Made by a program: the position numbers and the translations under genes
Shown here: positions 1 through 64,000 of the stretch, piece by piece
Numbering within the stretch: the stretch's first letter is position 1
Layout of the letters: each line of letters opens with the position of its first letter
NCBI RefSeq assembly: GCF_056746865.1
Contig: NZ_CM163382.1
DNA length: 64,000 nucleotides
Direction: 5' to 3' (one strand)
The notes under the pieces: generated by a model
Database searches by the model: none
Seen by the model: only the letters and a program-made list of their open reading frames with translations
Told to the model about the DNA's origin: nothing

Positions 1-699
1 CCATGCACCAGGCTGAGTGCGTTCCAGTTCCGGCCAAATATCGGCAGAAAGCACATAGCGACCAACGGCCATGATGTCTGAGTCCAGCGTCTGCGGCTGA
101 TCCGGTTTTTCGATGAATTCAACAATGCGGCTGACTTTACCTTCGCGGTCCAGCGGCTCTTTGGTCTGGATGACAGAGTATTCAGAGAGGTCACCCGGCA
201 TACGTTTTGCCAGCACCTGGCTGCGGCCCGTTTCGTTGAAGCGCGCAATCATGGCAGCAAGGTTGTAGCGCAGCGGGTCGGCGCTGGCGTCGTCGATCAC
301 AACGTCTGGCAGCACCACGACAAATGGATTGTCACCAATGGCAGGTCGTGCACATAAAATGGAGTGGCCCAAACCTAAAGGTTCGCCCTGACGCACGTTC
401 ATAATTGTCACGCCCGGCGGGCAAATGGACTGTACTTCCGCCAGCAGTTGACGCTTCACGCGCTGTTCAAGGAGAGATTCTAATTCATAAGAGGTGTCGA
501 AGTGGTTTTCGACCGCGTTCTTGGAAGCGTGAGTTACCAGGAGGATTTCTTTGATCCCTGCAGCCACAATCTCGTCAACGATGTACTGAATCATTGGCTT
601 GTCGACGATCGGTAGCATCTCTTTGGGAATCGCCTTAGTGGCAGGCAACATATGCATCCCAAGACCCGCTACAGGAATAACTGCTTTTAAATTCGTCAT
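1..699 (-). CDS. galF: UTP-glucose-1-phosphate uridylyltransferase subunit GalF, N-terminal ~233 codons; gene runs off the window start
   Basis: Minus-strand translation from ATG (complement of 697-699) reads [14 protein letters not shown]..., a nucleotidyltransferase N-terminus; frame stays open to position 1; lies downstream of wcaM as in E. coli. Not in the ORF track because it is truncated. Confidence 0.85.
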
Positions 700-873
700 T
701 ATTTCATCCACCTGTAAAATGGTTGCTGAATTATAGCTTGTTCGATTTTTTTCGCCAGCATCAATTACCCTGAATTGATTACTGAATTACTTGTGATGTT
801 ACGCCGCTTCGTTGTGGATTGCAGTAGCATTGTTCCTAAGTATGGCTCCATTTTTCCAGGAATGGTCGCAAAT

Positions 874-2268
874 CTACTCTCTCCGTTCCGGCAATCTAAA
901 GTTAATCTTTTCCACATTAACAATATGGTGATTAATCCTGTCGATATCGACGGAGCTTTGCCCTCTTTCATTCACCGCATGAACATTTGCAAGAGACAGC
1001 AGTGTTTCTTTTTTCGCCATAAACACGCCGCGAACGTCTTTGCGCATGTCGAAGTTCATGCTCAATGCGGGTCCAACTGAGGATTCCTGCATCACATTGA
1101 TATTACGCATAAAAAGATGTTGCGGTTTGTTGTGTAACTCCAGCGACGCACGCTTCATCTCAATGTTAGTCAGCGCCACAAAGGAGACAGCATTCCCGGC
1201 GGAGATTTGAATGCCGCGCAATTTATAAGCAAGATGAGTATTATCCAGTTGAATATTATTCACCCGGAAATTCTGCGGTATCGAGAGATATTTGCCTTTA
1301 ATTACCCCATAGCCGATTAACATCCCGGCACTATTAATCATTTCAATATTATCAATCACAAAGTTGTCACAACCATAAATAGCAACTGTGGCGTTATCAA
1401 TACCTGCTTTCTTACTGAAATCCGGCGTGATATTACGGGCTTTGATATTACGAATAACAAAATGTTTACCATTTTCAACATGGATCAGTTGCCGACAATC
1501 CGATCCCGTGATATTCGCCACGACAAAGTTTTTCACTGCCTGGTCTTCCGGGTAGTTGTTATCATAAGTGCTTCCCGCAAGACCTATGCCAATGCCCCAG
1601 TTGATTTTGCCGTTAGTACAGTTGATGCGCTCGATGACATGGTCAGATATCAAAATATCACGGTCGTTAATCGCCACGTTCCATTCAATAGCGTCGCCCT
1701 GTAAGTCACTGAACTTACAGTTGGTGATGTTGGCACCGATAATCTGATTATGAAATCCCTGGCGTAAGATGGCGTAATTAGCGTGGCTGACAGTGAGGTT
1801 ATCGATGGTCAGGTTGCGCATGACCCGTTTGTTTTTGCCGCCGATATAAATCTGCGTTACCGGATCAAAGCCGCTCATCGCCAGCCCTTTGATGGTGCAG
1901 TCAGAGCCGCGCACATCCAGGGTGATGTTATGCATACTGCCGCCCTCCTCCCCTGTCACCTGGCTGCCGTCCTGTAAGACAAATCGCCCTCTGCCGTTGC
2001 CGCGCAAGCTTCCAAGAATGTGTAACGTTTTACCGGGAGGGATAAAGATGCCGGTGTTGATATTGTCACAAACCAATCCGCCAGGCACGACAACCGTTTG
2101 CCCTTCGCTGAAGGCTTGTTTAAATGAGGCGATCCAGTCGTGAGGGTTGTAGTCGTTAATGTTTACGCTTTGTCGGGCGGATAGTGCACGAGCGAAAGGG
2201 GTATGGAGGAAGGCAAGCGCCGAGCTTGCCGTCAGGAAGGTGCGTCGGGAGAGTTTTTTAAATGGCAT
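874..2268 (-). CDS. wcaM: colanic acid biosynthesis protein WcaM (464 aa; twin-arginine-like signal [20 protein letters not shown])
   Basis: ORF track 464 aa; length and position at distal end of wca cluster match WcaM. Confidence 0.9.
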
Positions 2269-2278
2269 GCGTTCTCCT

Positions 2279-3499
2279 CTATAAAGCCTGCAGCAAGCTG
2301 GCGAGTTCTCGGTTAATCACCTGTTGGTTAAAATCGTGTTCGACTTTTTCGCGCGCACGTTTGACGACCGGCGCCAGTTCGTCGGTGTCCAGTTGGCTAA
2401 ACGCCGCCAGTCGTTGCGCCAGTGCGCGAGCATCGTTCTCAGGCACCAGCCAGCCGGATTTGTCGGCCTCAACCAGTTCTGGTATTCCGCTATGCAGAGT
2501 TGAAACAACCGGAATGCCGACCGCCATTGCTTCCATTAGTGCCACCGGAATGCCTTCCATATCACCATCCGCACCTGTAACCGATGGCAACAGGAAGACA
2601 TCCGCGTCGTCGAGCATCGCTTTCACTTCGTGGCTCGGTTTAAAGCCCGGCATCTCTACCACATCTTCCAGTTGATATTGTTCGATGAGGGTGCGCAGGC
2701 GTCGTTCCCACGGGCCAATGCCGAGGATGCGATAGCGAAATGCCACGCCCTGCTCTTTCAACTGACGGCAGGCTTCGATCGCCACATGCAGGCCTTTTTT
2801 CTCGGTTAAGCGTGCGACGGAAATGATTTCCAGCGGCGTTGCGGGCGCTTTCACCGGACGCGGGCTAAAACGCGTCATGTCCACGCCCATGCGCGATACG
2901 GCGATTTTTTCCCTCGGGCAGCCCATTTTTTGCAGCCTTCCGGCCCACAGATTGCTTATTGGTAACATCAGGTCGCCACGGCGAAACAGTTGTTGATATT
3001 CGGGAGTGTAGTGGTTGAGCACTTCCCGACTGGAGATATCAATACCGTGGAAGATAGTGGCAATTTTGCCGCGAATGACACCCAGTTCGCGTAGTTTTGC
3101 CGCGGTTACCCCAGCAGGGCCAAAATGAGCGATAAACACATCGGCATGAAACGGTGTTGCGACCTGGCCGCAAATGGCAGACAAAATCAGGTTCCGCGAC
3201 TCGGCACCATAGCGTTTGAGGTTAAGCGCCTGCCAGGTATTTTTACGATGAATGCCGCGTAAGGTCTGACTGGCTCGGTGGCGCAGTTTCGCCACTTTGC
3301 CCGTAGGTTCGTCCTGTAACCAGCGGGTTCTGGCGGCAAGGTTGTATTTCGTCCATGCCGCGTGGGTGTTCTGGGTGTCGCCTTTTTGCAGCGCGACAAT
3401 CTCCACCTCAAAGCCCATATCAATAAACGCGGTAATTTGATTGAGGATGAAGGTTTCTGACGACAGCGGAAATTTCAATAAGAAGAAGCCGACCTTCAT
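2279..3499 (-). CDS. wcaL: colanic acid glycosyltransferase WcaL (GT4-like, 406 aa)
   Basis: ORF track 406 aa; glycosyltransferase-like C-terminal region; synteny. Confidence 0.9.
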
Positions 3500-4776
3500 T
3501 TCGCCTCCCCGATGCGCTCAAGCACAGATTGCACCATCTGCATTCCTGTCTGACGCTCACGACTGACGGCTTCGTTAAGTCGTGTATTCAGCGCAGGAAG
3601 CTGGCCTAAGGTATCCGCAACCATCGCTTGCAGGCTGCCGTCTAATAAATGACGGATATCAATTGCCATCTCTGGTAGCCCCAGTTGTTGCATAATCCCG
3701 GCGGATTTATGTTCATAGTTGATGGCAATCGCCGGAGTGGCAAAGTTCATCGAGATAATGGCAGAGTGCAAGCGCGTACCGACGGTGAGTTCACAGGCCG
3801 CCAGAATTTTGCCCATTTCCAGATCGTTGAGTTCATCCATCACTACGTGATAACGGGCAGGATCGCTGATGTGCTGGCGCAGGTTGAGCGCCACCATGCG
3901 GTCGTCTTTGTTATAGCTGTCGATGCCCGTACAGGTGGAGAGCGCAATCACCTGATACCCTTCGTCGAGAATGCGATTGACCACCCCGGCAAAGGCTTTT
4001 TCATACGCTTGTTGAGTGGTGCCGAGACGTTTGTCGAACGGTGCCAGTTCGCGCAGGGTAATTGCCACCGTTTTCTGTTGTGCGGCAACGTCCAGCCAGT
4101 GTTGAACGGCATAGCTGGCGGTGAAGTCTTCTGTGTGGTGATCGACCAGCCACGCGGTATCGACGCCATGTTCCACTTTTGCAGTGGTGATATTGCTGCG
4201 TTTCATTAGATCGAGGCTAACCGACTCGCGCAGGATCAGCGCGTCACAGTGACCAAAAACGTAGTTCGCCAGTTGGTTAAATTGCTCATCCTGGAACGGG
4301 CCGACGCTGTGACCAATCATAAACAGCGGCTTTTTCGCCATAAATGTGCAAAGCGCATGTTCAAACTGCGGCACACCGTAGAGATCGACAAAAAACGATC
4401 CGCCGACCTGAATAATGGCGTCGTAACCTGACAGCAGGCGCACGAAGTCGGTGAATCCCTGGGCGATGGCGATATTACGCAGCTTGCCAGTGTCGGTGAC
4501 GCGTGAGAGCAATACCTGATGCTGGTAGCGGCGACGGAGGACTTTTTTAACGCGCCCGACAACGCCCGCCGCGCTGTTGTGTTGTTTCATTTGCAGGAAC
4601 AGCGGATCGCCCATTACCGGGCGGTTGAGCAGCCAGGAAGAACTGACCGGATAGCGGCTCATCACGTCCACTTCGGCGTGTGGATTGAGGATGTTGATGG
4701 CATCAAGTAAGCCGCGCAAGATGGCGCTGTCGCCGCGATTGCCGCAAGTGTGGTTGCCCAGAATCAGTAATTTCAT
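3496..4776 (-). CDS. wcaK: colanic acid pyruvyl transferase WcaK (426 aa)
   Basis: ORF track frame 3496..4848; start placed at internal ATG (complement 4774-4776) giving MKLLILGNHTCGNRGD... and 426 aa; 4-nt overlap with wcaL. Confidence 0.88.
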   Translation of the reverse strand: MKLLILGNHTCGNRGDSAILRGLLDAINILNPHAEVDVMSRYPVSSSWLLNRPVMGDPLFLQMKQHNSAAGVVGRVKKVLRRRYQHQVLLSRVTDTGKLRNIAIAQGFTDFVRLLSGYDAIIQVGGSFFVDLYGVPQFEHALCTFMAKKPLFMIGHSVGPFQDEQFNQLANYVFGHCDALILRESVSLDLMKRSNITTAKVEHGVDTAWLVDHHTEDFTASYAVQHWLDVAAQQKTVAITLRELAPFDKRLGTTQQAYEKAFAGVVNRILDEGYQVIALSTCTGIDSYNKDDRMVALNLRQHISDPARYHVVMDELNDLEMGKILAACELTVGTRLHSAIISMNFATPAIAINYEHKSAGIMQQLGLPEMAIDIRHLLDGSLQAMVADTLGQLPALNTRLNEAVSRERQTGMQMVQSVLERIGEAK

Positions 4777-4848
4777 TTTTTCCTCATAAATTTGATGCCA
4801 GGTGAGGCTATGTTTGTTGTGTTCGTTGCCGGAACCGAAAACAGCCAT

Positions 4849-6327
4849 TCACCCCGCCCGTAAAAGCATTTTCATTTTTTCGCTGCGACAAAACTGACGC
4901 TTCACTTCCACTACCAGCGGATGGCGTGACAGCACAATCATCACCACAAACGCCAGCACGCCTGCGGCTATTTGCACCGCCAGCAGCATCCCCAGCGCCA
5001 GTTGCCCTTTCAGCACAATGCCCAGCGCATAACTGACCGCCAGCGTCGGCAGCGAGAGATAAAACGGCAGCCATAAACTCAGGATGTATTGGCGATAACT
5101 GGAACCGAGCACCGGTTTAATCATCACGAAATAGCTCAGAATGGTGTTGATAATCTGCACCAGCAGGAAGCCAAGCGTGACGCCGATTGCGCCCGCCATC
5201 TGCCCACCAATAACAATCGCCGGAATAAACAGAAAGGTTTTGAATACGTTGAATTTAAAGCTGATATCGACCCGCGCTTTCGCCATCAGCAGCGAACCAA
5301 TCGGGTTCCCCACTGAGCGCAGCAGCCCCACCACACACAGCAATTGCAGCACCGGAATAATGCTGTTCCACTTCTCACCAAAGACCAGCGGTACAAAGTT
5401 ATTCGACACCACCATCAGCGCCAGCAGCGCCGGAAAGTTGATAATCCCCACTACCGACAGCAGCTTGTAGAAGTTAACGCGCAGCTTTTCGGTGTCGTCC
5501 TGAATTTTGGCAAATGCCGGAAACAACACGCGGGTGATGATTGGGTTCAGCTTCATCGGCGGCACAACGGCCACGTTGTACGCCAGGTTGTATCCCCCTG
5601 CTACGCCCGCGCCGAGAATACGCGCCAGCACCAGCGTTGAAAGGTTGGTGTTGAGATAGTTGATGATGCTGTCCGCCGTCAGCCAGGCACCAAAACGTAA
5701 GTTTGGTGCCACCGACGCCAGCGAGAAATGAAGACCGGGGCGATAAATTTTTCGACCAAAGTAGCCAAACAGCAGCGTTCTTACCGCACTATTGACCAGA
5801 TAACCGAGGATCGCGGTCATCGCCAGCGGCCAGAAATGGGCGCTAACCACCGTAAAAGTGAAGCCCGCCAGCACCGCGCTGGTTTCGATCATGCCGATTT
5901 TGTTGAACTCCAGCTCTTTTTGCATCAACGCGCGGAACTGCTGCCCGTGGGGGATCACCACAAACGCCAGCGACAATGTTTTAATCAACGGTGCCAGGTC
6001 CGGGTTATTCAGCACGTCGCCGATGAGATCACTCAACAAAAACACCGCCACACACACCACAAGCCCCAGCCCAACGTTCAGCCAGTACAGCGTGGTGAGT
6101 TCAAGGTGGCTGATTTCTTTTCGCTGAATAATCGAGTTAGCGATACCGAAGTCAGAAAGCGTATCTGCCAGCGCGATGATCACCAGCGACACGGTAAGCA
6201 AACCGAACTGGTGGTTGTCGATAATCCGCGCCAGCACGGTCATCTGCACCAGCCCGAGGCCGATGATGATCACCGTGGCAATCGCCGACCACTTCGCGCC
6301 GCTGATGGTTTTTTCACGTAAGCTCAT
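4849..6327 (-). CDS. wzxC: colanic acid repeat-unit flippase WzxC (492 aa, polytopic membrane protein)
   Basis: ORF track 492 aa; highly hydrophobic; synteny. Confidence 0.9.
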   Translation of the reverse strand: MSLREKTISGAKWSAIATVIIIGLGLVQMTVLARIIDNHQFGLLTVSLVIIALADTLSDFGIANSIIQRKEISHLELTTLYWLNVGLGLVVCVAVFLLSDLIGDVLNNPDLAPLIKTLSLAFVVIPHGQQFRALMQKELEFNKIGMIETSAVLAGFTFTVVSAHFWPLAMTAILGYLVNSAVRTLLFGYFGRKIYRPGLHFSLASVAPNLRFGAWLTADSIINYLNTNLSTLVLARILGAGVAGGYNLAYNVAVVPPMKLNPIITRVLFPAFAKIQDDTEKLRVNFYKLLSVVGIINFPALLALMVVSNNFVPLVFGEKWNSIIPVLQLLCVVGLLRSVGNPIGSLLMAKARVDISFKFNVFKTFLFIPAIVIGGQMAGAIGVTLGFLLVQIINTILSYFVMIKPVLGSSYRQYILSLWLPFYLSLPTLAVSYALGIVLKGQLALGMLLAVQIAAGVLAFVVMIVLSRHPLVVEVKRQFCRSEKMKMLLRAG

Positions 6328-6328
6328 A

Positions 6329-7723
6329 TCAATATGCCGCTTTGTTAACGAAGCCTTTGAATACCGTCAGGAAAACGATTTTGATATCGAACCAGACGCT
6401 CCATTCGCGGATGTACTCAAGGTCGAACTCGACGCGTTTTTCCATTTTCTCCAGCGTGTCGGTTTCGCCGCGCCAGCCGTTAATCTGCGCCCAGCCGGTA
6501 ATGCCCGGTTTCACCTTATGGCGCAGCATGTAGCCTTCAATGAGCTGTCGATACTGTTCGTTATGCGCCACCGCGTGTGGACGTGGCCCGACAATCGACA
6601 TCCCGCCAGTCAGCACATTGATAAACTGCGGCAATTCGTCCAGCGAGGTGCGGCGCAGAAAGTTCCCCACTTTGGTGACGCGCGGATCGTTCTGCGTCGC
6701 CTGGGTCACCACTTTGTCGTTCTCCATCACTTTCATCGAACGGAACTTCCACACTTTGATCGGCTTGCCATCCATGCCATAGCGAGTCTGGCGGAAAATA
6801 ACCGGTCCTGGTGAACTGAGTTTTACCGCCAGCGCAATACAGCACAGCACCGGGGAGATCAGCAGCAGGATAAGCGTTGCCAGCACAATGTCTTCTGCAC
6901 GTTTTATCAGGCGGTTAACCCCGGAAAGCGGCGTGTCATACAGCGGCACCACCGGTACGCCGTTCATCTCTTCGATACGTGAATGGAGAATGTTGAAGGT
7001 AAAGACGTCGGGGATCAGCAGCACCGAACAGGTGGTGTCCGCCAATTGATGGACCAGTTTTTTCACTCGCGCGCCGTCGCACATTTGCATCGCGATATAG
7101 ACGTTATGAATCTTGCCCGCTTTTGCATCCTCTACCAGCTGTTGCAGATTGCCCGCCCAGTCGTTAGAAACGCCGCCCGGTTTTGGGTCGTGGTATACGC
7201 CCACCACTTCAAACCCTAACCACGGCTGATTACGGAAGCTCTCCATCAGCATTTGTCCGGCGGCTAAATCCCCCGCTACGGCGACCATGCGCTTGTTATA
7301 GCCATGATTACGCAGCCAGCCCGCCCCAATGCGAATACATGAACGGCAAACCACCAGTCCGATACTGGTCAGCCCATACCACGCCAGCCAGATTTTCAGT
7401 TGCGTGTCGAAATCATTGTTGAACGCCACCAGTCCGGCGCTGAAAATCACGCTTAAGGTCCAGTTTTGTAGCAGCAGGGCAAATTCTGTCGCTGCCCGAA
7501 CACCGCGCCATGAGCGATAAAAATCGGTGATGCCGCCCAACATCTGGAACACCACCAGCGTAATCAGCGCCACCAACAGGTGCATGTAGAGGAATGACAG
7601 TCCGCTCACTTCGCAAACCAGCCATAGTCCGGCAAACATGATGGTGATATCTGAAAAGCGTTGCACCATAGAGATTAACGATGCATTGGTTTTCGCTCGC
7701 TCGCGCTTTTTTAGATTTGTCAT
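6329..7723 (-). CDS. wcaJ: undecaprenyl-phosphate glucose-1-phosphate transferase WcaJ (464 aa)
   Basis: ORF track 464 aa; N-terminal TM segments plus C-terminal sugar transferase motif (VGPRPHAVAHNEQY, DELPQF); synteny. Confidence 0.9.
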   Translation of the reverse strand: MTNLKKRERAKTNASLISMVQRFSDITIMFAGLWLVCEVSGLSFLYMHLLVALITLVVFQMLGGITDFYRSWRGVRAATEFALLLQNWTLSVIFSAGLVAFNNDFDTQLKIWLAWYGLTSIGLVVCRSCIRIGAGWLRNHGYNKRMVAVAGDLAAGQMLMESFRNQPWLGFEVVGVYHDPKPGGVSNDWAGNLQQLVEDAKAGKIHNVYIAMQMCDGARVKKLVHQLADTTCSVLLIPDVFTFNILHSRIEEMNGVPVVPLYDTPLSGVNRLIKRAEDIVLATLILLLISPVLCCIALAVKLSSPGPVIFRQTRYGMDGKPIKVWKFRSMKVMENDKVVTQATQNDPRVTKVGNFLRRTSLDELPQFINVLTGGMSIVGPRPHAVAHNEQYRQLIEGYMLRHKVKPGITGWAQINGWRGETDTLEKMEKRVEFDLEYIREWSVWFDIKIVFLTVFKGFVNKAAY

Positions 7724-7742
7724 CGTTGTTCCTGTTATTAGC

Positions 7743-7766
7743 CCCTTACCCGTAATGGGGTAAGGG
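7743..7766 (-). other. intra-operon stem-loop between cpsG and wcaJ (9-bp stem cccttaccc / gggtaaggg, 6-nt loop)
   Basis: Perfect inverted repeat read directly in the 54-bp cpsG-wcaJ gap. Confidence 0.3.
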
Positions 7767-7777
7767 AAGATCCGACA

Positions 7778-9148
7778 TTACTCGTTCAGCAACGTCAGCA
7801 GAGTTCGCGTTCGCGCTTCCATCAGCGGCACATCACCGCGTGATTCCACATTCAACCGCACCACCGGCTCGGTGTTGGAGGAGCGCAGATTAAAGCGCCA
7901 GTCGGCAAAGGTCATGCTGATGCCATCGGTGCGATCCACCGCCAGCGCCTCGCGGCTAAAGTGCTGTTCCACGCGGTTAATCGCCTCAACGGGTTGTGCC
8001 AGTTTGCTGTTGATCTCACCGCTTGCCGGAAACGCCGCCATCCGGTCGCGCACCAGTTCGCCCAGCGTTTTTCCTTTCAGGCACACCAGTTCGGCGACCA
8101 GCAGCCACGGGATCATGCCGCTGTCGCAGTAAGCGAAATCACGGAAGTAATGGTGGGCGCTCATTTCGCCACCGTAGATAGCGTCTTCCTTGCGCATACG
8201 TTCTTTAATAAAGGCGTGTCCGGTTTTCGACATTACCGGGGTGCCGCCTGCGGCAGTCACCACATCAACGGTGTTCCAGGAGAGACGTGGATCGTGGATG
8301 ATCTTCGCGCCGGGATTTTTTTCGAGGAATGCTTCTGCCAGCAGGCCGACAATGTAGTAGCCCTCAATAAACTGCCCTTTTTCGTCAAACAGGAAACAGC
8401 GGTCAAAATCGCCATCAAAGGCAATGCCCATATCCGCGCCGTGTTTGATGACCGCATTACGGGTGTCGTCGCGGCATTCCGGCAGCAACGGGTTAGGAAT
8501 ACCGTTGGGGAAATTGCCGTCCGGCGTGTTGTGCACTTTGATTAATTCCACTGGTGCGCCGAGGGCTTTAAAGCGGGCTTCAATGGCGTCCACCACCGGA
8601 CCCGCTGCGCCGTTCCCGGAGTTGATCACCAGCTTGAGCGGCGTGAGGTTTTTGACATTGATATAACCGAACAGGTGATCAACGTAAGCGTCACGCAGGT
8701 TGATTTGCCGATAGCGACCGCGTTTGGTTTCATCGACGGGAGGAAAGTCGTTGGCTTCAGCCAGACGCTGGACGTCGCGCAGTCCGGTATCACCGCTGAT
8801 CGGGCGAGCCCCCTCGCGCACCAGCTTCATGCCGTTATAATCCATCGGATTATGGCTGGCGGTAACTTCAATGCCGCCATCCACGCCGAGATGGAACGTG
8901 GCGAAATAGATCTCTTCGGTGCCGGACATGCCGATATCCAGCACATCGACGCCCGCATCCTGTAAACCTCTCGCCAGCGCCAGTTTTAAGGTTTCGCTGG
9001 TGAGGCGGACATCACCGCCTAACACAATGGTTTTCGGTTTGAGAAATTCGCCATAAGCGCGACCAATGCGCCAGGCAATATCTTCATTCAGTTCTTCGCC
9101 TAATTTCCCGCGAATATCATAGGCTTTAAAGCAGGTTAATTTTTTCAT
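7778..9148 (-). CDS. cpsG: phosphomannomutase CpsG/ManB (456 aa)
   Basis: ORF track frame 7778..9196; start placed at ATG giving [17 protein letters not shown]...; phosphohexomutase active-site context TASHNP present. Confidence 0.92.
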
Positions 9149-9237
9149 ATCGTTACCCTTTTTCAGGCAATAGTTGGCCCTGACCGAAGCGGCCAATTTT
9201 GTTTTTGTCGTTATTTACACCGCGGTTTCGCATTCAT

Positions 9238-9340
<103 letters not shown>

Positions 9341-9345
<5 letters not shown>

Positions 9346-10777
9346 CCCGTCCGTAGCGATCCGCGAAACGCACCACATCATCCTCTTCGAGATAAGAGCC
9401 GGAGCGCACTTCAATTAAATCGAGCGGAATTTTCCCCGGGTTTTCCAGGCAGTGCGTCGCCCCCAGCGGAATATAAATCGACTCGTTTTCACCAAGCAGT
9501 TTGATATCACCGTCGATAGTGACTTTTGCCGTTCCCGCGACCACTACCCAGTGTTCCGCGCGATGATGATGCATCTGTACCGACAAGCCTTCGCCCGGTT
9601 TCACGGTGATGCGTTTCACCTGGTAGCGGTCGCCCGCGTCGATAGAGTCATATTTGCCCCACGGGCGATAGACTTCGCGATGCACCCGATGCTCATGGCG
9701 ACCATCGGCTTTGATCTGCTCGACCACTTTTTTCACATCCTGCACCGCGTTACGGTCGGCAATCAGCACCGCATCTTTGGTCTGCACCACCACCAGATCT
9801 TTCACCCCGACGGTGGTGACCAGGCCAGATTCGGCGTACACATAGCTGTTTTCAGTTTTGTGATTAATCACATCGCCGTGGCAAACGTTGCCTTCCGCGG
9901 TGTGGGCGCTGATCTCCCATAAAGAGGACCAGGAACCGACATCGCTCCAGCCCGCATCCATCGGCACCACAACGGCATCTGCCGTACGTTCCATGACCGC
10001 GTAATCCACCGACTCTTCCGGGCAGGCCAGAAACGCTTCTTCATCCACGCGAATAAAATCGAGATCCGGATCGACGGCGCTCATCGCTTTTTCACAGGCG
10101 TCGAGAATATCCGGGCGATATTTTTTCAGTTCTTCGAGATAGCGTCCGGCGCGGAACAGGAACATACCGCTGTTCCAGTAATATTCGCCGCTTGCCACAT
10201 AGGCCTGAGCGGTTTCCAGATTCGGTTTTTCGACAAACTGCGCCACTTCAAAGGCCACCGTATCCTGCTCACCCGCCGACACTTCACCGCGACGAATATA
10301 GCCATAACCGGTTTCAGGTAGATCCGGCACAATGCCGAAGGTCACCAGCTTGCCCGCTTCGGCATATGGCATGGCATTACGCACGGCGGCACGGAACGCG
10401 TCTTCATCGGCAATCACATGATCCGCCGCCAGCACCAGCATTAACGGGTCGCTCTCCGGACTATGACGTGTTGCCGCCAGCGCCGCCAGCGCAATGGCTG
10501 GTGCAGTGTTACGCCCTGCCGGTTCGAGAATAATGTTCTCGGTGAGTTTGTTCAGTTGGCGCAGCTGTTCCGCGACAATAAAGCGGTGCTGCTCATTGCA
10601 AATCACCACCGGGCTTTCGCACTCTACGCCTTTCAGGCGGCAGATGGTGGTTTGCAGCATGGTGAGATCGCCTTTCAGGCATAAAAACTGCTTGGGGTAA
10701 AGTACGCGGGAAAGCGGCCATAAGCGGCTACCGGAGCCACCTGCCATCACAACTGGATAGAGTTTCGACTGCGCCAT
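9341..10777 (-). CDS. cpsB: mannose-1-phosphate guanylyltransferase CpsB/ManC (478 aa)
   Basis: ORF track 478 aa; N-terminal nucleotidyltransferase motif ([16 protein letters not shown]), C-terminal cupin-type region; synteny. Confidence 0.92.
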
Positions 10778-10779
10778 AA

Positions 10780-12003
10780 TTATCCCCGAATATCATTTAT
10801 AAATTGACGTAACACGTTCTCTTTATCGAGCGTGCGTTCGGCATATTCACGTGCCACCGTGTTGTGTTTGGGCAGCAGGAGCGCCTGACGAATCCCCGCC
10901 ACCAGCGCCTCGACCGATTCCGGTTCAACGCAAACCGCAATGCCCGGAAAGGTTTCGCAAAGCTGTCCCAGTTCTGTGTGGGCTTCTGCAGTAATCACCG
11001 CGTTACCGCCTACCGCCAGAATATTGGTCAGTTTCGACGGCAATACGGCATCTGCCGCGCCGCGTTTTTGCACCACCAGATGGCAATCCCCCATCTTCAG
11101 CAGTGCGGGTAAAGCGTCATACGATTGCAGCGGGAAGAATTGCATGTTGTGCAGTCCACGCTGCTGCGCCATTTTTTCCAGCCGCGCTTTGCCGCCGCCC
11201 TGCCCGACAATGGCAAAAATCAGCGGTTCATCACGCAGGCGTTCGGCAGCTTCAATAACGTTTTCCAGCCCCTGCTTTTCACCAATATTGCCGGAGTAAA
11301 GAATGATTTTTTTGTTATCCGGCAGGCCAAGCTGGTTACGAAGTGCATCAACATCGGCGTCTGCAACATGCTGAAAACGGGCGATTTCCGACCAGTTGGG
11401 GAAGAAGATGACGTTTTCCGCCGCCACGCCTTTATCGATGGCTTTATTCATCATCGAACGCGAAATCGTGGAGACGTTATCGACGTTATGCAGTCCGCTA
11501 CGTTCGAACGCCGTCGCCAGCTGTGCCACTTTGCCGCCTTTGCCTTTTCCGGCAAGGCCCAGCCCCAGCATGGCATCTACTTCGTAATCCTGAATATGCA
11601 GCACGGTACGCGCACCAGAGAGTTTCGCCAGCAGGCGCATTCCCGGCGTGCAAAACAGCGTTGGCACCACGCCGATAATGCGATCCGGCTTCCAGCGACG
11701 TTGCGCCATCAGAGGAAAGAAACTGCTGACGGCAAAACTGCCGAGATGTAACAGACGTTTCAGGGTGCTCGGCTGTTTTGGCACGTACAGCGGGCAGCGC
11801 CACACCGTGGCGGCCCCCTCTTCTCGTTTGTACCGCCAGGCGGAATAGTTCTCGCCCACCTGCCATTGCGGGTAGTAAGGCGGTGCGGTAATAACCCGCA
11901 CCTCATGACCTTGTGCCGCCAGCCATTCCACCATCTCTCCGGTGTATTTGCCGATGCCGGTTAACTCCGGCGAGTAGTTAATGCCGTAGACCAGTATTTT
12001 CAT
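10780..12003 (-). CDS. wcaI: colanic acid glycosyltransferase WcaI (407 aa)
   Basis: ORF track 407 aa; GT4-like; synteny. Confidence 0.9.
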
Positions 12004-12482
12004 AATCCGGGTACTCCGGCACGCTTCTCAGCGAGAAAATAGGCGCGGCTGTTAGCGTGAACATTGTCACTGGCGAGCAGTGCGTCCGGCGTCAGCCAGC
12101 GGTAATCGTCATGCTGCTCATCCGGCAGTAACAGCTCTTCTTCCGCTACTCTGAAGCGAAAACCGAGCACCACATAGTGAGTGGTGAAATCCTTGCCGGA
12201 GAAGTTATCGTCATAAAAGTGCTGCCAGACACCGTAGAACTGGCCTGCTGTTATCGGCAGACGCAGCCCCAGTTCCGCCATCGTCAGCCGCTCAAATGCG
12301 GCTTCCAGCGTTTCATCTTTCTGCACGCGCCCTCCCGGCACAAACCAGTAACCCTGCGCCGGGCGGTTGGTTCTTTTGCCAAGCAGAAACTCGCCGCGAC
12401 TGTTCTCGACAATAAAGTCGAGAGAGACAAGCGGTGTGGAGTGCACTACCGTGGCAAAGTCTTCCTGACGTAAAAACATCAT
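12000..12482 (-). CDS. gmm: GDP-mannose mannosyl hydrolase (Nudix), Gmm/WcaH/NudD
   Basis: ORF track 160 aa; two tandem ATG codons at the start, so the true start may be 12479; 4-nt overlap with wcaI. Confidence 0.9.
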
Positions 12483-13447
12483 TACCCCCGAAAGCGGTCT
12501 TGATTCTCAAGGAACCACTGGTAAGTGCTGGCAAGCCCCGCTTCCAGTGAGATTTCGTGATACCAGCCAAGCTGATGCAGGCGCGTCACATCCAGCAGTT
12601 TGCGCGGCGTACCATCCGGTTTGCTGGCATCAAAAACCACCCGACCTTTGTAACCCACCACTTTGGCGATGGTTTGCGCCAGCTCGCGGATAGTGCAGTC
12701 AACGCCCGTGCCGACGTTAATGTGCGACAGCATCGGTTGGGTGTTCTCCAGCCAGACTTCGTGCGCCAGCTCCATCACATGAATGCTTGCCGCCGCCATA
12801 TCATCGACGTGCAGAAATTCACGCATCGGTGTACCGCTGCCCCATACCACCACGTCCGGCGCATTCTGTGCCGTCGCCTCGTGGAAGCGACGCAGCAATG
12901 CTGGGATCACATGCGAATTACTCGGGTGGAAGTTGTCATGCGGCCCGTACAGGTTGGTCGGCATGACCGAGCGGTAATCGCGTCCGTACTGACGGTTGTA
13001 AGATTCGCACAGTTTGATCCCGGCGATTTTGGCAATGGCGTAAGGCTCGTTGGTCGGCTCCAGCGTGCCCTGCAATAACTCGCTTTCTGCCATCGGCTGT
13101 TTTGCCAGTTTCGGGTAGATGCAGGACGATCCAAGAAACAGCAGTTTGTTCACGTCGTTCTGATGCGCGGCGTGAATGATGTTGCTCTCAATCATCATGT
13201 TCTGGTAGATGAAATCCGCCGGATAGGTGTTGTTGGCAACAATGCCGCCCACTTTCGCCGCCGCCAGATAGACCTGGTCAATGCGTTCGCTGGCAAAGAA
13301 ATCATGCACCGCGCGGCTGTCCAGCAGGTTCAGTTCATCGCGGGTACGTAATACCAGCTCCACATCACCGCGCTGTTCGAGCTGCCGCTTGATGGCAGAA
13401 CCGACCATCCCGCGATGGCCAGCGATAAAAATGCGTTGTTTACTCAT
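12482..13447 (-). CDS. fcl: GDP-L-fucose synthase Fcl/WcaG (321 aa)
   Basis: ORF track 321 aa; N-terminal NAD(P)-binding motif ([14 protein letters not shown]); synteny after gmd. Confidence 0.92.
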
Positions 13448-13449
13448 GC

Positions 13450-14571
13450 TTATGACTCCAGCGCGATCGCCACGTCGTAGCCGTGAGATTTCAGCAGAGA
13501 GTGTTTTTTCGCCGCTTCGAGGTCATTAGCCACCATTTCAGACACCATCTCTCTGAGGGTGATTTCCGGTTTCCAGCCCAGTTTTTCGTGCGCTTTGGTC
13601 GGGTCGCCGAGCAGCGTTTCAACTTCTGCCGGACGGAAGTAACGCGGGTCAACGGCGATAATCACATCGCCCGGTTTAACGCCCGGCGCGTCATGCCCGG
13701 TGACGGAAACCACAATGCCCTTCTCTTCAACACCCGTGCCTTCAAAGCGCAGTTTGATGCCCAGCTGTGCTGCCGCCATTTCCACGAACTGACGTACGGA
13801 GTACTGAACGCCGGTCGCGATAACGAAATCTTCCGGCTGTTCCTGTTGCAGCATCATCCACTGCATTTTTACGTAGTCTTTGGCATGGCCCCAGTCACGC
13901 AGGGAATCCATATTGCCGAGGTACAGGCACGATTCCAGCCCCTGGGCGATGTTGGCGATTGCGCGGGTGATTTTGCGGGTAACGAAGGTTTCGCCGCGGC
14001 GCGGGGATTCATGGTTGAAGAGAATACCGTTACAGGCGTACATGCCGTAGGATTCGCGGTAGTTAACGGTGATCCAGTAGGCGTACAGTTTGGCGACAGC
14101 ATACGGAGAGCGTGGGTAGAACGGCGTGGTTTCTTTCTGCGGAATTTCCTGCACCAGACCGTACAGTTCAGAAGTGGAAGCCTGATAGAAACGAGTTTTC
14201 TTTTCCAGACCGAGGAAGCGGATCGCCTCGAGCAGGCGCAGCGTACCCATCGCATCAACGTCTGCGGTATATTCCGGTGACTCAAAAGAGACCGCAACGT
14301 GGCTCATTGCGCCCAGGTTATACACTTCATCCGGCTGCACTTCACGCAAAATGCGTGTCAGGTTGGAGGTATCACTCAGGTCGCCATAATGCAGATGGAA
14401 TTTCGGGTTGCAGGTGTGCGGATCCTGATAAATGTGATCCACGCGCTCGGTGTTGAATGACGATGCACGACGCTTAATACCATGCACCTCGTAACCTTTT
14501 TCCAGCAGAAACTCTGCCAGGTAAGAACCGTCTTGTCCGGTTACACCGGTGATGAGAGCGACTTTTGACAT
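13450..14571 (-). CDS. gmd: GDP-mannose 4,6-dehydratase Gmd (373 aa)
   Basis: ORF track 373 aa; N-terminal Rossmann motif ([19 protein letters not shown]) of short-chain dehydratases. Confidence 0.95.
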
Positions 14572-14596
14572 GTCTTATTCCTCTGTATTTTTGAAT

Positions 14597-15145
14597 TTAT
14601 TCAGTTTCAACGCGTTCGCGTATCACCACTGCGGGATTCCCCCGGCAAACCACATTTGCCGGAAGCGATTTAAAAACACTGCTTCGTGCACCCACGACGG
14701 TGCCGTCGCCGATTGTGACGCCTGGGGCAACAAAGACATCGGTTGCCAGCCAGCATTTCTCGCCAATCACAATAGGCGTGGCGTTAATGGTGAAATGTTG
14801 ACTTGCATGGTCGTGGCTACCGGTGCATAAATAACTTTTTTGCGATATCACCGAATGTGCGCCAATGGTTATTTCACCGAGGGTATATAAATTGACGTCA
14901 TCGCCGACCCACGCGTAATCACCTAAGGTTAATTTCCACGGATAGGTAATTTTTACTGACGGACGAATAACTACGTTTTTTCCTATTTTTGCGCCGAATA
15001 AACGTAATAAAAAAGCCCGCCAGCGATACAATACTTGTGGCGACCAGGCAAATATTGTTGCCTGTACTGCCCACCATAATTGCACTTTAATAGCGTTGCC
15101 GCCCCGGAACCCTTTCGGCACCGAGAAACCGCTTAAATCCTGCAT
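14597..15145 (-). CDS. wcaF: colanic acid acetyltransferase WcaF (hexapeptide-repeat family, 182 aa)
   Basis: ORF track 182 aa; left-handed beta-helix hexapeptide repeats; synteny. Confidence 0.9.
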   Translation of the reverse strand: MQDLSGFSVPKGFRGGNAIKVQLWWAVQATIFAWSPQVLYRWRAFLLRLFGAKIGKNVVIRPSVKITYPWKLTLGDYAWVGDDVNLYTLGEITIGAHSVISQKSYLCTGSHDHASQHFTINATPIVIGEKCWLATDVFVAPGVTIGDGTVVGARSSVFKSLPANVVCRGNPAVVIRERVETE

Positions 15146-15160
15146 CGTTTTCCCTTATAT

Positions 15161-15907
15161 TCAGCTTTTGTTATATAAGGCTTTCGTCTTTGAGGTAGTA
15201 CGTTGGCGTAAATGCCAGGATAATTCTGCCCAGAAGCCAGGCACATGTAATATCTGCCGTTGGACTTTTTTGGCGTCAGCACACAATTCCATATTATTGG
15301 TGGTTGATACCCCACCCATGGAAAATTCAGACACCAGGCCATTGAGTTTTTTAAATGCATAACCTGCTTTATACATTTTAGCTGCCAGCGCGTAATCAGA
15401 AGAAACTTTATATTCCAGGTCATAACGCCATTTTTTCAAACCGGATACCGGGAAAAATATCGCCTGATGGCTGGCGGGCAGGCTGTGATAAATATACCAA
15501 CCCGGTTTAGCACTACGCTTAATTTTATGCCCGTCGCCAAAATCCAGCAGCGCATCGCCGGTGATCATCATGTTATCTTTTTGCATTTTTAACTTACGGA
15601 CAAAATTTGCGGCATCCTGATGAAAAATATCGCCCGAATTGAGAAACAACGCGAACTTGCCTTGTGCCATCGCAATGCCCTTGTTCATGGCGTCGTAGAT
15701 ACCGTTATCTGGCTCGCTGACAAAGCGTAGGTTATAGATACTATTGAGATTTTCCAGATACTCACGGGTACCGTCGTTGGAACCGCCATCGACAACAATC
15801 CATTCGAAGCTGATATCGTCCGCCTGCGCCAGATGCGCCAGCGAGGCATGTGTTTTGACTATCCCTTCGAGGTTACGAAACGCGACAGTGATTATGCTAA
15901 GCAACAT
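15161..15907 (-). CDS. wcaE: colanic acid glycosyltransferase WcaE (GT2, 248 aa)
   Basis: ORF track 248 aa; GT2 signature ([16 protein letters not shown]); synteny. Confidence 0.9.
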
Positions 15908-15917
15908 GTTCTTATTC

Positions 15918-17135
15918 TTACCTCGTAATATTTAACGCTTTTCGCAAAATAAACGGACAGACGATTAAAAATGCATATTCCGGGCTAAATATCGAACCGG
16001 TAAAAAACAGCGATACCGGAGTAAAAAGATATAATTGCACGCGAAAATTGCGGTTATCACCAAAAGCGTTGATCATCATTTTTATCACTTTCCCCATGTA
16101 CCACAGCGATAAAAACACCGCGAACCAGGAAAAATAAATAATCAGCAGATACAAACCATTGTCTATGGTTTTTCCGACATCCGCACCGTTAAATATTCCG
16201 AATGATGCGACATATTCATAAAGTGAGCCAAATCTGACTACACCGTCAATATGGGTCAAAGAATAACCGACCATCACCAGCGGACCGACAATACGATAAT
16301 ACGATGACGATCCTTCCGTACCTAAATCGCCCAGACGGGTGGAAATATAAGGAAACGCGATTACCACACCAACCAGGAATACAGCCAGAGAAATCAATGC
16401 TAACGGTAACTTTTTCTTAATCGCCTCTTTATTCAGATATTGAAATGCCCACTCCAGCAAATAAAACAGGATAAAGGTCATAACCCCTGAAAACGATCCG
16501 GATAATATTATCCCTGCGAGAATCATAGCATCGGTTTTAGGCGTTTTGATACCAAACTGTTTGATGCTGAGCCAAATTGAGATTAATGCCAGAGCGAAAA
16601 ATGCCGGTTCGAAATAAAGTGCTGTCGTGCGCTTGCCGCCGAATTTAATGAAATTCAGCACATAGCTGTTGCTGTAAATCAGATATTTCGAAATCGACTC
16701 CATAATACTGCTGCCACCGGTGAGGATAATTTGCGCCATCTCCACCGCCGCCAGCGCCACCACCAGCCCGACCACCAGATAAAAGAAACGTAATATCTTG
16801 CGATGGTTGTGTGGCGAAATCGTTTTAAAGCGAATACTCCACACCATGCCAATAATGATCACAATATAGACAAACAGCATGGTTGATGTGACGTATTTAC
16901 TGGCATCCAGCGACTGACCAAACAGATAGTTAAACGCCGTGAGTCCCGCACCAATCCCTAAGGCAATCATCAATTTTTTAACGCTGATGCGTTCTAAAAA
17001 CAGCAGTAACAAGACAGGTAAAAAAGTGACGATGGTGATGGGGAAACTTTCGCCAAGCTGGGCGATTTTGACGTTAACCAGCAGGTAAATCAGCGGCAGC
17101 AACAGGTAGCTACAGATTCTGATAGAAGTTGACAT
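15918..17135 (-). CDS. wcaD: colanic acid polymerase WcaD (Wzy-like, 405 aa)
   Basis: ORF track frame 15918..17207; start placed at ATG (complement 17133-17135) giving [19 protein letters not shown]...; polytopic membrane protein; AT-rich gene. Confidence 0.88.
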
Positions 17136-18327
17136 ACTCCTCCAGCATCTGTTGTCCACTGTAGGCGGCGCGGCTGCGTTGGCTGAACTCAGCCAGCGTG
17201 GTACCAAATATCGCCTGCGCGATTTCCGGTTTGCTTAACTGCACCAGTTGCAGCACGTCTTCTTCGCTGACGGTTTTACCGCCGGATTTTTGCAACACTT
17301 CCCGCGCCGCATCGCTATGGGTGGCAATCACCGGCACGCCAATCGATAGCGCCTCACACAAAATCAGCGGGTAGTTATCGACGCGAGAACTGAACACCAG
17401 CGCATCCATCTGATTGAGCGCGCTCATCAGCTTACGTTTGTCGGTTTCAAAGCCGTGATTAACCACGTTGCCAGCGGTGAACGGCGAAAACTTACCAAAG
17501 GTATGCAGTTCGATTTTGTCGCCCAGCGCCATCATCTCGCGTACCAGTTGCTGGTTAGTTTTGCCGTCGTAACGCAGATCATGCGCCACCACCGCGATTT
17601 TCGGCTTGCCCTGGGTTTCGCGCACCGGAGGCAAGTCCGCCAGAATTGCTTCGGTTGCCATATCAATACCATTATTGATAATCCGGCAACGCCCTGGCCC
17701 GTACAGACTATTGAAAGCGTCAGCCACATGCTGGCTGGGGGAAATAAACTGACAGCCCAGCGCCAGCATCTCGCGGAATAACTGGCGTTTACCCGCCACC
17801 AGCTGGTGCGCGCGATCAATCTTCACCGGCGGATAGTTATTTAAGGTCGGGCATTTCTGGCAGCCCGTTTTCCAGCCTTCACAACCGTCAGTAAAGGCGC
17901 AGCGCCCGGTAACGCTCCAGTGGTCGTGCAGCGTCCAGACCAGAGTGACATCCGGTTTGTGGTTTTTCACCTTTTCGCAAAAGCGCACCACGCTCTTGAG
18001 ATTCAACCAGTAGCTGTGCAGCACATGAAAATGCAGGACCACCGGACCCGGTGTGCGAGTAATGGTGCGATATAACTCATTGAAATTGCCAAACAGATCG
18101 CGATTAAACAGACGAAACAGTGCAATGTTCGCCATCGCGGTCATCCGCGGCGTATGTTTGATGACCTGCGGATAGTTCTGATGGCTGACGCTCTCTTTGC
18201 CGCCTTTGCCGTAACCGTAGACAAAATGTGACGCCAGCCCCTGTTGCAGCGCACGCTGGTGGAGATCTAACGCCACACCTGCTGCCCCGCCTTCCGCCAG
18301 TCGCACATTAAATTGCAGAATATTCAT
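17110..18327 (-). CDS. wcaC: colanic acid glycosyltransferase WcaC (405 aa)
   Basis: ORF track 405 aa; overlaps wcaD start by 26 nt; synteny. Confidence 0.9.
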   Translation of the reverse strand: MNILQFNVRLAEGGAAGVALDLHQRALQQGLASHFVYGYGKGGKESVSHQNYPQVIKHTPRMTAMANIALFRLFNRDLFGNFNELYRTITRTPGPVVLHFHVLHSYWLNLKSVVRFCEKVKNHKPDVTLVWTLHDHWSVTGRCAFTDGCEGWKTGCQKCPTLNNYPPVKIDRAHQLVAGKRQLFREMLALGCQFISPSQHVADAFNSLYGPGRCRIINNGIDMATEAILADLPPVRETQGKPKIAVVAHDLRYDGKTNQQLVREMMALGDKIELHTFGKFSPFTAGNVVNHGFETDKRKLMSALNQMDALVFSSRVDNYPLILCEALSIGVPVIATHSDAAREVLQKSGGKTVSEEDVLQLVQLSKPEIAQAIFGTTLAEFSQRSRAAYSGQQMLEEYVNFYQNL

Positions 18328-18812
18328 TTAATTACCTTCACTCGCGCTTTTTCTCCCACCACCAGCGCGTTGTCCGGGACAGAGTCGAGCACCACGCTGC
18401 CCGCGCCCACGGTGACGTTGTTACCAATCGTGATATCACCAAGAATAATGACGTTGGCACCGAGTTCGACGCCGTTGCCAATGTGTGGACATGCCATGTT
18501 ATCGGCACCACGATTGCCGATAGTGACGCCGTGGCGAATGGTAAAATCATCCCCCGCTACCACGTTTTTATTGATCACTACGGCGTAACCGTGATGGATA
18601 GTAAAGCGGCGGCCAATGGTCGCGGCAGCCTGGATTTCATAACCGAAAAAGCATTCGGTGATAATGCGATACAGCACCAGCAGCGGGGCCGCCCAAAGAT
18701 TGTTGAGGACGTTCTTTTTGCGCCACACCGAACAAAAATGAGCAACGCGATAGGCAAGAACCATGCAGCACGGGCGTAAACTCCAGCTGTTGGCGCGCAG
18801 ATCTTCCAGCAT
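18324..18812 (-). CDS. wcaB: colanic acid acetyltransferase WcaB (serine-acetyltransferase-like hexapeptide protein, 162 aa)
   Basis: ORF track 162 aa; hexapeptide repeats; 4-nt overlap with wcaC. Confidence 0.9.
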   Translation of the reverse strand: MLEDLRANSWSLRPCCMVLAYRVAHFCSVWRKKNVLNNLWAAPLLVLYRIITECFFGYEIQAAATIGRRFTIHHGYAVVINKNVVAGDDFTIRHGVTIGNRGADNMACPHIGNGVELGANVIILGDITIGNNVTVGAGSVVLDSVPDNALVVGEKARVKVIK

Positions 18813-18814
18813 CT

Positions 18815-19654
18815 TTAGCGCCCCCGAATACCATCAGCCAGACGTTTGCCGTTACGCACCGACAGCAGCGTCAGCAAAGTGCGCCAGGTCATACGTTTAT
18901 TGCGGATCTGGTAGAGGGTAAACAGCTGATATTTTTTGCTGGCGCGGTCGAATTTGTCTTTGTGCTTGCGGTAAAAGTGGAAGTATCCGGAGAATTTTTT
19001 CGGTGACGAGGTGATCTGCATTTCACCGTGATTGATATGCAGGATCTGCGTCGCCTCTTCCACTTTCCACGGTTCGCCATACTCCACCACCATCCGCAGG
19101 AAGATGTCGTAATCCTGTGCCGCTTTCAGTTCGGTATCGAACAAACACTCTTTGAAACGCCACGCCCAGGTAAAGACCTGATTGCCAATGATATTGCGTT
19201 TATAGAACAGGCGGCGTGAATACGGCGATTTGGGATATAGCGGCAAACTTGCTGGTTGGGAATAGACTTCGCCCTGGCAAACGTAGTCGTTAGCGTACAA
19301 AAAGGCGTGAGTGACCAGTTGCTGTTTATGGGCGAGGAAGACGCTCAGACGGTTGGGTGTCCATTCATCATCATCATCGATCCCGGTGATGTATTCCCCT
19401 TGCGCCAGCATAATCGCCTGGTTACGTACCGCGCACGCCCCGCTGTTAATGTCGTTGTGAATGTAGGTAATACGCGGATCGTTGAGGGCGGTGACGTACT
19501 GTTGCAGTTGTTCCCAGGAGGTGGAGCAATCATCCACGATGATCATCTCCCAGTTGCTGTAGTCCTGGCGCAAGACCGATTTTATTGCCCGAATCGCCAG
19601 TTGTTGGCGGTTCCAGGTTGGCATATAGATTGAGATCAGCGGATTGTCTTTCAT
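18815..19654 (-). CDS. wcaA: colanic acid glycosyltransferase WcaA (GT2, 279 aa)
   Basis: ORF track 279 aa; GT2 motifs (ISIYMPTWNR, IVDDCS); synteny. Confidence 0.9.
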   Translation of the reverse strand: MKDNPLISIYMPTWNRQQLAIRAIKSVLRQDYSNWEMIIVDDCSTSWEQLQQYVTALNDPRITYIHNDINSGACAVRNQAIMLAQGEYITGIDDDDEWTPNRLSVFLAHKQQLVTHAFLYANDYVCQGEVYSQPASLPLYPKSPYSRRLFYKRNIIGNQVFTWAWRFKECLFDTELKAAQDYDIFLRMVVEYGEPWKVEEATQILHINHGEMQITSSPKKFSGYFHFYRKHKDKFDRASKKYQLFTLYQIRNKRMTWRTLLTLLSVRNGKRLADGIRGR

Positions 19655-19696
19655 AGGTTGTTCTCCCGGCTTATGAGCTTGTTTGCTTGCCGGATG

Positions 19697-19732
19697 CGGC
19701 GTGAGCGCCTTATCCGGCCTACGGGGCGGTGC
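19697..19732. repeat. REP element (gccggatgcggcgtgagcgccttatccggcctac)
   Basis: REP consensus-like palindrome in the wzc-wcaA gap. Confidence 0.5.
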
Positions 19733-19746
19733 GAATGCAGGTGTCG

Positions 19747-21909
19747 TTATTTCGCATCCGACTTATATTCGTATTCGTAATAGCCATAATCCTGATACGC
19801 GCTGGCGCGGCGGAAGATGGAGTTCAGAATCACCCCTTTCACCGGAATACCATTTTGCTCAAAGCGGCTCAGACTGGTTTCCACTTCTTTCAATGTGTTG
19901 ACCGCATAACGCGCCACCATTAATGTGGTTCCGACATGACGACCAACAATTGCCGCATCGGTCACTGCCAGAATCGGCGGCGTATCAATCAACACCAGGT
20001 CATAGTTTTTACTCGCCCAGTTCACCAGTTCGGCAAAGCGTTCGCTCATCAACAGTTCAGAAGGATTTGGCGGTACCTGACCGCGCGGGATCAGGTCAAA
20101 TTTGGCAATAGAGGTCGGTTTAGCAGCGGTAGTAATATCGCCCTGACCAATCAGAATTTCCGACAGGCCATTGACGTTATTAGTGCCCAACAGCTCGTGG
20201 GTGTAGCCTTTGCGCATATCGCAGTCGATCAACAACACCCGTTTATTGGTCTGGCTGATCACCGCCGCCAGGTTGGCGCAGACAAAGGTTTTACCAATTG
20301 ACGGGCTAACCCCGGTCATCATCAACACATTGTTCTGTGCCTGCATCATCGCGAAGTGCAAACTGGTACGCAGACTACGGATGGCTTCAATCGCCAGATC
20401 GGTTGGATTCCCCACCGCCAGTAGCAGGCTCTGTTTATAGCGTTTAATCCCTTTGATGGTTTTGACGCTATCACGCGCTTTCTGCCATTCCGACAGCGGG
20501 ATGCTGGCATAGACGCTAATACCGTGTTCTTCCAGTACTTGCGGGCTTTCAATGCCGCGATTAAACAACGAGCGCAGCAGCACACCCACGATAGAAAGCA
20601 TCAGGCCAAGGATAATCGCGCCGAGGATAATCAGCCCTTTCTTCGGTTTCAGCACGCCAGGCTGAGTGATTGCCGGGTCAACAATGCGCACATCGCCGAC
20701 GGTGCTGGCCTCGGTGATTTTCAGCTCCTGCTCTTTATTCAGCAGTTGCATATAGACCTGCTGACCAGACTCGACATCGCGGGTCAGACGGACAATCTCC
20801 TGCTGGGTTTTCGGCATCGCCGTTACGCGACCGTTAAGTTTGGCTTTTTCGTCTTCCAGCGCCTGACGTTTCTCCAGCAGCGTGCGGTACGCCGGGTGAA
20901 CTTTGGTGTACAGCTTGGAGATTTCCGCCTCTTTAAAGGTCAGTTCGTTCAACTGGGCGTCGATGTTCACCATCGAATCGAGCACCGCTTTCGCTTCCAG
21001 CGGCAGATCAACAGAATCTTTATCCTGACGGAAGGCATTCAGTTTGTTTTCGGCAACATCCAAGCGGCTACGTACTTCCGGTAACTGTTGCGCGAGGAAG
21101 GCGAGGCTTTTCGACGCTTCCGCCGATTTGCGCTCAATATTTTGTTCCTGATAGTTACGGGCGATGCTGTTAAGAATGTCGCGGATCTGTTCACGATCTT
21201 CACCGGTATAAGTCAGGCTCAAAACGCCAGCGTCTTTGCCGTTCTCCGTTACCGTCAGGCTGTTTTGCAGTTGGTTGATCATCCCCAGCGTGGAGTATTT
21301 GGTGACGGCAAACTCACTGCCCGGGCTGGCGTGAATGGCTTCAACCATCAGCGTGACGCCTTCTTTTTTCAGCATCTGGCCCGCTTGCCCCCGGGCGCTA
21401 AAGCCGCCGTCGCTGCTCAGGGTGTAGTTTTTGTTGTCCAGCACATTAAGCGTAAACACCTGATCCGCCATCTCTTTCGGGCGGTTAAAGGTGGTCACTT
21501 TCACCGTCTCGTTCTGACGTCCCATCAGGCGATCCCAGCCCGCACCGAAAATCGGGAACGTGTTTTTGCTCACTGCAATATCGAGGTCGAGATCGTCCAC
21601 CGTTTTACCAAGCACCAGACGCGAACGAATCAACTGGATCTCGGCGTCCGATGCAGGCGGTTTGTTGGCTAATGCCGAACCAATGTCCTGCACTAACGAA
21701 TTGCCGCTGTTTTGCTCGATTTGTACCAGTGCGTCGGCACTATAAATCGGCGTGGCGAAGAAGGTGTAAACCACGGCACAGAGGGCGAATACGGTGGTGA
21801 TGCCAATCACCCACCAGCGCGCTTCAATGACGGTGCCGACCAGGCGACCAATATCGATTTCATCACTGCCCGTTACCGGAGCGGCATGTTGTTTTACTTT
21901 TTCTGTCAT
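19747..21909 (-). CDS. wzc: tyrosine autokinase Wzc (BY-kinase, 720 aa; C-terminal Tyr cluster YQDYGYYEYEYKSDAK)
   Basis: ORF track frame 19747..21945; start placed at ATG giving MTEKVKQHAAPVTG...; Walker A (SPSIGKTF) and tyrosine-rich tail. Confidence 0.92.
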   Translation of the reverse strand: MTEKVKQHAAPVTGSDEIDIGRLVGTVIEARWWVIGITTVFALCAVVYTFFATPIYSADALVQIEQNSGNSLVQDIGSALANKPPASDAEIQLIRSRLVLGKTVDDLDLDIAVSKNTFPIFGAGWDRLMGRQNETVKVTTFNRPKEMADQVFTLNVLDNKNYTLSSDGGFSARGQAGQMLKKEGVTLMVEAIHASPGSEFAVTKYSTLGMINQLQNSLTVTENGKDAGVLSLTYTGEDREQIRDILNSIARNYQEQNIERKSAEASKSLAFLAQQLPEVRSRLDVAENKLNAFRQDKDSVDLPLEAKAVLDSMVNIDAQLNELTFKEAEISKLYTKVHPAYRTLLEKRQALEDEKAKLNGRVTAMPKTQQEIVRLTRDVESGQQVYMQLLNKEQELKITEASTVGDVRIVDPAITQPGVLKPKKGLIILGAIILGLMLSIVGVLLRSLFNRGIESPQVLEEHGISVYASIPLSEWQKARDSVKTIKGIKRYKQSLLLAVGNPTDLAIEAIRSLRTSLHFAMMQAQNNVLMMTGVSPSIGKTFVCANLAAVISQTNKRVLLIDCDMRKGYTHELLGTNNVNGLSEILIGQGDITTAAKPTSIAKFDLIPRGQVPPNPSELLMSERFAELVNWASKNYDLVLIDTPPILAVTDAAIVGRHVGTTLMVARYAVNTLKEVETSLSRFEQNGIPVKGVILNSIFRRASAYQDYGYYEYEYKSDAK

Positions 21910-21911
21910 TC

Positions 21912-22355
21912 TTATACCTGCTCTGCGTTCAATGCCTGCGCCCACTGGCGGGCAGACCGTTCAAGTAATGTGTACACCGCTGCAAACGTTTCCCGGCTTT
22001 TGCGATACGGATCGGGGATTTCACATTCGTTATCCCAGTGACCAAACAGCATCACTTTGCCGCGCATCTCGGGTGCCATCTCGCATAAGCGTTCGATATG
22101 GCGCTTTTCCATGGTCAAAATCAGGTCGTAGTTGCGACACAGACGGCGGCTGATTTGTCGTGCACAGTGGCCTTCCAGAGACAGTTGATGTTCTGCGGCG
22201 ACGCTGATAGCAGTAGGGTCAGCGCCCTTACCGACCAGCGCGCCGAGTCCAGCGGACTCCACTTTCAGCTCCGGGTGATAACGTTGCAGTAAGCGTTCCG
22301 CCGTCGGGGAGCGGCAAATATTGCCGACACAGACAACTAAGATGTTGTTAAACAT
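21912..22355 (-). CDS. wzb: low-molecular-weight protein-tyrosine phosphatase Wzb (147 aa)
   Basis: ORF track 147 aa; catalytic P-loop CVGNICRSP near the N-terminus. Confidence 0.93.
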   Translation of the reverse strand: MFNNILVVCVGNICRSPTAERLLQRYHPELKVESAGLGALVGKGADPTAISVAAEHQLSLEGHCARQISRRLCRNYDLILTMEKRHIERLCEMAPEMRGKVMLFGHWDNECEIPDPYRKSRETFAAVYTLLERSARQWAQALNAEQV

Positions 22356-22360
22356 GACGA

Positions 22361-23500
22361 TTACCAGTTATGAATGTCGCTGGCTGTATCCGTCATGTAA
22401 CGGACACCGCTAATAGTTGGCAGCAACTGATTGATCAGACGGTTCCAGCGGGAAACCGGGGCGGTGGTGACATACACCACGTCATAAGGTTGCAGGCGGA
22501 ATTCTGTCGCCATCACCAGCGACGTCGCATCGGACATATCCAGCTGGTAGATATTGGCAATCTTGCCGTTACGCCCGCCCTCGCCTTTCAACGGACGAAT
22601 GACAAAGATGCCGCTGGCGTTGGAGGTGGTCATGTCGATGCCTTCGGCATTGCCCAGAGCTTCAGTCAGGGTCATGCCGCTAAAGTCCATTTTCAGGGTG
22701 CTCTGTTTCTTCACTTCACCCATCACAAATACTTTCAGATCATCATTACGCGGCACGTAGAGAATATCGCCGGGATAAAGCAGTCGGTTCTGATTGAGGT
22801 CGCCGTTTTGCATCAGCGCCTGCAAAGAAATGCGTTCTTCACGACCATTGTGTGTTAGCACCACGTTGCGCCAGTCAGCGGTGTCGGTCAGACCACCTGC
22901 GGCGTTGATGGCGTCGAGAATGGTCAGTGGTACGTTGGTGATCGCCTGTTGACCGGATTTATTCACCTGACCTGAGATATAGGCCTTTTGCGAGCGGAAG
23001 GCGGCGATATTAACGTCCACCTGCGGGTCAGCGATGTACGTCGCTAAGCGCCCGGTAATATCACTGCGGATTTCAGCGAGCGTTTTCCCGACTACGTGGA
23101 CCTTGCCGATATACGGGTAAAACATAGTGCCGTCAGGCTGTACCCAGTTGCCGGTGTCGCTGGAGCTGCGGTACTGACCGGCTGGCGTGGTGAGTTCCGG
23201 GTGATCCCAGACGGTGACATTAAGAACGTCCCCCGGCCCGACGCGATACTGGTAATTCGCGATCTCACTTTCCAGCGTCATATTGGGGCGCGCTACATTC
23301 GGGCGTGGGCGTAATTGGTCAATCAGGCGCGGGGTCAGCGGATAAACATTCACCATTTTGTCGAGATCGAAATCAGCGTCCTGCTGTTTGATGACGTCTT
23401 TGCCCATCGTCGACATATTGCTGCCCGGAAGTACTGTGCAACCGCTTATCAAGGTTACTGACACCAATAATGGCATCAATTTCATTTTGGATTTCATCAT
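22361..23500 (-). CDS. wza: outer-membrane polysaccharide export lipoprotein Wza (379 aa)
   Basis: ORF track 379 aa; lipoprotein signal ending LISGC; first gene of the cluster. Confidence 0.92.
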
Positions 23501-23678
23501 TGTTTATTTATCACTTTGGCAGAGTAATTATCCTGTGCACTATTAATAGCAATGTCGCCATGCACATTTACCTTGCAGTTAATTGAATAAAAATTTAACT
23601 GGCATCAGTCCTAAAAAAATTGATTTCATCCGCAGGCTATTGACAGAATAATTCAGACTGGTCTTTCAGGCATCCAGA

Positions 23679-23690
23679 CACGCTACCGCC
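23679..23690 (-). promoter_or_regulatory. ops element (GGCGGTAGCGTG on the transcribed strand) within a JUMPstart-type leader of the wza operon; RfaH recruitment site
   Basis: Plus strand reads cacgctaccgcc; reverse complement is the 12-nt ops consensus GGCGGTAGnnTG; ~180 nt upstream of the wza start codon. Confidence 0.6.
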
Positions 23691-23903
23691 CCTGGCTTTT
23701 TAGCTACCAATACACTGATTTAGTTTAATTTTTCACACCCTCTCAGCATGCAGTCGTTGATGAGAAAGGGTTATTACGGAAATTAACTTCCGAATATAAG
23801 GTGACATTATGGTAATTGAATATTGGCTTTCCAATAATGCAGGAGGAAGTGTTACAGCTAACGGAATAGCAGGCAAGGTAACAATTCGGCAATTGGCTAT
23901 TTT

Positions 23904-23917
23904 TAAGAATTATATTA
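23904..23917 (-). promoter_or_regulatory. candidate RcsAB-box-like sequence (taagaattatatta) in the wza upstream region
   Basis: Partial match by eye to the RcsAB box consensus TaAGaatatTCctA; the AT-rich context makes chance matches likely. Confidence 0.25.
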
Positions 23918-24158
23918 AGTGTCATTCAATATGGTTTTTAGGAGTTTCTTTAGGTTGACAATATTTAATATTGCGCCTCCACATGCGATATTTCTTAAAT
24001 AATGTTTTATTATTACCACTTTTAATTCAGGGATAATGTGAGGTTATTACCCTCAAATAATATGAGATAAATAGTGCTGCAACATTGCATTTTTGCCCCG
24101 ATTTATCCATGATCGAATTGTGACATTTGTCATACAACGAATAGGTTTTGTACTTACT

Positions 24159-25742
24159 ATGGAATGGATTGCCGATCCGTCTATCTGGGCCGGGTTAATC
24201 ACGCTGATTGTGATCGAACTGGTCCTCGGCATTGATAACCTGGTCTTTATTGCCATCCTCGCCGAAAAACTACCGCCGAAGCAGCGCGACCGCGCACGGG
24301 TTACCGGGCTGCTGCTGGCGATGTTAATGCGCCTGTTACTGCTGGCGTCAATCTCCTGGCTGGTCACCCTGACTCAACCGCTGTTCAGCTTCCGCTCGTT
24401 TACCTTTAGCGCCCGCGACTTAATCATGCTGTTTGGTGGTTTCTTCCTGTTGTTCAAAGCCACGATGGAGCTGAACGAACGGCTGGAAGGGAAAGACAGC
24501 AATAATCCCACACAACGCAAAGGTGCGAAGTTCTGGGGCGTGGTGACGCAAATTGTGGTACTGGACGCCATTTTCTCACTCGACTCAGTGATTACCGCCG
24601 TCGGGATGGTCGACCATTTACTGGTCATGATGGCCGCCGTGGTTATCGCTATCAGCCTGATGTTGATGGCCAGCAAGCCGTTAACGCAATTTGTTAACAG
24701 TCACCCGACCATCGTTATTCTCTGCTTAAGCTTCCTGTTGATGATTGGCTTTAGCCTGGTGGCAGAAGGTTTCGGCTTCGTCATTCCGAAAGGCTACCTG
24801 TACGCTGCCATTGGTTTCTCGGTGATGATCGAGGCGCTCAATCAGTTGGCTATCTTTAACCGGCGACGTTTTCTTTCCGCTAACCAGACGCTGCGCCAGC
24901 GGACTACCGAAGCGGTAATGCGCCTGCTTAGCGGGCAAAAAGAAGATGCGGAACTGGACGCCGAAACCGCGTCCATGCTGGTGGATCATGGTAACCAGCA
25001 GATCTTTAATCCGCAGGAACGGCGGATGATTGAGCGGGTACTAAATCTTAACCAGCGTACCGTCAGCAGCATTATGACGTCGCGCCACGATATTGAGCAT
25101 ATCGATCTCAACGCGCCGGAAGACGAGATCCGCCAGTTGCTGGAGCGAAATCAGCATACGCGGCTGGTGGTTACCGACGGTGATGACGCAGAAGATTTGC
25201 TCGGTGTTGTTCACGTTATCGACCTGCTACAACAGTCTCTGCGCGGCGAACCGCTCAACCTGCGGGTGTTGATTCGCCAGCCGCTGGTGTTCCCGGAAAC
25301 CTTGCCGTTGTTACCTGCCCTGGAGCAGTTCCGTAATGCCCGCACGCACTTTGCTTTTGTGGTGGATGAGTTTGGCTCGGTGGAAGGGATTGTGACATTA
25401 AGTGACGTCACTGAAACCATTGCCGGTAACTTACCGAACGAAGTGGAAGAGATCGACGCCCGCCATGATATTCAGAAGAATGCGGACGGTTCCTGGACGG
25501 CGAATGGTCATATGCCGCTGGAGGATCTGGTGCAATATGTGCCGCTGCCGCTGGATGAAAAACGTGAATATCACACCATTGCCGGGCTGTTGATGGAGTA
25601 TTTGCAGCGTATTCCAAAACCTGGCGAAGAAGTTCAGGTGGGGGATTATTTGCTTAAAACGTTGCAGGTAGAAAGCCATCGCGTGCAGAAGGTGCAGATT
25701 ATTCCGCTGCGTAAGGATGGCGAGATGGAGTACGAGGTGTGA
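24159..25742 (+). CDS. yegH: inner membrane protein YegH (TerC-family integral membrane domain + CBS pair + CorC/HlyC C-terminal domain, 527 aa)
   Basis: ORF track frame 24093..25742; start placed at ATG 24159 giving [18 protein letters not shown]...; divergent from wza. Confidence 0.9.
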
Positions 25743-25749
25743 TAAAACA

Positions 25750-25786
25750 TCAAATGCGCAGGTTCAAACTGCGCATTTGATTTATA
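25750..25786 (+). terminator. rho-independent terminator-like hairpin after yegH (tcaaatgcgcag-gttcaaa-ctgcgcatttga then T-rich)
   Basis: 12-bp perfect inverted repeat followed by tttat, read directly. Confidence 0.5.
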
Positions 25787-25796
25787 CAAAATTTAG

Positions 25797-25802
25797 TATA
25801 AT
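25797..25802 (+). promoter_or_regulatory. candidate -10 hexamer TATAAT upstream of the toxin gene (Shine-Dalgarno aaggatggag follows)
   Basis: tataat 15 nt upstream of ATG 25817; a TTGATT lies upstream but at sub-optimal 14-nt spacing. Confidence 0.35.
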
Positions 25803-25816
25803 CTAAGGATGGAGTA

Positions 25817-26155
25817 ATGAGAAAAAAGCTGGCTTTTCTTGATACCAGTCTTGACGATTTACGCGCATTTCCAGAATCGTCTCGACAGGAAATTGGCTAT
25901 CAACTCGACAGGATCCAACAAGGGTTAAACCCATACGACTGGAAACCTTTTTCAACTATCGGCCCTGGTGTGCGAGAGATTCGTACTCGCGATGCTGATG
26001 GGATCTATCGCGTCATGTATGTCGCAAAATTTGAAGAAGCGGTTTACGTATTGCATTGTTTTCAAAAGAAAACACAGACTACCAGTCAATCGGATATTGA
26101 TTTAGCCAAACGACGCTATAAAGAACTTGTTCAGGAGCGGAAAAATGAAAATTGA
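25817..26155 (+). CDS. type II toxin, RelE/ParE superfamily, HigB / phage Gp49-like (112 aa)
   Basis: ORF track 112 aa; small basic protein with C-terminal block VYVLHCFQKKTQTTSQSDIDLAKRRY typical of HigB/Gp49-like toxins; toxin-first order with an overlapping downstream HTH gene. Confidence 0.75.
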   Translation: MRKKLAFLDTSLDDLRAFPESSRQEIGYQLDRIQQGLNPYDWKPFSTIGPGVREIRTRDADGIYRVMYVAKFEEAVYVLHCFQKKTQTTSQSDIDLAKRRYKELVQERKNEN

Positions 26156-26435
26156 AACCTTTGATAGTGTGTGGGATGCGGTGAGTGACACCCCTGAACA
26201 AGCGGAAAATATGCGGATCCGTGCCGAACTTGTTACGATCATTAATAACTGGATTGAACAACAAGGGTTTAGCCAGGCTCAGGCAGCGTCTGCTTTAGGG
26301 GTCACTCAACCTCGCATATCTGAACTTGCCAGAGGTAAAATCCAGATCTTTAGTATCGATAAATTGATCACCATGATGGCTCATGCAGGGTTGCATATTC
26401 AACGTATTGAAGTTCAATATCCACATGCTGCTTAG
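26145..26435 (+). CDS. HTH XRE-family antitoxin (HigA-like, 96 aa)
   Basis: ORF track frame 26127..26435; start placed at ATG 26145 (MKIETFDSVW...), overlapping the toxin stop by 11 nt (ATGAAAATTGA); helix-turn-helix region QAQAASALGVTQPRISELARGK. Confidence 0.75.
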   Translation: MKIETFDSVWDAVSDTPEQAENMRIRAELVTIINNWIEQQGFSQAQAASALGVTQPRISELARGKIQIFSIDKLITMMAHAGLHIQRIEVQYPHAA

Positions 26436-26446
26436 TGCTATAAATA

Positions 26447-26476
26447 CAGATGGCGACAAATTGACGCCGCCATCTG
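26447..26476. terminator. hairpin (cagatggcg ... cgccatctg) between the antitoxin and the asmA 3' end; possible bidirectional terminator
   Basis: 9-bp inverted repeat read directly; no strong T-run on the plus side. Confidence 0.4.
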
Positions 26477-26487
26477 CATAACTTGTC

Positions 26488-28341
26488 TTACATCTTCTCC
26501 AGCAACTTCTTCACATCTTTGCCATTGCGGGAATCTTTATTCCGCTCGGCCCAGTCATTCAGGCGACGTTTCGCTTCGTCCTGTAGATGTTTGCGTAGCA
26601 GCTGGTCCACTTGCAGGCTGTAATTAAGTTGCTGCCAGTTGCCATAAACCCGCAGCGGTACTGGCGTTTCTTTGAGGAAATCAATCAGTTTGCTTTCCCC
26701 GTTCCAGCCCCCCACGACCCGAATATCAAACTGGGTGTCACAGGTTTGCTCCGCCAGATTCAACGTACCAGCCCCGGAAAGCGCCAGCATGGGCGATTGA
26801 CCTTGCATGTCGTTTAACGTCACGACGCCATCCTTCAACGTCAAATCGGTGGTAAAGCGGTCAAGACGCGTTACGTTATCGAAGTTTTCAGCGGCCTTCA
26901 CATCACCACCATTACGTTCTACCGCTTGCTGAATCATCTGCTGGAAGTTCATCCCTTCCATGCGCGTGTCGGTCATTTCGACATGTGCCTGTCCTTGCCA
27001 GTTATGGCGGAATGCGTCGGCATCTATGTCAGCACCGGAGAAATCACCAGCCAGTGACATCTTTCCGGTCAACGAAATCGGATAGTTAAACGCCTTCAGA
27101 ATGGTACCAATCTCAACGTTTTCCAGCCGTGGCTGGAAGTTTATCCGCGGATTTATTGATGTCGCGTCCAGCGTGCCCGGCAGTGAAACCTGTCCACCGT
27201 TAAGTTTGCCCTGCAGTTGAGTAATTTCCAGCAAACCCGACTTGTTGGTCATTTGCGTGGCAACATCTGTAAAATTCATTCCGCGCCAGCGCACGTTACT
27301 GGCCTGCAACAAAATATCAGCCGTAAAGCCTTGCAGTCCCTGATAGGCCGGTTCATCAATACGCGAAGAAATGACCGGGCGCGGCAACGTTGATTGGCTC
27401 TGCCCCTGCTGCGCGGCACCGTTTTCACCGTTCGCTGTTTCATTAAGCGGGATGAGGTTGTCAAGATTCAGTTGCGGGAATTGCAGTCTCAGCTGCCATT
27501 CCGGTTTCTCTGTCAACGTGACCTGTGCTTGCCCGCTCAGCGTACTGTCATTGGCGGTCAAACTAATTTGGTTAAATGAAAGGCGTTTATGTGACTCCTG
27601 CCACTGGGCCTGGAAACTCCCCTGCCCCTGAATACCTTGTTTTGGTAAATCTGCACCCTGCAACTGCCAGTTAACTTGTTCAATAGCCGCCGTTAAATCA
27701 TGCGGATAATCAGAAGCATCTACCGTACCGTTAAGGGATATCGTGAGATCGCGCTGATCGCGATTAACCCGCCCGGAGAACTCAAATGAACCACGATGTT
27801 GGGGATCTTGTTCCATTTGCAGGCGAATATTGCGGATTGTCACCTGCTCGTCATCTTCATGCTGGAACACCAGCACGCTGTCCGCCACCTTAAGACTGGA
27901 TATATCAAACGACCATCCGCGATCGTCTGACAGATCCGGCAAGGTATTGTCGCGTGGTGCAACCGGGGCATCTTCACTGCGTACCGCTTCCGTCTGCGGC
28001 GTCAGTTGGATCACTGCCCCTTTTAGCATCACCTGCTTAACGCTCAGTTGATGACTCAGCAGTGGTAAAAGCGCCACGTCCAGACGCATGTTGTCTGCGC
28101 GAACCAGTGGCTGGCTCGCGCCCTGGGCAGTGAGAGACATTCGCCCGGAGAGGATACTAAGTTGCGGCCAGACGTGCCAACGCAGTGGCCCGTCGAGCTG
28201 CAATTGATAACCGCTACGTGCAGCAACTTGCTTGACCATATAGTCGCGGAAATCATTCGGATTCACCAGCAACACTAACGCAGATAACCCGGCCACCAGC
28301 ACGACCAGGAGTATCATCAGCGTCGTCAGAAATCGTCTCAT
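26488..28341 (-). CDS. asmA: outer membrane assembly protein AsmA (617 aa)
   Basis: ORF track 617 aa; N-terminal signal-anchor MRRFLTTLMILLVVLVAGLSALVLL; synteny with dcd/udk. Confidence 0.92.
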   Translation of the reverse strand: MRRFLTTLMILLVVLVAGLSALVLLVNPNDFRDYMVKQVAARSGYQLQLDGPLRWHVWPQLSILSGRMSLTAQGASQPLVRADNMRLDVALLPLLSHQLSVKQVMLKGAVIQLTPQTEAVRSEDAPVAPRDNTLPDLSDDRGWSFDISSLKVADSVLVFQHEDDEQVTIRNIRLQMEQDPQHRGSFEFSGRVNRDQRDLTISLNGTVDASDYPHDLTAAIEQVNWQLQGADLPKQGIQGQGSFQAQWQESHKRLSFNQISLTANDSTLSGQAQVTLTEKPEWQLRLQFPQLNLDNLIPLNETANGENGAAQQGQSQSTLPRPVISSRIDEPAYQGLQGFTADILLQASNVRWRGMNFTDVATQMTNKSGLLEITQLQGKLNGGQVSLPGTLDATSINPRINFQPRLENVEIGTILKAFNYPISLTGKMSLAGDFSGADIDADAFRHNWQGQAHVEMTDTRMEGMNFQQMIQQAVERNGGDVKAAENFDNVTRLDRFTTDLTLKDGVVTLNDMQGQSPMLALSGAGTLNLAEQTCDTQFDIRVVGGWNGESKLIDFLKETPVPLRVYGNWQQLNYSLQVDQLLRKHLQDEAKRRLNDWAERNKDSRNGKDVKKLLEKM

Positions 28342-28362
28342 GGTATCCTCAATGGGCCTGAA

Positions 28363-28944
28363 TTAGTCTTTATCGATTCGGCTGGCTACCGCGCCCTGCT
28401 GGTTGCGATATTTCGCATCTTCACGGCGGTTGTAAGGTCGCGCCGCCGGGCCGGAAAGCGGCTCAAAGCTCAGCGCACCAATTAACATGCCCGGACGCAG
28501 CGCCAGCGGCAGCTTACCGGAGTTGTAGAACTCCAGCACAATACAGCCAGACCAGCCCGGATCGATACGGTGCGCGGTGACGTGCACCATAAGCCCCAGA
28601 CGCGCCAGTGAGGAACGACCGTCCAGCCAGCCCACCAGATCGGCTGGCAGCGTCACCGACTCCAGCGTCACCGCCAGCGCCAGCTCTCCTGGGTGAAGAT
28701 AAAACGCCTCGCTTTCATCGAGTACGATCTCATCGCTCATCACGCGGTCAAGCGCGGCGCTCACTTCATCTTTGGGACCGCTCAGATCGATAAACGCTGC
28801 CGTGTGACCACGGAAGGTACGAAATTTATTGCCCAGGCGCACATCCACCGTCGCGCCATTAATACGCTCCACTGGCGGACGTGGGTTGATCGACAAACGG
28901 CCTTCATCAAGCCAGGCTTCAATATCTCGGTCACACAGACGCAT
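28363..28944 (-). CDS. dcd: dCTP deaminase Dcd (193 aa)
   Basis: ORF track 193 aa beginning [17 protein letters not shown]. Confidence 0.95.
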
Positions 28945-29035
28945 GGCATTTTCTCCTTTCGTGCATCACTCCCTTAACGCCAATTACGTCAAGGGCATAC
29001 CAGGTTATCACTGAACGGTACACAATTTATCAAGC

Positions 29036-29677
29036 TTATTCAAAGAACTGACTTATTTTCGCTTTCAATATATCGATGGCGATGCGGTTTTTCCCGCCGC
29101 GCGGCACGATAATGTCCGCATATTGTTTAGAAGGCTCAATGAATTGCAGGAACATCGGACGCACGGTTTTTTGATATTGCGCCATCACTGAATCCATTGA
29201 ACGCCCACGCTCGTTAACGTCACGCTTGATGCGGCGCATCAGGCAGATATCCAGCGGGGTATCAACGAAAATTGAGAAGTTAAGTTCGTCACGCAAACGC
29301 GCATCCGTTAGCAGCAAAATGCCTTCGAGAATGATGACTTTCTTCGGCTCAACCGTCACCGTTTCTTTCATACGCGTATGTTCAACATAGCTGTAAACCG
29401 GCAGGTCAATGGCCGAGCCGCGTTTCAACGCTTGTAAATGCTCAAGCAACAGGCTGTGATCCATCGCGCTGGGATGGTCGTAGTTGGTCTTAACGCGTTC
29501 TTCCATCGACAGATGGCTTTGATCTTTGTAATAGCAGTCTTCGGGAATTACGCCGATGTGTTCATCACCGACTTGCTCACGTAATTCACGATAAAGGGTA
29601 CTGGCAATAAGACTCTTGCCGGAAGCCGATGCGCCAGCGATACCGATAATGACGCACTGATGAGACTGATCAGTCAT
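29036..29677 (-). CDS. udk: uridine/cytidine kinase Udk (213 aa)
   Basis: ORF track frame 29036..29740; start placed at ATG giving [23 protein letters not shown] (Walker A). Confidence 0.92.
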
Positions 29678-29994
29678 ATATTTAGCGACCTGATTAACCT
29701 GGATGTTAGGAAGGGGGCGACGAAGCGCCAAACGCGGCAATTATAGGGATTTCATCCGCCTGATACCAGTCGAATAGCGTTGCCGCGCGCTCAGAGTAAT
29801 TGTTGACGAATAATTCCCGGTGGCAAATTACGTTGTTCAGTTTTAATGCAAGGTAAAAATTGTTATACGAAGTTGCGCAAATTATCCGCCTTTACGTCAC
29901 TTTATGAGCAATTCGCATATAAAATGTAAAACTTTTGTACTAGCATAAACACAGAAACGAATACTGGCGACCTGGTCTTGCGGATAAAGCGGTA

Positions 29995-32900
29995 ATGAGC
30001 AAACAATCACAGCATGTATTAATTGCCCTGCCCCACCCGCTGCTTCACCTGGTCAGTTTAGGTTTAGTCTCGTTTATCTTTACCCTTTTCTCGCTTGAGC
30101 TTTCGCAGTTTGGCACCCAACTCGCCCCACTGTGGTTCCCGACGTCCATCATGATGGTGGCGTTTTATCGCCATGCCGGGCGTATGTGGCCGGGGATTGC
30201 GCTGAGCTGCTCACTGGGAAATATCGCCGCATCCATCCTGCTTTTTTCCACCAGCTCGCTGAACATGACCTGGACGACCATCAATATTGTTGAAGCCGTG
30301 GTCGGGGCAGTGCTACTGCGTAAATTGCTGCCGTGGTATAACCCATTGCAAAATCTGGCTGACTGGCTGCGTCTGGCACTCGGCAGCGCCATTGTTCCGC
30401 CTCTGTTGGGGGGTGTTCTGGTTATCCTGCTGACGCCCGGAGACGATCCTCTCAGGGCATTTTTGATATGGGTACTGTCAGAATCCATCGGCGCACTGGC
30501 ACTGGTGCCGCTGGGGTTGTTATTTAAACCACACTATCTGCTGCGCCATCGCAACCCACGGTTGCTTTTTGAGTCGCTGCTCACGTTAGCCATCACACTG
30601 ACGTTAAGCTGGCTTTCGATGCTGTATCTGCCGTGGCCTTTTACTTTCATTATTGTGCTGTTGATGTGGAGCGCCGTGCGCCTGCCACGAATGGAAGCCT
30701 TTTTGATCTTCCTTACCACGGTGATGATGGTGTCACTGATGATGGCCGCGGATCCCTCCCTGCTTGCTACGCCGCGTACATACCTGATGAGCCATATGCC
30801 GTGGCTACCGTTTTTGCTGATCCTGCTGCCCGCCAACATCATGACCATGGTGATGTATGCCTTTCGTGCGGAACGCAAACACATTTCCGAAAGCGAAACC
30901 CGCTTTCGGAACGCGATGGAATATTCCGCTATCGGTATGGCGTTAGTGGGCACCGAGGGACAATGGCTGCAATCCAACAAAGCACTCTGCCAGTTTCTCG
31001 GTTACAGTCAGGAAGAGCTGCGCGGACTCACCTTTCAGCAACTGACCTGGCCGGAGGATCTCAATAAAGATCTGCAACAGGTTGAAAAGCTGATCAGCGG
31101 TGAAATAAACACCTATTCAATGGAAAAACGCTACTACAACCGCAATGGCGATGTTGTCTGGGCGTTGCTTGCCGTCTCACTGGTGCGCCACACGGATGGC
31201 ACGCCGCTCTATTTTATCGCTCAGATTGAAGACATTAACGAGCTAAAACGCACCGAACAGGTGAATCAGCAACTGATGGAGCGCATCACGCTGGCTAACG
31301 AAGCGGGCGGGATTGGCATCTGGGAGTGGGAGCTTAAGCCGAATATTTTTAGCTGGGATAAGCGGATGTTCGAGCTGTATGAAATTCCTCCGCATATCAA
31401 ACCGAACTGGCAGGTGTGGTACGAGTGCGTGCTGCCGGAAGATCGCCAGCATGCCGAAAAAGTGATTCGTGATTCGTTGCAATCACGCTCTCCCTTTAAA
31501 CTGGAATTTCGCATTACCGTGAAAGACGGCATTCGCCATATCCGCGCCCTCGCTAACCGGGTACTGAATAAAGAAGGCGAAGTCGAACGCCTGCTCGGCA
31601 TTAATATGGATATGACCGAGGTAAAACAGCTTAACGAGGCATTGTTTCAGGAAAAAGAGCGCCTGCACATTACGCTGGATTCCATCGGCGAAGCCGTGGT
31701 CTGTATTGATATGGCAATGAAAATTACCTTTATGAATCCGGTGGCGGAGAAGATGAGCGGCTGGACGCAGGAAGAAGCGTTAGGTGTTCCACTCCTGACG
31801 GTGTTGCATATTACTTTTGGCGACAACGGACCATTAATGGAGAACATTTACAGTGCCGACACCTCACGTTCCGCGATTGAACAAGATGTGGTGTTGCACT
31901 GCCGAAGCGGCGGCAGCTACGACGTGCATTACAGTATTACGCCGTTAAGTACTCTGGACGGCAGCAATATTGGTTCGGTTCTGGTGATTCAGGACGTCAC
32001 CGAATCGCGCAAAATGCTGCGCCAGCTGAGCTACAGCGCCTCCCATGATGCACTGACGCATCTCGCCAATCGCGCCAGTTTTGAGAAGCAACTACGCATC
32101 CTGCTGCAAACGGTAAACAGTACACATCAGCGACATGCACTGGTGTTTATCGATCTTGATCGCTTTAAAGCGGTGAATGACAGCGCCGGGCACGCCGCTG
32201 GCGACGCTTTACTGCGCGAACTGGCGTCATTGATGCTGAGTATGCTGCGCTCCAGCGACGTGCTGGCGCGACTCGGTGGCGATGAATTTGGTCTGCTGCT
32301 GCCAGATTGTAATGTCGAAAGTGCGCGTTTTATCGCTACACGCATTATCAGCGCCGTGAATGACTATCACTTTATCTGGGAAGGACGTGTACATCGGGTA
32401 GGTGCCAGTGCCGGGATTACCTTGATTGATGACAACAATCATCAGGCGGCTGAAGTGATGTCGCAGGCTGATATCGCCTGTTATGCCTCCAAAAATGGTG
32501 GCCGGGGCCGGGTGACGATTTACGAACCGCAGCAAGCTGCCGCACATAGCGAACGGGCGGCGATGTCGCTTGATGAACAGTGGCGGATGATTAAAGAGAA
32601 TCAGTTGATGATGATCGCCCACGGTGTCGCTTCGCCGCGGATCCCGCAAGCGCGTAATTTGTGGCTGATTTCACTTAAGCTCTGGAGTTGCGAAGGCGAG
32701 ATTATTGATGAACAAACATTTCGTCGTAGCTTCAGCGATCCGGCACTTAGCCATGCTCTTGACCGACGGGTATTCCACGATTTTTTCCAGCAGGCCGCCA
32801 AAGCGGTTGCCAGTAAAGGTATAAGCATCGCCCTCCCGCTTTCCGTTGCCGGTTTGAGTAGCGCCACGCTGGTGAATGAACTAATTGAGCAGCTGGAAAA

Positions 32901-33312
32901 TAGCCCTCTACCACCACGGTTATTACATCTGATTATTCCGGCAGACGCGATTTTAGATCACGCAGAAAGCGTGCAAAAACTGCGGCTGGCGGGATGTCGG
33001 ATCGTATTCAGTCAGGTGGGCCGCGATCTGCAAATCTTCAACTCGCTGAAAGCGAATATGGCAGATTACCTGCTACTTGATGGTGAGTTATGCGCCAACG
33101 TGCAGGGAAATTTGATGGATGAGATGCTGATTACGATCATTCAGGGGCACGCTCAGCGGCTCGGGATGAAGACCATCGCCGGGCCAGTAGTTTTACCCCT
33201 GGTGATGGATACGCTTTCTGGCATCGGCGTCGATCTGATTTATGGCGATGTGATTGCCGATGCCCAACCGCTGGATTTGCTGGTGAATAGCAGTTATTTC
33301 GCGATTAACTGA
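29995..33312 (+). CDS. dgcE: diguanylate cyclase DgcE/YegE (membrane MASE1-like N-terminus, PAS repeats, GGDEF, degenerate EAL; 1105 aa)
   Basis: ORF track 1105 aa; GGDEF motif (RLGGDEFGLL) and multiple PAS-like segments. Confidence 0.92.
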   Translation: MSKQSQHVLIALPHPLLHLVSLGLVSFIFTLFSLELSQFGTQLAPLWFPTSIMMVAFYRHAGRMWPGIALSCSLGNIAASILLFSTSSLNMTWTTINIVEAVVGAVLLRKLLPWYNPLQNLADWLRLALGSAIVPPLLGGVLVILLTPGDDPLRAFLIWVLSESIGALALVPLGLLFKPHYLLRHRNPRLLFESLLTLAITLTLSWLSMLYLPWPFTFIIVLLMWSAVRLPRMEAFLIFLTTVMMVSLMMAADPSLLATPRTYLMSHMPWLPFLLILLPANIMTMVMYAFRAERKHISESETRFRNAMEYSAIGMALVGTEGQWLQSNKALCQFLGYSQEELRGLTFQQLTWPEDLNKDLQQVEKLISGEINTYSMEKRYYNRNGDVVWALLAVSLVRHTDGTPLYFIAQIEDINELKRTEQVNQQLMERITLANEAGGIGIWEWELKPNIFSWDKRMFELYEIPPHIKPNWQVWYECVLPEDRQHAEKVIRDSLQSRSPFKLEFRITVKDGIRHIRALANRVLNKEGEVERLLGINMDMTEVKQLNEALFQEKERLHITLDSIGEAVVCIDMAMKITFMNPVAEKMSGWTQEEALGVPLLTVLHITFGDNGPLMENIYSADTSRSAIEQDVVLHCRSGGSYDVHYSITPLSTLDGSNIGSVLVIQDVTESRKMLRQLSYSASHDALTHLANRASFEKQLRILLQTVNSTHQRHALVFIDLDRFKAVNDSAGHAAGDALLRELASLMLSMLRSSDVLARLGGDEFGLLLPDCNVESARFIATRIISAVNDYHFIWEGRVHRVGASAGITLIDDNNHQAAEVMSQADIACYASKNGGRGRVTIYEPQQAAAHSERAAMSLDEQWRMIKENQLMMIAHGVASPRIPQARNLWLISLKLWSCEGEIIDEQTFRRSFSDPALSHALDRRVFHDFFQQAAKAVASKGISIALPLSVAGLSSATLVNELIEQLENSPLPPRLLHLIIPADAILDHAESVQKLRLAGCRIVFSQVGRDLQIFNSLKANMADYLLLDGELCANVQGNLMDEMLITIIQGHAQRLGMKTIAGPVVLPLVMDTLSGIGVDLIYGDVIADAQPLDLLVNSSYFAIN

Positions 33313-33328
33313 GGCGTGCTTCCCCATC

Positions 33329-33353
33329 GCCTGATGCGGCGTATCAGGCCTAC
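33329..33353. repeat. REP element (gcctgatgcggcgtatcaggcctac) in the dgcE-alkA convergent gap, overlapping the alkA stop codon
   Basis: REP-like palindrome read directly. Confidence 0.45.
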
Positions 33354-34207
33354 AATTCGTCCGTTCCGTCTGGTTGCCAGCCTTCCGTATACCAGATATG
33401 CAACAGCGCATAAGAACGCCAGGGCTTCCAGCGTTCGGCATAACGGCGGATTTGTGCCGGTGTCATTCCCGGAAATCGCTGTTTAATCAGATAATCATCC
33501 GGCAGGAAAACATCTTTCGCCTGCCAGCCACGTAAGGCGAAATAATTCGCCGTCCAGCGCCCGATACCCGGAAAAGTTTGCAGCGTTTTCATCGCTTGCT
33601 CTACGTCGCCCGGAATTGTCATTGGTAAGGTGCCCTCCAGCGCCGCATTTGCCAGATTAATCAGCGCCTCTGCCCGTTTCAACGGCATACCTAACGCTTT
33701 TAATGCCTGCGGGTCGGCTGCTGCCAGCCGCTGAGGCGTGGGGAAGCAGACATAATCCGGAAAATCATCCAGCCGTTCGCCATAAAGCTGTGCCACTCTG
33801 GCGGTCAATTTTGCCGCCATCGCCACGCTCACCAGTTGGCCTAAAATCGCCCGCACGCCCTGCTCAAAAGCATCAACACAACCAGGTAAACGCAATCCGG
33901 GCCGCGCCGCGCCTAACTTGCCCAACGCACCGTTAACAATCTGCGGGTTACATTGCAGATCAAACAGGCGGCTCATTTTCGCCAGACACTCTGCGGCAAC
34001 AGGTTCTAAACCTGCACTTAAATTTATGTGCAGAGTATGGCGGGCTATATCCGGAATAGCAGTCACCACGCCGCGATATTCGCCCACCGCCAGACTACGG
34101 GCATAATAATCGTCAGCGACCGTTTCCACACCGTTCACCGCACGGGCGGCGAGAAATCCCAACATCCACGACCAGTCATACGGCGGCTGCCAGTTCAGGG
34201 TATACAT
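33350..34207 (-). CDS. alkA: 3-methyladenine DNA glycosylase II AlkA (285 codons here)
   Basis: ORF track 285 aa beginning MYTLNWQPPYDWSWMLGF; HhH-GPD glycosylase. Confidence 0.9.
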   Translation of the reverse strand: MYTLNWQPPYDWSWMLGFLAARAVNGVETVADDYYARSLAVGEYRGVVTAIPDIARHTLHINLSAGLEPVAAECLAKMSRLFDLQCNPQIVNGALGKLGAARPGLRLPGCVDAFEQGVRAILGQLVSVAMAAKLTARVAQLYGERLDDFPDYVCFPTPQRLAAADPQALKALGMPLKRAEALINLANAALEGTLPMTIPGDVEQAMKTLQTFPGIGRWTANYFALRGWQAKDVFLPDDYLIKQRFPGMTPAQIRRYAERWKPWRSYALLHIWYTEGWQPDGTDEL

Positions 34208-34340
34208 CGCATCTCCTTGTTAATCCGCTTTCAGCATAAACGTTATTCAGACGCTACGCTTTGCTTTCATATTCCGGTTGTCGCGACGGCAACATTTCGC
34301 TAAAGTCACGCCCCTTCTTCACCGGCATGGGGATTATTTC

Positions 34341-35693
34341 GTGTTTATTGGTTTTGATTACGGTACAGCAAACTGTTCAGTGGCGGTCATGCGCGACGGT
34401 AAGCCGCAATTACTGAAAATGGAAAACGACAGCACGCTGCTGCCTTCAATGCTTTGCGCGCCAACGCGTGAAGCGGTAAGCGAATGGCTGTACCGCCATC
34501 ATGATGTTCCGGCAGACGACGATGAAACGCAGGCGCTGCTGCGTCGGGCGATTCGTTATAACCGCGAAGAAGATATCGATGTTACGGCGAAAAGCGTGCA
34601 GTTCGGTCTTTCCTCACTGGCACAGTACATTGATGATCCAGAAGAAGTGTGGTTTGTGAAATCACCAAAATCGTTCCTCGGTGCCAGCGGCTTAAAACCG
34701 CAGCAGGTAGCGCTGTTTGAGGATCTGGTCTGCGCAATGATGTTGCACATTCGCCAGCAGGCGCAGGCACAGCTGCCAGAAGCGATTACTCAGGCGGTGA
34801 TTGGTCGCCCTATCAACTTCCAGGGGCTTGGCGGCGATGAAGCAAACACCCAGGCGCAGGGGATTCTGGAACGCGCGGCGAAGCGTGCCGGGTTTAAGGA
34901 TGTGGTATTCCAGTACGAGCCGGTCGCGGCTGGGCTGGATTACGAAGCCACCTTGCAGGAAGAAAAACGGGTGCTGGTGGTGGATATCGGCGGTGGTACG
35001 ACTGACTGTTCATTGCTGCTGATGGGGCCGCAGTGGCGTTCGCGTCTCGATCGTGAAGCCAGCCTGCTGGGTCACAGTGGTTGCCGTATTGGCGGTAACG
35101 ATCTGGATATCGCGCTGGCGTTTAAAAACCTGATGCCGTTACTGGGCATGGGTGGCGAAACCGAAAAAGGCATCGCCCTGCCTATTCTGCCGTGGTGGAA
35201 TGCGGTTGCCATCAACGACGTTCCTGCACAGAGTGATTTCTACAGTAGTGCCAACGGTCGTCTGCTTAACGACCTGGTACGCGATGCCCGCGAACCGGAA
35301 AAAGTGGCCCTGTTACAGAAAGTCTGGCGTCAGCGTTTAAGCTATCGCCTGGTACGTAGCGCAGAAGAGAGCAAAATTGCGCTTTCAAGCGTAGCGGAAA
35401 CCCGCGCCTCACTGCCGTTTATCAGCGATGAACTGGCTACGCTGATTAGCCAGCAAGGGCTGGAAAGCGCCCTCAGCCAGCCACTGGCGCGGATTCTGGA
35501 ACAGGTGCAACTGGCGCTGGATAACGCCCAGGAAAAACCGGATGTTATCTATCTGACCGGCGGTAGCGCCCGTTCACCGCTGATTAAAAAAGCGCTGACA
35601 GAACAGTTGCCGGGCATTCCGATTGCAGGTGGCGATGACTTTGGCTCCGTCACCGCCGGGCTCGCACGCTGGGCGGAAGTGGTGTTTCGTTAA
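34341..35693 (+). CDS. yegD: Hsp70-family (DnaK-like actin-fold ATPase) protein YegD (450 aa, GTG start)
   Basis: ORF track frame 34278..35693; start placed at GTG 34341 giving (M)FIGFDYGTANCSVAV; Hsp70 phosphate-binding motifs (DIGGGTTD). Confidence 0.85.
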   Translation: MFIGFDYGTANCSVAVMRDGKPQLLKMENDSTLLPSMLCAPTREAVSEWLYRHHDVPADDDETQALLRRAIRYNREEDIDVTAKSVQFGLSSLAQYIDDPEEVWFVKSPKSFLGASGLKPQQVALFEDLVCAMMLHIRQQAQAQLPEAITQAVIGRPINFQGLGGDEANTQAQGILERAAKRAGFKDVVFQYEPVAAGLDYEATLQEEKRVLVVDIGGGTTDCSLLLMGPQWRSRLDREASLLGHSGCRIGGNDLDIALAFKNLMPLLGMGGETEKGIALPILPWWNAVAINDVPAQSDFYSSANGRLLNDLVRDAREPEKVALLQKVWRQRLSYRLVRSAEESKIALSSVAETRASLPFISDELATLISQQGLESALSQPLARILEQVQLALDNAQEKPDVIYLTGGSARSPLIKKALTEQLPGIPIAGGDDFGSVTAGLARWAEVVFR

Positions 35694-35705
35694 TTGAAAA
35701 CTGGT

Positions 35706-37652
35706 TCAGCAACGGCTTAAATCAGCCTGCGCCTGAGCCAGTTTTTCTGCCGCCTGACGTAACGGTTCCATCAACGGCATGGTCCGTGCTGGAGCATGAA
35801 GGCGGAATCGCTGCAACTCTGTCGCACCGACAGTCAACGCCGATTCCAGCCGATGTCGTTTGGCGGCCATTTTTGCCATTACCGCTTGTCTGTCTGCAGG
35901 CGTTACCGCTTCGTTCGGCCTGAAAACAAAACGGCGTTCGCAACTCGCTTTCCAGTCGATAACCGCCTGGGTCAGATGATCACCAAAACCTTTCACTTGC
36001 TTAACGCTCCGTCGGGTAACGTCTGCCGCCGTTTCAATACCAAAGGACCGTAACGCAGCTTTACGCGCAGGGCCAACGCCGGGAATAGAGGCAACATCAA
36101 TAAAAAATCCCTCCAGAAACTTCTGCTTCTGCCGTTCCCTTGCGGTGTCCTGAAGTGCTGCCAGAGCGCGTTTCTCTTCTTCCGGTAACCCGAGCATTTC
36201 GTCCTTCATTTTTTCGAGCATCGTCCGTTTGGCGATAAAACCTTCCAGCCCGCCCAACTGTTGGATCTGGCTGACTAAATGGTCATAGTCCATTTTCGCG
36301 CGATTAAACGCCTCACGACGTTGCTGGATTTCTGCTTTGTACGCTTTGCTTGTCAGGCTGCCAATAATCCAGATAGCCGCCAGCACAGGAACCAAAATAA
36401 TATAACGCGGTTCTGCCTGAAGGCCGCAAAGCAACAGCGATAACGCTGACAGTGCGATCTCAATCAGAATGATGTATTCACGCCGTAACAGGCCTAAAGG
36501 AAGCGGCCTGCCAGCAGCCTGGAAATGATCGGGTAATGGCAGTTGCAATGCTGGTGGTGCTACTGACGCCATCACCATTGCCCAGACTTTCGCCAGCACA
36601 AAATCACCGCCGGTGGTAATGACCTCTTCGCCGAGATCAATAAAATAGATAACGCCTTGATTATCCAGCGCACACCACGGGCAGTCAGTCAAATGACCGG
36701 GGTAAACATGCATTGCCGAAACGGTACATTTCTTTAACTGTTGGCGTAGAGAATCAAGTGCCGCTACCCACGCTTTTGCCGTCGGACGCCCGGTTGCCAC
36801 GCCACTTTCCGTGAATGCCTGCTGAAACATGGCTTCAACATCGCCCGGTAACATCGACAGCGGAATAGATCGTGGCGGCGGTTTTAAACCACGTCGCTGA
36901 TTATCTGACGCGTAGGCATAACGGAAATGGGCAATATCCGTCTCCAGTGCATTCCCCGCATCAGAGATAAGCGGCACACCAGAATAAGGATGCCGCCCAC
37001 CAAACAAGACGTGAAAAATCAGCAACGCAAGGCCAAAATTATCGTGATTTTCTGTGCGTTCAAAGCCGACAAATGATGGCAAGGTTTGCAGCTCTGGCGG
37101 CGTAAAATGCGACACGCCGACTTCGCATAAATGCAGTGTGCCATTGGCGTTAATCTGAAAGGAGTCGCTATCAATCAACACCACTTTGCTGTCACGGCCT
37201 ACCATAAAGCTGTTCTGGTTTACGTCACCCACGACATGCCCGTGCTCGTGAACCGTAGCAAAAGATGAAGCAATATTGCGCGCAACATAGAGTAGAAAAT
37301 CCCACGCACAATGAGGGTAACGTTGGCGACGATGTGCCGGGCTATAGATCATATGAATCGGTTCTTTACCAGAAACTTTTGGCATCATAAAACCGATAAC
37401 CTTTCCGCCTCGTCCACCGTGAAGCGTTGCCTGCGGCCAGGCGACATAATTCAACAATTGCGCGTCAGCTGTCGCAGCCATAAAGGCAAGTTTGTCCTGT
37501 TTTAAGGCGGGTGGCGGCGTGTGATAAATCTTGGCGACGCTATCGACAAACTCCTCGATATCATAAACCGCGCCTTCGCCACCTTTTCCCAGTTCACGCC
37601 CGAGAGTGGTCAATTCACCTGTCGATGTAAATACTTTTATATTTGTCTTCAT
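35706..37652 (-). CDS. yegI: eukaryotic-like Ser/Thr protein kinase YegI (N-terminal kinase domain, central hydrophobic segments, C-terminal helix-hairpin-helix-like repeats; 648 aa)
   Basis: ORF track 648 aa; Gly-rich loop GKGGEGAVY, catalytic-loop-like HVVGDVNQNS, DFG-like IDSDSF; C-terminal IPGVGPARKAAL and VKGFGDHL. Confidence 0.9.
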   Translation of the reverse strand: MKTNIKVFTSTGELTTLGRELGKGGEGAVYDIEEFVDSVAKIYHTPPPALKQDKLAFMAATADAQLLNYVAWPQATLHGGRGGKVIGFMMPKVSGKEPIHMIYSPAHRRQRYPHCAWDFLLYVARNIASSFATVHEHGHVVGDVNQNSFMVGRDSKVVLIDSDSFQINANGTLHLCEVGVSHFTPPELQTLPSFVGFERTENHDNFGLALLIFHVLFGGRHPYSGVPLISDAGNALETDIAHFRYAYASDNQRRGLKPPPRSIPLSMLPGDVEAMFQQAFTESGVATGRPTAKAWVAALDSLRQQLKKCTVSAMHVYPGHLTDCPWCALDNQGVIYFIDLGEEVITTGGDFVLAKVWAMVMASVAPPALQLPLPDHFQAAGRPLPLGLLRREYIILIEIALSALSLLLCGLQAEPRYIILVPVLAAIWIIGSLTSKAYKAEIQQRREAFNRAKMDYDHLVSQIQQLGGLEGFIAKRTMLEKMKDEMLGLPEEEKRALAALQDTARERQKQKFLEGFFIDVASIPGVGPARKAALRSFGIETAADVTRRSVKQVKGFGDHLTQAVIDWKASCERRFVFRPNEAVTPADRQAVMAKMAAKRHRLESALTVGATELQRFRLHAPARTMPLMEPLRQAAEKLAQAQADLSRC

Positions 37653-37852
37653 AATGTTTTAAGGGCAGTCATATTATATTTTAATGAATAATAACACTGC
37701 CCATTATAATTATTTCCATATTGGAAGAGTCCCACTCAAGAATAAAAATGATAATGCAATTTCATCAGGATACAATTCAACTCCAACCTGATAATGATTC
37801 ACTTCCACAGATTTTTTGCTAACTTTTACTACACAGGGATTCTGGAAAAAAG

Positions 37853-38314
37853 ATGAAAAAGATATTACTTATGTTGAGTCTGCTATTTTTTACTACCGCG
37901 GGCTTTAGTGAAGTTTCGGATACGTTAGTGACGGGAGGTTATGATAAACAAGCGATGTCTGACGCCATTCAACATGCGCGGAAAGAAACCGATCAATTCA
38001 TCGAAATTATGAATAAAAAAGATGCCGATACTTTCGCGGTCAAAGCCCCGATAACCGATCACGGAAGAACAGAGCATTTCTGGCTTACGGATGTCACTTA
38101 TTCTAACGGCATGTTTATTGGCGTAATAAGCAATGACCCTGGTATTGTTACAAACGTAGAATATGGTCAGGAGTGGAAAATCAAGAAAGAAGATATTTCA
38201 GACTGGATGTATACGCGCGGGGATAAAATTTACGGCGGTTATACCATTGTTCCTTTATTGGTCACCTATCCAAAAGAAGAAGCCGACGAGCTAAGAGCAA
38301 AATTAGTTCGCTAA
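37853..38314 (+). CDS. yegJ: secreted/periplasmic protein YegJ (DUF2314-type, signal peptide, 153 aa)
   Basis: ORF track 153 aa; signal peptide MKKILLMLSLLFFTTAGFS. Confidence 0.85.
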   Translation: MKKILLMLSLLFFTTAGFSEVSDTLVTGGYDKQAMSDAIQHARKETDQFIEIMNKKDADTFAVKAPITDHGRTEHFWLTDVTYSNGMFIGVISNDPGIVTNVEYGQEWKIKKEDISDWMYTRGDKIYGGYTIVPLLVTYPKEEADELRAKLVR

Positions 38315-38378
38315 CCAGCCATTATATTAATTGCTTAAACTGGCGGTTGAACTGTTGTCTTCAACCGCCATGCGATGT

Positions 38379-39140
38379 TCATTCTGTCCACAGCGCCAGT
38401 GCCAACGTTTTATCATCATCGGTACGCTCGTTTACCGCCGGGCCGGACAAAAACTGCTTTAACAATTCAGGTAATAAATCGAGTTGTTCCTGCGTTGCTG
38501 ACGCCAGCCCATTGAAAAACGGGGTAAAGAAAGGCACATGGGGAGAATTATCCAGCATATTTAACGCCAGCCGCTGGATACCATCCGTAAATGCTGCAAC
38601 TTTGTGCGCACGCTCAGTGCTGGTGAAAGTTTCCAGTCTGGAAACCGCATCTTCATCGGTAATGAAGTGCGTCATGTTGGCATATTCACCCACCATCGGC
38701 GTGAGCGGCAGTTGCAGACCGTGCCCCAAATCTACCACCACGCCGCCATCGCCAATCTGCATAATCAAGGTGCCGTCAGGCGATGAAATCAGTCCCAGAA
38801 ATGTGCAGGCAAAATCGCGAACCGCTAATTCTTTGGCTTCCGCCTCGGCAAAAAGTCGCTGACGAATGGTCAGCACAATATCCGTGGCGAGGACATCATT
38901 AAGCCCCAATTCCCCGCCCTGCACTTTTTGCGACATATAAGCCATCGCTTCATTGACGGCGAGCATCGCGCCTTCGCCACCCTGCGAGACACTGCCTGCG
39001 CCATCAGCGACAAATACCGACAATAATGGCTGCTGGTCATTTAACCAGGCAACCTGCATCTGGCAGGCATCCTGGCAAGGCAAGTCCGCGCTGATGTGCG
39101 ACGTTCCAACGGTTGATGCATAGACCAGACGCCAGCTCAC
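38379..39140 (-). CDS. yegK: PP2C-family Ser/Thr protein phosphatase YegK/PphC (253 aa)
   Basis: ORF track 253 aa; PP2C-like N-terminus ([20 protein letters not shown]). Confidence 0.9.
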
Positions 39141-39796
39141 ACTGACGTCCAGCCTTTTGGCGCTTCCAGCACAACTTCCGTTCCCGGCGTGGAGCGGGAA
39201 ACCGAACGCAGCGAACTGGATAACCAGCTAAACAGTTCACGGAATTGTAATCCCTGCAGTGGCAAAGGCTGACGAACGCTGATTTGTGCCAAAGTCTTCA
39301 TATCCGCCCCCTGAACACCGATGGAAAAGAAGGCAAACTTCTTATCTTCTTCCCCCTGAAACACTTTGTTGGCGGCAGCCTGCCACTCATCGGTTGGTGC
39401 GCCATCAGTGATCAGGAAAATCCACGGACGATAATAGGAAATACCATTGGCGCGATACTCACGTTTGCGCTCCTCAACCATATCCAGGGCTTTGGTAATG
39501 GCGGCCCCCATTGGTGTATCGCCTTGGGCAAACAGGATGGGCGGGAAAAAATTAGCGGCGCTGGTAAAGGGTTGTTCCACATGCACCGGGCCGAACGTCA
39601 CAATGCCGAGTTCCACTCTTTTTAAGGCCAGCGAATCGGCAAGCAGCTCATCGCGAAAGGTAACCAATCCGGCGTTAAGTTCATTAATAGGTCTACCGTT
39701 CATAGAACCAGAAACATCCAGCAGCAAAATGCAGGGGCAACGTGGTTCCGGGTTACTGGCAAAATCGCTGGTGGCAAACATGATTTGTTCGCTCAT
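39137..39796 (-). CDS. yegL: von Willebrand factor A (vWA) domain protein YegL (TerY-like, 219 aa)
   Basis: ORF track 219 aa; MIDAS motif DVSGSM; 4-nt overlap with yegK. Confidence 0.9.
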
Positions 39797-39976
39797 AAGA
39801 AATCCTTTCTTAGAGAATTATTGAGGTCCGGTATCATACCGATTGCAATAATGAAATAAGAGCAAACGAAGAAACTTTCAGAATTAGGCCCGGCGGCGCA
39901 GAAAATTTTGCTATTCGCCTCGCAAGAACGGAGAGCCGTCGATTGACACTAAGGGCGGAGTGACATAATTTCAGGA

Positions 39977-40120
39977 GTGAGGGTTAGGGAGAGGTTTCCC
40001 CCTCCCCCTGGTGTTCTTAGTAAGCCTGGAAGCTAATCACTAAGAGTATCACCAGTATGATGACGTGCTTCATCATAACCCTTTCCTTATTAAAAGCCCT
40101 CTTCTCCGGGAGAGGGTTTC
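39977..40120 (+). ncRNA. sibA: Sib-family antisense sRNA (antitoxin of ibs copy 1); ends approximate
   Basis: Plus-strand TTGACA (39943-39948) with downstream -10-like cataat; GC hairpin gccctcttctccgggagagggt + T-run at ~40096-40120; fully covers the ibs ORF on the opposite strand. Confidence 0.5.
40017..40076 (-). CDS. ibsA: type I toxin Ibs family, 19 aa: MMKHVIILVILLVISFQAY
   Basis: Reverse complement of 40017-40076 translated by hand; hydrophobic Ibs-type peptide; too short for the ORF track. Confidence 0.8.
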   Translation of the reverse strand: MMKHVIILVILLVISFQAY

Positions 40121-40312
40121 CCGTTTCAGCGTCCCGCTGAAATCGTCGGCTTACCTCCTTTCGCCCTGAATGCAGTCTATCGCTAACGCGTGAACAAAAT
40201 AGTTTCCTCTGTGATTATTGCGTAACGACTCGCAAAGAATATTTGCTGGCAGGATCGCAGACTGCAAAGCCTGCAGATTGACAATCTTATCGTGAAGGCA
40301 TACTTTCAGGAG

Positions 40313-40446
40313 TGAGGGTAGAGCGGGGTTTCCCCCGCCCTGGTAGTCTTAGTATGCTGGGTAGCTAATCACTAAGAGCACCACGATGATGAGTATCTTC
40401 ATCATGACCCTTTCCTTATTTAAGGCCCCTTCCTCGGGAGGGGCTT
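40313..40446 (+). ncRNA. Sib-family antisense sRNA (copy 2); ends approximate
   Basis: TTGACA at 40278-40283, 17-nt spacer, -10-like tacttt; terminator hairpin ggccccttcctcgggaggggc + ttt at 40423-40446. Confidence 0.5.
40348..40404 (-). CDS. type I toxin Ibs family, 18 aa: MMKILIIVVLLVISYPAY
   Basis: Hand translation of reverse complement; IbsB-like. Confidence 0.75.
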
Positions 40447-40640
40447 TCCCGTTTCAGCGTCCCGCTAAAATCGTCGGCTTACCTCCTTTCGCCCTGAATG
40501 CAGTCTATCGCTAACGCGTGAACAAAATAGTTTCCTCTGTGATTATTGCGTAACGACTCGCAAAGAATATTTGCTGGCAGGATCGCAGACTGCAAAGCCT
40601 GCAGATTGACAATCTTATCGTGAAGGCATACTTTCAGGAG

Positions 40641-40775
40641 TGAGGGTAGAGCGGGGGTTCCCCCGCCCTGGTAGTCTTAGTAAGCCGGGAAGCTTATGAC
40701 TAAGAGCACCACGATGATGATCCACTTCATCATGACCCTTTCCTTATTTAAGGCCCCTTCCTCGGGAGGGGCTTT
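40641..40775 (+). ncRNA. Sib-family antisense sRNA (copy 3); ends approximate
   Basis: Same promoter and terminator architecture as copy 2 (TTGACA 40606-40611; hairpin ~40752-40775). Confidence 0.5.
40677..40733 (-). CDS. type I toxin Ibs family, 18 aa: MMKWIIIVVLLVISFPAY
   Basis: Hand translation of reverse complement; IbsB-like. Confidence 0.75.
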   Translation of the reverse strand: MMKWIIIVVLLVISFPAY

Positions 40776-40968
40776 CCCGTTTCAGCGTCCCGCTGAAATC
40801 ATCGGCTTACCTCCTTTCGCCCTGAATGCAGTCTATCGCTGACTTGCGGATAAAATAGTTTCACATGTGATTATTGTGTAACGTCTCGCAAAGAATATTT
40901 GCTGGCAGGATCGCAGACTGCAAAGCCTGCAGATTGACAATCTTATCGTGAAGGCATACTTTCAGGAG

Positions 40969-41103
40969 TGAGGGTAGAGCGGGGTTTCCCCCGCCCTGGT
41001 AGTCTTAGTATGCTGGGTAGCTAATCACTAAGAGCACCACGATGATGAGTAGCTTCATCATGACCCTTTCCTTATTTAAGGCCCCTTCCTCGGGAGGGGC
41101 TTT
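40969..41103 (+). ncRNA. Sib-family antisense sRNA (copy 4); ends approximate
   Basis: Same architecture (TTGACA 40934-40939; hairpin ~41080-41103). Confidence 0.5.
41005..41061 (-). CDS. type I toxin Ibs family, 18 aa: MMKLLIIVVLLVISYPAY
   Basis: Hand translation of reverse complement; IbsB-like. Confidence 0.75.
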   Translation of the reverse strand: MMKLLIIVVLLVISYPAY

Positions 41104-41268
41104 CCCGTTTCAGCGTCCCGCTGAAATCGTCGGCTTACCTCCTTTCGCCATGCAAGCAGTCTATCGCTAACGCGTAGATAAAATAGTTTCATGTGTTATT
41201 ACTGGATGCGTGCTCGCAAATGTGCCCGTCATTCAGACGATTCCCGACAGTGTTTCATAATTCCTCCA

Positions 41269-41286
41269 TTTTTCTCCCTTATTGGC
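41269..41286 (+). promoter_or_regulatory. BaeR-box-like site upstream of mdtA (tttttctcccttattggc), preceded by a similar half-site ttcctccatt
   Basis: Match by eye to the remembered BaeR consensus TTTTTCTCCATDATTGGC; ~55 nt upstream of the mdtA start. Confidence 0.5.
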
Positions 41287-41339
41287 TGGCTACACTAGTA
41301 TCATTCCGCGAAACGTTTCAGGAAGAGAAACTCTTAACG

Positions 41340-42587
41340 ATGAAAGGCAGTTATAAATCCCGTTGGGTAATCGTAATCGTGGTGGTTATCGCCGCCATCG
41401 CCGCATTCTGGTTCTGGCAAGGCCGCAATGACTCCCGGAGTGCAGCCCCAGGGGCGACGAAACAAGCGCAGCAATCGCCAGCGGGTGGTCGCCGTGGTAT
41501 GCGTTCCGGCCCATTAGCCCCGGTTCAGGCGGCGACCGCCGTAGAACAGGCAGTTCCGCGTTACCTCACCGGGCTTGGCACCATTACCGCCGCTAATACC
41601 GTTACGGTGCGCAGCCGCGTGGACGGCCAACTGATAGCGTTACATTTCCAGGAAGGCCAGCAGGTCAAAGCAGGCGATTTACTGGCAGAAATTGACCCAA
41701 GCCAGTTCAAAGTTGCATTAGCACAAGCCCAGGGCCAACTGGCAAAAGATAAAGCCACGCTTGCCAACGCCCGCCGTGACCTGGCGCGTTATCAACAACT
41801 GGTAAAAACCAATCTCGTATCTCGTCAGGAGCTGGATGCCCAACAGGCGCTGGTCAGTGAAACCGAAGGCACCATTAAGGCTGATGAAGCAAGCGTCGCC
41901 AGCGCGCAGCTGCAACTCGACTGGAGCCGCATCACCGCACCAGTCGATGGTCGCGTTGGTCTCAAGCAGGTTGATGTTGGTAACCAAATCTCCAGTGGTG
42001 ATACCACCGGGATTGTGGTGATCACCCAGACGCACCCTATCGATTTAGTCTTTACCCTGCCGGAAAGCGATATCGCTACCGTAGTACAGGCGCAAAAAGC
42101 CGGAAAACCGCTGGTTGTTGAAGCCTGGGATCGCACCAACTCGAAGAAATTAAGTGAAGGCACGCTGTTAAGCCTCGATAACCAAATCGATGCCACTACC
42201 GGTACGATTAAAGTGAAAGCACGCTTTAATAATCAGGATGATGCACTGTTTCCCAATCAGTTTGTTAACGCGCGTATGTTAGTCGACACCGAACAAAACG
42301 CCGTGGTGATCCCCACCGCCGCCCTGCAAATGGGCAATGAAGGCCATTTTGTCTGGGTGCTGAATAGCGAAAACAAGGTCAGCAAACATCTGGTGACGCC
42401 GGGCATTCAGGACAGTCAGAAAGTGGTGATCCGCGCAGGTATTTCTGCGGGCGACCGCGTAGTGACGGACGGAATTGATCGCCTGACCGAAGGGGCGAAA
42501 GTGGAAGTGGTAGAAGCTCAAAGCGCCACCACTTCGGAAGAGAAAGCCACCAGCCGCGAATACGCGAAAAAAGGAGCACGCTCCTGA
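41340..42587 (+). CDS. mdtA: RND efflux membrane fusion protein MdtA (415 aa)
   Basis: ORF track frame 41193..42587; start placed at ATG 41340 giving [23 protein letters not shown]. Confidence 0.9.
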
Positions 42588-45500
42588 TGCAGGTGTTACC
42601 CCCGAGCAGCACAGGCGGCCCGTCGCGCCTGTTTATTATGCGTCCTGTCGCCACCACGCTGCTGATGGTGGCGATCTTACTCGCCGGGATTATCGGTTAT
42701 CGTGCCCTGCCCGTTTCGGCGCTGCCGGAAGTGGACTATCCAACCATTCAGGTGGTCACCCTCTACCCAGGTGCCAGCCCAGATGTCATGACCTCTGCCG
42801 TTACCGCACCGCTCGAACGCCAGTTCGGGCAGATGTCCGGCCTGAAACAGATGTCGTCGCAAAGTTCCGGCGGTGCGTCAGTTATCACTTTGCAGTTCCA
42901 GCTAACATTACCGCTGGATGTCGCCGAGCAGGAAGTGCAGGCCGCGATTAACGCTGCGACCAACCTGTTGCCGAGCGATCTGCCTAACCCGCCGGTTTAC
43001 AGCAAAGTGAACCCGGCAGATCCGCCAATCATGACGCTCGCTGTCACCTCAACCGCCATGCCGATGACGCAAGTGGAAGATATGGTGGAAACCCGCGTCG
43101 CGCAGAAAATCTCGCAGATTTCCGGCGTCGGCCTGGTGACGCTTTCCGGCGGCCAGCGTCCGGCTGTTCGCGTCAAACTTAACGCCCAGGCGATTGCCGC
43201 CCTCGGCCTGACCAGCGAAACCGTGCGCACCGCCATTACCGGTGCTAACGTTAACTCGGCTAAAGGTAGCCTCGACGGCCCTTCCCGTGCGGTCACGCTT
43301 TCCGCGAACGACCAGATGCAATCCGCCGAAGAATATCGCCAGCTAATCATCGCCTACCAGAACGGCGCACCGATTCGTCTGGGCGATGTCGCAACCGTAG
43401 AGCAAGGTGCAGAAAATAGCTGGCTTGGGGCGTGGGCAAATAAAGAACAGGCCATTGTGATGAATGTTCAGCGCCAGCCCGGTGCTAACATTATCTCCAC
43501 CGCCGACAGCATCCGGCAGATGCTGCCACAGCTCACCGAGAGTCTGCCGAAATCGGTGAAGGTGACGGTACTTTCTGACCGTACCACCAATATCCGCGCA
43601 TCGGTCAACGATACCCAGTTTGAACTGATGATGGCTATCGCGCTGGTAGTCATGATTATCTACCTGTTTTTGCGCAATATTCCGGCGACCATCATTCCTG
43701 GCGTCGCAGTGCCGCTGTCGTTAATTGGCACCTTTGCGGTTATGGTGTTTCTCGATTTTTCAATCAATAACCTGACGCTGATGGCGTTAACTATCGCCAC
43801 CGGATTCGTGGTCGATGACGCCATCGTGGTGATCGAAAACATTTCCCGCTATATCGAAAAAGGCGAAAAACCGCTGGCGGCGGCGCTCAAAGGCGCAGGT
43901 GAAATCGGTTTTACCATTATCTCGCTGACCTTCTCACTGATTGCGGTGTTGATCCCACTGCTGTTTATGGGCGATATCGTCGGGCGACTGTTCCGCGAAT
44001 TTGCTATTACACTGGCGGTAGCGATTTTGATCTCAGCCGTGGTGTCGCTGACCCTGACGCCGATGATGTGCGCACGGATGCTCAGCCAGGAGTCGCTGCG
44101 TAAACAGAACCGCTTCTCCCGTGCCTCAGAGAAAATGTTCGAAAGGATAATCGCCGCCTATGGTCGCGGACTGGCGAAAGTGCTGAATCATCCGTGGCTG
44201 ACTTTAAGCGTAGCGCTCAGCACGCTGCTGCTTAGCGTTCTCTTGTGGGTGTTTATTCCGAAAGGTTTCTTCCCGGTACAGGACAACGGCATTATTCAGG
44301 GTACTTTGCAGGCACCGCAATCCAGCTCCTTTACCAATATGGCCCAGCGGCAACGCCAGGTCGCGGATGTGATTTTGCAGGATCCGGCAGTGCAAAGTCT
44401 GACCTCATTTGTTGGCGTTGATGGCACTAACCCGTCGCTGAACAGTGCGCGTTTGCAGATCAACCTCAAACCGTTGGATGAACGTGATGATCGGGTGCAA
44501 AAAGTCATCGCCCGTCTGCAAACGGCGGTGGATAAAGTGCCGGGCGTCGATCTCTTCCTGCAACCAACGCAGGACCTGACCATCGATACTCAGGTCAGCC
44601 GCACCCAGTACCAGTTTACCTTGCAGGCCACGTCACTGGATGCGCTCAGTACCTGGGTGCCACAGTTGATGGAAAAACTCCAGCAACTGCCACAGCTTTC
44701 TGATGTCTCCAGCGACTGGCAGGACAAAGGGCTGGTGGCGTATGTCAATGTTGATCGCGACAGCGCCAGCCGTCTGGGGATCAACATGGCGGATGTCGAT
44801 AACGCCCTGTACAACGCGTTTGGTCAGCGGCTGATTTCCACTATTTATACTCAGGCTAACCAGTATCGCGTGGTGCTGGAACACAACACTGAAAATACCC
44901 CAGGCCTCGCGGCGCTGGATACCATTCGCCTGACCAGCAGCGACGGTGGCGTGGTGCCGTTAAGCTCAATTGCCAAAATTGAGCAGCGTTTTGCGCCGCT
45001 CTCCATCAACCATCTGGATCAGTTCCCGGTAACGACCATCTCCTTTAACGTGCCAGATAACTATTCGCTGGGCGATGCGGTGCAGGCGATTATGGACACC
45101 GAAAAGACGCTGAATCTGCCGGTGGATATCACCACGCAGTTCCAGGGCAGCACCCTCGCCTTCCAGTCGGCGCTGGGCAGCACTGTCTGGCTGATTGTCG
45201 CGGCGGTGGTGGCGATGTATATCGTACTCGGCATTCTTTACGAAAGCTTTATTCACCCGATCACCATTCTCTCGACGTTGCCAACGGCAGGGGTCGGCGC
45301 ACTGCTGGCGTTGCTGATTGCCGGTAGCGAACTGGATGTAATCGCCATTATCGGCATTATTTTGCTGATCGGTATCGTGAAGAAGAACGCCATCATGATG
45401 ATCGACTTCGCGCTGGCTGCTGAGCGCGAGCAAGGCATGTCGCCGCGCGATGCAATCTACCAGGCTTGTCTGTTGCGTTTTCGTCCGATCCTGATGACTA

Positions 45501-45709
45501 CTCTGGCGGCTCTGCTTGGCGCGTTGCCGCTGATGTTAAGTACCGGGGTCGGCGCGGAACTGCGTCGTCCGTTAGGTATCGGCATGGTCGGCGGTCTGAT
45601 AGTCAGCCAGGTGCTGACGCTGTTTACCACGCCGGTGATTTATTTGCTGTTCGACCGCCTGGCATTGTGGACCAAAAGCCGCTTTGCTCGTCATGAAGAG
45701 GAGGCGTAA
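42587..45709 (+). CDS. mdtB: RND efflux permease MdtB (1040 aa)
   Basis: ORF track 1040 aa; AcrB-family; start overlaps mdtA stop by 1 nt (TGATG). Confidence 0.93.
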
Positions 45710-48700
45710 GTGAAGTTTTTTGCCCTCTTCATTTACCGCCCGGTGGCGACGATTTTACTGTCGGTCGCCATTACCCTGTGCGGCATACTGGGCTTCCGTA
45801 TGCTGCCGGTCGCCCCACTGCCGCAGGTCGATTTTCCGGTGATTATGGTCAGCGCCTCGCTGCCCGGTGCGTCACCAGAAACAATGGCGTCTTCCGTTGC
45901 CACGCCGCTGGAACGTTCGCTTGGGCGCATTGCCGGGGTCAGTGAAATGACCTCCAGCAGTTCGCTCGGCAGCACGCGCATTATTTTGCAGTTTGATTTT
46001 GACCGCGATATCAACGGCGCAGCGCGCGATGTGCAAGCGGCGATCAACGCCGCGCAAAGTTTGCTGCCCAGCGGGATGCCAAGCCGTCCGACCTATCGCA
46101 AAGCGAACCCGTCGGATGCGCCAATTATGATCCTGACGCTAACATCCGATACTTATTCGCAAGGTGAACTGTACGATTTTGCCTCGACGCAGCTGGCTCC
46201 GACGATTTCGCAAATCGACGGTGTCGGTGATGTCGATGTTGGCGGCAGCTCGCTACCTGCGGTGCGCGTCGGGCTGAACCCGCAGGCGCTGTTTAATCAG
46301 GGCGTCTCGCTGGACGACGTACGCACTGCCATCAGCAATGCCAACGTGCGTAAACCGCAAGGGGCGCTGGAAGATGGCACTCACCGCTGGCAGATCCAGA
46401 CTAACGATGAACTGAAAACTGCCGCTGAATATCAGCCGCTGATTATTCATTACAACAACGGCGGCGCGGTTCGTCTGGGCGATGTAGCGACGGTGACCGA
46501 CTCAGTGCAGGATGTGCGCAACGCCGGGATGACCAACGCCAAACCGGCTATTTTGCTGATGATCCGCAAGCTGCCGGAAGCCAATATTATCCAGACGGTA
46601 GACAGCATCCGGGCAAAATTACCGGAGTTGCAGGAAACCATTCCGGCGGCGATTGATCTGCAAATTGCTCAGGATCGCTCCCCCACCATTCGCGCCTCGC
46701 TGGAAGAAGTCGAGCAAACGCTGATTATCTCGGTGGCGCTGGTGATTCTGGTGGTCTTTTTATTCCTGCGCTCGGGTCGCGCCACTATTATTCCCGCCGT
46801 TGCGGTGCCGGTTTCGCTGATTGGTACGTTTGCGGCGATGTACCTGTGCGGATTCAGTCTCAATAATCTTTCGTTAATGGCGCTCACCATCGCTACTGGT
46901 TTCGTGGTGGATGACGCCATCGTGGTGCTGGAAAACATCGCCCGTCATCTGGAGGCGGGGATGAAACCGCTACAGGCCGCGCTGCAAGGCACTCGCGAAG
47001 TCGGTTTTACGGTGCTGTCGATGAGTCTGTCACTGGTGGCGGTGTTCCTGCCGCTGCTGTTGATGGGCGGATTGCCGGGCCGACTGTTACGCGAATTTGC
47101 CGTGACGCTTTCTGTCGCCATTGGGATTTCGTTGCTGGTTTCCCTGACGCTAACGCCGATGATGTGCGGCTGGATGCTAAAAGCCAGCAAGCCGCGCGAG
47201 CAAAAGCGACTACGTGGTTTTGGTCGCATGTTGGTAGCCCTGCAACAAGGCTATGGTAAGTCGCTGAAATGGGGGCTTAATCATACCCGTCTGGTGGGCG
47301 TGGTGTTGCTTGGCACCATTGCGCTGAATATCTGGCTATATATCTCGATCCCGAAAACCTTCTTCCCGGAGCAGGACACTGGCGTACTGATGGGCGGGAT
47401 ACAGGCGGATCAGAGTATTTCGTTTCAGGCGATGCGCGGCAAGTTGCAGGATTTTATGAAAATTATCCGTGACGATCCGGCGGTGGATAATGTCACCGGC
47501 TTTACCGGCGGTTCGCGGGTGAACAGTGGGATGATGTTTATCACCCTCAAGCCACACGACGAACGCAGCGAAACGGCGCAGCAAATTATCGACCGTCTGC
47601 GCGTAAAGCTGGCGAAAGAACCGGGGGCGAATCTGTTCCTGATGGCGGTACAGGATATTCGCGTTGGTGGGCGTCAGTCGAACGCCAGCTACCAGTACAC
47701 GTTGTTATCCGACGACCTGGCGGCACTGCGCGAATGGGAGCCGAAAATCCGCAAAAAACTGGCGACGTTGCCGGAACTGGCGGACGTGAACTCCGATCAG
47801 CAGGATAACGGCGCGGAGATGAATCTGGTTTACGACCGCGACACCATGGCACGGCTGGGAATCGACGTGCAGGCCGCCAACAGCCTGTTAAATAACGCCT
47901 TCGGTCAGCGGCAGATCTCGACCATTTACCAGCCGATGAACCAGTATAAAGTGGTGATGGAAGTGGATCCGCGCTATACCCAGGACATCAGTGCGCTGGA
48001 AAAAATGTTCGTTATCAATAACGAAGGAAAAGCGATCCCGCTGTCGTATTTCGCTAAATGGCAACCGGCGAATGCTCCGCTGTCGGTGAATCATCAGGGA
48101 TTATCGGCAGCCTCGACCATTTCGTTTAACCTGCCGACCGGGAAATCGCTCTCGGACGCCAGTGCGGCGATCGATCGCGCAATGACCCAGCTTGGTGTGC
48201 CTTCGACGGTACGCGGCAGTTTTGCCGGCACGGCGCAGGTGTTCCAGGAGACGATGAACTCGCAGGTGATTCTGATTATCGCCGCCATCGCCACGGTGTA
48301 TATCGTGCTGGGTATCCTTTACGAGAGTTACGTACATCCGCTGACGATTCTCTCCACCCTGCCCTCGGCGGGCGTTGGAGCGCTGCTGGCGCTGGAGCTG
48401 TTCAATGCCCCGTTCAGCCTAATCGCCCTGATAGGGATCATGCTATTAATCGGCATCGTGAAGAAAAACGCCATTATGATGGTCGATTTTGCGCTTGAAG
48501 CCCAACGGCACGGTAACCTGACGCCGCAGGAAGCTATTTTCCAGGCCTGTCTGCTGCGTTTTCGCCCGATTATGATGACTACCCTGGCGGCGCTGTTTGG
48601 TGCGCTGCCGCTGGTGTTGTCGGGCGGTGACGGCTCGGAGCTGCGCCAACCCCTGGGGATCACCATTGTCGGCGGTCTGGTAATGAGCCAGCTTCTGACG

Positions 48701-48787
48701 CTGTATACCACGCCGGTGGTGTATCTCTTTTTCGACCGTCTGCGGCTGCGTTTTTCGCGTAAACCTAAACAAACGGTAACAGAGTAA
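45710..48787 (+). CDS. mdtC: RND efflux permease MdtC (1025 aa, GTG start)
   Basis: ORF track 1025 aa; GTG immediately after the mdtB stop (TAAGTG). Confidence 0.93.
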
Positions 48788-50203
48788 ATGACAGATCTTC
48801 CCGACAACACCCGCTGGCAATTGTGGATTGTGGCTTTCGGCTTCTTTATGCAGTCGCTGGACACCACCATCGTCAACACCGCGCTTCCCTCAATGGCGCA
48901 AAGCCTCGGGGAAAGTCCGTTGCATATGCACATGGTCATTGTCTCTTATGTGCTGACCGTGGCGGTGATGTTGCCTGCCAGCGGCTGGCTGGCGGACAAA
49001 GTCGGCGTGCGCAATATTTTCTTTACCGCCATCGTGCTGTTTACTCTCGGTTCACTATTTTGCGCACTTTCCGGCACGCTGAACGAACTGTTGCTGGCAC
49101 GCGCGTTACAGGGCGTTGGCGGTGCGATGATGGTGCCGGTCGGCAGGTTGACGGTGATGAAAATCGTACCGCGCGAGCAATATATGGCGGCGATGACCTT
49201 TGTCACGTTACCCGGTCAGGTCGGTCCGCTGCTCGGTCCGGCGCTCGGCGGCCTGCTGGTGGAGTACGCGTCGTGGCACTGGATCTTTTTGATCAACATT
49301 CCGGTGGGAATTATCGGCGCGATCGCCACACTAATGTTAATGCCGAACTACACCATGCAGACGCGGCGCTTCGATCTCTCCGGCTTTTTATTGCTGGCGA
49401 TTGGCATGGCGGTATTAACCCTGGCGCTGGATGGCAGTAAAGGTACAGGTTTATCGCCGCTGGCGATTACTGGCCTGGTCGCTGTTGGCGTGGTAGCACT
49501 GGTGCTTTATCTGCTGCACGCCAGAAATAACAACCGCGCTCTTTTCAGTCTGAAACTGTTCCGCACTCGTACCTTTTCGCTGGGCCTGGCGGGGAGTTTT
49601 GCCGGACGTATCGGTAGCGGCATGTTGCCCTTTATGACACCGGTTTTCCTGCAAATTGGCCTTGGCTTCTCACCGTTTCATGCCGGACTGATGATGATCC
49701 CGATGGTGCTCGGCAGCATGGGGATGAAGCGAATTGTGGTACAGGTAGTGAATCGCTTTGGTTATCGTCGGGTACTGGTGGCAACCACGCTGGGTCTGTC
49801 GCTGGTCACCCTGTTGTTTATGACTACCGCTCTGCTGGGCTGGTACTACGTTTTGCCGTTCGTCCTGTTTTTACAAGGGATGGTCAACTCGACGCGTTTC
49901 TCCTCCATGAACACCCTGACGCTGAAAGATCTCCCGGACAATCTGGCGAGCAGCGGCAATAGTCTGCTGTCGATGATTATGCAATTGTCGATGAGTATCG
50001 GCGTCACCATCGCCGGGCTGTTGCTGGGACTTTTTGGTTCGCAGCATGTCAGCGTCGACAGCGGCACCACACAAACCGTCTTTATGTACACCTGGCTTAG
50101 CATGGCGTTTATCATCGCCCTTCCGGCGTTCATCTTTGCCAGAGTGCCGAACGATACGCATCAAAATGTAGCTATTTCGCGGCGAAAAAGGAGCGCGCAA
50201 TGA
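48788..50203 (+). CDS. mdtD: MFS transporter MdtD (471 aa)
   Basis: ORF track 471 aa; polytopic; ATG immediately after the mdtC stop. Confidence 0.9.
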
Positions 50204-51603
50204 AGTTCTGGCGACCCGGTATTACCGGCAAACTGTTTCTGGCGATTTTCGCCACCTGCATTGTCTTGCTGATCAGTATGCACTGGGCGGTGCGTATCAG
50301 TTTTGAGCGTGGCTTTATTGATTACATCAAGCATGGTAATGAACAGCGATTACAACTGTTAAGTGATGCGCTTGGCGAGCAGTATGCGCAGCATGGCAAC
50401 TGGCGCTTCCTGCGCAACAATGATCGCTTTGTCTTTCAGATCTTGCGTTCATTTGAACACGATAATTCGGAAGATAAACCCGGCCCGGGTATGCCGCCGC
50501 ACGGCTGGCGTACCCAGTTCTGGGTGGTCGATCAAAACAACAAAGTGCTGGTTGGTCCGCGAGCGCCGATTCCACCTGACGGTACACGGCGACCCATTCT
50601 GGTCAACGGTGCGGAAGTGGGTGCGGTGATTGCCTCCCCTGTTGAGCGACTGACCCGCAATACTGATATCAATTTCGATAAACAACAGCGGCAAACCAGC
50701 TGGCTGATTGTTGCTCTGGCAACGTTACTCGCGGCACTCGCTACCTTTCTGCTGGCGCGTGGTTTGCTGGCACCGGTAAAACGGCTGGTGGACGGCACGC
50801 ACAAACTGGCGGCGGGCGATTTCACTACCCGCGTAACGCCCACCAGTGAAGATGAACTGGGCAAACTGGCGCAAGACTTCAACCAGCTTGCCAGCACGCT
50901 GGAGAAAAACCAGCAAATGCGGCGCGATTTTATGGCCGATATTTCTCACGAACTGCGTACGCCATTAGCGGTGCTGCGCGGTGAACTGGAAGCCATTCAG
51001 GATGGCGTGCGTAAATTCACGCCGGAGACGGTGGCGTCTTTACAGGCGGAGGTCGGTACACTGACCAAACTGGTTGACGATCTCCATCAGTTGTCGATGT
51101 CTGATGAAGGCGCTCTCGCCTATCAAAAAGCACCGGTAGATTTGATCCCACTGCTGGAAGTGGCGGGCGGCGCATTTCGCGAACGATTCGCCAGCCGTGG
51201 CCTGAAACTGCAATTTTCCCTGCCAGACAGTATTACCGTATTTGGCGATCGCGACCGTTTAATGCAGTTATTCAATAACTTACTGGAAAACAGCCTGCGC
51301 TACACTGACAGCGGCGGTAGCCTGAAAATCTCTGCCGGGCAGCACGACAAAACGGTGCGACTGACCTTTGCCGACAGCGCGCCGGGCGTCAGTGACGATC
51401 AGCTACAAAAATTGTTTGAACGTTTTTATCGCACCGAAGGTTCCCGCAACCGAGCCAGCGGCGGTTCCGGGCTGGGGCTGGCGATTTGCCTGAACATTGT
51501 TGAAGCACATAATGGTCGCATTATTGCTGCCCATTCGCCTTTTGGCGGGGTAAGCATTACAGTAGAGTTACCGCTGGAACGGGATTTACAGAGAGAAGTA
51601 TGA
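50200..51603 (+). CDS. baeS: envelope-stress sensor histidine kinase BaeS (467 aa)
   Basis: ORF track 467 aa; H-box [11 protein letters not shown]; 4-nt overlap with mdtD. Confidence 0.92.
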
Positions 51604-52322
51604 CCGAGTTACCAATCGACGAAAACACACCGCGTATTTTGATCGTGGAAGATGAACCGAAGCTGGGACAGTTGCTCATTGATTATCTGCGTGCTGCGAG
51701 CTATGCGCCGACGCTTATCAGCCACGGCGATCAGGTACTGCCGTATGTGCGCCAGACACCACCGGATCTGATCCTGTTGGATCTGATGCTCCCTGGCACC
51801 GATGGCTTGACGCTGTGCCGGGAAATTCGTCGTTTTTCTGACATTCCTATCGTGATGGTGACGGCAAAAATAGAAGAGATCGACCGCCTGCTCGGACTGG
51901 AGATTGGCGCAGATGATTATATCTGTAAGCCGTACAGCCCACGGGAAGTGGTAGCGCGCGTCAAAACCATTTTGCGCCGTTGCAAACCGCAGCGTGAGTT
52001 GCAGCAACAGGATGCTGAAAGCCCGTTGATTATCGACGAAGGTCGTTTTCAGGCTTCATGGCGCGGTAAAATGCTTGACCTGACGCCTGCGGAATTTCGT
52101 CTGCTGAAAACGCTCTCTCATGAACCAGGAAAAGTGTTCTCCCGCGAGCAATTGCTCAATCATCTTTATGACGACTACCGCGTAGTAACCGACCGCACCA
52201 TCGACAGCCACATTAAAAACCTGCGCCGCAAGCTGGAATCTCTCGACGCCGAACAGTCCTTTATCCGTGCCGTTTACGGCGTCGGTTACCGCTGGGAAGC
52301 CGACGCCTGCCGCATCGTTTAA
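51600..52322 (+). CDS. baeR: OmpR-family response regulator BaeR (240 aa)
   Basis: ORF track 240 aa; receiver domain ([23 protein letters not shown]) + winged-helix C-terminus; 4-nt overlap with baeS. Confidence 0.93.
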
Positions 52323-52501
52323 CATTTTTACCTGCCGGAGAAGGCATTCACGCCGCATCCGGCAACATAATCCCACGCATGGTCAGCAAACTGACATTAT
52401 CTCTCCGCCCTGGCAGGCACCAGAAAATCGCTCATACTTTAATCGGTAAACAGTCCTTTTAGATGCTGTTTTCGATACGCAATTTCAATCAAGGAGTCAT
52501 T

Positions 52502-52834
52502 ATGGCTGGTTGGTTTGAACTCAGTAAAAGCAGTGATAATCAATTTCGGTTTGTGCTAAAAGCGGGCAATGGTGAGACTATCCTTACCAGCGAGCTGTAT
52601 ACCTCAAAAGCCTCTGCGGAAAAGGGCATCGCGTCGGTGCGTAGCAACAGCCCGCAAGAAGAACGCTATGAGAAAAAAACGGCAAGCAACGGCAAATTCT
52701 ATTTCAATCTGAAAGCCGCTAATCATCAAATTATCGGCTCCAGCCAGATGTACGCCACCGCGCAATCTCGTGAAACCGGAATTGCCTCCGTTAAAGCCAA
52801 TGGCACAAGCCAGACGGTGAAAGACAATACGTAA
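52502..52834 (+). CDS. yegP: YegP (tandem DUF1508/UPF0339 repeats, 110 aa)
   Basis: ORF track frame 52463..52834; start placed at ATG 52502 (MAGWFELSKSSDNQFRF) after SD aaggag; internal duplication visible. Confidence 0.85.
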   Translation: MAGWFELSKSSDNQFRFVLKAGNGETILTSELYTSKASAEKGIASVRSNSPQEERYEKKTASNGKFYFNLKAANHQIIGSSQMYATAQSRETGIASVKANGTSQTVKDNT

Positions 52835-52981
52835 TTACGATGCCGGGCGTGGGTTGTTGGCGTCCGGCGCTTTACCAGCTCCCCCCTACAGCGCTACAAT
52901 GCCCGCCCTTAAAGTGGGGGCACTCCCCTGGCCGCTTCATCAGGTGAAGCGGATCTGACCTGTCATCAGAACGAGAGAATT

Positions 52982-54343
52982 ATGTTTAAACCGGAACTCC
53001 TTTCCCCGGCGGGAACGCTGAAAAATATGCGTTACGCTTTCGCTTATGGCGCAGATGCTGTTTATGCGGGCCAGCCGCGTTACTCCCTGCGTGTGCGCAA
53101 CAACGAATTTAACCACGAAAATCTCCAGCTCGGCATCAATGAAGCCCACGCGCTGGGGAAAAAGTTTTATGTCGTGGTCAACATTGCACCGCACAACGCC
53201 AAGCTGAAAACCTTTATCCGTGACCTGAAACCGGTGGTGGAAATGGGGCCGGATGCGCTGATTATGTCCGATCCAGGGCTGATTATGCTGGTGCGTGAGC
53301 ACTTCCCTGAAATGCCGATCCATCTCTCGGTACAGGCTAACGCCGTGAACTGGGCGACGGTGAAATTCTGGCAGCAAATGGGCCTGACCCGCGTGATCCT
53401 CTCTCGCGAGCTGTCGCTGGAAGAGATTGAAGAGATCCGCAATCAGGTGCCGGATATGGAGGTAGAGATCTTCGTTCACGGCGCGCTGTGCATGGCCTAC
53501 TCCGGTCGCTGCCTGCTCTCTGGCTATATCAACAAGCGCGACCCGAACCAGGGCACCTGCACCAACGCCTGCCGCTGGGAATACAACGTCCAGGAAGGGA
53601 AAGAAGATGACGTTGGCAACATCGTACACAAGTACGAGCCGATTCCGGTGCAAAATGTTGAGCCGACGCTGGGTATCGGCGCACCAACCGACAAAGTGTT
53701 TATGATCGAAGAGGCCCAGCGTCCGGGCGAGTATATGACCGCGTTTGAAGATGAGCACGGCACTTACATCATGAACTCGAAAGATCTGCGCGCCATCGCC
53801 CATGTAGAACGCCTGACCAAAATGGGAGTGCATTCGCTGAAAATCGAAGGCCGTACCAAATCTTTCTACTATTGCGCACGCACCGCGCAGGTTTACCGTA
53901 AAGCTATCGATGACGCAGCTGCGGGAAAACCATTCGATACCAGCCTGCTGGAAACTCTGGAAGGTCTGGCGCATCGTGGCTATACCGAAGGTTTCCTGCG
54001 TCGTCATACTCACGACGATTATCAGAACTACGAATACGGTTATTCAGTTTCTGACCGCCAGCAGTTTGTTGGTGAGTTTACCGGTGAGCGCAAGGGCGAC
54101 CTCGCGGCGGTAGCGGTGAAAAATAAATTCTCCGTTGGTGACAGCCTTGAGCTGATGACGCCGCAAGGCAACATTAACTTTACCCTTGAGCACATGGAAA
54201 ACGCCAAAGGTGAAGCTATGCCGGTCGCACCAGGCGATGGTTATACTGTGTGGCTCCCGGTCCCGCAGGATCTTGAGCTAAATTACGCGCTCCTGATGCG
54301 TAATTTCTCCGGGGAAACCACGCGTAACCCCCACGGTAAGTGA
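52982..54343 (+). CDS. yegQ: peptidase U32-family protein YegQ (tRNA hydroxylation protein TrhP-like, 453 aa)
   Basis: ORF track 453 aa beginning MFKPELLSPAGTLKNMRYAFAYGADAVYAGQPRYSLR. Confidence 0.9.
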   Translation: MFKPELLSPAGTLKNMRYAFAYGADAVYAGQPRYSLRVRNNEFNHENLQLGINEAHALGKKFYVVVNIAPHNAKLKTFIRDLKPVVEMGPDALIMSDPGLIMLVREHFPEMPIHLSVQANAVNWATVKFWQQMGLTRVILSRELSLEEIEEIRNQVPDMEVEIFVHGALCMAYSGRCLLSGYINKRDPNQGTCTNACRWEYNVQEGKEDDVGNIVHKYEPIPVQNVEPTLGIGAPTDKVFMIEEAQRPGEYMTAFEDEHGTYIMNSKDLRAIAHVERLTKMGVHSLKIEGRTKSFYYCARTAQVYRKAIDDAAAGKPFDTSLLETLEGLAHRGYTEGFLRRHTHDDYQNYEYGYSVSDRQQFVGEFTGERKGDLAAVAVKNKFSVGDSLELMTPQGNINFTLEHMENAKGEAMPVAPGDGYTVWLPVPQDLELNYALLMRNFSGETTRNPHGK

Positions 54344-54479
54344 TTAATTTCGATTATTTTTCCCGGATGGAAAATTCTTAGAAACCGATCACATACAGCT
54401 GCATTTATTAAGGTTATCATCCGTTTCGCTGAAAAACATAACCCATAAAATGCTAGCTGTACCAGGAACCACCTCCTTA

Positions 54480-54514
54480 GCCTGTGTAATCTCCCTTACA
54501 CGGGCTTATTTTTT
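54480..54514 (+). terminator. rho-independent terminator-like hairpin downstream of yegQ (gcctgtgtaa-tctccc-ttacacgggc + ttattttttat)
   Basis: 10-bp stem (one G-U) followed by T-run, read directly. Confidence 0.5.
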
Positions 54515-54671
54515 ATGCATAAGCCGTATCCTGGTCACCGTCTTCCATTGACCACATCGATAGAATCCCCCTTCATAACACGATGCCTTTCACGTAACGG
54601 CATCGTGCTCGTACAGATTCCGGCTACGCACAACCAGAACGCGCATGTTTGACGCTTACCAAAAAATATTC

Positions 54672-54989
54672 TCACTCTCCACATTTGAATGTCAGACGAG
54701 CGACGCCATGTAATCCTGCACCTTCTGTCTTCAGGTCAACTATCTGCATTTTTTTGCCCTGAGTAACACAGAAATGAGCTGCATCATTTTTTACTATATT
54801 TTCTGCACCAGAAATTCTGCCCCTGGCTAAAGAAGCTTCGGCTTCGGTGTAGTATTGGTTATCGAGTTTACGCTGAATATTACTTTTATATGCAAGACCA
54901 AATTTACCGATACTTGTCTCATCATTATGTACAGCACACCCAGACATAAGAAAAACACTAATTAATGATATAGCAGCTATCTTTTTCAT
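54672..54989 (-). CDS. yegR: small lipoprotein YegR (105 aa)
   Basis: ORF track frame 54672..55049; start placed at ATG giving MKKIAAISLISVFLMSGC (lipobox). Confidence 0.85.
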   Translation of the reverse strand: MKKIAAISLISVFLMSGCAVHNDETSIGKFGLAYKSNIQRKLDNQYYTEAEASLARGRISGAENIVKNDAAHFCVTQGKKMQIVDLKTEGAGLHGVARLTFKCGE

Positions 54990-55403
54990 CTTACCTTCCC
55001 CCATTAAATACCAACGACACGCTCTGGTGTTAAAATATAATAATGGCATGATTATTATAATTGAATAGGATTATAATAAATGTTCTGTACAACATTTCCT
55101 ACATAAGTAGGAATTACATACACGGAGGCCCTTCCGGGTAACCCCATGGGGGGGTTAATATATTTTTAATAGTATATTGAAGATGCCACTGTTTAGTTGA
55201 ATATTAGGTATATGCTCTTTTTTGAAATTTACCTATGGCTACCGTTAACATTCACTGTCCCCATTGCAAGCTCCTGGTGGTAACCACTGAATCCTCTATA
55301 CTTGAACTGATTTTTTATCCTCCGACTTTCATCCTGTTCTGACTCCACCTTTTCTTTTCTGCTCTACACTATCTACAGACCAATCATAAAGGCACATACG
55401 ATC

Positions 55404-56303
55404 ATGGCAGAATTTCCCGCCAGCTTACTGATTCTTAATGGCAAAAGTACTGACAATTTACCATTGCGCGAAGCAATTATGCTGTTGCGTGAGGAAGGAA
55501 TGACGATCCATGTGCGGGTCACCTGGGAGAAAGGCGATGCCGCACGATATGTAGAGGAGGCCCGGAAGTTGGGCGTCGCAACGGTGATTGCCGGTGGTGG
55601 CGATGGCACCATTAATGAAGTTTCTACGGCGTTGATTCAGTGTGAGGGGGATGACATACCCGCGCTAGGAATTTTGCCATTAGGAACCGCCAATGATTTT
55701 GCCACCAGTGTAAGGATTCCTGAGGCACTGGATAAGGCGCTGAAACTGGCAATTGCCGGTGACGCCATTGCGATAGATATGGCGCAGGTCAACAAACAAA
55801 CCTGTTTTATTAATATGGCGACAGGCGGATTTGGGACGCGTATTACCACAGAAACGCCGGAAAAATTAAAAGCCGCGCTGGGTGGCGTCTCTTACATCAT
55901 TCATGGCTTAATGCGCATGGATACTCTGCAACCGGACCGTTGTGAGATCCGCGGTGAAAACTTTCACTGGCAAGGTGACGCCCTGGTCATTGGTATTGGT
56001 AACGGGCGTCAGGCCGGTGGCGGTCAGCAATTGTGCCCGAACGCGTTAATTAACGATGGCTTGCTGCAACTGCGCATTTTTACCGGCGATGAAATTCTTC
56101 CGGCTCTCGTATCAACATTAAAATCTGACGAAGATAACCCGAATATTATCGAAGGCGCTTCGTCGTGGTTTGATATACAAGCCCCACACGAAATCACTTT
56201 TAATCTTGATGGCGAACCGTTGAGCGGACAAAACTTTCATATTGAAATACTTCCGGCGGCGTTGCGTTGTCGATTACCACCAGATTGCCCATTGTTGCGT
56301 TAA
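55404..56303 (+). CDS. yegS: lipid kinase YegS (diacylglycerol-kinase catalytic family, 299 aa)
   Basis: ORF track 299 aa; DAGK-type motif ([13 protein letters not shown]). Confidence 0.9.
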
Positions 56304-56340
56304 TCACACTATTCTCTCTTGAACCAGGGAGAATCCGTAA

Positions 56341-56371
56341 TGCCGGATGCGGTATAAACACCTTATCCGGC
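56341..56371. repeat. REP element (tgccggatgcggtataaacaccttatccggc) in the yegS-gatR convergent gap
   Basis: REP-like palindrome read directly. Confidence 0.45.
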
Positions 56372-56384
56372 ATACAGAACAATA

Positions 56385-57164
56385 CTACACCGTAATTAAT
56401 TTTACCCGTGTCTTCTGCAATGCCAGTTTATCCACCTCTGACACGGCATCATCGGTAATAATAATGTCAATTTTTTCGATTGGGAGTACCTGATTAAAAC
56501 CGCGACGGTTAAATTTCGATGAATCGAGAACGGCAATCACTTTATTAGCGGCTGTGACCATCGCCCCGCTAATCGAATAACCTTCATTAAAGGTCGTAAT
56601 ACCATTAACCGCATCAATACCATCAGCACCGACAAACATTAAATCGGCATTAATATCCTGCAATGAACGCTCGGCAATGGAACCATGCATCGAGCGCGTT
56701 TTATGGCGGACGGTGCCACCACAGACGACCAGAGTAATGTCTTTATTTTCGGAAAGGGCAAACGCCGCCGGGAGACTGTTGGTAATCACCGTGATATTTT
56801 TGGCGGTCATTAAACCTTCGGCGATAAGCATTGTCGTACTTCCGCTGTCGAGAATAACGGTCATCCCTTCGTGGATCATTTTGACTGCCGCTTGCGCTAT
56901 TCTGTTTTTTGGCGCACTGGCGAGCTGAAATCGCTCTTTAAACCCAACTTCCTGGGTCTCGGTTTCACTATTACCGGACATTATTTTCGCCGCACCGCCA
57001 TGAAAGCGCGTAACCACGCCTTTTTGTTCGAGAAAGCGCAAATCGGCACGGATTGTCGCTTCCGAGGCAGCAAATACTCCCGCCAGATCCTGAACAAGCA
57101 CGGTTCCCTGTTCATTCACTAATTGGATGATCTTATTCCTTCGCTCGAATGAATTCATCGTCAT
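56385..57164 (-). CDS. gatR: DeoR-family galactitol operon repressor GatR, intact (259 codons)
   Basis: ORF track 259 aa; N-terminal HTH (RRNKIIQLVNEQGTVLVQDLAGVF) + DeoR sugar-binding domain; downstream of gatD. Confidence 0.88.
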   Translation of the reverse strand: MTMNSFERRNKIIQLVNEQGTVLVQDLAGVFAASEATIRADLRFLEQKGVVTRFHGGAAKIMSGNSETETQEVGFKERFQLASAPKNRIAQAAVKMIHEGMTVILDSGSTTMLIAEGLMTAKNITVITNSLPAAFALSENKDITLVVCGGTVRHKTRSMHGSIAERSLQDINADLMFVGADGIDAVNGITTFNEGYSISGAMVTAANKVIAVLDSSKFNRRGFNQVLPIEKIDIIITDDAVSEVDKLALQKTRVKLITV

Positions 57165-57263
57165 TTACCCATATTCAATTGTGGCTAGTGTAAACGAAGG
57201 GGGACCATTGGTGAATGATCTGTTTTGCACAATACCGGGCCAGCATCACGCTGGCCCGCGGTT

Positions 57264-58304
57264 TCAGGGAATAAGCAACACTTTGCCCGGCATAGCATTA
57301 CGAGCGATGTCACGCACCGCCTGGGCGAAGCTTTCAAAGCTTCCACGGTGAGCGATTAATGGCTCCAGGCTTAACTTACGTTCTGTCAGCAACCGGCTCG
57401 CCGTTTCCCACTCCTGCCCCGGCCAAGGGCTGGAGTAGTTCATCCAACTGCCGATAACCGTCAGCTCTTTACGCAATATTTTGCCAAACGTTGCCGATAT
57501 TAAATGCAGATCCTGATGCAACGTGCCCACCAGCGCCAGTTGGGCATGAGGACCGGCAATCTCTACCGCCAGTTCGACAGTTTGCGGTACGCCAGCCGTC
57601 TCGAGGATAAGCTGATTAAAGCGCAGCTCGCGTAAAACGCCCTGCATTTGCGGCGCGCTCATTTCAAGGCTGTTAAATGTTTGCATCGCACCGAAAGATT
57701 TTGCCAGTGCCAGTTTTTCTGAGCTAATGTCGATAGCCGTCACACTCTTTGCTCCCAGCGCGACAGCGCACTGAATAGCCAGCAGGCCAATGGTTCCGGC
57801 ACCAATAATAATAACGTTTTTATTCTCACAACCTTGCGCTAAATGAAAAGCATGCAGGCCAACGGTAATCGGTTCAATAAAAGCCCCATCCTCAATAGGC
57901 ATATCCGTGGGTAGAGCAAAGACATTTTTTCGCTTAACGACAATATATTCAGCAAATCCACCATCACGCCGTGAGCCAATAAAATCATATTTTGCGCACT
58001 GGGAATAAAACCCTTTCAAACACTCTGGACAAGTAAAACAGGGTAATAACGGCACACAGGCAACCGCATCGCCAGGGTGTAAATCATCAACACCGGATCC
58101 CACCGCATCAATATAGCCGCTAAATTCATGGCCTAACGTTATTGGATAATAATGTGCACCATTTTTAAATATCCTGGGTAAATCGGAACCACATAAGCCC
58201 GAGCTGGCAATTTTTACCCGTACCTCATCCTGATGTTTAATTTCAGGAATGACGCTTTCTGCAACGCGCACGATACCATCAGTATCATTCACCACTGATT
58301 TCAT
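57264..58304 (-). CDS. gatD: galactitol-1-phosphate 5-dehydrogenase GatD (Zn-dependent MDR, 346 aa)
   Basis: ORF track 346 aa; Zn-ADH motifs (GHEFSG, Cys cluster CFTCPEC). Confidence 0.93.
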   Translation of the reverse strand: MKSVVNDTDGIVRVAESVIPEIKHQDEVRVKIASSGLCGSDLPRIFKNGAHYYPITLGHEFSGYIDAVGSGVDDLHPGDAVACVPLLPCFTCPECLKGFYSQCAKYDFIGSRRDGGFAEYIVVKRKNVFALPTDMPIEDGAFIEPITVGLHAFHLAQGCENKNVIIIGAGTIGLLAIQCAVALGAKSVTAIDISSEKLALAKSFGAMQTFNSLEMSAPQMQGVLRELRFNQLILETAGVPQTVELAVEIAGPHAQLALVGTLHQDLHLISATFGKILRKELTVIGSWMNYSSPWPGQEWETASRLLTERKLSLEPLIAHRGSFESFAQAVRDIARNAMPGKVLLIP

Positions 58305-58351
58305 AAAAACTCCTGATTGTTAAGGGGGATAAACTCCCCCTCAGGTAAAAA

Positions 58352-59707
58352 TTATTCTGCGAGAACGGCTTTCTCTTGTTTAATAAAACCACACGCTCTA
58401 CGCCAGGTCATGAAAATACCGGTAAGATAAATGGCACCGATAATAATGAAACCGGGAATATTTTGCGGGGAGAAAACCTGAATCAGTAACCAGGTAATGG
58501 GAGAACCGCCCTGATCCATTGAAGCCACCATACCCCCGGCTTTTAACGCCCCAGCATTAGCCGCCAGTTGGGTGTGCAAACCAATAGTTTGCGTCGCGAT
58601 CCACAGGGTGATGCTCATAATGATGACACCCGAGATTAAGGTGCGGAACAGATTTCCACGATGCACCGCGACCGCCATCGCCACGAAGAAGCCGATGGTG
58701 GCAAGATCGCCAAACGGCAACACCTGATTACCCGGCACACAAACAGCAATTAAAATGGTGAGAGGGATAAAAATCAGGCTTGCCGATACCACCGCCGTAT
58801 GCCCCAGCAGCAACGCCGGATCAAGGCCAATCAGGAACTCCTGACCGCCGAACTTCGCCTGTAAACGACTACGGGCCTGCTTAGCGATGGGCGTTAAACC
58901 ATCCATGATAGGTTTAATCACCCGTGGCATCAGCAGCATAACTGCCGCCGTTTTTACCGCCAGCTGCAATACACCTTTGACATCGTAACCCGCGAGGATG
59001 CCGATAATCAGCCCCATCACAAAACCCACGGTGACAGGCTCGCCAAACGGACCAAATTTGCGCTGAATATCGTCGGCGCTAAATTTAATACGGTTAACGC
59101 CTGGGATTTTCTCGATGATAGCATCCACCAGCACCGCAATTGGCCCCAGATACGCCGACGTACCGTGCGGAATAGCAATGCCTTCCAGCTCAAAGAAATT
59201 TCGGGTATCGCGGGCAAACCAGTCGCCGAGCTTATAAACAAACGCCGCGTGAATTACCACACCCGCCATCCCTATCATCCATGAACCGGTTGCCAGATGC
59301 AGCAACGCGCCGGTGAAGGTCATATGCCAGATATTCCAGATATCAACATTTACCACCCGCGTCATACGGGTCAGTAGCATCGCCACGTTAACCAGAATCG
59401 CAATCGGAATCGCCACTAGCGCAATTTGCGACGCCCAGGTCATTGGTGAAGAGCCCGGCCAACCGACATCGACCACATGCAGATTCAGGTCAAAATTTTC
59501 CGCCATCGCTTTCGCCGCCGGACCAATGGAATCCAGCATTAAGCCAATCACAAGGCCAATGCCAACAAAGCCAATCCCGATATGCAGACCCGCTTTAAAG
59601 CAATCGCCTGCCTTCATGCCTAATATTTTAGAAAAAATAATGATGACAATCGGCAGCATCACCGTAGGGCCGAGGTCGAGAATATAACGCATGACTTCTG
59701 AAAACAT
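58352..59707 (-). CDS. gatC: PTS galactitol-specific EIIC GatC (451 aa)
   Basis: ORF track 451 aa; polytopic membrane protein; synteny. Confidence 0.93.
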   Translation of the reverse strand: MFSEVMRYILDLGPTVMLPIVIIIFSKILGMKAGDCFKAGLHIGIGFVGIGLVIGLMLDSIGPAAKAMAENFDLNLHVVDVGWPGSSPMTWASQIALVAIPIAILVNVAMLLTRMTRVVNVDIWNIWHMTFTGALLHLATGSWMIGMAGVVIHAAFVYKLGDWFARDTRNFFELEGIAIPHGTSAYLGPIAVLVDAIIEKIPGVNRIKFSADDIQRKFGPFGEPVTVGFVMGLIIGILAGYDVKGVLQLAVKTAAVMLLMPRVIKPIMDGLTPIAKQARSRLQAKFGGQEFLIGLDPALLLGHTAVVSASLIFIPLTILIAVCVPGNQVLPFGDLATIGFFVAMAVAVHRGNLFRTLISGVIIMSITLWIATQTIGLHTQLAANAGALKAGGMVASMDQGGSPITWLLIQVFSPQNIPGFIIIGAIYLTGIFMTWRRACGFIKQEKAVLAE

Positions 59708-59710
59708 AGG

Positions 59711-59995
59711 TCACCCCTGTAAGATAGTCAGAATTTTATTTTGTAATGCTTCGATACCGACACCAGAAACAAAAGGCATGCCGTGAACTAACGGAATATC
59801 GCCAAAACTACGGTCAACTTTGGCGGTAGTACATATCAAATGCACGCCATCCATATAGGTCTCTATTTCATTAACCCGACACTGGATTAATTCAACAGGA
59901 ATATTATGACTCTGACACAACTCTTTAATTTCTTCCGCCGCCATCGTAGAGGTCGCAACCGCGCCTCCGCAAGCGACAATAATCTTGCGTTTCAT
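59711..59995 (-). CDS. gatB: PTS galactitol-specific EIIB GatB (94 aa)
   Basis: ORF track 94 aa beginning [16 protein letters not shown] (active-site Cys). Confidence 0.93.
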
Positions 59996-60025
59996 AAATA
60001 GTCCTTTTTATTGTTACAGAGGGAT

Positions 60026-60478
60026 TTATTCGTCTGAATCTAAAACATACTTTGTGAAGTATTCCTTTAACTGAGTTTCAGGAAGAGTAATTAGTGTCTC
60101 GACGATCTCGGGCTGTTGTAACTTGCCAAATAAACAGCGTAAAAGTTTCAATTGCTGCTGCGGATTTTCCACAATCAACGCAATAACCAACGATACCGCC
60201 ACGTCATTATCATCATCCGCTTGCTGAAAATGAACTTTATTTGTTGGCCTTAACAGATAAATGGCTGACGACTTAGCATGAATCGCCTCACAATGCGGTA
60301 TTGCAATGGCGTGCTGCTCAAGCATTATCCCGGTAGGGAATTCTGCTTCTCTGGCAATTAATGCCTGTGGCCAGGTATCATGAACCACACCTTTCGCGAG
60401 CATCTCATTACCGATATGGGTTAAAACTTCGCTACGATCGACAAAAGAAATTCCGCTACGAACAAACAGGTTAGTCAT
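60026..60478 (-). CDS. gatA: PTS galactitol-specific EIIA GatA (150 aa)
   Basis: ORF track 150 aa; synteny. Confidence 0.93.
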   Translation of the reverse strand: MTNLFVRSGISFVDRSEVLTHIGNEMLAKGVVHDTWPQALIAREAEFPTGIMLEQHAIAIPHCEAIHAKSSAIYLLRPTNKVHFQQADDDNDVAVSLVIALIVENPQQQLKLLRCLFGKLQQPEIVETLITLPETQLKEYFTKYVLDSDE

Positions 60479-60487
60479 ATACCGTCC

Positions 60488-62687
<2,200 letters not shown>

Positions 62688-62860
62688 TCAAATGTCGAGA
62701 TAATGATCACAAAAACGACAATTCGAAAATTAATCAGAATGACAGGCAAAAAAACGGCCTCCCGATAGGGAAGCCGTAGCAAAGTGCGCGTGTTTTTATG
62801 CCGGATGCGACGTAAACGCCTTTTCCGTCATACGTGGTAGTGCTGTTCGTATAAGGCGTA

Positions 62861-63913
62861 TCAGGCAATAGTAATTTTGCTATCGAGATAAACGTCCTGC
62901 ACGGCGTTAATCAGTTTCACGCCGTCAGCCATCGATTTCTTGAACGCCTTACGTCCAAGAATCAGCCCCATTCCGCCTGCGCGTTTGTTGATAACCGCAG
63001 TACGCACTGCATCGCTGAGGTCAGTTTCACCGCCTGCAGCACCGCCGGAGTTTATCAACCCTGCGCGGCCCATATAGCAGTTAGCTAACTGATAACGCAC
63101 CAGATCAATCGGGTTTTCGCTGGTCAACTTGCTGTACACGCGATCGTCGGTATAACCGTAATTAATCGCTTTATAGCCGCCGTTATTTTCCGCCATTTTT
63201 TGTTTAACGATATCTGCACCTATGGTCGCCGCCAGATGGTTTGCCTGACCGGTCAGGTCGGCGGAAACATGGTAATCAACGCCATCTTTCTTAAAGGCGG
63301 AGTTACGCAAATAGGCCCACAGCACTGTCACCATGCCCAGCTCGTGCGCACGTTCAAAAGCCGCAGAAATTTCTTCAATCTGGCGACGTGACTCTTCCGA
63401 ACCAAAATAGATAGTCGCACCAACCGCCACCGCGCCCATGTTGAAGGCCTGCTCCACGCTGGCATACAGCGTTTGATCGTAGGTATTCGGGTAACTTAGC
63501 GTCTCGTTGTGATTAAGTTTGACGAGGAATGGAATGCGATGCGCGTAACGCCGCGATACCGATGCCAGCACGCCGTAAGTTGACGCCACACAGTTACAGC
63601 CCGCTTCGATCGCCAGTTCAACAATGTTTTTCGGGTCAAAGTAGAGCGGGTTAGCGGCAAATGAAGCTCCGGCAGAGTGCTCAACGCCCTGGTCAACCGG
63701 CAGAATAGAAAGATATCCTGTGCCAGCCAGACGCCCGGTGTTGTACAACGTCTGCATATTACGTAACACCGCTGGCGGGCGATTATTGTCAATCATCACG
63801 CGGTCTACGTAGTCATGTCCGGGGAGATAAAGCTGGTCAGAAGGAATAGTCATACAACGGTGCTGTAAAAGGTTGTCGGCGTCTTTGCCAAGCAACTGCG
63901 CAATATCTGTCAT
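62861..63913 (-). CDS. fbaB: fructose-bisphosphate aldolase class I FbaB (350 aa)
   Basis: ORF track frame 62861..63985; start placed at ATG (complement 63911-63913) giving [32 protein letters not shown]. Confidence 0.9.
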
Positions 63914-64000
63914 TACTATGCTCCCGTAAATTCCGATTGGATATCGGCTATGGATTGTCCTGGCCCGCCTTTTGCGGGCAATCATAATCCTGGTCGTTAC

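Follow-up and report, generated by a model that had tools for sequence, protein, structure and literature searches.

Organization of the dgcE-alkA region

The window, which is the whole 64,000-nucleotide stretch of DNA that we analyzed, contains the convergent genes dgcE and alkA (Table 1). The two genes are separated by 37 bp (33313-33349), made up of a 16-nt spacer and then a 21-nt palindrome. The original prediction placed a REP element in this gap, filling 38 bp and overlapping the alkA stop codon. A REP does lie in the gap and does overlap the stop, which is contained in its CTAC/GTAG tail at 33350-33353; the gap is one of 37 bp, and the REP occupies just 21 of these because the first 16 bp are a non-REP spacer. 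The spacer has an alternative haplotype on the dgcE side, GGGAGCGTTTGCCCATT, in strains SE11, B and CX15.

On the plus strand, the alkA stop codon TAG appears as CTA (33350-33352). The G of the REP's GTAG head completes the TTG codon of Leu285 and the remaining three bases are the stop codon; reading across the stop in the alkA sense gives G-TAG-GCCTGATACGCCGCATCAGGC. The open reading frame coordinates bear out the predicted alkA frame of 285 codons, convergent with dgcE and ending in ...EGWQPDGTDEL (HIWYTEGWQPDGTDEL).

Table 1. Features at the convergent ends of dgcE and alkA, in window coordinates.
Feature	Position	Strand or location	Basis
dgcE, diguanylate cyclase gene convergent with alkA	29995..33312	+	RefSeq names dgcE in an identical locus
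dgcE stop codon, TGA	33310..33312	+	Sequence and ORF coordinates
Non-REP spacer, 16 nt, GGCGTGCTTCCCCATC	33313..33328	Between dgcE stop and REP	Identical in K-12
Shortened REP palindrome, remnant of REP1 of the K-12 BIME	33329..33349	-	Arms, K-12 alignment, head-motif enrichment, folding
CTAC (+), the GTAG head of the REP on the alkA-sense strand	33350..33353	-	Read from sequence
alkA codons 281-285, GGA ACG GAC GAA TTG (G T D E L)	33353..33367	-	Former BIME linker, translated here, non-coding in K-12
Deletion junction (51 bp missing compared with the K-12-type allele)	33367..33368	.	Sequence comparison
alkA, DNA-3-methyladenine glycosylase 2, 285-aa allele	33350..34207	-	ORF, RefSeq, PDB alignment

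The palindrome is a shortened REP

The palindrome, GCCTGATGCG-g-CGTATCAGGC, has two arms of 10 nt (33329-33338 and 33340-33349) that are 90% complementary, and the REP stem is reduced to 7 bp (GCCTGAT/ATCAGGC). We take the head and stem, GCCTGAT...ATCAGGC, to be those of a y-type REP. The palindrome is not a random occurrence, because the REP head motif GCCKGATGCGRCG is found in 10 copies in the 64-kb window compared to 0.68 expected, and because in the alignment K-12 carries a full-length REP (REP1) at the same position. The same two observations indicate that the element follows a consensus common to many genomic copies. The 21-mer is an imperfect palindrome predicted to fold into a stem-loop at -8.7 kcal/mol (z = -2.8), with a GTAG on the minus strand at its foot. 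In head motif, stem and the presence of GTAG on one strand, it matches the REP/BIME sequences of E. coli (PU; y, z1 and z2; the substrates of TnpAREP/RAYT). The GTAG tetranucleotide is conserved in REPs and is required for binding and cleavage by TnpAREP (PMC3333891).

In contrast to a typical E. coli REP of about 36 nt, the element in the window is 25 nt long including GTAG. The central 11 nt, comprising the hairpin tip and upper stem, are absent between 33341 and 33342; the missing bases are CTAACGCGTCT on the plus strand, and the alignment finds them in K-12, B, CX15 and all outgroups. With the upper stem gone, there is no full-length hairpin of about 35 nt with the internal stem mismatch used by TnpAREP, and the stem-mismatch context that TnpAREP requires is altered. 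Because these 11 nt and the upper stem are missing, the element is best called a REP remnant rather than an intact REP. The head-motif enrichment and the K-12 position thus uphold the predicted REP identity, as a shortened 25-nt remnant and not as a full copy.

A BIME consists of an inverted pair of REPs with a linker, and only a single REP is left in the window; the locus is, judging from its sequence, best called a BIME remnant. In K-12, REP1 forms a short-linker BIME with an inverted REP between the convergent genes. The window REP lies at the same position, and differs from the paired K-12 REPs in being single and in sharing four bases with the alkA coding sequence: the 21-nt palindrome itself lies between the genes, and the GTAG head covers the final base of codon 285 plus the stop. 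In the REPIN concept of Bertels and Rainey, REP singlets are reportedly decayed remnants of REP doublets. The pair in K-12 and the lone degraded REP in the window, after loss of its partner, are similar to this. Unlike generic singlet decay, the loss in the window also took the stop codon and recoded the protein tail. The shortened element (mini-REP) is probably an immobile remnant, too short to be a good substrate for TnpAREP.

Two deletions relative to K-12

In K-12 MG1655, the alkA coding sequence is 849 nt (282 aa, RefSeq), and the gap to dgcE is 108 bp and contains a two-REP BIME. In RefSeq records of the type found in the window (short type), alkA is 858 nt and the gap is 37 bp. The length of 282 aa that the original prediction gave for K-12 AlkA, compared to 285 here, is correct both for the RefSeq coding sequence and for the 282-aa chains of PDB 1diz and 1mpg. 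On the plus strand, the K-12 gap consists of the 16-nt spacer, REP1 (GCCTGATGCGACGCTAACGCGTCTTATCATGCCTAC), a 16-nt linker, the inverted REP2 (AGGCCGGATAAGGCGCTCGCACCGCATCCGGCG) and ACCAACG, and ends in TCA, the reverse complement of the alkA TGA stop.

Alignment of the window with K-12 revealed two missing segments. The larger, of 51 bp, comprises REP2 with its short flanks, including about 8 nt between REP2 and the alkA stop, together with the TGA stop itself and codons E281 and A282. The smaller is the 11 bp from the tip of REP1. The 51-bp junction at 33367/33368 has a positional ambiguity of 1 nt and a microhomology of just 1 nt. In the alkA sense, K-12 reads CCA GAC GAA GCA TGA and the window reads CCA GAC GGA ACG GAC GAA TTG TAG. 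Since the original stop was deleted with the 51 bp, translation crosses the former linker (codons 281-285) and ends at the TAG in the GTAG of REP1. K-12 does not show the identical C-terminus and REP position that would have refuted the original prediction. Of the two causes proposed there for the recoded last residues, variation at the 3' end is correct, in the form of a structural change of the BIME. A REP insertion has the wrong polarity: compared with the five non-coli Escherichia lineages sampled (below), the window has lost REP2 and the stop, as well as the tip of REP1.

What was observed directly is the anatomy of the locus, its homology with the K-12 arrangement, how frequent the two alleles are and which form the outgroups carry (the last two below). 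We consider it likely that the feature is the decayed remnant of a genus-wide two-REP BIME between dgcE and alkA of Escherichia, produced by the 51-bp and 11-bp losses. The ancestral arrangement, kept in K-12, would be ...P-D-E-A-TGA, about 8 nt, inverted REP2, the 16-nt linker, REP1, the 16-nt spacer and the dgcE stop. An illegitimate deletion of 51 bp, with 1 nt of microhomology, would have removed codons 281 and 282, the TGA, and REP2 with its short flanks, and a separate deletion of 11 bp would have removed the hairpin tip of REP1. The alkA frame would then have acquired five codons of former linker (G-T-D-E-L) and the TAG of the conserved GTAG of REP1.

Three other routes to the junction were considered and rejected. 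Excision by TnpAREP is unsupported, as the deletion ends do not fall at its C|T cleavage sites (known from PMC3333891): the nearest GGCC|T is 3-4 nt from a deletion end, and the end on the alkA side is without CT. A 60-bp deletion combined with a 9-bp duplication needs three extra substitutions, and leaves unexplained a motif found in linker context in strain SCPM-O-B-8794 (below). Slipped mispairing between 'TTC' repeats was set aside as well: these are not in register with each other, and only 1 nt of microhomology is real.

Frequency of the short and long alleles

A stretch of 301 bp around the site was found in 5407 of the 5426 complete E. coli genomes, in several length classes. The window-type junction (56-nt query) was present in 2265 of the 5426 (about 42%), all matching the query at 90% identity or more, and the K-12-type junction (66-nt query) was present in 3034. 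In every short-type RefSeq record that we inspected, the 858-nt coding sequence was annotated as normal alkA. The 285-aa allele is common and not strain-specific.

BIME decay of this kind is ordinary, and its product here is common, with annotations in thousands of genomes. Its biological weight is limited: a 285-aa AlkA is known as normal in RefSeq, and variation in BIME length between strains is well documented. It does provide a caution that protein lengths in K-12 are not the species norm.

The AlkA C-terminus

The window AlkA aligned with PDB 1diz/1mpg (282 aa) over residues 1-280 (E = 5.8e-190), a full-length homology to a structurally characterized enzyme that agrees with the RefSeq product name in identical loci. 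The window and K-12 proteins are collinear through D280, with eight scattered substitutions in residues 1-280; the whole aligned fold of K-12 AlkA lies within these residues and is near-identical in the window protein. The difference is at the end, where K-12 AlkA has ...WQPDEA and the window protein has GTDEL in place of the last two residues, EA.

Among Enterobacteriaceae, AlkA ranges from 279 to 290 aa, with unrelated sequences after EGWxP. Citrobacter, Enterobacter and Lelliottia have no REP at the locus, and their alkA encodes 289-290 aa ending in ...WQPSVDGEIAGVE. In Citrobacter and Enterobacter, the gene pair and its orientation are the same as in the window and the AlkA tail is likewise set by downstream DNA. 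Unlike in the window, alkA and dgcE overlap convergently there (by 33 bp in C. youngae and 36 bp in E. cloacae), and the tail, SVDGEIAGVE, is the antisense of the dgcE C-terminus. The block specific to Escherichia, which is the BIME with its short flanks, has the conserved Pro279 codon directly on one side and the dgcE stop on the other. Compared with Citrobacter and Enterobacter, insertion of the BIME apparently did recode the AlkA tail once, in the ancestor of Escherichia.

Even within the short allele the tail varies, being DGTDEL or DGTDKL (E284K). The tail evidently is under little constraint, with a sequence that appears to be a by-product of the DNA downstream. Because the sequence after EGWxP is hypervariable across the family, its recoding was probably neutral for the enzyme; the frequency of 42% on diverse backgrounds is also compatible with selection. 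The locus is a worked example of how repeats behind a gene repeatedly rewrite a dispensable protein tail, the source of the tail being antisense dgcE in Citrobacter and Enterobacter, the flank of the BIME in Escherichia, and the linker plus the GTAG of a REP in 42% of E. coli.

Predicted folding and possible effects on expression

The predicted hairpin energies were -8.7 kcal/mol for the mini-REP, -13.9 kcal/mol for K-12 REP1 and -18.6 kcal/mol for K-12 REP2. The 141-nt BIME region of K-12 folded at about -57 to -58 kcal/mol (z = -2.7 and -5.0). The corresponding 76-nt region of the window was unremarkable (z = -0.95 and +0.47), and its minimum-energy fold did not include the REP hairpin. There was no intrinsic terminator or promoter found in 33100-33600, and no Rfam family at E ≤ 1 in 33150-33550.

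REPs located less than 16 nt from a stop codon have been reported to lower translation via ribosome stalling (Liang et al. 2015, as described in PMC12306157). The distance from stop to REP is 0 nt in the window and 8 nt in K-12, both within the limit of 15 nt or less given in PMC12306157. The text and supplements of PMC12306157 that were examined make no mention of alkA. Like the stop-proximal REPs of Liang, Rudd and Deutscher (2015), for example at nrdAB, as related in PMC12306157, the window hairpin starts directly after the stop. Unlike those tied to stalling in that account, it is weak (-8.7 kcal/mol) and is unused in the minimum-energy fold of the 76-nt region. REPs between convergent genes have also been associated with differences in expression, and bidirectional termination and the blocking of decay have been suggested as their roles (bioRxiv 10.64898/2026.03.23.713779). 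Because the short allele has lost most of the predicted structure, any REP-dependent protection of the 3' end or stalling of ribosomes at the alkA stop would be expected to be weaker than in K-12.

These considerations bear on whether the short allele could be adaptive. The mini-REP at the stop, the change from TGA to TAG and the loss of the strong BIME hairpin might alter AlkA output, through stability of the mRNA 3' end or through stalling with tmRNA tagging, or the new tail might alter the protein, with selection keeping the frequency high. The occurrence of the allele in 42% of genomes with diverse flanking backgrounds fits this idea, as do the effects on translation attributed to stop-proximal REPs in PMC12306157 and the expression differences tied to REPs between convergent genes. 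In both alleles a REP lies 15 nt or less from the stop, and yet the hairpins differ about two-fold in strength. Weighing against selection are the hypervariability of the tail across the family and the E284K variation within the short allele, and no selection is required for two alleles to coexist at intermediate frequencies in a species that recombines. On balance, we think that an adaptive short allele is unlikely, and we favor neutral decay of the BIME. If the alleles differ in AlkA expression, they would make a natural pair with which to test the proposed effect on translation of a REP near a stop.

Polarity of the change

We scanned genomes representative of species and extracted the 3' ends of alkA. 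E. albertii, E. whittamii, Escherichia sp. E1V33, 'E. coli' E69 and SCPM-O-B-8794 all have a 282-aa AlkA and a TGA stop. REP2 is present, complete or partly deleted, in all five of these non-coli lineages, upstream of the linker and REP1. Within E. coli, strains Nissle 1917, 81009, O157:H7 Z1816, K-12 and B are of the long type; we take these to represent phylogroups B2, E and A. Strain SE11, presumably of phylogroup B1, is of the short type. Among the lineages sampled, the short form was seen within E. coli only. Since all five sampled non-coli Escherichia lineages are long with REP2, parsimony over these few outgroup genomes and the handful of named E. coli strains indicates that the long, 282-aa form is most likely ancestral and the 285-aa form most likely a derived deletion within E. 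coli.

With the opposite polarity, the single-REP, 285-aa form would be ancestral, and the K-12 form would be the result of another REP entering alkA at its 3' end and supplying a new stop. REPs and BIMEs do proliferate, and their copy number per locus differs between strains (PMC3333891). In addition, the sequence CCTGAC-ACGGACGAAT that follows the REP2 remnant in SCPM-O-B-8794 resembles the alkA end of the window, CCAGACGGAACGGACGAAT. An insertion has to be set against the presence of REP2 in all five non-coli lineages and in the E. coli strains that we take to be of phylogroups B2, E and A, and against the confinement of the short form to E. coli. Moreover, the 51 bp are not a clean REP unit, as they include 17 nt of non-REP sequence with codons and a stop that are common to E. 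albertii and E. coli, and every outgroup has internal REP1 sequence that the short allele lacks. We regard insertion as very unlikely and loss from a two-REP ancestor as the better account.

The linker of the short allele

The linker retained in the window, GGAACGGACGAATTG, has 4 differences in about 13 positions from GGAATGAGCGATTTG, the linker found in every long E. coli allele and in most outgroups. This is far above the 2-4% divergence of the flanks. The motif ACGGACGAAT was otherwise found in SCPM-O-B-8794 only, in linker context with a full-length REP1, and E69 carries one of the four changes. The linkers form a graded series from K-12 (GAATGAGCGATTTGTAG) through E69 (GAATGAGCGAATTGTAG) and the window (GAACGGACGAATTGTAG) to SCPM-O-B-8794 (ACACGGACGAATGGTAG), which hints that the block in the short allele may be related to sequences of cryptic clades. 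The four changes create GACGAA, the same as codons D280-E281 of K-12, and this match may be a coincidence.

A direct progenitor, meaning a long allele with the window linker, was not detected among the 5426 E. coli genomes by a distant-mode search with a hypothetical 48-nt query. The best matches to this query were orthologous long BIMEs with 4 mismatches, which were the 4 linker differences. An exact-pattern scan of metagenome contigs gave no match to the progenitor pattern, and no E. coli genome covered at least 80% of a query for the arrangement in SCPM-O-B-8794. The sole metagenome match to that arrangement was in an unrelated high-GC contig, and we discarded it as a chance match. We also discarded an ectopic donor of the linker: there is no other copy of the linker in the window, and no better-matching BIME elsewhere in E. 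coli genomes. The linker could have been imported from a divergent Escherichia lineage, could be an old polymorphism, or could have changed after the deletion.

A more elaborate possibility is that the short allele is a haplotype block that came from a cryptic Escherichia lineage and has stayed near 40% because the weakened REP on the stop and the lost BIME hairpin change AlkA output by tmRNA-dependent stalling or 3'-end stability. If true, the block would show in nature how the decay of a REP can tune a DNA-repair gene's expression. We think this quite unlikely.

Other indels in the BIME and the spread of the short allele

Comparison of about 20 alleles indicated that this BIME is prone to indels, and BIME content at a locus is documented to vary between strains (PMC3333891). 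Strain 81009 has a 3-bp deletion in REP2, B and strain 113 have a 9-bp deletion in the 3' arm of REP2, and E69 and SCPM-O-B-8794 have lost one arm of REP2. In CX15, there is an 8-bp tandem duplication of CTACAAAT that doubles the GTAG. The largest change was in Escherichia sp. MOD1-EC7003, in which a deletion of about 528 bp extends from the BIME linker into alkA, with the junction after CCTACAAATCGC; an intact REP1 is fused to the interior of alkA, and the protein is truncated at about 121-128 aa.

Two annotated changes in dgcE were seen among these genomes. In strain 113 (NZ_CP028680.1, a 5.45-Mb cattle isolate), dgcE is annotated as frameshifted. In 'E. coli' ET5 (NZ_CP101014.1), dgcE is without about 260 bp at its 3' end, the breakpoint adjoins the BIME, and the gene is annotated as a partial pseudogene. 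The locus in ET5 is 81-87% identical to that of K-12, and the genome may be that of a non-coli Escherichia species.

Five distinct short alleles, from seven sequences including the window and strain CFSAN061770, have one compound signature: the 51-bp junction, the 11-bp deletion in REP1, exact to within one base, and four substitutions in the linker. The mini-palindrome exists in four variants, and it is point changes there that distinguish these alleles. The haplotypes of the flanking 110-120 bp did not sort by allele type into one clade; those of short alleles were shuffled with those of long ones. Both haplotypes of the spacer on the dgcE side occur with short and with long forms. Over 1.9 kb, the window has 71 mismatches to SE11, which is short, and 66 to K-12, which is long. 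The simplest reading of these patterns is a single origin followed by spread through homologous recombination.

The short form might instead have arisen several times, by recurrent independent deletions at a hairpin hotspot. The indels listed above, with deletions of 3, 9, 11, 51 and 528 bp and a duplication of 8 bp among about 20 alleles, show how readily this BIME changes, and the short alleles do occur on both spacer haplotypes. Every sampled short allele nevertheless has the entire signature, linker substitutions included, and all 2265 genomes fit the 56-nt junction query at the identity given above. We consider recurrent deletion highly improbable and retain a single origin. A sequencing or assembly artefact, or a mutation private to the strain, for which the sole pointer was the discrepancy with K-12, is refuted by the presence of the junction in 2265 independent complete genomes and by the 100% identity of the window locus over 1.9 kb with CFSAN061770.

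Other observations

Two further REP-like sequences in the window are near or within gene ends or coding sequence. In the BIME cluster between cpsG and cpsB (9239-9343), the last unit is a half-REP (9327-9339) located 1 nt before the stop codon of cpsB (9341-9343, minus strand; a 478-aa ORF), making it a second truncated REP that abuts a gene end. The length of the cpsG-cpsB locus varies among E. coli genomes, with spans of about 213, 237, 301 and 389 bp. Within the coding sequence of udk, at 29224-29244, a REP-like palindrome of 21 nt, GCTTGATGCGGCGCATCAGGC (minus strand, GCCTGATGCGCCGCATCAAGC), spans the codons for L-M-R-R-I-K. It has 1 mismatch to the mini-REP pattern, compared to 0.00 such occurrences expected in shuffles, and is probably a coincidence of codon choice, though a striking one.

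Enterobacterial alkA was also encountered under unexpected names. A 449-bp contig assigned to Terrisporobacter mayombei (coverage 0.87) was 100% identical to E. coli, and alkA was present in the assembly of 'Chryseobacterium sp. 18061'. Both cases are most likely due to contamination or mislabelling.

Follow-up and report, generated by a model that had tools for sequence, protein, structure and literature searches.

The yegL-pphC-yegI locus of Escherichia coli: a TerY-P-type phosphorylation triad with a distinct kinase architecture and a possible role in defense

In the 64,000-nucleotide stretch of E. coli DNA analyzed here (the window; NCBI RefSeq assembly GCF_056746865.1, contig NZ_CM163382.1), the already annotated E. 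coli genes yegL, pphC (yegK) and yegI encode a vWA protein, a PP2C phosphatase and a Ser/Thr kinase, in a run that is broken by the divergent gene yegJ (Table 1). The open reading frames of all four genes agree with what RefSeq annotates on identical E. coli chromosomes, and yegL and pphC overlap by 4 nt (GTGA), the start codon of pphC being read from the sequence as GTG. The Hsp70-like gene yegD (NF008673, 808 bits) flanks the cassette and is convergent with yegI, with 12 bp between its end and the stop codon of yegI. The locus neighbors in E. coli, alkA, yegD and mdtA, include no defense gene, and yegD, yegJ and the ibs/sib array are E. coli-specific neighbors that lie outside the cassette proper. 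The initial annotation of this DNA had described a cassette split by a divergent gene for a secreted protein and flanked by yegD and ibs/sib, and all of these elements were recovered.

Table 1. Genes, RNAs and protein elements at the triad locus, with positions in the window
Feature	Position	Strand	Description
yegI	35706-37652	minus	648 aa; atypical membrane-anchored Hanks-type Ser/Thr kinase
YegI (HhH)2 module	35928..36107	minus	hairpins IPGVGPARKAAL and VKGFGDHLTQAV; putative DNA-binding
YegI transmembrane hairpin (~aa 392-440)	36333..36482	minus	N- and C-termini both cytoplasmic
YegI zinc-knuckle/zinc-ribbon-like element	36648..36737	minus	C309, H315, C324, C327; directly after kinase domain
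YegI kinase domain (aa 1-305)	36738..37652	minus	P-loop G22-G27, K41, catalytic D143/N145
yegJ segment	37653..38378, gene 37853-38314	plus	153 aa; DUF2314; N-terminus signal-peptide-like
pphC (yegK)	38379-39140	minus	253 aa; Ser/Thr phosphatase, PP2C family
yegL	39137-39796	minus	219 aa; TerY-like, cytoplasmic stand-alone vWA protein; cassette gene 1
YegL MIDAS DxSxS (D27-V-S29-G-S31)	39704..39718	minus	T94 and D131 complete the motif
Four Sib RNAs	39943-41076		alongside four annotated ibs toxin genes

YegL was matched by the Pfam profiles VWA (2e-9) and VWA_2 (4e-7), and its AF2 model (pLDDT 86) adopts a vWA fold, with structural matches to vWF-A3, ANTXR and integrin I folds. The sequence DVSGSM occupies residues 27-32, and the five MIDAS residues, D27, S29, S31, T94 and D131, are each at least 97% conserved among 81 sequences and invariant in alignment A2, so that the intact MIDAS reported earlier was upheld. 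The C-terminal helix and tail are conserved and rich in serine. The closest plasmid kin of YegL outside the triads are the TerY/'TerY-C' vWA proteins of ter operons, with ~28% identity to TerY of ter plasmids (E 1e-10 to 1e-16). Among 74 triads YegL was found to be the best-conserved partner, at a median identity of 62.7% versus ~38-39% for the others, and within E. coli the dN/dS of yegL is 0.04-0.07.

PphC matches the Pfam profile PP2C_2 (PF13672) at 1.3e-52, in agreement with its initial assignment as a PP2C phosphatase, and an alignment of relatives revealed the conserved pairs D46-G47, D131-G132, D186-G187 and D242-D243. The phosphatase was shown in published work to be Mn-dependent and to remove phosphate from phosphorylated YegI.

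The kinase was harder to recognize. YegI gave no match to Pfam Pkinase (PF00069) at E up to 10, its sole Pfam match being HHH_5 (7.6e-4, residues 517-553), whereas relatives ~40% identical to it match PF00069 at 2e-8 to 2e-9. Foldseek with the AF2 model of YegI (pLDDT 93.8) retrieved the kinase domains of PknA, PknB, BRAF and Aurora at a probability of 1.0 and TM scores of 0.63-0.73. In YegI, VGD replaces the HRD motif and DSD (D161-S-D163-S164) replaces DFG; G24, E26, K41, D143, N145 and D161 do not vary across the 60 sequences of alignment A1, where the P-loop and DSD-S164 columns are likewise invariant. Published assays found YegI to be an active, Mn2+-preferring Ser/Thr kinase that autophosphorylates serines of the activation loop, and the mutants K39D and D141N to be inactive (REL606 numbering of YegI is 2 lower than the numbering used here). 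The modeled bilobal ePK fold is confirmed, despite the silence of the Pkinase profile, by the structure, the relatives and the published assays. Of the initial domain assignments, YegL and PphC stood by Pfam; the membrane-associated Hanks-type kinase stood by its structure, relatives, published activity and topology, and failed by Pfam Pkinase.

Beyond the kinase domain, the four residues C309, H315, C324 and C327 (CHCC) do not vary among 60 sequences with identities as low as 33%, and AF2 places a beta-hairpin (306-318) and then a helix (325-331) at this element, which probably binds zinc. The C-terminal half of YegI is all-helical in the AF2 model, with the transmembrane hairpin, a coiled coil, (HhH)2 and a long helix. 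Two hydrophobic maxima at ~393 and ~417 accompany AF2 helices 391-411 and 417-467, and the hairpin is kept as a feature across relatives at low sequence conservation (12%). In published PhoA-LacZ topology work, YegI was found to be a two-pass inner-membrane protein with both ends in the cytoplasm and without a periplasmic sensor domain. The (HhH)2 module is the most conserved part of YegI, with a mean identity of 0.52 versus 0.49 for the kinase domain, and in alignment A1 its residues G527, S536, G538, T541, D544, G555 and G557 are near-invariant; it is predicted to bind DNA. A screen in E. coli classed YegL and YegI, each when overproduced, as DNA-damage-up proteins, and this result, together with the conservation of (HhH)2, suggests a link of the triad to DNA.

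At least 561 genomes at the species level, of bacteria as well as methanogenic archaea, hold a Yeg-type triad, and the same cassette is carried on (mega)plasmids of Pseudomonas, Cupriavidus and Ralstonia. The order vWA, PP2C, kinase and the common strand are kept in every complete relative locus (74/74); these loci come from Proteobacteria, Actinobacteria, Firmicutes, Cyanobacteria, Planctomycetes, Acidobacteria and Methanoregula archaea, and no further gene family is common to the triad loci outside related genomes. The triad occurs patchily in bacteria and archaea, with identities of 34-63% and carriage on plasmids, a pattern that points to an accessory cassette often transferred horizontally. 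As judged by these comparisons, the triad appears to be self-contained, its three genes moving horizontally together.

By the definition quoted from PMC11090510, a TerY-P triad joins a TerY-like vWA protein to a PP2C phosphatase and to a Ser/Thr kinase that carries a fused zinc ribbon. Each component has a counterpart here: a TerY-like vWA protein whose MIDAS is complete (YegL), a PP2C gene adjoining and overlapping the vWA gene (pphC), a Ser/Thr kinase in the cluster (YegI, by fold, relatives and published activity) and, C-terminal to the kinase, the four-residue CHCC element with its predicted metal binding. The genes are contiguous and co-directional in all 74 relatives and are interrupted by yegJ in the window. 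The domain set and order proposed in the initial annotation were thus matched by the definition as quoted. Both TerY-P and Yeg-type triads also adjoin DNA-restriction or DNA-processing genes in other genomes. The differences lie past the zinc knuckle, where YegI continues into the transmembrane hairpin, coiled coil and (HhH)2, elements that do not figure in the quoted definition, and in the surroundings, since the Yeg triad is a stand-alone cassette lacking partners of the McrBC, CoCoNuT or helicase kind and is core chromosomal in E. coli. Overall, the Yeg triad is a TerY-P-type triad with a distinct kinase architecture.

TerY-P-like triads are described as stand-alone three-gene anti-phage systems active against T7-like phages (Gao et al. 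2020; excerpted in PMC11090510). The validated TerY-P system and the Yeg triad share the same three enzyme/adaptor classes; in that excerpt the validated kinase bears a fused OB fold, whereas YegI has the TM-(HhH)2 arrangement and no OB fold. A 'TerY-P variant' of P. aeruginosa was missed by PADLOC and DefenseFinder, was spotted through inspection of defense neighborhoods, and gives protection from Autographiviridae while the culture does not collapse (Costa et al., Sci Adv 2024). By description rather than sequence, it resembles the Yeg triad in having three genes with the same functional domains; its cloning primers had no match in the sequence collections scanned, and no P. aeruginosa protein stood among the close relatives of YegI. 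Defense-system detection, suggested as a check in the initial annotation, did not recognize the triad: the PADLOC-DB 2.0 model PDLC02224 'TerY' aligned with part of YegL at E 0.013 (13 bits), PphC matched none of the PADLOC families with the cutoff relaxed to E 10, and YegI gave generic kinase matches alone (PD-T4-6, MkoA) at 1e-4 or weaker, and no match to a TerY-P kinase model. A full defense-detector run on the triad would probably return nothing.

YegI and PphC also resemble the Hanks-type kinase/PP2C pairs PknB-PstP and PrkC-PrpC and the abortive-infection kinase Stk2 in the ePK fold and in a neighboring PP2C that dephosphorylates the kinase. Unlike these, YegI has no extracytoplasmic sensor such as PASTA, its VGD and DSD motifs are atypical, it lies below Pfam Pkinase detection, and the Yeg triad adds an obligatory vWA partner and a putative cytoplasmic DNA-binding appendage on the kinase.

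Hallmark defense genes were found within ~9 kb of the triad at 11 of 17 loci from relatives whose identity to YegI is 42% or more, a raw count unadjusted for genome background, from partial sampling that at many loci covered only the largest neighbors. The defense neighbors include Wadjet with BrxR, Avs2, Gabija GajAB, type I RM, Mrr, GmrSD, AbiH, KAP NTPase, ScoMcrA-like proteins and KwaA. Based on these neighborhoods and on the defense activity of related TerY-P triads, yegL-pphC-(yegJ)-yegI is best explained as a mobile TerY-P-type phosphorylation triad whose family role is most likely defense against phages or invading DNA, a reading to which we give a probability of roughly 0.45, a little short of even odds. 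In the resting cell, YegI would be held off by PphC, while the membrane-bound kinase may contact DNA at the membrane through its cytoplasmic (HhH)2 module and zinc knuckle. The intact MIDAS of YegL could capture a peptide ligand, either trigger or target, and YegL itself may be phosphorylated on its Ser-rich C-terminal helix and tail. A trigger would then shift the kinase/phosphatase balance, so that YegI phosphorylates targets that disturb DNA transactions.

Several observations run against a defense role. Most defense systems are accessory, and the E. coli triad is core and syntenic; the triad has no effector domain; its transcription is near-silent; the PADLOC models do not match it; and the sampled neighbors of distant YegI relatives (34-40% identity) are mostly non-defense genes. 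Furthermore, the K-12 and B laboratory strains have the triad, yet classical coliphages plate on both. A literature search found neither a phage phenotype nor a physiological role reported for yegL, pphC or yegI, in line with what the initial annotation had stated of the role in E. coli.

It is possible, though doubtful, that the triad is instead an endogenous stress-signaling switch, which responds to a divalent metal or to metal-linked, oxidative or DNA-damage stress, phosphorylates host proteins on Ser/Thr and plays no part against phages. A 'metal-sensing phosphorylation switch' was the original TerY-P idea, as quoted in PMC11090510, and the kinship of YegL to TerY of tellurite-resistance operons, its perfectly conserved metal site and the published Mn2+ dependence of both YegI and PphC agree with it. 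The E. coli locus agrees as well, since it is a syntenic core gene cluster and not a defense island: of 5426 E. coli genomes, 5410 (99.7%) carry yegI, which is full-length in 5401. All three genes are under purifying selection and not decaying, with dN/dS of 0.04-0.19 within E. coli, as low as that of yegD; for yegI the values are 0.08-0.11 and, between two diverged yegJ-carrying lineages, 0.078. Published data showed triad transcription to be barely detectable under laboratory conditions, with yegI expressed only weakly, in stationary phase, and yegI mutations recurring in long-term evolution lines; several triads of relatives stand amid housekeeping genes (e.g. locus L006). However, patchy spread, divergence and plasmid carriage indicate a horizontally moved accessory cassette, which repeatedly lies close to Wadjet, Gabija, Avs, RM and BrxR genes. 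The best-conserved kinase appendage is predicted to be of a nucleic-acid-binding rather than a small-ligand type, YegI lacks a periplasmic sensor, and no metal or stress phenotype was found for the triad in the literature searched.

It is improbable that the triad forms, with YegD and with YegJ where present, a lineage-specific E. coli module such as a chaperone/RNase E-linked envelope or RNA-stress circuit. The close convergence of yegD and yegI, listed as a predicted excludon, speaks for it, as do published reports that yegJ overexpression induces yegD and that YegJ binds the N-terminal half of RNase E in a two-hybrid assay. In four Burkholderiaceae loci, moreover, a J-domain protein gene lies convergent ~1 kb downstream, where E. 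coli has yegD. However, among 80 fetched loci yegD stands beside the triad at the E. coli locus only and yegJ was found at none of the relatives' (0/80); no neighbor family is conserved with the triad, and the J-domain link comes from a single clade. YegJ, which matches Pfam DUF2314 at 9e-25, is encoded in 1924 of 5426 E. coli genomes and missing from ~65%. Its segment has a GC content of 33-42%, versus ~52% for the triad, and takes the place of the final 2 codons of pphC and of ~16 codons at the start of yegI, whereas in yegJ-less E. coli the triad is contiguous, in one direction, with genes overlapping by 4 nt. The gene yegJ is a strain polymorphism, a low-GC replacement parting pphC from yegI, and not a member of the conserved cassette. 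That the E. coli triad is a cryptic leftover of some old acquisition, silent, functionally irrelevant and decaying, with the yegJ insertion that splits the operon in 35% of genomes and an IS1 inserted between pphC and yegI in one strain as early signs, is very improbable and is strongly disfavored by the purifying selection, the near-universal full-length yegI, the intact catalytic, MIDAS and HhH residues and the published activity of the purified proteins, even though expression is not robustly detectable and laboratory-evolution mutations recur.

In the preferred reading of the triad as a defense cassette, E. coli harbors a copy that is fixed in the core genome, maintained by selection and normally almost silent; in about one third of strains, that of the window included, the yegJ insert uncouples yegI from yegL-pphC. 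Tentatively, the Yeg-type triad may represent a very widespread TerY-P immunity subtype missed by current detectors, in which a membrane kinase would read foreign DNA at the inner membrane and signal by phosphorylation, with no built-in nuclease or other effector and with the highly conserved YegL as a trigger-binding or substrate partner. If this is true, the core genome of E. coli would hold an unrecognized, selectively maintained innate-immunity module.

The cassette lies on the minus strand of what is an E. coli chromosome, and a 9-kb query around it was found 100% identical to several complete E. coli genomes. The RefSeq annotation of the stretch lists dgcE, alkA, yegD, yegI, yegJ, pphC (alias yegK), yegL, four ibs toxin genes and mdtA; its concordance with the open reading frames upheld the gene coordinates of the initial annotation. 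The 4-nt overlap of yegL and pphC claimed there was read in the sequence as GTGA, with pphC starting at GTG, and yegJ indeed divides the cassette as a plus-strand ORF between pphC and yegI. The flanks were also as described, with an Hsp70-like yegD on one side and four Sib RNAs with the four ibs genes on the other. The yegD and yegI genes are convergent, with stop codons 12 bp apart, and the pair figures among the predicted excludons of E. coli; a promoter and terminator scan, itself performing at chance level and uninformative on yegI transcription, gave no terminator-like site in this interval. The mechanical ORF of yegD opens at TTG, 63 nt 5' of the annotated start, and the annotated 450-aa form is supported as the probable one, since the NCBIfam profile alignment begins at residue 22 of the long ORF. 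Copy number varies in the type I toxin-antitoxin array beside yegL, with four tandem Sib RNA/ibs toxin units here and two at the equivalent position in three other strains (L009, L010, L011).

Features of the cassette, its surroundings and related loci (L-numbers denote loci of relatives or other E. coli strains, each in its own coordinates)
Feature	Location	Strand	Basis or remark
yegI	window 35706-37652	minus	ORF
yegJ	window 37853-38314	plus	ORF; DUF2314
pphC/yegK	window 38379-39140	minus	ORF; Pfam PP2C_2 1.3e-52
yegL	window 39137-39796	minus	ORF; Pfam VWA 2e-9, also VWA_2
yegD	window 34341-35693		ORF and NCBIfam; Hsp70-like, PRK11678 family, 808 bits
TTG to annotated yegD start	window 34278-34341
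yegD-yegI stop codons	window 35693-35706
Sib RNAs, four	window 39943-41076		Rfam
yegJ segment or comparison site	window 37653-38378; L010 5938-5941; L011 6147-6608; L009 4248-4945
69-aa basic ORF	L002 5719-5928; L007 6075-6284; L008 5700-5912; L016 4198-4404; L020 11954-12151
Region of secreted Cys-repeat and J-domain protein genes	L013 7865-10317; L041, L045, L046, equivalent position
DUF4236 protein	L008 1962-3182; L095 11507-12616; L096 6294-7376; L076 11925-13037
BrxR, JetB, ScoMcrA-like protein, SLFN-type helicase	L002		defence neighbours
AbiH and KAP NTPase beside Tn7-like element	L003		defence neighbours
GmrSD and type I RM	L004		defence neighbours
Type I RM and Mrr	L007		defence neighbours
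JetC (1340 bits) and WYL protein	L015		defence neighbours
Avs2 (2926 bits)	L017		defence neighbour
Type I REase	L020		defence neighbour
GajA, GajB	L031		defence neighbours, adjacent
KwaA, type IIG enzyme, giant helicase	L094		defence neighbours
BrxR, Wadjet, ubiquitin-like module	L095		defence neighbours
ScoMcrA-like protein and PLD	L096		defence neighbours

Profile searches recovered little of YegI. Pfam gave no Pkinase match, its only match being HHH_5 at residues 517-553 (E 7.6e-4); NCBIfam and PADLOC gave weak generic kinase-domain matches and no others, NCBIfam held nothing specific for YegL, PphC, YegI or YegJ, and the PDB sequence search was marginal (e.g. NleH1, E 0.13). With Pfam silent and the PDB search marginal, the kinase call required structure prediction and relatives. 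YegI relatives were collected, 60 sequences were aligned, and the structure was predicted (mean pLDDT 93.8, pTM 0.82). Foldseek matched the model to PknA, PknB, BRAF, Aurora and other kinase domains in the PDB with probability 1.0 and target-normalised TM 0.63-0.73, relatives about 40% identical across the kinase domain matched PF00069 at 2e-8 to 2e-9, and the invariant columns of the alignment include the P-loop glycines, K41, D143, N145, D161, D163 and S164. These columns and the fold agree with published work, in which YegI autophosphorylates on activation-loop serines with a preference for Mn2+, activity is abolished by K39D or D141N (REL606 numbering, lower by 2), a DSD loop replaces DFG and is required, and PphC dephosphorylates YegI. 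The inner-membrane topology has also been determined, so that the earlier description of YegI as a membrane-associated Hanks-type kinase is borne out by fold, relatives, activity and topology, as are the other domain assignments by Pfam and, for YegK as a PP2C phosphatase, by the published dephosphorylation of YegI.

The vWA protein YegL was claimed to carry an intact MIDAS, and its D27, S29, S31, T94 and D131 were each at least 97% conserved among 81 sequences. An N-terminal motif and a Ser-rich C-terminal segment, F.WLS.S...S.S.PG...L..P.GW, are conserved as well; AF2 places the latter in the last vWA helix (185-200) and a lower-confidence tail. The YegL fold was matched to vWF-A3, ANTXR and integrin I domains, and the DG metal-binding aspartates are retained in PphC. 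Median identity to the E. coli protein over 74 loci was 62.7% for YegL (minimum 57.7%), 39.3% for PphC and 37.8% for YegI, and YegL ranked first in conservation in 74/74, placing the strongest constraint, unexpectedly, on the non-enzymatic partner. In YegI, C309, H315, C324 and C327 directly follow the kinase domain, are invariant in the alignment down to 33% identity, and lie on a beta-hairpin and helix in the model, a predicted zinc knuckle or ribbon. A hydrophobic TM hairpin at about 392-440, with sequence conservation of just 12%, is followed by a coiled coil, a pair of helix-hairpin-helix motifs (IPGVGPARKAAL, VKGFGDHLTQAV) and, at the end, a long helix; this (HhH)2 is the best-conserved segment, with mean identity 0.52 versus 0.49 for the kinase domain. 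Several YegI-family kinases (P0123, P0163, P0169, P0215, P0222) retain the kinase and HhH modules and add long C-terminal extensions (e.g. SH3, LprI-like, Cys-rich repeats), so that the family swaps appendages.

As quoted in PMC11090510, TerY-P triads are a proposed metal-sensing phosphorylation switch tied to DNA-processing systems, and in the quoted material a TerY-P-like module whose kinase is fused to an OB fold works on its own as an anti-phage system, acting on T7-like phages. The initial annotation's match of the domain set to this triad was sustained, as every quoted feature is present in the family: a TerY-like vWA with MIDAS, a PP2C, a contiguous operon, and an STK whose putative zinc element corresponds to the "STK fused to a zinc ribbon" of the definition. 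Defence detectors had been named as a check; the PADLOC models were applied to the proteins, and the validated profile was not matched (TerY model, E 0.013; no TerY-P model for PphC or YegI). Furthermore, the validated kinase has an OB fold and YegI does not. Agreeing with the definition while lacking the OB fold and a PADLOC TerY-P match, the cassette is best filed as a distinct architectural form of the TerY-P triad, built from E. coli genes that are named and in part characterised. In P. aeruginosa, a TerY-P variant missed by PADLOC and DefenseFinder protects against Autographiviridae without culture collapse (Costa 2024) and may be of the Yeg type; its published primers had no match in the metagenome contigs or plasmids searched, and no P. 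aeruginosa protein near YegI was found among the relatives searched.

Transcription of yegL, pphC and yegI was reported as barely detectable. On overproduction, YegL (strong) and YegI (at least 5-fold) each scored as a DNA-damage-up protein in a genome-wide screen. The literature on the E. coli genes yielded no substrate, trigger or phenotype, in line with the earlier statement that their physiological role is unresolved, and no report linking yegLKI to phage defence was found in the literature searched. Among loci with YegI identity of at least 42%, hallmark defence genes were found within about 9 kb in 11/17; L006, L008, L022, L024, L027 and L097 were negative or ambiguous. The large helicase beside the P. 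citronellolis triad is a RecQ/UvrD fusion; MkoA or DruE, which could have tied this triad to the P. aeruginosa study, was rejected. At 34-40% identity, the large neighbours sampled were mostly non-defence. The defence association of the closer relatives is suggestive, on partial sampling and with no background for a statistical test. A defence or invader-sensing role is tentatively proposed for the triad, at a probability of roughly 0.45. PphC would hold YegI off, the kinase would be triggered by (HhH)2-DNA contact at the membrane, by the YegL MIDAS capturing a ligand, or by both, the Ser-rich tail of YegL may be a substrate, and the output would be target phosphorylation that disturbs DNA transactions. 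An endogenous stress switch is possible at lower odds.

A scan of one genome per species gave at least 561 genomes with a YegI relative, and the 80 loci retained range over Beta-, Gamma- and Alphaproteobacteria, Actinobacteria, Acidobacteria, Planctomycetes, Desulfobacterota, Cyanobacteria, Firmicutes and about ten Methanoregula archaea. The vWA, PP2C and kinase genes followed in this order on a single strand in 74/74 loci with complete upstream DNA, likewise in six loci from protein look-ups and on plasmids of Pseudomonas, Cupriavidus and Ralstonia. Clustered at 50%, the YegI family has 3246 representatives (E ≤ 1e-30), most with the ~645-aa architecture. Clustering of all flanking ORFs of 87 loci gave no gene family common to loci beyond related genomes and only clade-restricted neighbours, the commonest being a 206-aa downstream TetR regulator in a Competibacteraceae clade. 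The unit comprises exactly three genes and is mobile. A circuit peculiar to E. coli that includes yegD and yegJ is improbable: YegJ has been reported to bind RNase E and yegD to be induced on YegJ overproduction, but yegJ was present in 0/80 fetched loci and yegD in the E. coli locus alone, and both were rejected as cassette members.

Complete triads occur in about ten Methanoregula/Methanomicrobiales assemblies (L040, L047, L048, L052, L054, L059, L070, L071, L073, L082) with YegL 60-63% identical to that of E. coli, implying bacteria-archaea transfer. PHROGs 28389, 37072 and 37888 match YegL, PphC and YegI at near-identity (up to 1505 bits); these matches were not taken to indicate a phage origin, as INPHARED contained no YegI homologue except one 27% kinase-only match and no deposited phage genome carries the triad, and the entries are probably chromosomal genes carried into prophage predictions. 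A very basic 69-aa ORF (MKFGMRKPSLKK...), 79-87% identical in five Betaproteobacterial loci and absent from the E. coli window, always adjoins the triad (upstream in four, downstream in one), often with a signal-peptide-bearing SNase-family nuclease (L002, L008, L015, L026), and may be an accessory particular to this clade. Four Burkholderiaceae loci have a gene for a secreted Cys-repeat protein, convergent with the kinase gene and immediately 3' of it, and then, about 1 kb downstream, a J-domain protein gene, whose place is held in E. coli by yegD; this parallel could be a recurring chaperone link or coincidence. Three otherwise dissimilar loci have a DUF4236 protein (~360-400 aa) no more than about 2 kb from the triad, and in L008 it lies at about 3.4 kb.

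In E. coli, yegI was found at one locus in 5410/5426 complete genomes with 95-99% identity. That the cassette is a cryptic remnant is very improbable, since pairwise dN/dS of 0.04-0.19 (yegL 0.04-0.07, pphC 0.10-0.19, yegI 0.08-0.11), comparable to yegD (0.02-0.07), shows that selection maintains its genes and that they are not in decay. Just 1924 of these genomes carry the yegJ segment, which has a GC content of 33-42% versus about 52% for the triad, and replaces the last two pphC codons and the first ~16 yegI codons, giving YegI the N-terminus MKTNIKVFTSTGELTTLGRELG versus MKPTLYTATGECVTPGRELG in yegJ-less strains, where the genes at the junction overlap by ATGA. The split is old and tolerated, since yegI dN/dS is 0.078 between two diverged yegJ-carrying lineages. 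The insert supplies yegI with a new start and ~16 N-terminal codons, whose similarity to the originals may reflect recombination with a related locus. Most of the other genomes with yegJ are 90-95% identical to the window copy, so at least two yegJ alleles exist, and the yegJ-lineage strain of L009 has IS1 instead of yegJ between pphC and yegI.

The cassette itself is not new, much being already in databases and two biochemical papers; the comparison newly shows its unity across the family, the conserved MIDAS, predicted zinc knuckle and (HhH)2, the purifying selection in E. coli, and the frequent defence neighbours of closer relatives. Ser/Thr kinases are very few in E. coli. The comparative evidence sharpens the question of what the YegI-PphC kinase-phosphatase pair does by reducing the experimental unit to three genes without yegD or yegJ, the informative features being the MIDAS and Ser-rich tail of YegL and the predicted zinc knuckle and (HhH)2 of YegI. 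This question lends itself to direct testing in K-12 and B strains, between which the yegJ split differs naturally. If the triad proves to be a switch for defence or invader sensing, it would be instructive to learn how a three-gene system without an obvious effector domain acts, and present detectors would be overlooking a family that occurs in hundreds of species and essentially every E. coli.

Follow-up and report, generated by a model that had tools for sequence, protein, structure and literature searches.

A predicted (HhH)2 domain in the cytoplasmic tail of the Escherichia coli membrane kinase YegI, encoded in a TerY-P-type gene triad

Could a protein kinase of the bacterial inner membrane be controlled by DNA? 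The question is raised by yegI, which lies in the stretch of 64,000 nucleotides of contig NZ_CM163382.1 (assembly GCF_056746865.1) that we analysed and call the window. The original prediction, made from the letters of the window, described the 648-residue product as a kinase core followed by two long hydrophobic stretches and a charged C-terminal tail with two motifs that resemble helix-hairpin-helix (HhH) units. It regarded this combination as an unusual architecture that would fit a sensor of incoming or damaged DNA. The identity of the protein itself is clear. Database proteins that bear the name 'protein kinase YegI' share 99% identity with it, and RefSeq E. coli genomes list the same gene as yegI. 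E. coli CFSAN061770 is 100% identical to the window over the 4.1-kb stretch that reaches from yegI to yegL, and this stretch is found in 5416 of 5426 complete E. coli genomes, in almost all of them on the chromosome. Near yegI the window contains dgcE/yegE, alkA, yegD, yegJ, pphC/yegK and yegL. Four of these genes, with the coordinates of the window, are needed for what follows:

35706..37652, minus strand: yegI, open reading frame of 648 codons for an inner-membrane Ser/Thr kinase with a cytoplasmic HhH tail
37853..38314, plus strand: yegJ, an opposite-strand insert between pphC and yegI
38379..39140, minus strand: pphC (yegK), PP2C-type phosphatase (open reading frame, RefSeq annotation)
39137..39796, minus strand: yegL, vWA protein (open reading frame, vWA annotation)

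Both pphC and yegL share the strand of yegI, and the 3' end of yegL overlaps the start of pphC by 4 nt. The MIDAS motif of YegL, read from the translation, is intact (D27-x-S29-x-S31, T94, D131). The gene yegJ has a GC content of 38% versus 51–53% in its flanks. Many E. coli genomes lack it, the insert being present in K-lineage strains including the window, and the B-strain form of yegL-pphC-yegI is uninterrupted. We conclude that yegJ is a lineage-specific insert which stands outside the conserved system. The Hsp70-like gene yegD is convergent with yegI, the two stop codons being only 12 bp apart. We considered YegD as a partner of the system and rejected it, because it is missing from every non-E. 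coli locus examined. A scan for promoters and terminators around yegI gave nothing that exceeds the shuffled expectation.

The N-terminal part of the protein is the kinase:

36753..37652, minus strand: atypical Hanks-type kinase domain, residues ~1–300

All kinase motifs quoted in the original prediction are found where they are expected: GKGGEGAVY spans residues 22–30, with the P-loop GKGGEG at 22–27, HVVGDVNQNS covers 139–148, IDSDSF 160–165 and TPPE 184–187. The P-loop and the ATP-anchoring lysine, K41 in VAKIY, are those of a Hanks-type kinase, and G22, G24, G25, G27 and K41 are invariant in an alignment of 41 homologues. The canonical HRDxxxxN and DFG motifs are absent from YegI. In the catalytic loop VGDVNQNS the Asp of HRDxxxxN is kept as D143, the His-Arg and the Asn are replaced, and DSD (161–163) takes the place of DFG. 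Pfam Pkinase gave no match to YegI, a profile of the family searched against the PDB found no kinase at E ≤ 0.01, and the kinase part is poorly resolved in the full-length AF2 model, which has a mean pLDDT of 70.5. Despite VGDxxQxS and DSD, YegI has been shown to be active as a Ser/Thr kinase, with a preference for Mn2+ (Rajagopalan & Dworkin, FEBS Lett 2020; preprint 10.1101/819920). Autophosphorylation follows second-order kinetics and occurs on three activation-loop serines and on two C-terminal serines (10.1101/819920), and YegI is dephosphorylated by PphC (J Bacteriol 2018; preprint 10.1101/303594). The substrates and the signal are stated as unknown in the published kinase work (10.1101/819920). 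Adding 2 to a published residue number gives the numbering used here; all 14 of the 14 residues mapped in this way agree in identity, and the published K39D mutant corresponds to K41. Because the canonical motifs are replaced, yet the kinase is experimentally active, YegI is an atypical member of the Hanks-type kinases. One kinase classification contains a 'Yegi1' family.

Behind the kinase domain follow two further elements:

36663..36740, minus strand: putative CHCC zinc knuckle, C309-x5-H315-x8-C324-P-W-C327 (alignment)
36354..36476, minus strand: transmembrane hairpin with TM1 393–411, periplasmic loop QAEPR 412–416 and TM2 417–433 (hydropathy)

The CHCC motif is located between the kinase and the membrane hairpin. 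Its four residues are invariant in 41 full-length homologues (57–94% identity), and the pattern recurs in 52 of the 56 long representatives that remain after clustering at ≤50% identity. We read it as a putative zinc knuckle, which would bind metal. The two long hydrophobic stretches noticed earlier are indeed there, residues 393–411 and 417–433 being the sole strong hydropathy peaks of YegI. They are separated by a loop of just five residues, and the hairpin is flanked by Arg/Lys on both cytoplasmic sides. The published PhoA-LacZ fusions place positions 340, 390, 439 and 646 of the paper in the cytoplasm, and positions 414 and 432 in the periplasm or the membrane (10.1101/819920). YegI crosses the inner membrane twice, with both termini in the cytoplasm (10.1101/819920). 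The fusion sites 439 and 646 are residues 441 and 648 here; the tail is cytoplasmic, and the objection that it might be periplasmic therefore falls away. A hydrophobic block of ~40 residues is present at the same place in 53 of the 56 distant representatives, and the sequence of the TM segments is not conserved in the 41-homologue alignment.

What is the tail that the hairpin holds on the cytoplasmic side? From residue 436 on it has a pI of 9.9, in line with the charged character that had been ascribed to it, and it contains the following domain:

35928..36104, minus strand: predicted (HhH)2 domain, residues ~517–575 (Pfam, profile, model)

Pfam HHH_5 matches residues 517–553 with an i-E-value of 7.6e-4 in the whole protein and of 2.5e-5 in residues 495–582. 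For the HhH analyses we used 66 diverse homologous segments that are 40–76% identical to E. coli. Taken singly, 19 of these match HHH_5 at E ≤ 1e-3 and 44 at E ≤ 0.1. Phmmer, run with the single tail sequence on the PDB, returned no more than a marginal RadA match and spurious repeats, so that a profile search was needed. The profile of the segments, searched against all PDB sequences, matches only HhH nucleic-acid proteins (best E 1e-3), namely the Pol IV/DinB thumb, Haloarcula L32e, REV1, the UvrC C-terminus, the RAD51 N-terminal domain and Hel308. An AlphaFold model of residues 495–582, built on the 66-segment alignment, reaches a mean pLDDT of 93.3 and a pTM of 0.81. Its fold matches are the HhH domains of UvrC, RAD51/Dmc1, Hef, LigA and FAAP24, and they also include NusA AR, the RNAP alpha-CTD and SAM domains; all Foldseek E-values are >0.1. 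The sequence E-values of 1e-3 to 1e-5 are as expected for a 60-residue domain.

The first hairpin is G525-V-G527 inside IPGVGPARKAAL (523–534) and the second is G555-F-G557 inside VKGFGDHL (553–560), with SFGIETAADV as the linker. Together with the linker helix the two GhG hairpins make up one five-helix domain of ~60 residues, as in HHH_5. We regard the HhH as real because Pfam, the homologous segments, the PDB profile and the structure model converge. The search for an HhH or another nucleic-acid-binding fold in the C-terminus thus returned the predicted fold, and the two G-hydrophobic-G motifs of the original prediction are best read, from sequence and model, as the two hairpins of a single (HhH)2 domain. 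A chance resemblance in a generic helical tail, of no specific function, would fit the modest single-sequence E-value (7.6e-4) and the Foldseek E-values above 0.1. This explanation is hardly credible and effectively refuted, given that no other part of the tail is conserved as well as the (HhH)2 segment across >1,000 clusters, that both GhG hairpins are 79–97% conserved among the 66 members, that the fold is predicted at a pLDDT of 93 and that independent methods converge on HhH proteins.

The (HhH)2 domains of the UvrC, RAD51, Hef/XPF and LigA proteins contact the DNA backbone without sequence specificity. YegI shares the fold and the GhG signature with the UvrC C-terminus, the RAD51/RadA/Dmc1 N-terminal domain, Hef/XPF/FAAP24 and LigA. 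It differs from these in that the domain sits in a membrane-anchored kinase and has long helices on either side, that the identity to them is 11–23% and that YegI has no DNA-processing catalytic domain. Several basic positions are conserved, which are R530 (92% K/R), K531 (74%), K568 (97%), R573 (71%) and R574 (68%), and for the (HhH)2 core the net charge averages +3.3 over the 66 diverse members. Additionally, a homologue on a Sphingomonas plasmid carries a topoisomerase-type C4 zinc finger (CPQC...CTRYPTC) directly after the tail module. The finger adds to the tail a second domain of a type that binds nucleic acid, and this fusion is the best comparative argument that the tail handles nucleic acid. 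DNA binding by the YegI tail is therewith plausible, judged from sequence. Our literature search found no DNA-binding experiment on YegI, and the published preprints on YegI and PphC (10.1101/819920, 10.1101/303594) do not mention the HhH, the zinc knuckle, the wider family or a link to DNA.

Against the DNA-binding account stands that the (HhH)2/SAM-like fold also mediates protein–protein contacts, as the matches to SAM, NusA AR and alpha-CTD illustrate. The main rival reading starts from these fold matches. The domain could be a SAM-like interaction or oligomerisation module that, together with the arms around it, dimerises YegI or docks PphC, YegL or substrates, with no nucleic acid involved. 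We consider this somewhat unlikely. The hairpins are canonical GhG hairpins, and it is HHH_5 that Pfam matches rather than the SAM families; the sequence-profile matches in the PDB are exclusively nucleic-acid-binding HhH proteins, the conserved basic residues adjoin the hairpins, and the zinc finger appended to the Sphingomonas homologue is of the topoisomerase type.

The (HhH)2 domain is framed by two helical arms, which are resolved in the full-length AF2 model:

36111..36353, minus strand: outgoing helical arm, residues 434–514
35712..35900, minus strand: returning helical arm, residues 585–647

The tail is modelled confidently, with pLDDT means of 86–95 for the 10-residue blocks over residues 441–648. 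TM2 continues as a single helix up to residue 467, so that the helices of the outgoing side are 417–467, 469–487, 489–502 and 504–514. The returning arm consists of the helices 585–607 and 609–647, and the published tail autophosphorylation sites S604 and S646 fall into it. Many relatives extend past the tail module with a further TM segment, which is followed by TPR repeats or an SH3-like domain. A kinase-less form of the relatives has the module, a further TM segment and then a TonB C-terminal domain. TonB_C is periplasmic, so in the relatives with the extra TM segment the module should begin and end on the cytoplasmic side of the membrane. We infer that the two arms likely form an antiparallel stalk, with the (HhH)2 domain at its tip away from the membrane.

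How unusual is this architecture? A search with the tail only gave 2084 clusters at E ≤ 1e-3 and 1265 at E ≤ 1e-10, counted as representatives at 50% identity. Most of the matches listed are ~640–655 residues long and carry the module at ~437–645, which is the same architecture. Plasmids carry the tail too: it occurs in 66 plasmid records, the majority of them large conjugative plasmids from Agrobacterium, Rhizobium and Pseudomonas. A search of the tail against phage genomes gave no match, and the module is hence not phage-borne in that collection. The family is known as COG4248, NCBI calls its members 'helix-hairpin-helix domain-containing protein' and the JGI name is 'DNA-binding helix-hairpin-helix protein with protein kinase domain'. 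Since the architecture belongs to a large conserved family with >1,000 clusters at 50% identity, is core in E. coli and is already named for both domains, it is not unusual, and this part of the original prediction has to be given up. The combination of kinase and HhH is neither rare nor unnoticed, and as a sequence observation it adds nothing to the existing annotation. Indeed, the protein, its kinase activity, its topology and the kinase-plus-HhH label are all already known. The published YegI (10.1101/819920) is the same protein, for which kinase activity, VGDxxQxS/DSD, autophosphorylation sites, topology and dephosphorylation by PphC have been reported. The NCBI, JGI and COG4248 labels name the same combination of domains; they are annotation only and contain neither the helical arms nor the CHCC knuckle nor the membrane hairpin. 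What we add are modest refinements, namely the single (HhH)2 between helical arms and the CHCC knuckle. We also add the variants with a topoisomerase zinc finger, TPR or TonB_C, and the conserved triad in defence-rich neighbourhoods.

The evidence for this triad comes from nine independent non-E. coli loci that have enough upstream flank. These are a Piscinibacter locus (L001), Pseudomonas megaplasmids including pQBR103 (L002/L003 and L005), a Sphingomonas conjugative plasmid (L006), and the loci L004, L008, L009, L011 and L012. In 9 of 9 the kinase gene is the third gene, in the order short gene, PP2C gene, kinase gene, and the gene directly upstream of the kinase is a PP2C_2 gene in every case (9/9). 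Seven of the nine (L001, L004, L006, L008, L009, L011 and L012) have a first gene that is marked as VWA by a Pfam match or by its annotation, and in Pseudomonas (L002, L003, L005) a gene for ~220 residues with no recorded family occupies the vWA slot. In the window the PP2C–kinase pair is split by yegJ. The vWA-PP2C-kinase gene order is conserved across Proteobacteria. The neighbours of the triad are of interest too. A same-strand SNase gene and genes for a ScoMcrA-like protein, an SLFN-type helicase, BrxR and JetB are found near the Piscinibacter operon, AbiJ at L004, SMODS and pP_pnuc at L008, and GmrSD, a NERD-kinase giant protein and an MmeI-type methyltransferase at L009. At L011 an Mrr_cat nuclease gene lies 28 nt downstream on the same strand. 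In the handful of loci inspected, a sample that carries no enrichment statistic, the operon outside E. coli often stands beside restriction, BREX, CBASS, Wadjet or nuclease genes or on megaplasmids.

These neighbourhoods bear on a second rival reading, according to which YegI is an envelope- or membrane-stress kinase that receives its signal through the TM hairpin (in relatives through periplasmic TPR, SH3-like or TonB_C domains), with the HhH only tethering it to the nucleoid or near DNA-bound substrates. That relatives add a third TM segment and periplasmic-type domains after the module would agree with this, as would the published map, which puts the core E. coli locus beside the mdt efflux genes and the bae envelope-stress genes, and the reported recurrence of yegI mutations in long-term evolution lines. 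We nevertheless find it quite improbable. The periplasmic loop of E. coli YegI has only 5 residues and the TM sequence is unconserved, and both speak against a specific site for a ligand within the membrane. Moreover, neither of the partners that are conserved, a cytoplasmic vWA protein and a PP2C, is an envelope protein, and the neighbourhoods elsewhere are rich in nucleic-acid-directed defence genes.

The gene content of the operon recalls the TerY-P (TerY-phosphorylation) triad, which was reportedly defined by Anantharaman, Iyer and Aravind in 2012. This triad consists of a TerY-like vWA protein, a PP2C and a Ser/Thr kinase, and its predicted role is that of a phosphorylation switch with links to DNA-processing and restriction systems (PMC11090510); one form of it is an experimentally shown anti-phage system (Gao et al. 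2020). The operon yegL-pphC-yegI has the same three components, with a vWA gene with MIDAS (yegL) in the operon and a PP2C gene (pphC) as the companion of the kinase gene. In both cases the kinase is followed by a zinc-binding element, which is putative in YegI and is a zinc ribbon fused after the kinase in the TerY-P kinases described (PMC11090510), and in some forms by a nucleic-acid-binding domain, and both are associated with restriction and DNA-processing genes. The tested TerY-P kinase, in contrast, has an OB fold and the CoCoNuT-linked kinases have a zinc ribbon (PMC11090510), where YegI has the membrane hairpin and the tail of helical arms and (HhH)2 instead. The PADLOC TerY-P models gave no match to YegI or PphC, YegL matches the PADLOC TerY model weakly (E 0.013), and the YegI kinase weakly matches the PD-T4-6 and MkoA kinase domains in PADLOC. 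Because PADLOC misses YegI and PphC and the match of YegL to TerY is marginal, we assign yegL-pphC-yegI to the TerY-P type by its predicted gene content only, and not as a member of a validated system. A further parallel is DisA, in which a signalling enzyme, a helical spine and a terminal HhH that reports on DNA are likewise combined; the HhH domain of M. tuberculosis DisA is among the Foldseek matches (rank 42). Unlike YegI, DisA is a soluble octamer whose catalytic domain is a diadenylate cyclase and not a protein kinase, and the homology does not go beyond the HhH. The likeness of DisA and YegI is one of design by analogy, not of membership.

Taken together, we tentatively favour, with a confidence a little short of even, that YegI is the kinase of a TerY-P-type switch in which the basic (HhH)2 domain binds nucleic acid, clustering triggers the kinase and the output serves stress or defence. 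The switch would consist of the three genes yegL (vWA), pphC (PP2C phosphatase) and yegI (kinase). The helical stalk would keep the (HhH)2 domain, which is basic, at a distance from the membrane, where the domain could bind a nucleic-acid backbone without sequence specificity, for example DNA near the inner membrane during phage injection or conjugation. Binding would gather YegI molecules and so lead to trans-autophosphorylation, PphC would reset the switch, and YegL may act as a metal-dependent adaptor or as a substrate. Its output would belong to stress or defence and not to housekeeping signalling. Three facts speak against the locus as a classic defence system in E. coli: it is core (5416/5426), unlike the typical variable defence cassettes, it is reportedly barely expressed in laboratory conditions, and it is split by yegJ in K-lineage strains. 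The original idea of a sensor for incoming or damaged DNA, plausible as it is, draws indirect support from the defence genes beside the operon in other taxa, from the variant with a topoisomerase-type zinc finger and from a DNA-damage-up screen in which YegI and YegL both score when overproduced, a phenotype that could be a general effect of membrane-protein overproduction. In the literature searched we found no experiment on yegL-pphC-yegI and phage.

In summary, E. coli has very few Hanks-type kinases, of which YegI is one. Its conserved, basic and cytoplasmic tail with the predicted (HhH)2 domain, together with the company of defence genes elsewhere, poses the concrete and cheap question of whether DNA controls the kinase. 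A bolder form of the switch reading, which we regard as unlikely, sees in the YegI family a widespread membrane-anchored nucleic-acid sensor kinase, whose stalk would offer the (HhH)2 domain to incoming DNA and whose clustering would trigger a defence signal gated by vWA and PP2C proteins. If this were true, yegL-pphC-yegI would be a core-genome immune sensor in E. coli, and YegI would be the first bacterial Ser/Thr kinase that is directly activated by DNA.

YegI carries a CHCC motif between its kinase domain and its membrane hairpin, which was found in 52 of 56 distant representatives of the family and which is probably a zinc knuckle. The preprint on YegI (Rajagopalan & Dworkin, 10.1101/819920) makes no mention of it. 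The window features concerned here are:

36663-36740, minus strand, CHCC motif, YegI aa 305-330, C309-x5-H315-x8-C324-P-W-C327, invariant
37853-38314, plus strand, yegJ ORF, within a low-GC stretch (37653-38378)
39137-39796, minus strand, YegL, with a complete MIDAS motif

In a homologue from Sphingomonas panacis, a topoisomerase-type C4 zinc finger (CPQC...CTRYPTC) follows immediately after the module of helical arms and (HhH)2 domain; a conjugative plasmid encodes this homologue as part of a vWA-PP2C-kinase operon. In other family members a third transmembrane segment comes after the HhH module, and beyond that segment lie TPR repeats or an SH3-like domain. Kinase-less forms run from N-terminal zinc ribbons through the module and a transmembrane segment to a TonB_C domain. 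Together, the third-segment and the kinase-less TonB_C variants would place both ends of the module at the membrane.

L006:4690-6849, 719-aa YegI homologue, Sphingomonas panacis plasmid NZ_CP014169.1
L008:7001-9739, L012:1865-4885 and proteins P0154, P0168, P0207, P0238, P0162, P0260, P0198 and P0251, TM-extended and kinase-less family variants

In E. coli, the MIDAS of YegL is intact (D27-x-S29-x-S31, T94, D131), and the 3' end of yegL shares 4 nt with the pphC start codon (39137-39140). YegL and YegI, when overproduced, are both among the DNA-damage-up proteins (preprint 10.1101/354589). pphC is separated from yegI by the 726-bp stretch bearing yegJ on the opposite strand, with a GC content of 38% vs 51-53% in the adjoining genes. 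This stretch is absent from many E. coli genomes, which match in two pieces with 81% of the query covered; published work describes yegJ as K-lineage-specific and reports, on YegJ overproduction, yegD induction and an RNase E interaction. On the other side, yegD (plus) and yegI (minus) converge with their stop codons 12 bp apart (35693-35706), and no terminator-like hairpin above chance was found around this junction. YegD was not a triad neighbour in any other taxon examined.

pQBR103-type megaplasmids of Pseudomonas (L002/L003, L005) also carry the PP2C-kinase pair; there, an unannotated gene of ~220 aa takes the vWA slot before the pair, genes for RNase HII, a TraR/DksA-like protein and HU adjoin it, and many small unannotated ORFs lie around.

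NC_009444.1 174668-178030, PP2C-kinase region of pQBR103 (L005)
L001:5932-6474, Piscinibacter, SNase gene adjoining the triad upstream of the vWA gene, same strand
L011:3636-4388, metagenome contig, Mrr_cat/NA-iREase1 gene on the same strand as the triad, separated by 28 nt from the kinase gene upstream of it

The latter two nucleases are candidate effectors.

Follow-up and report, generated by a model that had tools for sequence, protein, structure and literature searches.

The sib/ibs genes of E. coli K-12 are the closest described relatives of the repeats analysed here. At the yegL-mdtA site K-12 carries sibA/ibsA and sibB/ibsB (b4436/b4667 and b4437/b4668), and the annotation of its IbsB goes no further than "putative toxic peptide". 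SibC/IbsC is the experimentally dissected member of the group (Fozo et al. 2008; Han et al. 2010, PMC2943612), and the definitions of the segments TRD1 and TRD2 and of cognate specificity come from the work of Han et al. Other published work covers the translation block by Sib and RNase III (PMC4147584), depolarisation of the membrane by IbsC (PMC8309996) and the inhibitory effect of Salmonella IbsA on the Fo sector of ATP synthase (bioRxiv 10.1101/2025.05.26.656083). Ibs counts differ among strains, and lineage-specific duplication drives their evolution (PMC2887945).

Tandem Repeats Finder reported one tandem array at 39964-41201 of the 64,000-nucleotide stretch of DNA analysed here (the window), with a period of 328, 3.8 copies, 91% matches, no indels and a score of 2026. 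Mean column identity in the four-unit alignment was 90%. Repeat finding and unit alignment together place the whole array of four sib/ibs units, taken over both strands, at 39900..41200 in the yegL-mdtA intergenic region. To the left lies yegL (vWA-domain protein; 39137..39796, minus strand), placed from the ORF list and the RefSeq annotation of strain CFSAN061770. To the right lies mdtA (RND efflux membrane-fusion subunit; 41340..42587, plus strand), placed from RefSeq annotation and from an ORF at 41193-42587 that contains the K-12-type start MKGSYKSRW at 41340. The flanking genes are those of the K-12 sibA/ibsA-sibB/ibsB locus, which the array resembles in chromosomal site, orientation, unit length and anatomy. 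It differs in having four units where K-12 has two. The initial annotation had proposed that four ibs/sib type I toxin-antitoxin units lie here in direct repeats of about 330 bp, and had given K-12 two units at this site. The array was correctly identified, with four SIB_RNA matches and four intact antisense ORFs; the period is 328 bp, and the K-12 annotation does show two units. The sequence anatomy of the array, its family membership at the level of sequence and structure and its population distribution were observed directly. We conclude that the region very probably holds four Ibs/Sib type I toxin-antitoxin modules in tandem at a conserved E. coli site, with repression of ibs by Sib in each unit, a membrane-acting toxin, and an array length that is polymorphic through unequal recombination.

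Four plus-strand matches to SIB_RNA (Rfam RF00113) were found at 39943-40091, 40278-40420, 40606-40748 and 40934-41076. Each covers the full model (1-147), and the scores of 137.8-149.5 bits compare with a gathering score of 56 (E-values 2e-32 to 2e-29). No further match to RF00113 was found elsewhere in the 64-kb window. The predicted SibA-type antitoxin RNA of unit 1 (39979..40122, plus strand, 144 nt; 149.5 bits) has its ends set by alignment to annotated K-12 sibA, with which it is identical at 143/144 nt. Its predicted fold has an energy of -58.5 kcal/mol and a z-score of -4.9, with a terminator hairpin at 40094-40119. Units 2 to 4 encode putative SibB-type antitoxin RNAs on the plus strand, at 40314..40449 (136 nt, taking K-12 sibB as the model; 140.8 bits, fold z -3.7), 40642..40777 (137.8 bits, z -4.5) and 40970..41105 (141.6 bits, z -3.9); the first was placed by alignment to K-12 SibB, and the other two also by alignment. 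All four RNAs share a predicted architecture of a P1 closing stem, a 5' hairpin, P5, P6, a single-stranded anti-Shine-Dalgarno stretch and a terminator. Over the four folds z-scores ranged from -3.7 to -4.9, and none of 200 shuffles folded as well. Equivalents of TRD1 and TRD2 are present in the predicted Sibs by alignment to SibC +46-68 and +99-115. Folding predicts that the TRD2 equivalent, CCUUUCCUUAUUUAA, is unpaired, and it places TRD1 apically in P5.

Every unit carries an exact TTGACA followed, after a 17-nt spacer, by TAATTT (unit 1) or TACTTT (units 2-4). The candidate sib promoters, read from the sequence on the plus strand, lie at 39943..39971 in unit 1 (-35 TTGACA 39943-39948, 17-nt spacer, -10 TAATTT 39966-39971) and at TTGACA 40278-40283 with TACTTT 40301-40306 in unit 2. 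The -35 TTGACA of units 3 and 4 is at 40606-40611 and 40934-40939. A G sits 36 nt past the start of TTGACA, the position of the annotated +1 in K-12 sibA and sibB. The predicted 3' end is a G+C-rich hairpin with an 11-bp stem, followed by only UUUCC, and coincides with the annotated K-12 Sib 3' ends. A generic promoter and terminator scan flagged none of the four sib promoters and no plus-strand sib terminators, because the -10 hexamers match only 3/6 of the consensus and the U-tracts are short. Placement of these candidate elements rests on their register with the annotated K-12 transcripts; the weak -10 and the short U-tract count against them. The TTGACA and the GC hairpin that had been described for each unit on the plus strand, as promoter and terminator, are both present in the sequence; the generic scan flagged neither. 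On the minus strand, a relaxed scan of each unit found no convincing conserved sigma-70 site about 55-60 nt upstream of the ibs ATGs, the distance expected from the mapped ibsC start. We also note a conserved TATTTT on the minus strand, 118 nt upstream of the ibs ATG, and a hairpin at 40097-40116 (minus strand) in the presumed ibsA leader.

Translation of the four minus-strand toxin ORFs gave the same 18-19-aa peptides as the initial annotation had reported. Unit 1 encodes the 19-aa MMKHVIILVILLVISFQAY (ibsA; 40017..40076), which is WP_010723109.1 in the identical RefSeq record. The 18-aa toxins of units 2, 3 and 4 are MMKILIIVVLLVISYPAY (40349..40405; WP_012767742.1, "Ibs family toxin"), MMKWIIIVVLLVISFPAY (40677..40733; WP_012767741.1) and MMKLLIIVVLLVISYPAY (41005..41061; WP_001386901.1). 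The Shine-Dalgarno sequence AAGGAAAGGG lies upstream of each of the four ORFs, and every ORF with its ribosome-binding site falls wholly within the predicted Sib of the opposite strand. As had been remarked, the ORF track does not display them; the sole reason is their length, which is below the 20-aa minimum of the ORF list. The unit 1 peptide equals K-12 IbsA at 19/19 residues. Those of units 2-4 match K-12 IbsB (MMKLLIIVVLLVISFPAY) at 16-17/18 residues: unit 2 is L4I+F15Y, unit 3 is L4W+L5I and unit 4 is F15Y. None of the three is identical to K-12 IbsB; each has 1-2 substitutions, all at positions 4-5 or 15. The earlier division into an IbsA-like unit 1 and IbsB-like units 2-4 was therefore borne out, also by the unit 1 Sib with its one difference from sibA. 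Membership of the Ibs toxin family, as read from the sequence, is given by identity to the K-12 peptides and by RefSeq naming. Other ORFs in the repeat were rejected as genes. Plus-strand ORFs of 42-48 aa in units 2-4 start inside the Sib P6 stem, have no Shine-Dalgarno and extend beyond the Sib 3' end, and TTG ORFs of 33-38 aa in the spacers likewise have no Shine-Dalgarno. Conservation of these mechanical ORFs is explained by the repeat itself.

Copy-number classes were taken from two rank-spread samples, 100 rows in total, drawn from 5,426 complete E. coli genomes; the resulting percentages are approximations and carry the RefSeq sampling bias. The yegL-mdtA array had 3 units in ~40% and 2 units in ~37% of sampled genomes, 4 units in ~12%, 5 in ~2% and 1 in ~2%. 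The two-unit K-12 locus is therefore not representative, three units being commonest. The claim that the locus had expanded to four holds against K-12's two; among complete E. coli genomes four units are found in the ~12% given above, and arrays of five exist as well. Over positions 39500-41500 the sequence is 100% identical to E. coli CFSAN061770 (NZ_CP023142.1; raw-milk cheese, Egypt). That record annotates 4/4 toxin CDS as IbsA or "Ibs family toxin" and has no sib ncRNA genes. The array is thus already known: it is an ordinary, annotated copy-number variant of a well-known module.

A few toxin alleles recur in differing orders among strains. The IbsB-type alleles WP_012767742, WP_012767741 and WP_001386901 occur in many strains at different array positions. 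Each IbsB-like toxin had been said to carry a distinct substitution; the differences are real, but none is private, all three peptides being recurrent RefSeq alleles. Toxin variation is limited to residues 4-5 and 15, which map to the Sib P6 hairpin loop and to TRD1 as published. In unit 2 the first hot spot is the TRD1-equivalent at 40354..40376 (plus strand), in apical P5 opposite ibs codons 10-17, as placed by alignment to SibC +46..+68 (PMC2943612); 6 of 13 recurrent polymorphic transcript sites fall in this segment. The second is the P6 hairpin loop at 40392..40399 (plus strand), opposite ibs codons 3-5 according to the Rfam structure line and the fold, with polymorphic sites at 40393-40396 in unit 2 coordinates. 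Away from these two hot spots, the transcribed part hardly varies across 35 distinct units. Seven of the 9 possible combinations of residues 4-5 with residue 15 were seen in 20 strains. Because the IbsB-type peptides are recurrent alleles at varying array positions, the pattern looks like shuffling of an old allele pool by unequal crossing-over or gene conversion and not like fresh diversification here. The earlier suggestion of ongoing duplication and diversification falls short as to the alleles, which look like a reshuffled old pool; array length does vary among strains.

The hot spots and the shuffled allele order could reflect selection for orthogonal Sib-ibs "addresses" within multi-copy arrays, recombined by unequal crossing-over or gene conversion, an interpretation we offer tentatively and rate below even chances. 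The hot spots would then be the P6 kissing-loop (toxin residues 4-5) and TRD1 (residue 15 with neighbouring synonymous sites), and the amino-acid polymorphism of the toxin would be a by-product of RNA-RNA specificity. A neutral reading fits equally well, with the hot spots as the only positions free of RNA-stem and peptide constraints. The idea of orthogonality was largely anticipated by Han et al. 2010 for the five K-12 paralogues (PMC2943612).

By analogy with published K-12 SibC/IbsC and its relatives, transcription, repression and toxicity of these four units would proceed as follows. The plus strand of each 328-bp unit would give a Sib RNA of ~136-144 nt, running from the TTGACA/17-nt/TA(A/C)TTT promoter to the G+C hairpin, and the minus strand would give the ibs mRNA, with both its 18-19-codon ORF and its Shine-Dalgarno contained wholly within the sib gene. 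Sib may pair with the overlapping ibs mRNA beginning at loop or single-stranded regions, probably at TRD1, which lies within the ORF, and at TRD2, which covers the ribosome-binding site, with the P6 loop assisting. Pairing would block translation and open the duplex to RNase III, leading to mRNA decay. When Sib falls short, the hydrophobic Ibs peptide would enter the inner membrane, where collapse of membrane potential and ATP would lead to growth arrest. Array length (1 to 5 units among strains) is a standing polymorphism, very probably arising from unequal recombination between units.

Repeats of 328 bp in tandem are a classic source of short-read misassembly, and an artefact in which a shorter array was assembled into a longer one had been named as the result that would overturn the initial annotation. 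We consider its probability negligible, and the scenario is effectively excluded. The 2-kb region is 100% identical to the finished CFSAN061770 chromosome, ~160 records match it at >=99% identity, four units occur in a share of the sampled complete genomes and five-unit arrays were found in two independent genomes. Each unit also has diagnostic substitutions and a different spacer, and mis-joined reads would not produce these. A more serious, though still unlikely, alternative is that only some units are active and that one or more IbsB-type duplicates, such as units 2 and 4, have been carried along by recombination as silent or redundant copies. The transcribed parts of units 2 and 4 are identical at 131/132 positions (a single-base difference, in the P6 loop), with identical TRD1 and TRD2 segments, so that as RNAs the two cannot differ in function; Sib-2 and Sib-4 would accordingly be expected to protect against each other's toxin. 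Sib-3 has the same TRD2 as these two but departs from them at 5 positions of TRD1 and at 3-4 of the P6 loop. H9, FDAARGOS_1268 and 2002-3211 carry arrays in which two or three units are identical; in other strains units have been lost or interrupted by IS elements without obvious consequence, and deletion of all five K-12 sib genes (Fozo, 2008) reportedly gave no phenotype. Against such partial activity, the ORF is intact in each of the four units, as are the Shine-Dalgarno, the exact -35, the -10, the terminator and the fold, and the near-invariance outside the hot spots across the 35 distinct units argues for continued constraint and not for decay.

The repeat might also be a structural or regulatory DNA element in which the short ORFs are incidental, a reading we regard as highly improbable. 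Its original description was simply that of an intergenic repeat, "QUAD", and it contains other mechanical ORFs, for example the 42-48-aa plus-strand ORFs of units 2-4. These start in the P6 stem, have no Shine-Dalgarno and overrun the Sib 3' end, as described above. Within the TRD1 cluster, substitutions at third codon positions are for the most part synonymous, and such replacements as there are (F/Y/W, L/I) are conservative, which speaks against this reading. For the K-12 homologues, Ibs toxicity and repression by Sib are published (PMC4147584, PMC2943612, PMC8309996).

Beyond correct annotation, an array of four Ibs/Sib modules at this site has little significance of its own: the family, the mechanism, tandem duplication and variable copy number are all published, and the exact array is in RefSeq. 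Toxin ORFs of fewer than 20 aa escape generic ORF tracks, and the matching RefSeq record still lacks annotation of the sib RNA genes. The naturally occurring alleles, limited to the P6 loop and TRD1, form a ready test set for the rules of cognate and non-cognate discrimination by Sib.

The units resemble K-12 SibC/IbsC (PMC2943612) in P1, in P5 with TRD1, in P6, in a single-stranded TRD2 over the Shine-Dalgarno and start codon, and in the terminator, as well as in a toxin ORF of 18-19 aa that is fully overlapped by Sib. SibC differs in being a single unit at fau-serA, and the TRD1 and P6 loop sequences have diverged. With ldr/rdl (LDR repeats), zorO/orzO and sibD/E-ibsD/E the array shares a small hydrophobic toxin with an antisense RNA, arranged in tandem within one intergenic region, and also strain-variable copy number with lineage-specific duplication (PMC2887945). 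The toxins of ldr and zor are unrelated in sequence and have another overlap geometry, whereas the antisense RNA of Ibs/Sib covers the complete toxin ORF (PMC8594479).

The region between yegL (39137-39796, minus strand) and mdtA (41340-42587, plus strand) contains a single tandem array (39964-41201) with a period of 328, 3.8 copies, 91% matches and no indels by Tandem Repeats Finder. An Rfam scan of the whole 64-kb window returned four full-length plus-strand matches to SIB_RNA (RF00113; 137.8-149.5 bits against a gathering score of 56) at 39943-40091, 40278-40420, 40606-40748 and 40934-41076 (units 1 to 4), and none outside the array. Antisense to each match was an intact minus-strand ORF with AAGGAAAGGG ahead of it: 40017-40076 (peptide MMKHVIILVILLVISFQAY), 40349-40405 (MMKILIIVVLLVISYPAY), 40677-40733 (MMKWIIIVVLLVISFPAY) and 41005-41061 (MMKLLIIVVLLVISYPAY). 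Their absence from the ORF list is due solely to their length of under 20 aa. The four units of the initial annotation were confirmed in every particular, and its four peptides are exactly those translated from the ORFs. The surrounding genes, asmA-dcd-udk-dgcE-alkA-yegD-yegI-yegJ-pphC-yegL to the left and mdtABCD-baeSR-yegPQ-cyaR-yegR-yegS-gat operon-fbaB to the right, are ordinary E. coli core chromosome. Rfam gathering-level matches were also seen to the CyaR/RyeE sRNA (100.7 bits; 54426-54511, plus strand), which fits the annotated gene context there (between yegQ and yegR), to the JUMPstart element (57.3 bits; 23679-23717, minus strand) and to the algC RNA motif (77.3 bits; 9153-9202, minus strand). 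From the K-12 map, the latter two presumably lie within the colanic-acid (wca) region.

The annotated +1 of K-12 sibA and sibB lies 36 nt past the initial T of a perfect TTGACA, and all four window units show the K-12 arrangement of TTGACA, 17-nt spacer, -10, 7 nt and then G. Carrying the K-12 transcript ends over by alignment gave predicted plus-strand Sib RNAs of 144 nt for unit 1 (39979-40122) and 136 nt for units 2 to 4 (40314-40449, 40642-40777 and 40970-41105); each ibs ORF lies wholly within the matching Sib gene together with its own Shine-Dalgarno sequence. The TTGACA promoter and GC-hairpin terminator originally proposed for each unit are present and line up with the K-12 transcripts as annotated, but neither is a strong consensus site: the -10 hexamer (TAATTT in unit 1, TACTTT in units 2-4) shares just three bases with the consensus, T1, A2 and T6, and only UUUCC comes after the terminator hairpin. 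A generic scan gave no call for sib promoters or plus-strand terminators in the four units, and it is homology that supports both. Because the Rfam model begins at the -35 TTGACA and ends ahead of the terminator, its matches are offset by 36 nt from the annotated sibA and sibB transcripts, and match coordinates (for example 39943-40091 versus Sib 39979-40122) are not transcript ends in any of the four units.

No convincing ibs promoter emerged from a relaxed scan at ~55-60 nt upstream, where the mapped start of ibsC would put it. On the minus strand, the Sib terminator palindrome of unit 1 (40097-40116) is followed by CTTTTAATAA and was called terminator-like; units 2-4 carry CCTTAAATAA instead and gave no such call. 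This hairpin immediately precedes the Shine-Dalgarno sequence in the leader of ibsA and could therefore attenuate ibsA transcription.

The four Sibs are predicted to share one architecture (MFE -58.5 to -62.2 kcal/mol; z-scores -3.7 to -4.9; 0/200 shuffles folding as well), consisting of a closing stem P1, a 5' G+C hairpin, P5, a P6 hairpin (GAUGAUG/CAUCAU, complementary to the ibs AUGAUG start), the single-stranded anti-Shine-Dalgarno sequence CCUUUCCUUAUUUAA and a final 11-bp terminator stem. By analogy with homologues (PMC4147584; PMC2943612), Sib, made constitutively, would use TRD1 and TRD2, the SibC target-recognition domains, to pair with the ibs mRNA that it overlaps, blocking ribosome binding and leading to RNase III-dependent decay. 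The Ibs peptide would insert into the inner membrane in single-helix form and depolarize it, as Ibs peptides do in the first minutes after induction (PMC8309996). In a 2025 preprint, an Ibs peptide of Salmonella is reported to bind Fo subunits a and b and to block proton translocation. The window sequence holds nothing contrary to this mechanism in any of the four units. Even in K-12 the annotation of IbsB goes no further than 'putative', and expression and toxicity of the three IbsB-type alleles are likewise putative.

Unit 1 proved IbsA-like as first described, with a peptide identical to K-12 IbsA (19/19) and a Sib region matching sibA at 143/144 positions. Units 2-4 are of the sibB/ibsB type, also as described, with one or two replacements each relative to K-12 IbsB (MMKLLIIVVLLVISFPAY): L4I+F15Y, L4W+L5I and F15Y, respectively. 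Identity between units 1 and 2 is ~75% over the transcribed part and 99% over the downstream spacer, while units 2 and 4 differ at 1 base in 132 of the transcribed part and share only 84.5% identity in the spacer. The units thus form a mosaic that bears the mark of recombination among them, by unequal crossing-over or by gene conversion, rather than of simple serial duplication.

Across 20 strains, 43 IbsB-type units representing 35 distinct sequences showed peptide variation almost confined to residues 4-5 (LL, IL, WI) and residue 15 (F, Y, W), and 7 of the 9 possible combinations were found. Identical alleles occupy differing array positions from strain to strain: the order is IbsA, IL-Y, WI-F, LL-Y in the window, IbsA, LL-F, WI-F, IL-Y in O145:H28, IbsA, WI-F, IL-Y in O157:H7, and LL-Y, WI-F in ST131. 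An IbsA-type unit is absent from ST131 strain 751 and from R4 and 19AR1321 (fetched loci L017, L012 and L011), where the first unit is IbsB-type. Strain 2002-3211 (locus L015, 677-1710) has a truncated 16-aa IbsA (MMKHVIILVILLVISF) followed by three IbsB units with identical peptides, which suggests recent duplication or homogenization.

Nucleotide variation was assessed against 31 nt fixed in advance, comprising the TRD1 equivalent (40354-40376 in unit 2, plus strand) and the 8-nt P6 loop (40392-40399, plus strand). Of 13 sites at which the 136-nt transcribed part is recurrently polymorphic, ten fell inside them (hypergeometric P = 2e-5, a purely descriptive figure given that the sites are linked). 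Six sites vary in the TRD1 cluster, four of them synonymous third positions; replacements are conservative (F/Y/W), and third positions in Sib stems are invariant. Han et al. found that TRD1 and TRD2 let SibC recognize ibsC and discriminate against non-cognate mRNAs, that both sit where the five K-12 Sibs vary most, and that TRD2 requires the P6-loop sequence (PMC2943612). Selection for distinct RNA 'addresses' fits this pattern; so does a reading in which these are simply the only positions that neither RNA stems nor the peptide constrain, in keeping with the tolerance of IbsC for N-terminal changes (PMC8309996), and the data do not separate the two. TRD1 and TRD2 are the same in Sib-2 and Sib-4, whose P6 loops differ at one base, so these two should cross-repress each other's ibs mRNAs.

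The initial annotation allowed that the four copies might be an assembly artefact. For practical purposes this is excluded by an identical finished chromosome and by population counts: CFSAN061770 (NZ_CP023142.1), from raw-milk cheese in Egypt, matches the 2 kb at 39500-41500 with 100% identity, ~160 records match the array region at >=99% identity, and four units are common among sampled genomes. Copy number was estimated from two rank-spread samples (40 and 60 rows) of 5,422 matching records, classed by span and annotated Ibs gene count, with representatives fetched as a check; the shares are approximate and carry RefSeq sampling bias. At yegL-mdtA, ~40% of sampled genomes have three units, ~37% two, ~12% four (5/40 and 7/60 rows), ~2% five (strains H9 and FDAARGOS_1268) and ~2% one, and a few percent show IS interruption or other rearrangement. 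In CFSAN029787 (locus L004, 3420-5837) an IbsB unit has an ISEc60 (IS4-like) copy on either side, and HL15 (L022, 84-1453) carries IS150 between its ibsA and ibsB units. In the E. coli collection, 11 of ~21,400-22,300 matching places (queries 39500-41500 and 39650-41450) were on records classed as plasmids; a 66.8-kb record so classed, from strain MS 198-1, bears the whole yegL-array-mdtA region. RefSeq annotates all four toxin genes in NZ_CP023142.1, as ibsA (WP_010723109) and three 'Ibs family toxin' entries (WP_012767742, WP_012767741 and WP_001386901); neither the four sib genes nor cyaR (yegQ-yegR) appear in this annotation as ncRNA features.

All Ibs/Sib defining features that can be judged from sequence are present in the array: covariance-model matches, fully overlapped 18-19-aa hydrophobic ORFs, identity to IbsA and IbsB, TRD equivalents and the locus. 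We are highly confident that these are four bona fide Ibs/Sib modules, and consider it improbable that one or more is functionally redundant or silent. The system, its tandem duplication and variable copy number, and the exact sequence with toxin annotation are already public. Only the modal three units, the shuffling of alleles among positions and the two hot spots are mildly new, and the population picture was largely anticipated by earlier work. Type I loci evolve by lineage-specific duplication, with six Ibs copies counted in O157:H7 EDL933 and seven each in Sakai, Shigella boydii and S. sonnei (PMC2887945). K-12 MG1655 has two units at this site, as the initial annotation stated, which are annotated as sibA/ibsA and sibB/ibsB, whereas the window has four; the two units of K-12 are not the norm, and four units are a common polymorphism.

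Follow-up and report, generated by a model that had tools for sequence, protein, structure and literature searches.

The BaeR site of the mdtA promoter has featured in publications and regulatory databases for some two decades. The 18-bp BaeR consensus TTTTTCTCCATDATTGGC was, as we take it, derived from three promoters, those of mdtA, spy and acrD. The best described arrangement of this general kind is the Pho box, where PhoB acts as a class II activator: tandem direct repeats with a period of 10-11 bp replace the -35 element and end approximately 10 bp before the -10 element. Two other regulators of efflux pumps that belong to the BaeR subfamily, AdeR of Acinetobacter baumannii and DzrR of Dickeya and Burkholderia, also recognize direct repeats with the same core. 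In DNase I footprints, DzrR protects CGGTTCTCCATCATATCTCCATATT, which contains two CTCCAT repeats in the arrangement CTCCAT-N5-CTCCAT, and AdeR has been co-crystallized on AAGTGTGGAG-N-AAGTGTGGAG, the reverse complement of which is CTCCACACTT-N-CTCCACACTT. For BaeR itself, we used TTTTTCTCCATDATTGGC (Nishino et al. 2005) in the form in which it is quoted in PMC3799227 and PMC3915751.

The window analysed here, a stretch of 64,000 nucleotides of an E. coli chromosome, contains, in this order, pphC, yegL, four sib/ibs units and the mdtABCD-baeSR operon. The segment 41100-41400 is 100% identical to the corresponding region of strain CFSAN061770 and was found in 5416 of the 5426 complete E. coli genomes. 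The genes of the operon are all located on the plus strand: mdtA (41340-42587; RefSeq annotation, NF008589 equivalog, 721 bits); mdtB (42587-45709) and mdtC (45710-48787), both matching NCBIfam equivalogs above the cut-off; mdtD (48788-50203), matching an NCBIfam subfamily model above the cut-off; and baeS (50200-51603) and baeR (51600-52322), the genes of an autoregulated two-component system (equivalogs NF007837, 931 bits, and NF007982, 451 bits, respectively). The start codon of mdtA is the conserved ATG at 41340 (MKGSYKSRW...). The GTG start at 41193 that appears in a mechanical list of open reading frames (464 aa) was rejected as an open-frame artefact running through the promoter. Window positions were obtained from K-12 positions by subtracting 2112676 from the NC_000913.3 coordinate, and the mapping of peaks is good to about 1 nt.

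The 18-mer TTTTTCTCCCTTATTGGC (that is, tttttctcccttattggc) occupies positions 41269-41286 on the plus strand, exactly where the sequence-only reading had placed it upstream of mdtA, and is a BaeR box of the published type. The gap between the 18-mer and the mdtA ATG is 53 nt, close to the ~55 nt originally estimated. Compared with the consensus as quoted in the two papers mentioned above, the 18-mer agrees at 17 of the 18 positions, with one mismatch, in line with the proposed resemblance to the BaeR recognition sequence. Allowing at most one mismatch to the consensus in this quoted form, the 18-mer is the single match on both strands of the 64-kb window, and none of the 100 dinucleotide shuffles contains a match, although this statistic is partly circular and not independent, because the mdtA promoter is presumably among the three behind the consensus. 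The decamer ttcctccatt (41261-41270) precedes the 18-mer with an overlap of two bases. The sequence-only reading considered this decamer to be related to the 18-mer, and rightly so: TTCCTCCATT and TTTCTCCCTT are alike at 8 of 10 positions at an offset of 10 bp, and of the two copies, the upstream one has the better core (CTCCAT) and is conserved more strongly.

At this site, we infer three half-sites on the plus strand. R2 (CTCCAT, 41264-41269) is the best-conserved core and is the same as the core of the spy box and of the DzrR sites; R3 (CTCCCT, 41274-41279), the core of the 18-mer, follows 10 bp after R2; and R1 (TTTCAT, 41253-41258; TTCCAT in many genera) lies 11 bp before R2. The half-site starts, 41253, 41264 and 41274, are thus spaced as direct repeats, by 11 and 10 bp. 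The most plausible reading of the site is a tandem of CTCC(A/C)T repeats, spaced by 10 bp, that overlap the missing -35 element. The -10 element would be either TACACT (41291-41296) or TAGTAT (41296-41301). If TACACT is the -10, a spacing of 17 bp leads to ATTTTT as the upstream hexamer, and the mdtA promoter is therefore devoid of a -35 element; R2-R3 end 11 bp before TACACT, and the 18-mer ends 4 nt before it. The position of the transcription start and the promoter geometry are predicted from this arrangement. No mdtA transcription start was found in the Cappable-seq supplements or in a full-text literature search.

Evidence for BaeR at this site that does not depend on the consensus comes from E. 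coli K-12. Between 41080 and 41345, the window differs from K-12 MG1655 at only two positions, 41191 and 41245, both off the site, and from 41246 to the mdtA ATG the two sequences are identical. In the BaeR ChIP-exo data for MG1655, two peaks were reported upstream of mdtA, and these have the two highest signal-to-noise ratios in the BaeR data set (PMC7657598, Data Set S2). One of these (peak_5; K-12 2153931-2153967, window 41255-41291; S/N 10.96) spans the whole 18-mer together with the related preceding decamer. The other (peak_6; K-12 2153972-2153998, window 41296-41322; S/N 14.99) spans the -10, start-site and early leader region, and would correspond to the polymerase-proximal part of the complex. 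Thus, the occupancy of the site by BaeR in vivo is documented on an identical sequence. The operon that begins 53 nt downstream of the site, with mdtBCD, baeS and baeR following mdtA, responds to BaeR: in 5% ethanol, deletion of baeR changed the expression of mdtA by log2 -4.0 (16-fold), mdtB by -3.8 and mdtC by -3.6, and in uninduced cells mdtA (log2 0.07), mdtB and mdtC were unchanged (PMC7657598).

These data, together with the profile matches for MdtA, MdtB, MdtC, MdtD, BaeS and BaeR, agree with the description of the locus in the sequence-only reading as the autoregulated mdtABCD-baeSR operon. Neither of the two outcomes that this reading had named as contradicting it, the lack of BaeR binding and promoter activity independent of the site, is observed in the published K-12 data. 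Given that the promoter is identical to that of K-12, that the ChIP-exo peaks are the top ones and that the effect of baeR is 16-fold, the identification of the BaeR box is right and already known. In other words, the 18-mer is the BaeR box already described for the mdtA promoter, and the finding is correct but ordinary. Only two things are added here: a cross-genus footprint, which moves the constrained core upstream of the canonical 18-mer by 10 bp, and a record of a weak 3' end, attributed to read-through, that lies between Sib and the promoter.

We consider it very probable that the site is the BaeR operator of a sigma-70 promoter of mdtABCD-baeSR. Under this model, phosphorylated BaeR, a regulator of the OmpR/PhoB family encoded at the end of the operon, would bind head-to-tail to R2 and R3, with R1 acting as a weaker BaeR repeat. 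The R2 and R3 repeats would stand in for the missing -35 element upstream of the conserved -10 block TACACT, and BaeR, as one dimer or more, would recruit RNA polymerase, presumably through a class-II-type contact, and switch the pump on. BaeR would also amplify its own synthesis through mdtABCD-baeSR; because baeSR close the operon, activation is expected to raise the level of BaeR itself. The site matters for antibiotic tolerance because it controls a multidrug and metal efflux pump along with a positive feedback loop of the envelope stress response.

Within E. coli, the 65-bp core of the promoter (41246-41310) was found in 5416 of the 5426 complete genomes, with 4479 records at 99% identity or higher and the other 938 at 95-99%. 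The common variants in the sampled genomes map to positions 41229, 41245 and 41248, all upstream of the repeats. One record, NZ_CP026085.1 (4.83 Mb, labelled DH5alpha), carries a T to G change within the BaeR box, at the position corresponding to 41272, as well as a T to C change at 41304 and the non-K-12 variants at 41229 and 41248; this record is probably mislabelled or error-prone.

To delineate the footprint across genera, the mdtA loci of 80 species from approximately 25 genera of Enterobacteriaceae were compared by aligning the 150 nt before the ATG, and identity to the window was computed for the 57 species outside Escherichia and Citrobacter. Four blocks on the plus strand stand out: GTTTCATAATTCCTCCATTTTTC (41252-41274; identity 0.88), which includes ttcctccatt; the -10 block TACACTAGTATCATT (41291-41305; 0.93); the 22-bp upstream block CATTCAGACGATTCCCGACAGT (41230-41251; 0.76-0.93); and the leader block TTCAGGAAGAGAA (41317-41329; 0.88-1.00). 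For comparison, the identity is 0.43 in the variable spacer (41275-41290) and 0.32 in the far-upstream background (41190-41229). The boundary of conservation runs through the 18-mer, the 5' end of which (41269-41274) is conserved, along with the adjoining upstream copy, at 0.88-0.94, whereas the twelve bases at its 3' end (41275-41286) show an identity of 0.36. Because the latter value, for species other than Escherichia and Citrobacter, is near the background, the essential unit at this promoter may not coincide with the 18-mer in its present limits. The stretches 41252-41274 and 41291-41305 are nearly invariant and the one between them varies, as would be expected for an activator site combined with a -10 element. 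R2 is CTCCAT in 74 of the 80 promoters, compared to only 20, all from the Escherichia or Citrobacter group, in which R3 is CTCCCT; thus, ttcctccatt is the more constrained copy. R1 is TTTCAT or TTCCAT in nearly all 80 promoters.

The CATTCAGACGATTCCCGACAGT block is retained across the ~25 genera, including species without Sib, and lies outside the BaeR ChIP-exo peak; a second regulator and a basal promoter are both possibilities for its function. CpxR is one regulator that is reported to act at the mdtA promoter. The K-12 CpxR ChIP-exo data show no peak at mdtA. A search of the window for the CpxR box GTAAA-N5-GTAAA with up to three mismatches returned 499 matches, which is too permissive to be informative, so that no CpxR site was assigned. 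The TTCAGGAAGAGAA leader block, nearly invariant in the 80 species, is probably the ribosome-binding region; it is followed by 10 variable nucleotides and then the ATG, which is rather far for a Shine-Dalgarno sequence.

Immediately upstream of the promoter region lies the sib/ibs array (39943-41220, plus strand), which consists of four units with a 328-bp period; the repeat homology stops at 41220. The array corresponds to the sibA/sibB locus of K-12, with four units between yegL and mdtA here versus two in K-12, and is a neighbour of the BaeR site rather than a part of it. The copy number of sib is polymorphic, given that the number of places found by a query with the repeat tail ranges from 1 to 7 among E. 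coli genomes, with a median of 2. The Rfam model SIB_RNA (RF00113), which has a gathering score of 56, matches four times at 137.8-149.5 bits, and antisense ibs ORFs are annotated in the identical strain CFSAN061770. The last Sib RNA, the equivalent of sibB, occupies 40970-41105 on the plus strand, as mapped from the K-12 annotation (Rfam match 40934-41076), and the last ibs toxin ORF, antisense to Sib, is located at 41005-41061 on the minus strand, as mapped from the RefSeq annotation of CFSAN061770. The possibility that the mdtA promoter itself is a degenerate fifth Sib unit was considered and rejected: the local alignment score was 17, against 15.1 +/- 2.0 for the null, and 97 of the 500 shuffles scored at least as high.

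The annotated 3' end of K-12 sibB maps to 41105, 164 nt before the 18-mer, in agreement with the distance of ~170 bp given in the sequence-only reading for the last Sib terminator. After the last Sib hairpin (41078-41103; -19.3 kcal/mol) comes a weak U tract, UCCCGUUUC, and a scan for consensus terminators did not call this hairpin terminator-like. In the Term-seq data for K-12, the dominant SibB 3' end is at 2153749 (41073), before the hairpin, with a score of ~490,000 (PMC7815308). A minor plus-strand 'orphan' 3' end at 2153897 (41221) scored 789 under one and 1217 under another of the three conditions (PMC7815308, Supplementary file 1), that is, ~0.16-0.25% of the SibB 3'-end signal. Position 41221 is the exact stop of the 328-bp repeat homology and is directly preceded by a small hairpin, TGCG-TGCT-CGCA, followed by AAT (41207-41221, plus strand). 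A TTGCG-N8-CGCAA hairpin is found at the equivalent place in related species and in internal Sib units. The 41221 end may mark trimmed Sib read-through transcripts, and given this minor 3' end in K-12, some, small read-through past the Sib hairpin exists. The dominant SibA and SibB 3' ends of K-12 (2153420 and 2153749) fall within the sRNAs as annotated and face the ribosome-binding region of ibs; because they precede the strong terminal hairpin, the major Sib species is ~104 nt long, not 136-144 nt as annotated.

Farther downstream, a Rho (bicyclomycin-sensitive) termination region has been mapped in uninduced cells to 2154517 (41841), within mdtA (Adams et al. 2021, PMC7815308). This region lies ~500 nt into the gene and suggests premature termination of basal or read-through mdtA transcripts; it is not attributable to one transcript because its 800-nt upstream counting window takes in the SibB ends. 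Among the 80 species, 33 (Escherichia, Citrobacter, Pseudocitrobacter, Kluyvera, Yokenella and a few others) have a Sib unit that ends ~235 nt before the mdtA ATG, and the other 47 lack Sib. The blocks of the mdtA promoter are equally conserved in these 47 species, and the promoter therefore does not need Sib. A literature search for sibB together with mdtA retrieved co-mentions only, none of which concerned regulation or a functional link.

Against this background, several alternatives to the operator model, or modifications of it, have to be weighed. The essential, ancestral BaeR target might be R1-R2 (41253-41269), with the 18-mer being a later, overlapping copy of the Escherichia/Citrobacter lineage, displaced by one helical turn towards the promoter, that merely strengthens the binding. 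We regard this refinement as a possibility to be taken seriously, albeit one that is more doubtful than probable. It accommodates the contrast between R2 (74/80) and R3 (20/80), the presence of (T/C)T(T/C)CAT at R1 in nearly all promoters and the drop in identity in other genera from 0.88 (41252-41274) to 0.36 (41275-41286). Furthermore, an 18-mer anchored at R2 (41259-41276) would end 14 nt before the -10, a spacing equal to that between the acrD box and TACAGT, and a gain-of-function change in BaeS induces mdtA (log2 3.7) in Klebsiella, where the promoters contain neither R3 nor ATTGGC. However, three E. coli promoters that are unrelated share TTTTTCTCC...ATTGGC in nearly identical form, which argues that BaeR of E. 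coli does contact ATTGGC, and the upstream ChIP-exo peak reaches 41291, covering the entire 18-mer. A different geometry altogether would follow if TTCAGA (41232-41237)-18-CATAAT (41256-41261), a 9/12 match that is the sole sigma-70-like one in 39800-41500, were the real promoter, placing the BaeR box at or after the start site. Both hexamers lie inside conserved blocks, and the -35-like half of the match overlaps the CATTCAGACGATTCCCGACAGT block, but shuffled sequences would be expected to give 1.6 matches, more than the one observed, and in most genera CATAAT is replaced with CATATT. Moreover, BaeR activates mdtA, whereas positions +1 to +18 are those of a repressor; ChIP-exo peak_6 is located downstream, at 41296-41322; and the invariant downstream TA(A/C)ACTAGTATCATT would be left unexplained, all of which makes this geometry very improbable. 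As for a chance resemblance to the consensus with no regulatory role, nothing speaks for it beyond the frequency of short T/C-rich motifs in intergenic DNA. The absence of matches at up to one mismatch in the 100 shuffles, the BaeR occupancy in vivo and the BaeR-dependent expression have already refuted it, the conservation of the site also speaks against it, and we assign it a negligible likelihood.

The remaining alternative concerns the neighbourhood of the BaeR operator. Sib read-through might reach the mdtA promoter and either interfere with it or supply BaeR-independent basal transcription. The last Sib hairpin with its poor U tract, the 41221 end located 116 nt past the annotated sibB end with no promoter-like match in between, the Rho termination region at 41841 and the BaeR-independence of mdtA mRNA in uninduced cells (log2 0.07) are all compatible with such a leak, as is the constant distance of ~235 nt in the 33 Sib-bearing species. 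Vertical inheritance of the repeat tail is, however, a simple explanation of this distance; the signal at 41221 is minute relative to that of SibB and is separated from the conserved BaeR block downstream by 31 nt; K-12, with the same arrangement, shows normal BaeR induction; and the promoter is no less conserved in the 47 species without Sib. Thus, any effect of Sib on the mdtA promoter is speculative, and we consider this explanation improbable. For R1-R2 binding-site turnover and a Sib leak feeding basal transcription of the operon, assessed jointly, our overall estimate is that they are unlikely. If turnover did occur, it would have given the mdtA promoter, previously similar to acrD in its geometry, a tighter arrangement that overlaps the -35 region. 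If the leak is real, the Sib RNA, abundant and constitutively produced, would pass its weak terminator, and this Rho-trimmed read-through would provide BaeR-independent basal transcription of mdtABCD-baeSR and set the resting level of BaeS and BaeR, and the fixed sib-to-mdtA spacing in 33 of the 80 species would have a function.

Apart from these alternatives, the footprint marks the constrained bases of the promoter, namely, the upstream CTCCAT copy, the -10 block, the 22-bp upstream block and the leader block, and could help to refine the BaeR motif models with which regulons are predicted in Klebsiella, Enterobacter and other genera. The papers on mdtA in Erwinia and Photorhabdus report no mapped BaeR site for this gene.

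The closest counterparts of the mdtA box are the other two boxes bound by the same regulator, those of spy (TTTTTCTCCATAATTGGC, no mismatches to the consensus) and acrD (TTTTTCTCCACGATTGGC, one mismatch). In the acrD promoter, too, a CTCC repeat precedes the core of the box, at a distance of 11 bp, but this promoter differs in the placement of the box, which ends 14 nt before TACAGT, compared to 4 nt before the -10-like hexamer in mdtA. The spy box, unlike that of mdtA, lies ~80-100 bp upstream of the promoter. Also unlike mdtA, the spy 18-mer (K-12 1825764-1825781) is outside both spy ChIP-exo peaks, and because these peaks miss a perfect 18-mer, ChIP-exo peaks and the 18-mer are not always congruent. 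One of the spy peaks (1825677-1825711) covers the core promoter, and the other (1825823-1825843) covers TCTGCAAAA, which fits the alternative motif TCTNCANAA. It may be that the contacts described by one of the two published motifs for BaeR are not those described by the other.

Beyond the BaeR regulon, R2-R3 of mdtA (41264-41279), ending 11 bp before TACACT, resemble the Pho box in their placement, whereas the half-sites differ, CTCCAT for BaeR versus CTGTCAT for PhoB, and the BaeR encoded in the window scores 216 bits against the PhoB model TIGR02154, below its cut-off of 296. The same protein matches the AdeR model with E = 6e-45. The AdeR and DzrR sites have a period of 11 bp, compared to 10 bp between R2 and R3 of mdtA, and the AdeR site is intercistronic, in contrast to the promoter site of mdtA. 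DzrR appears to be phosphorylation-independent, unlike the phosphorylated BaeR of our preferred model for mdtA.
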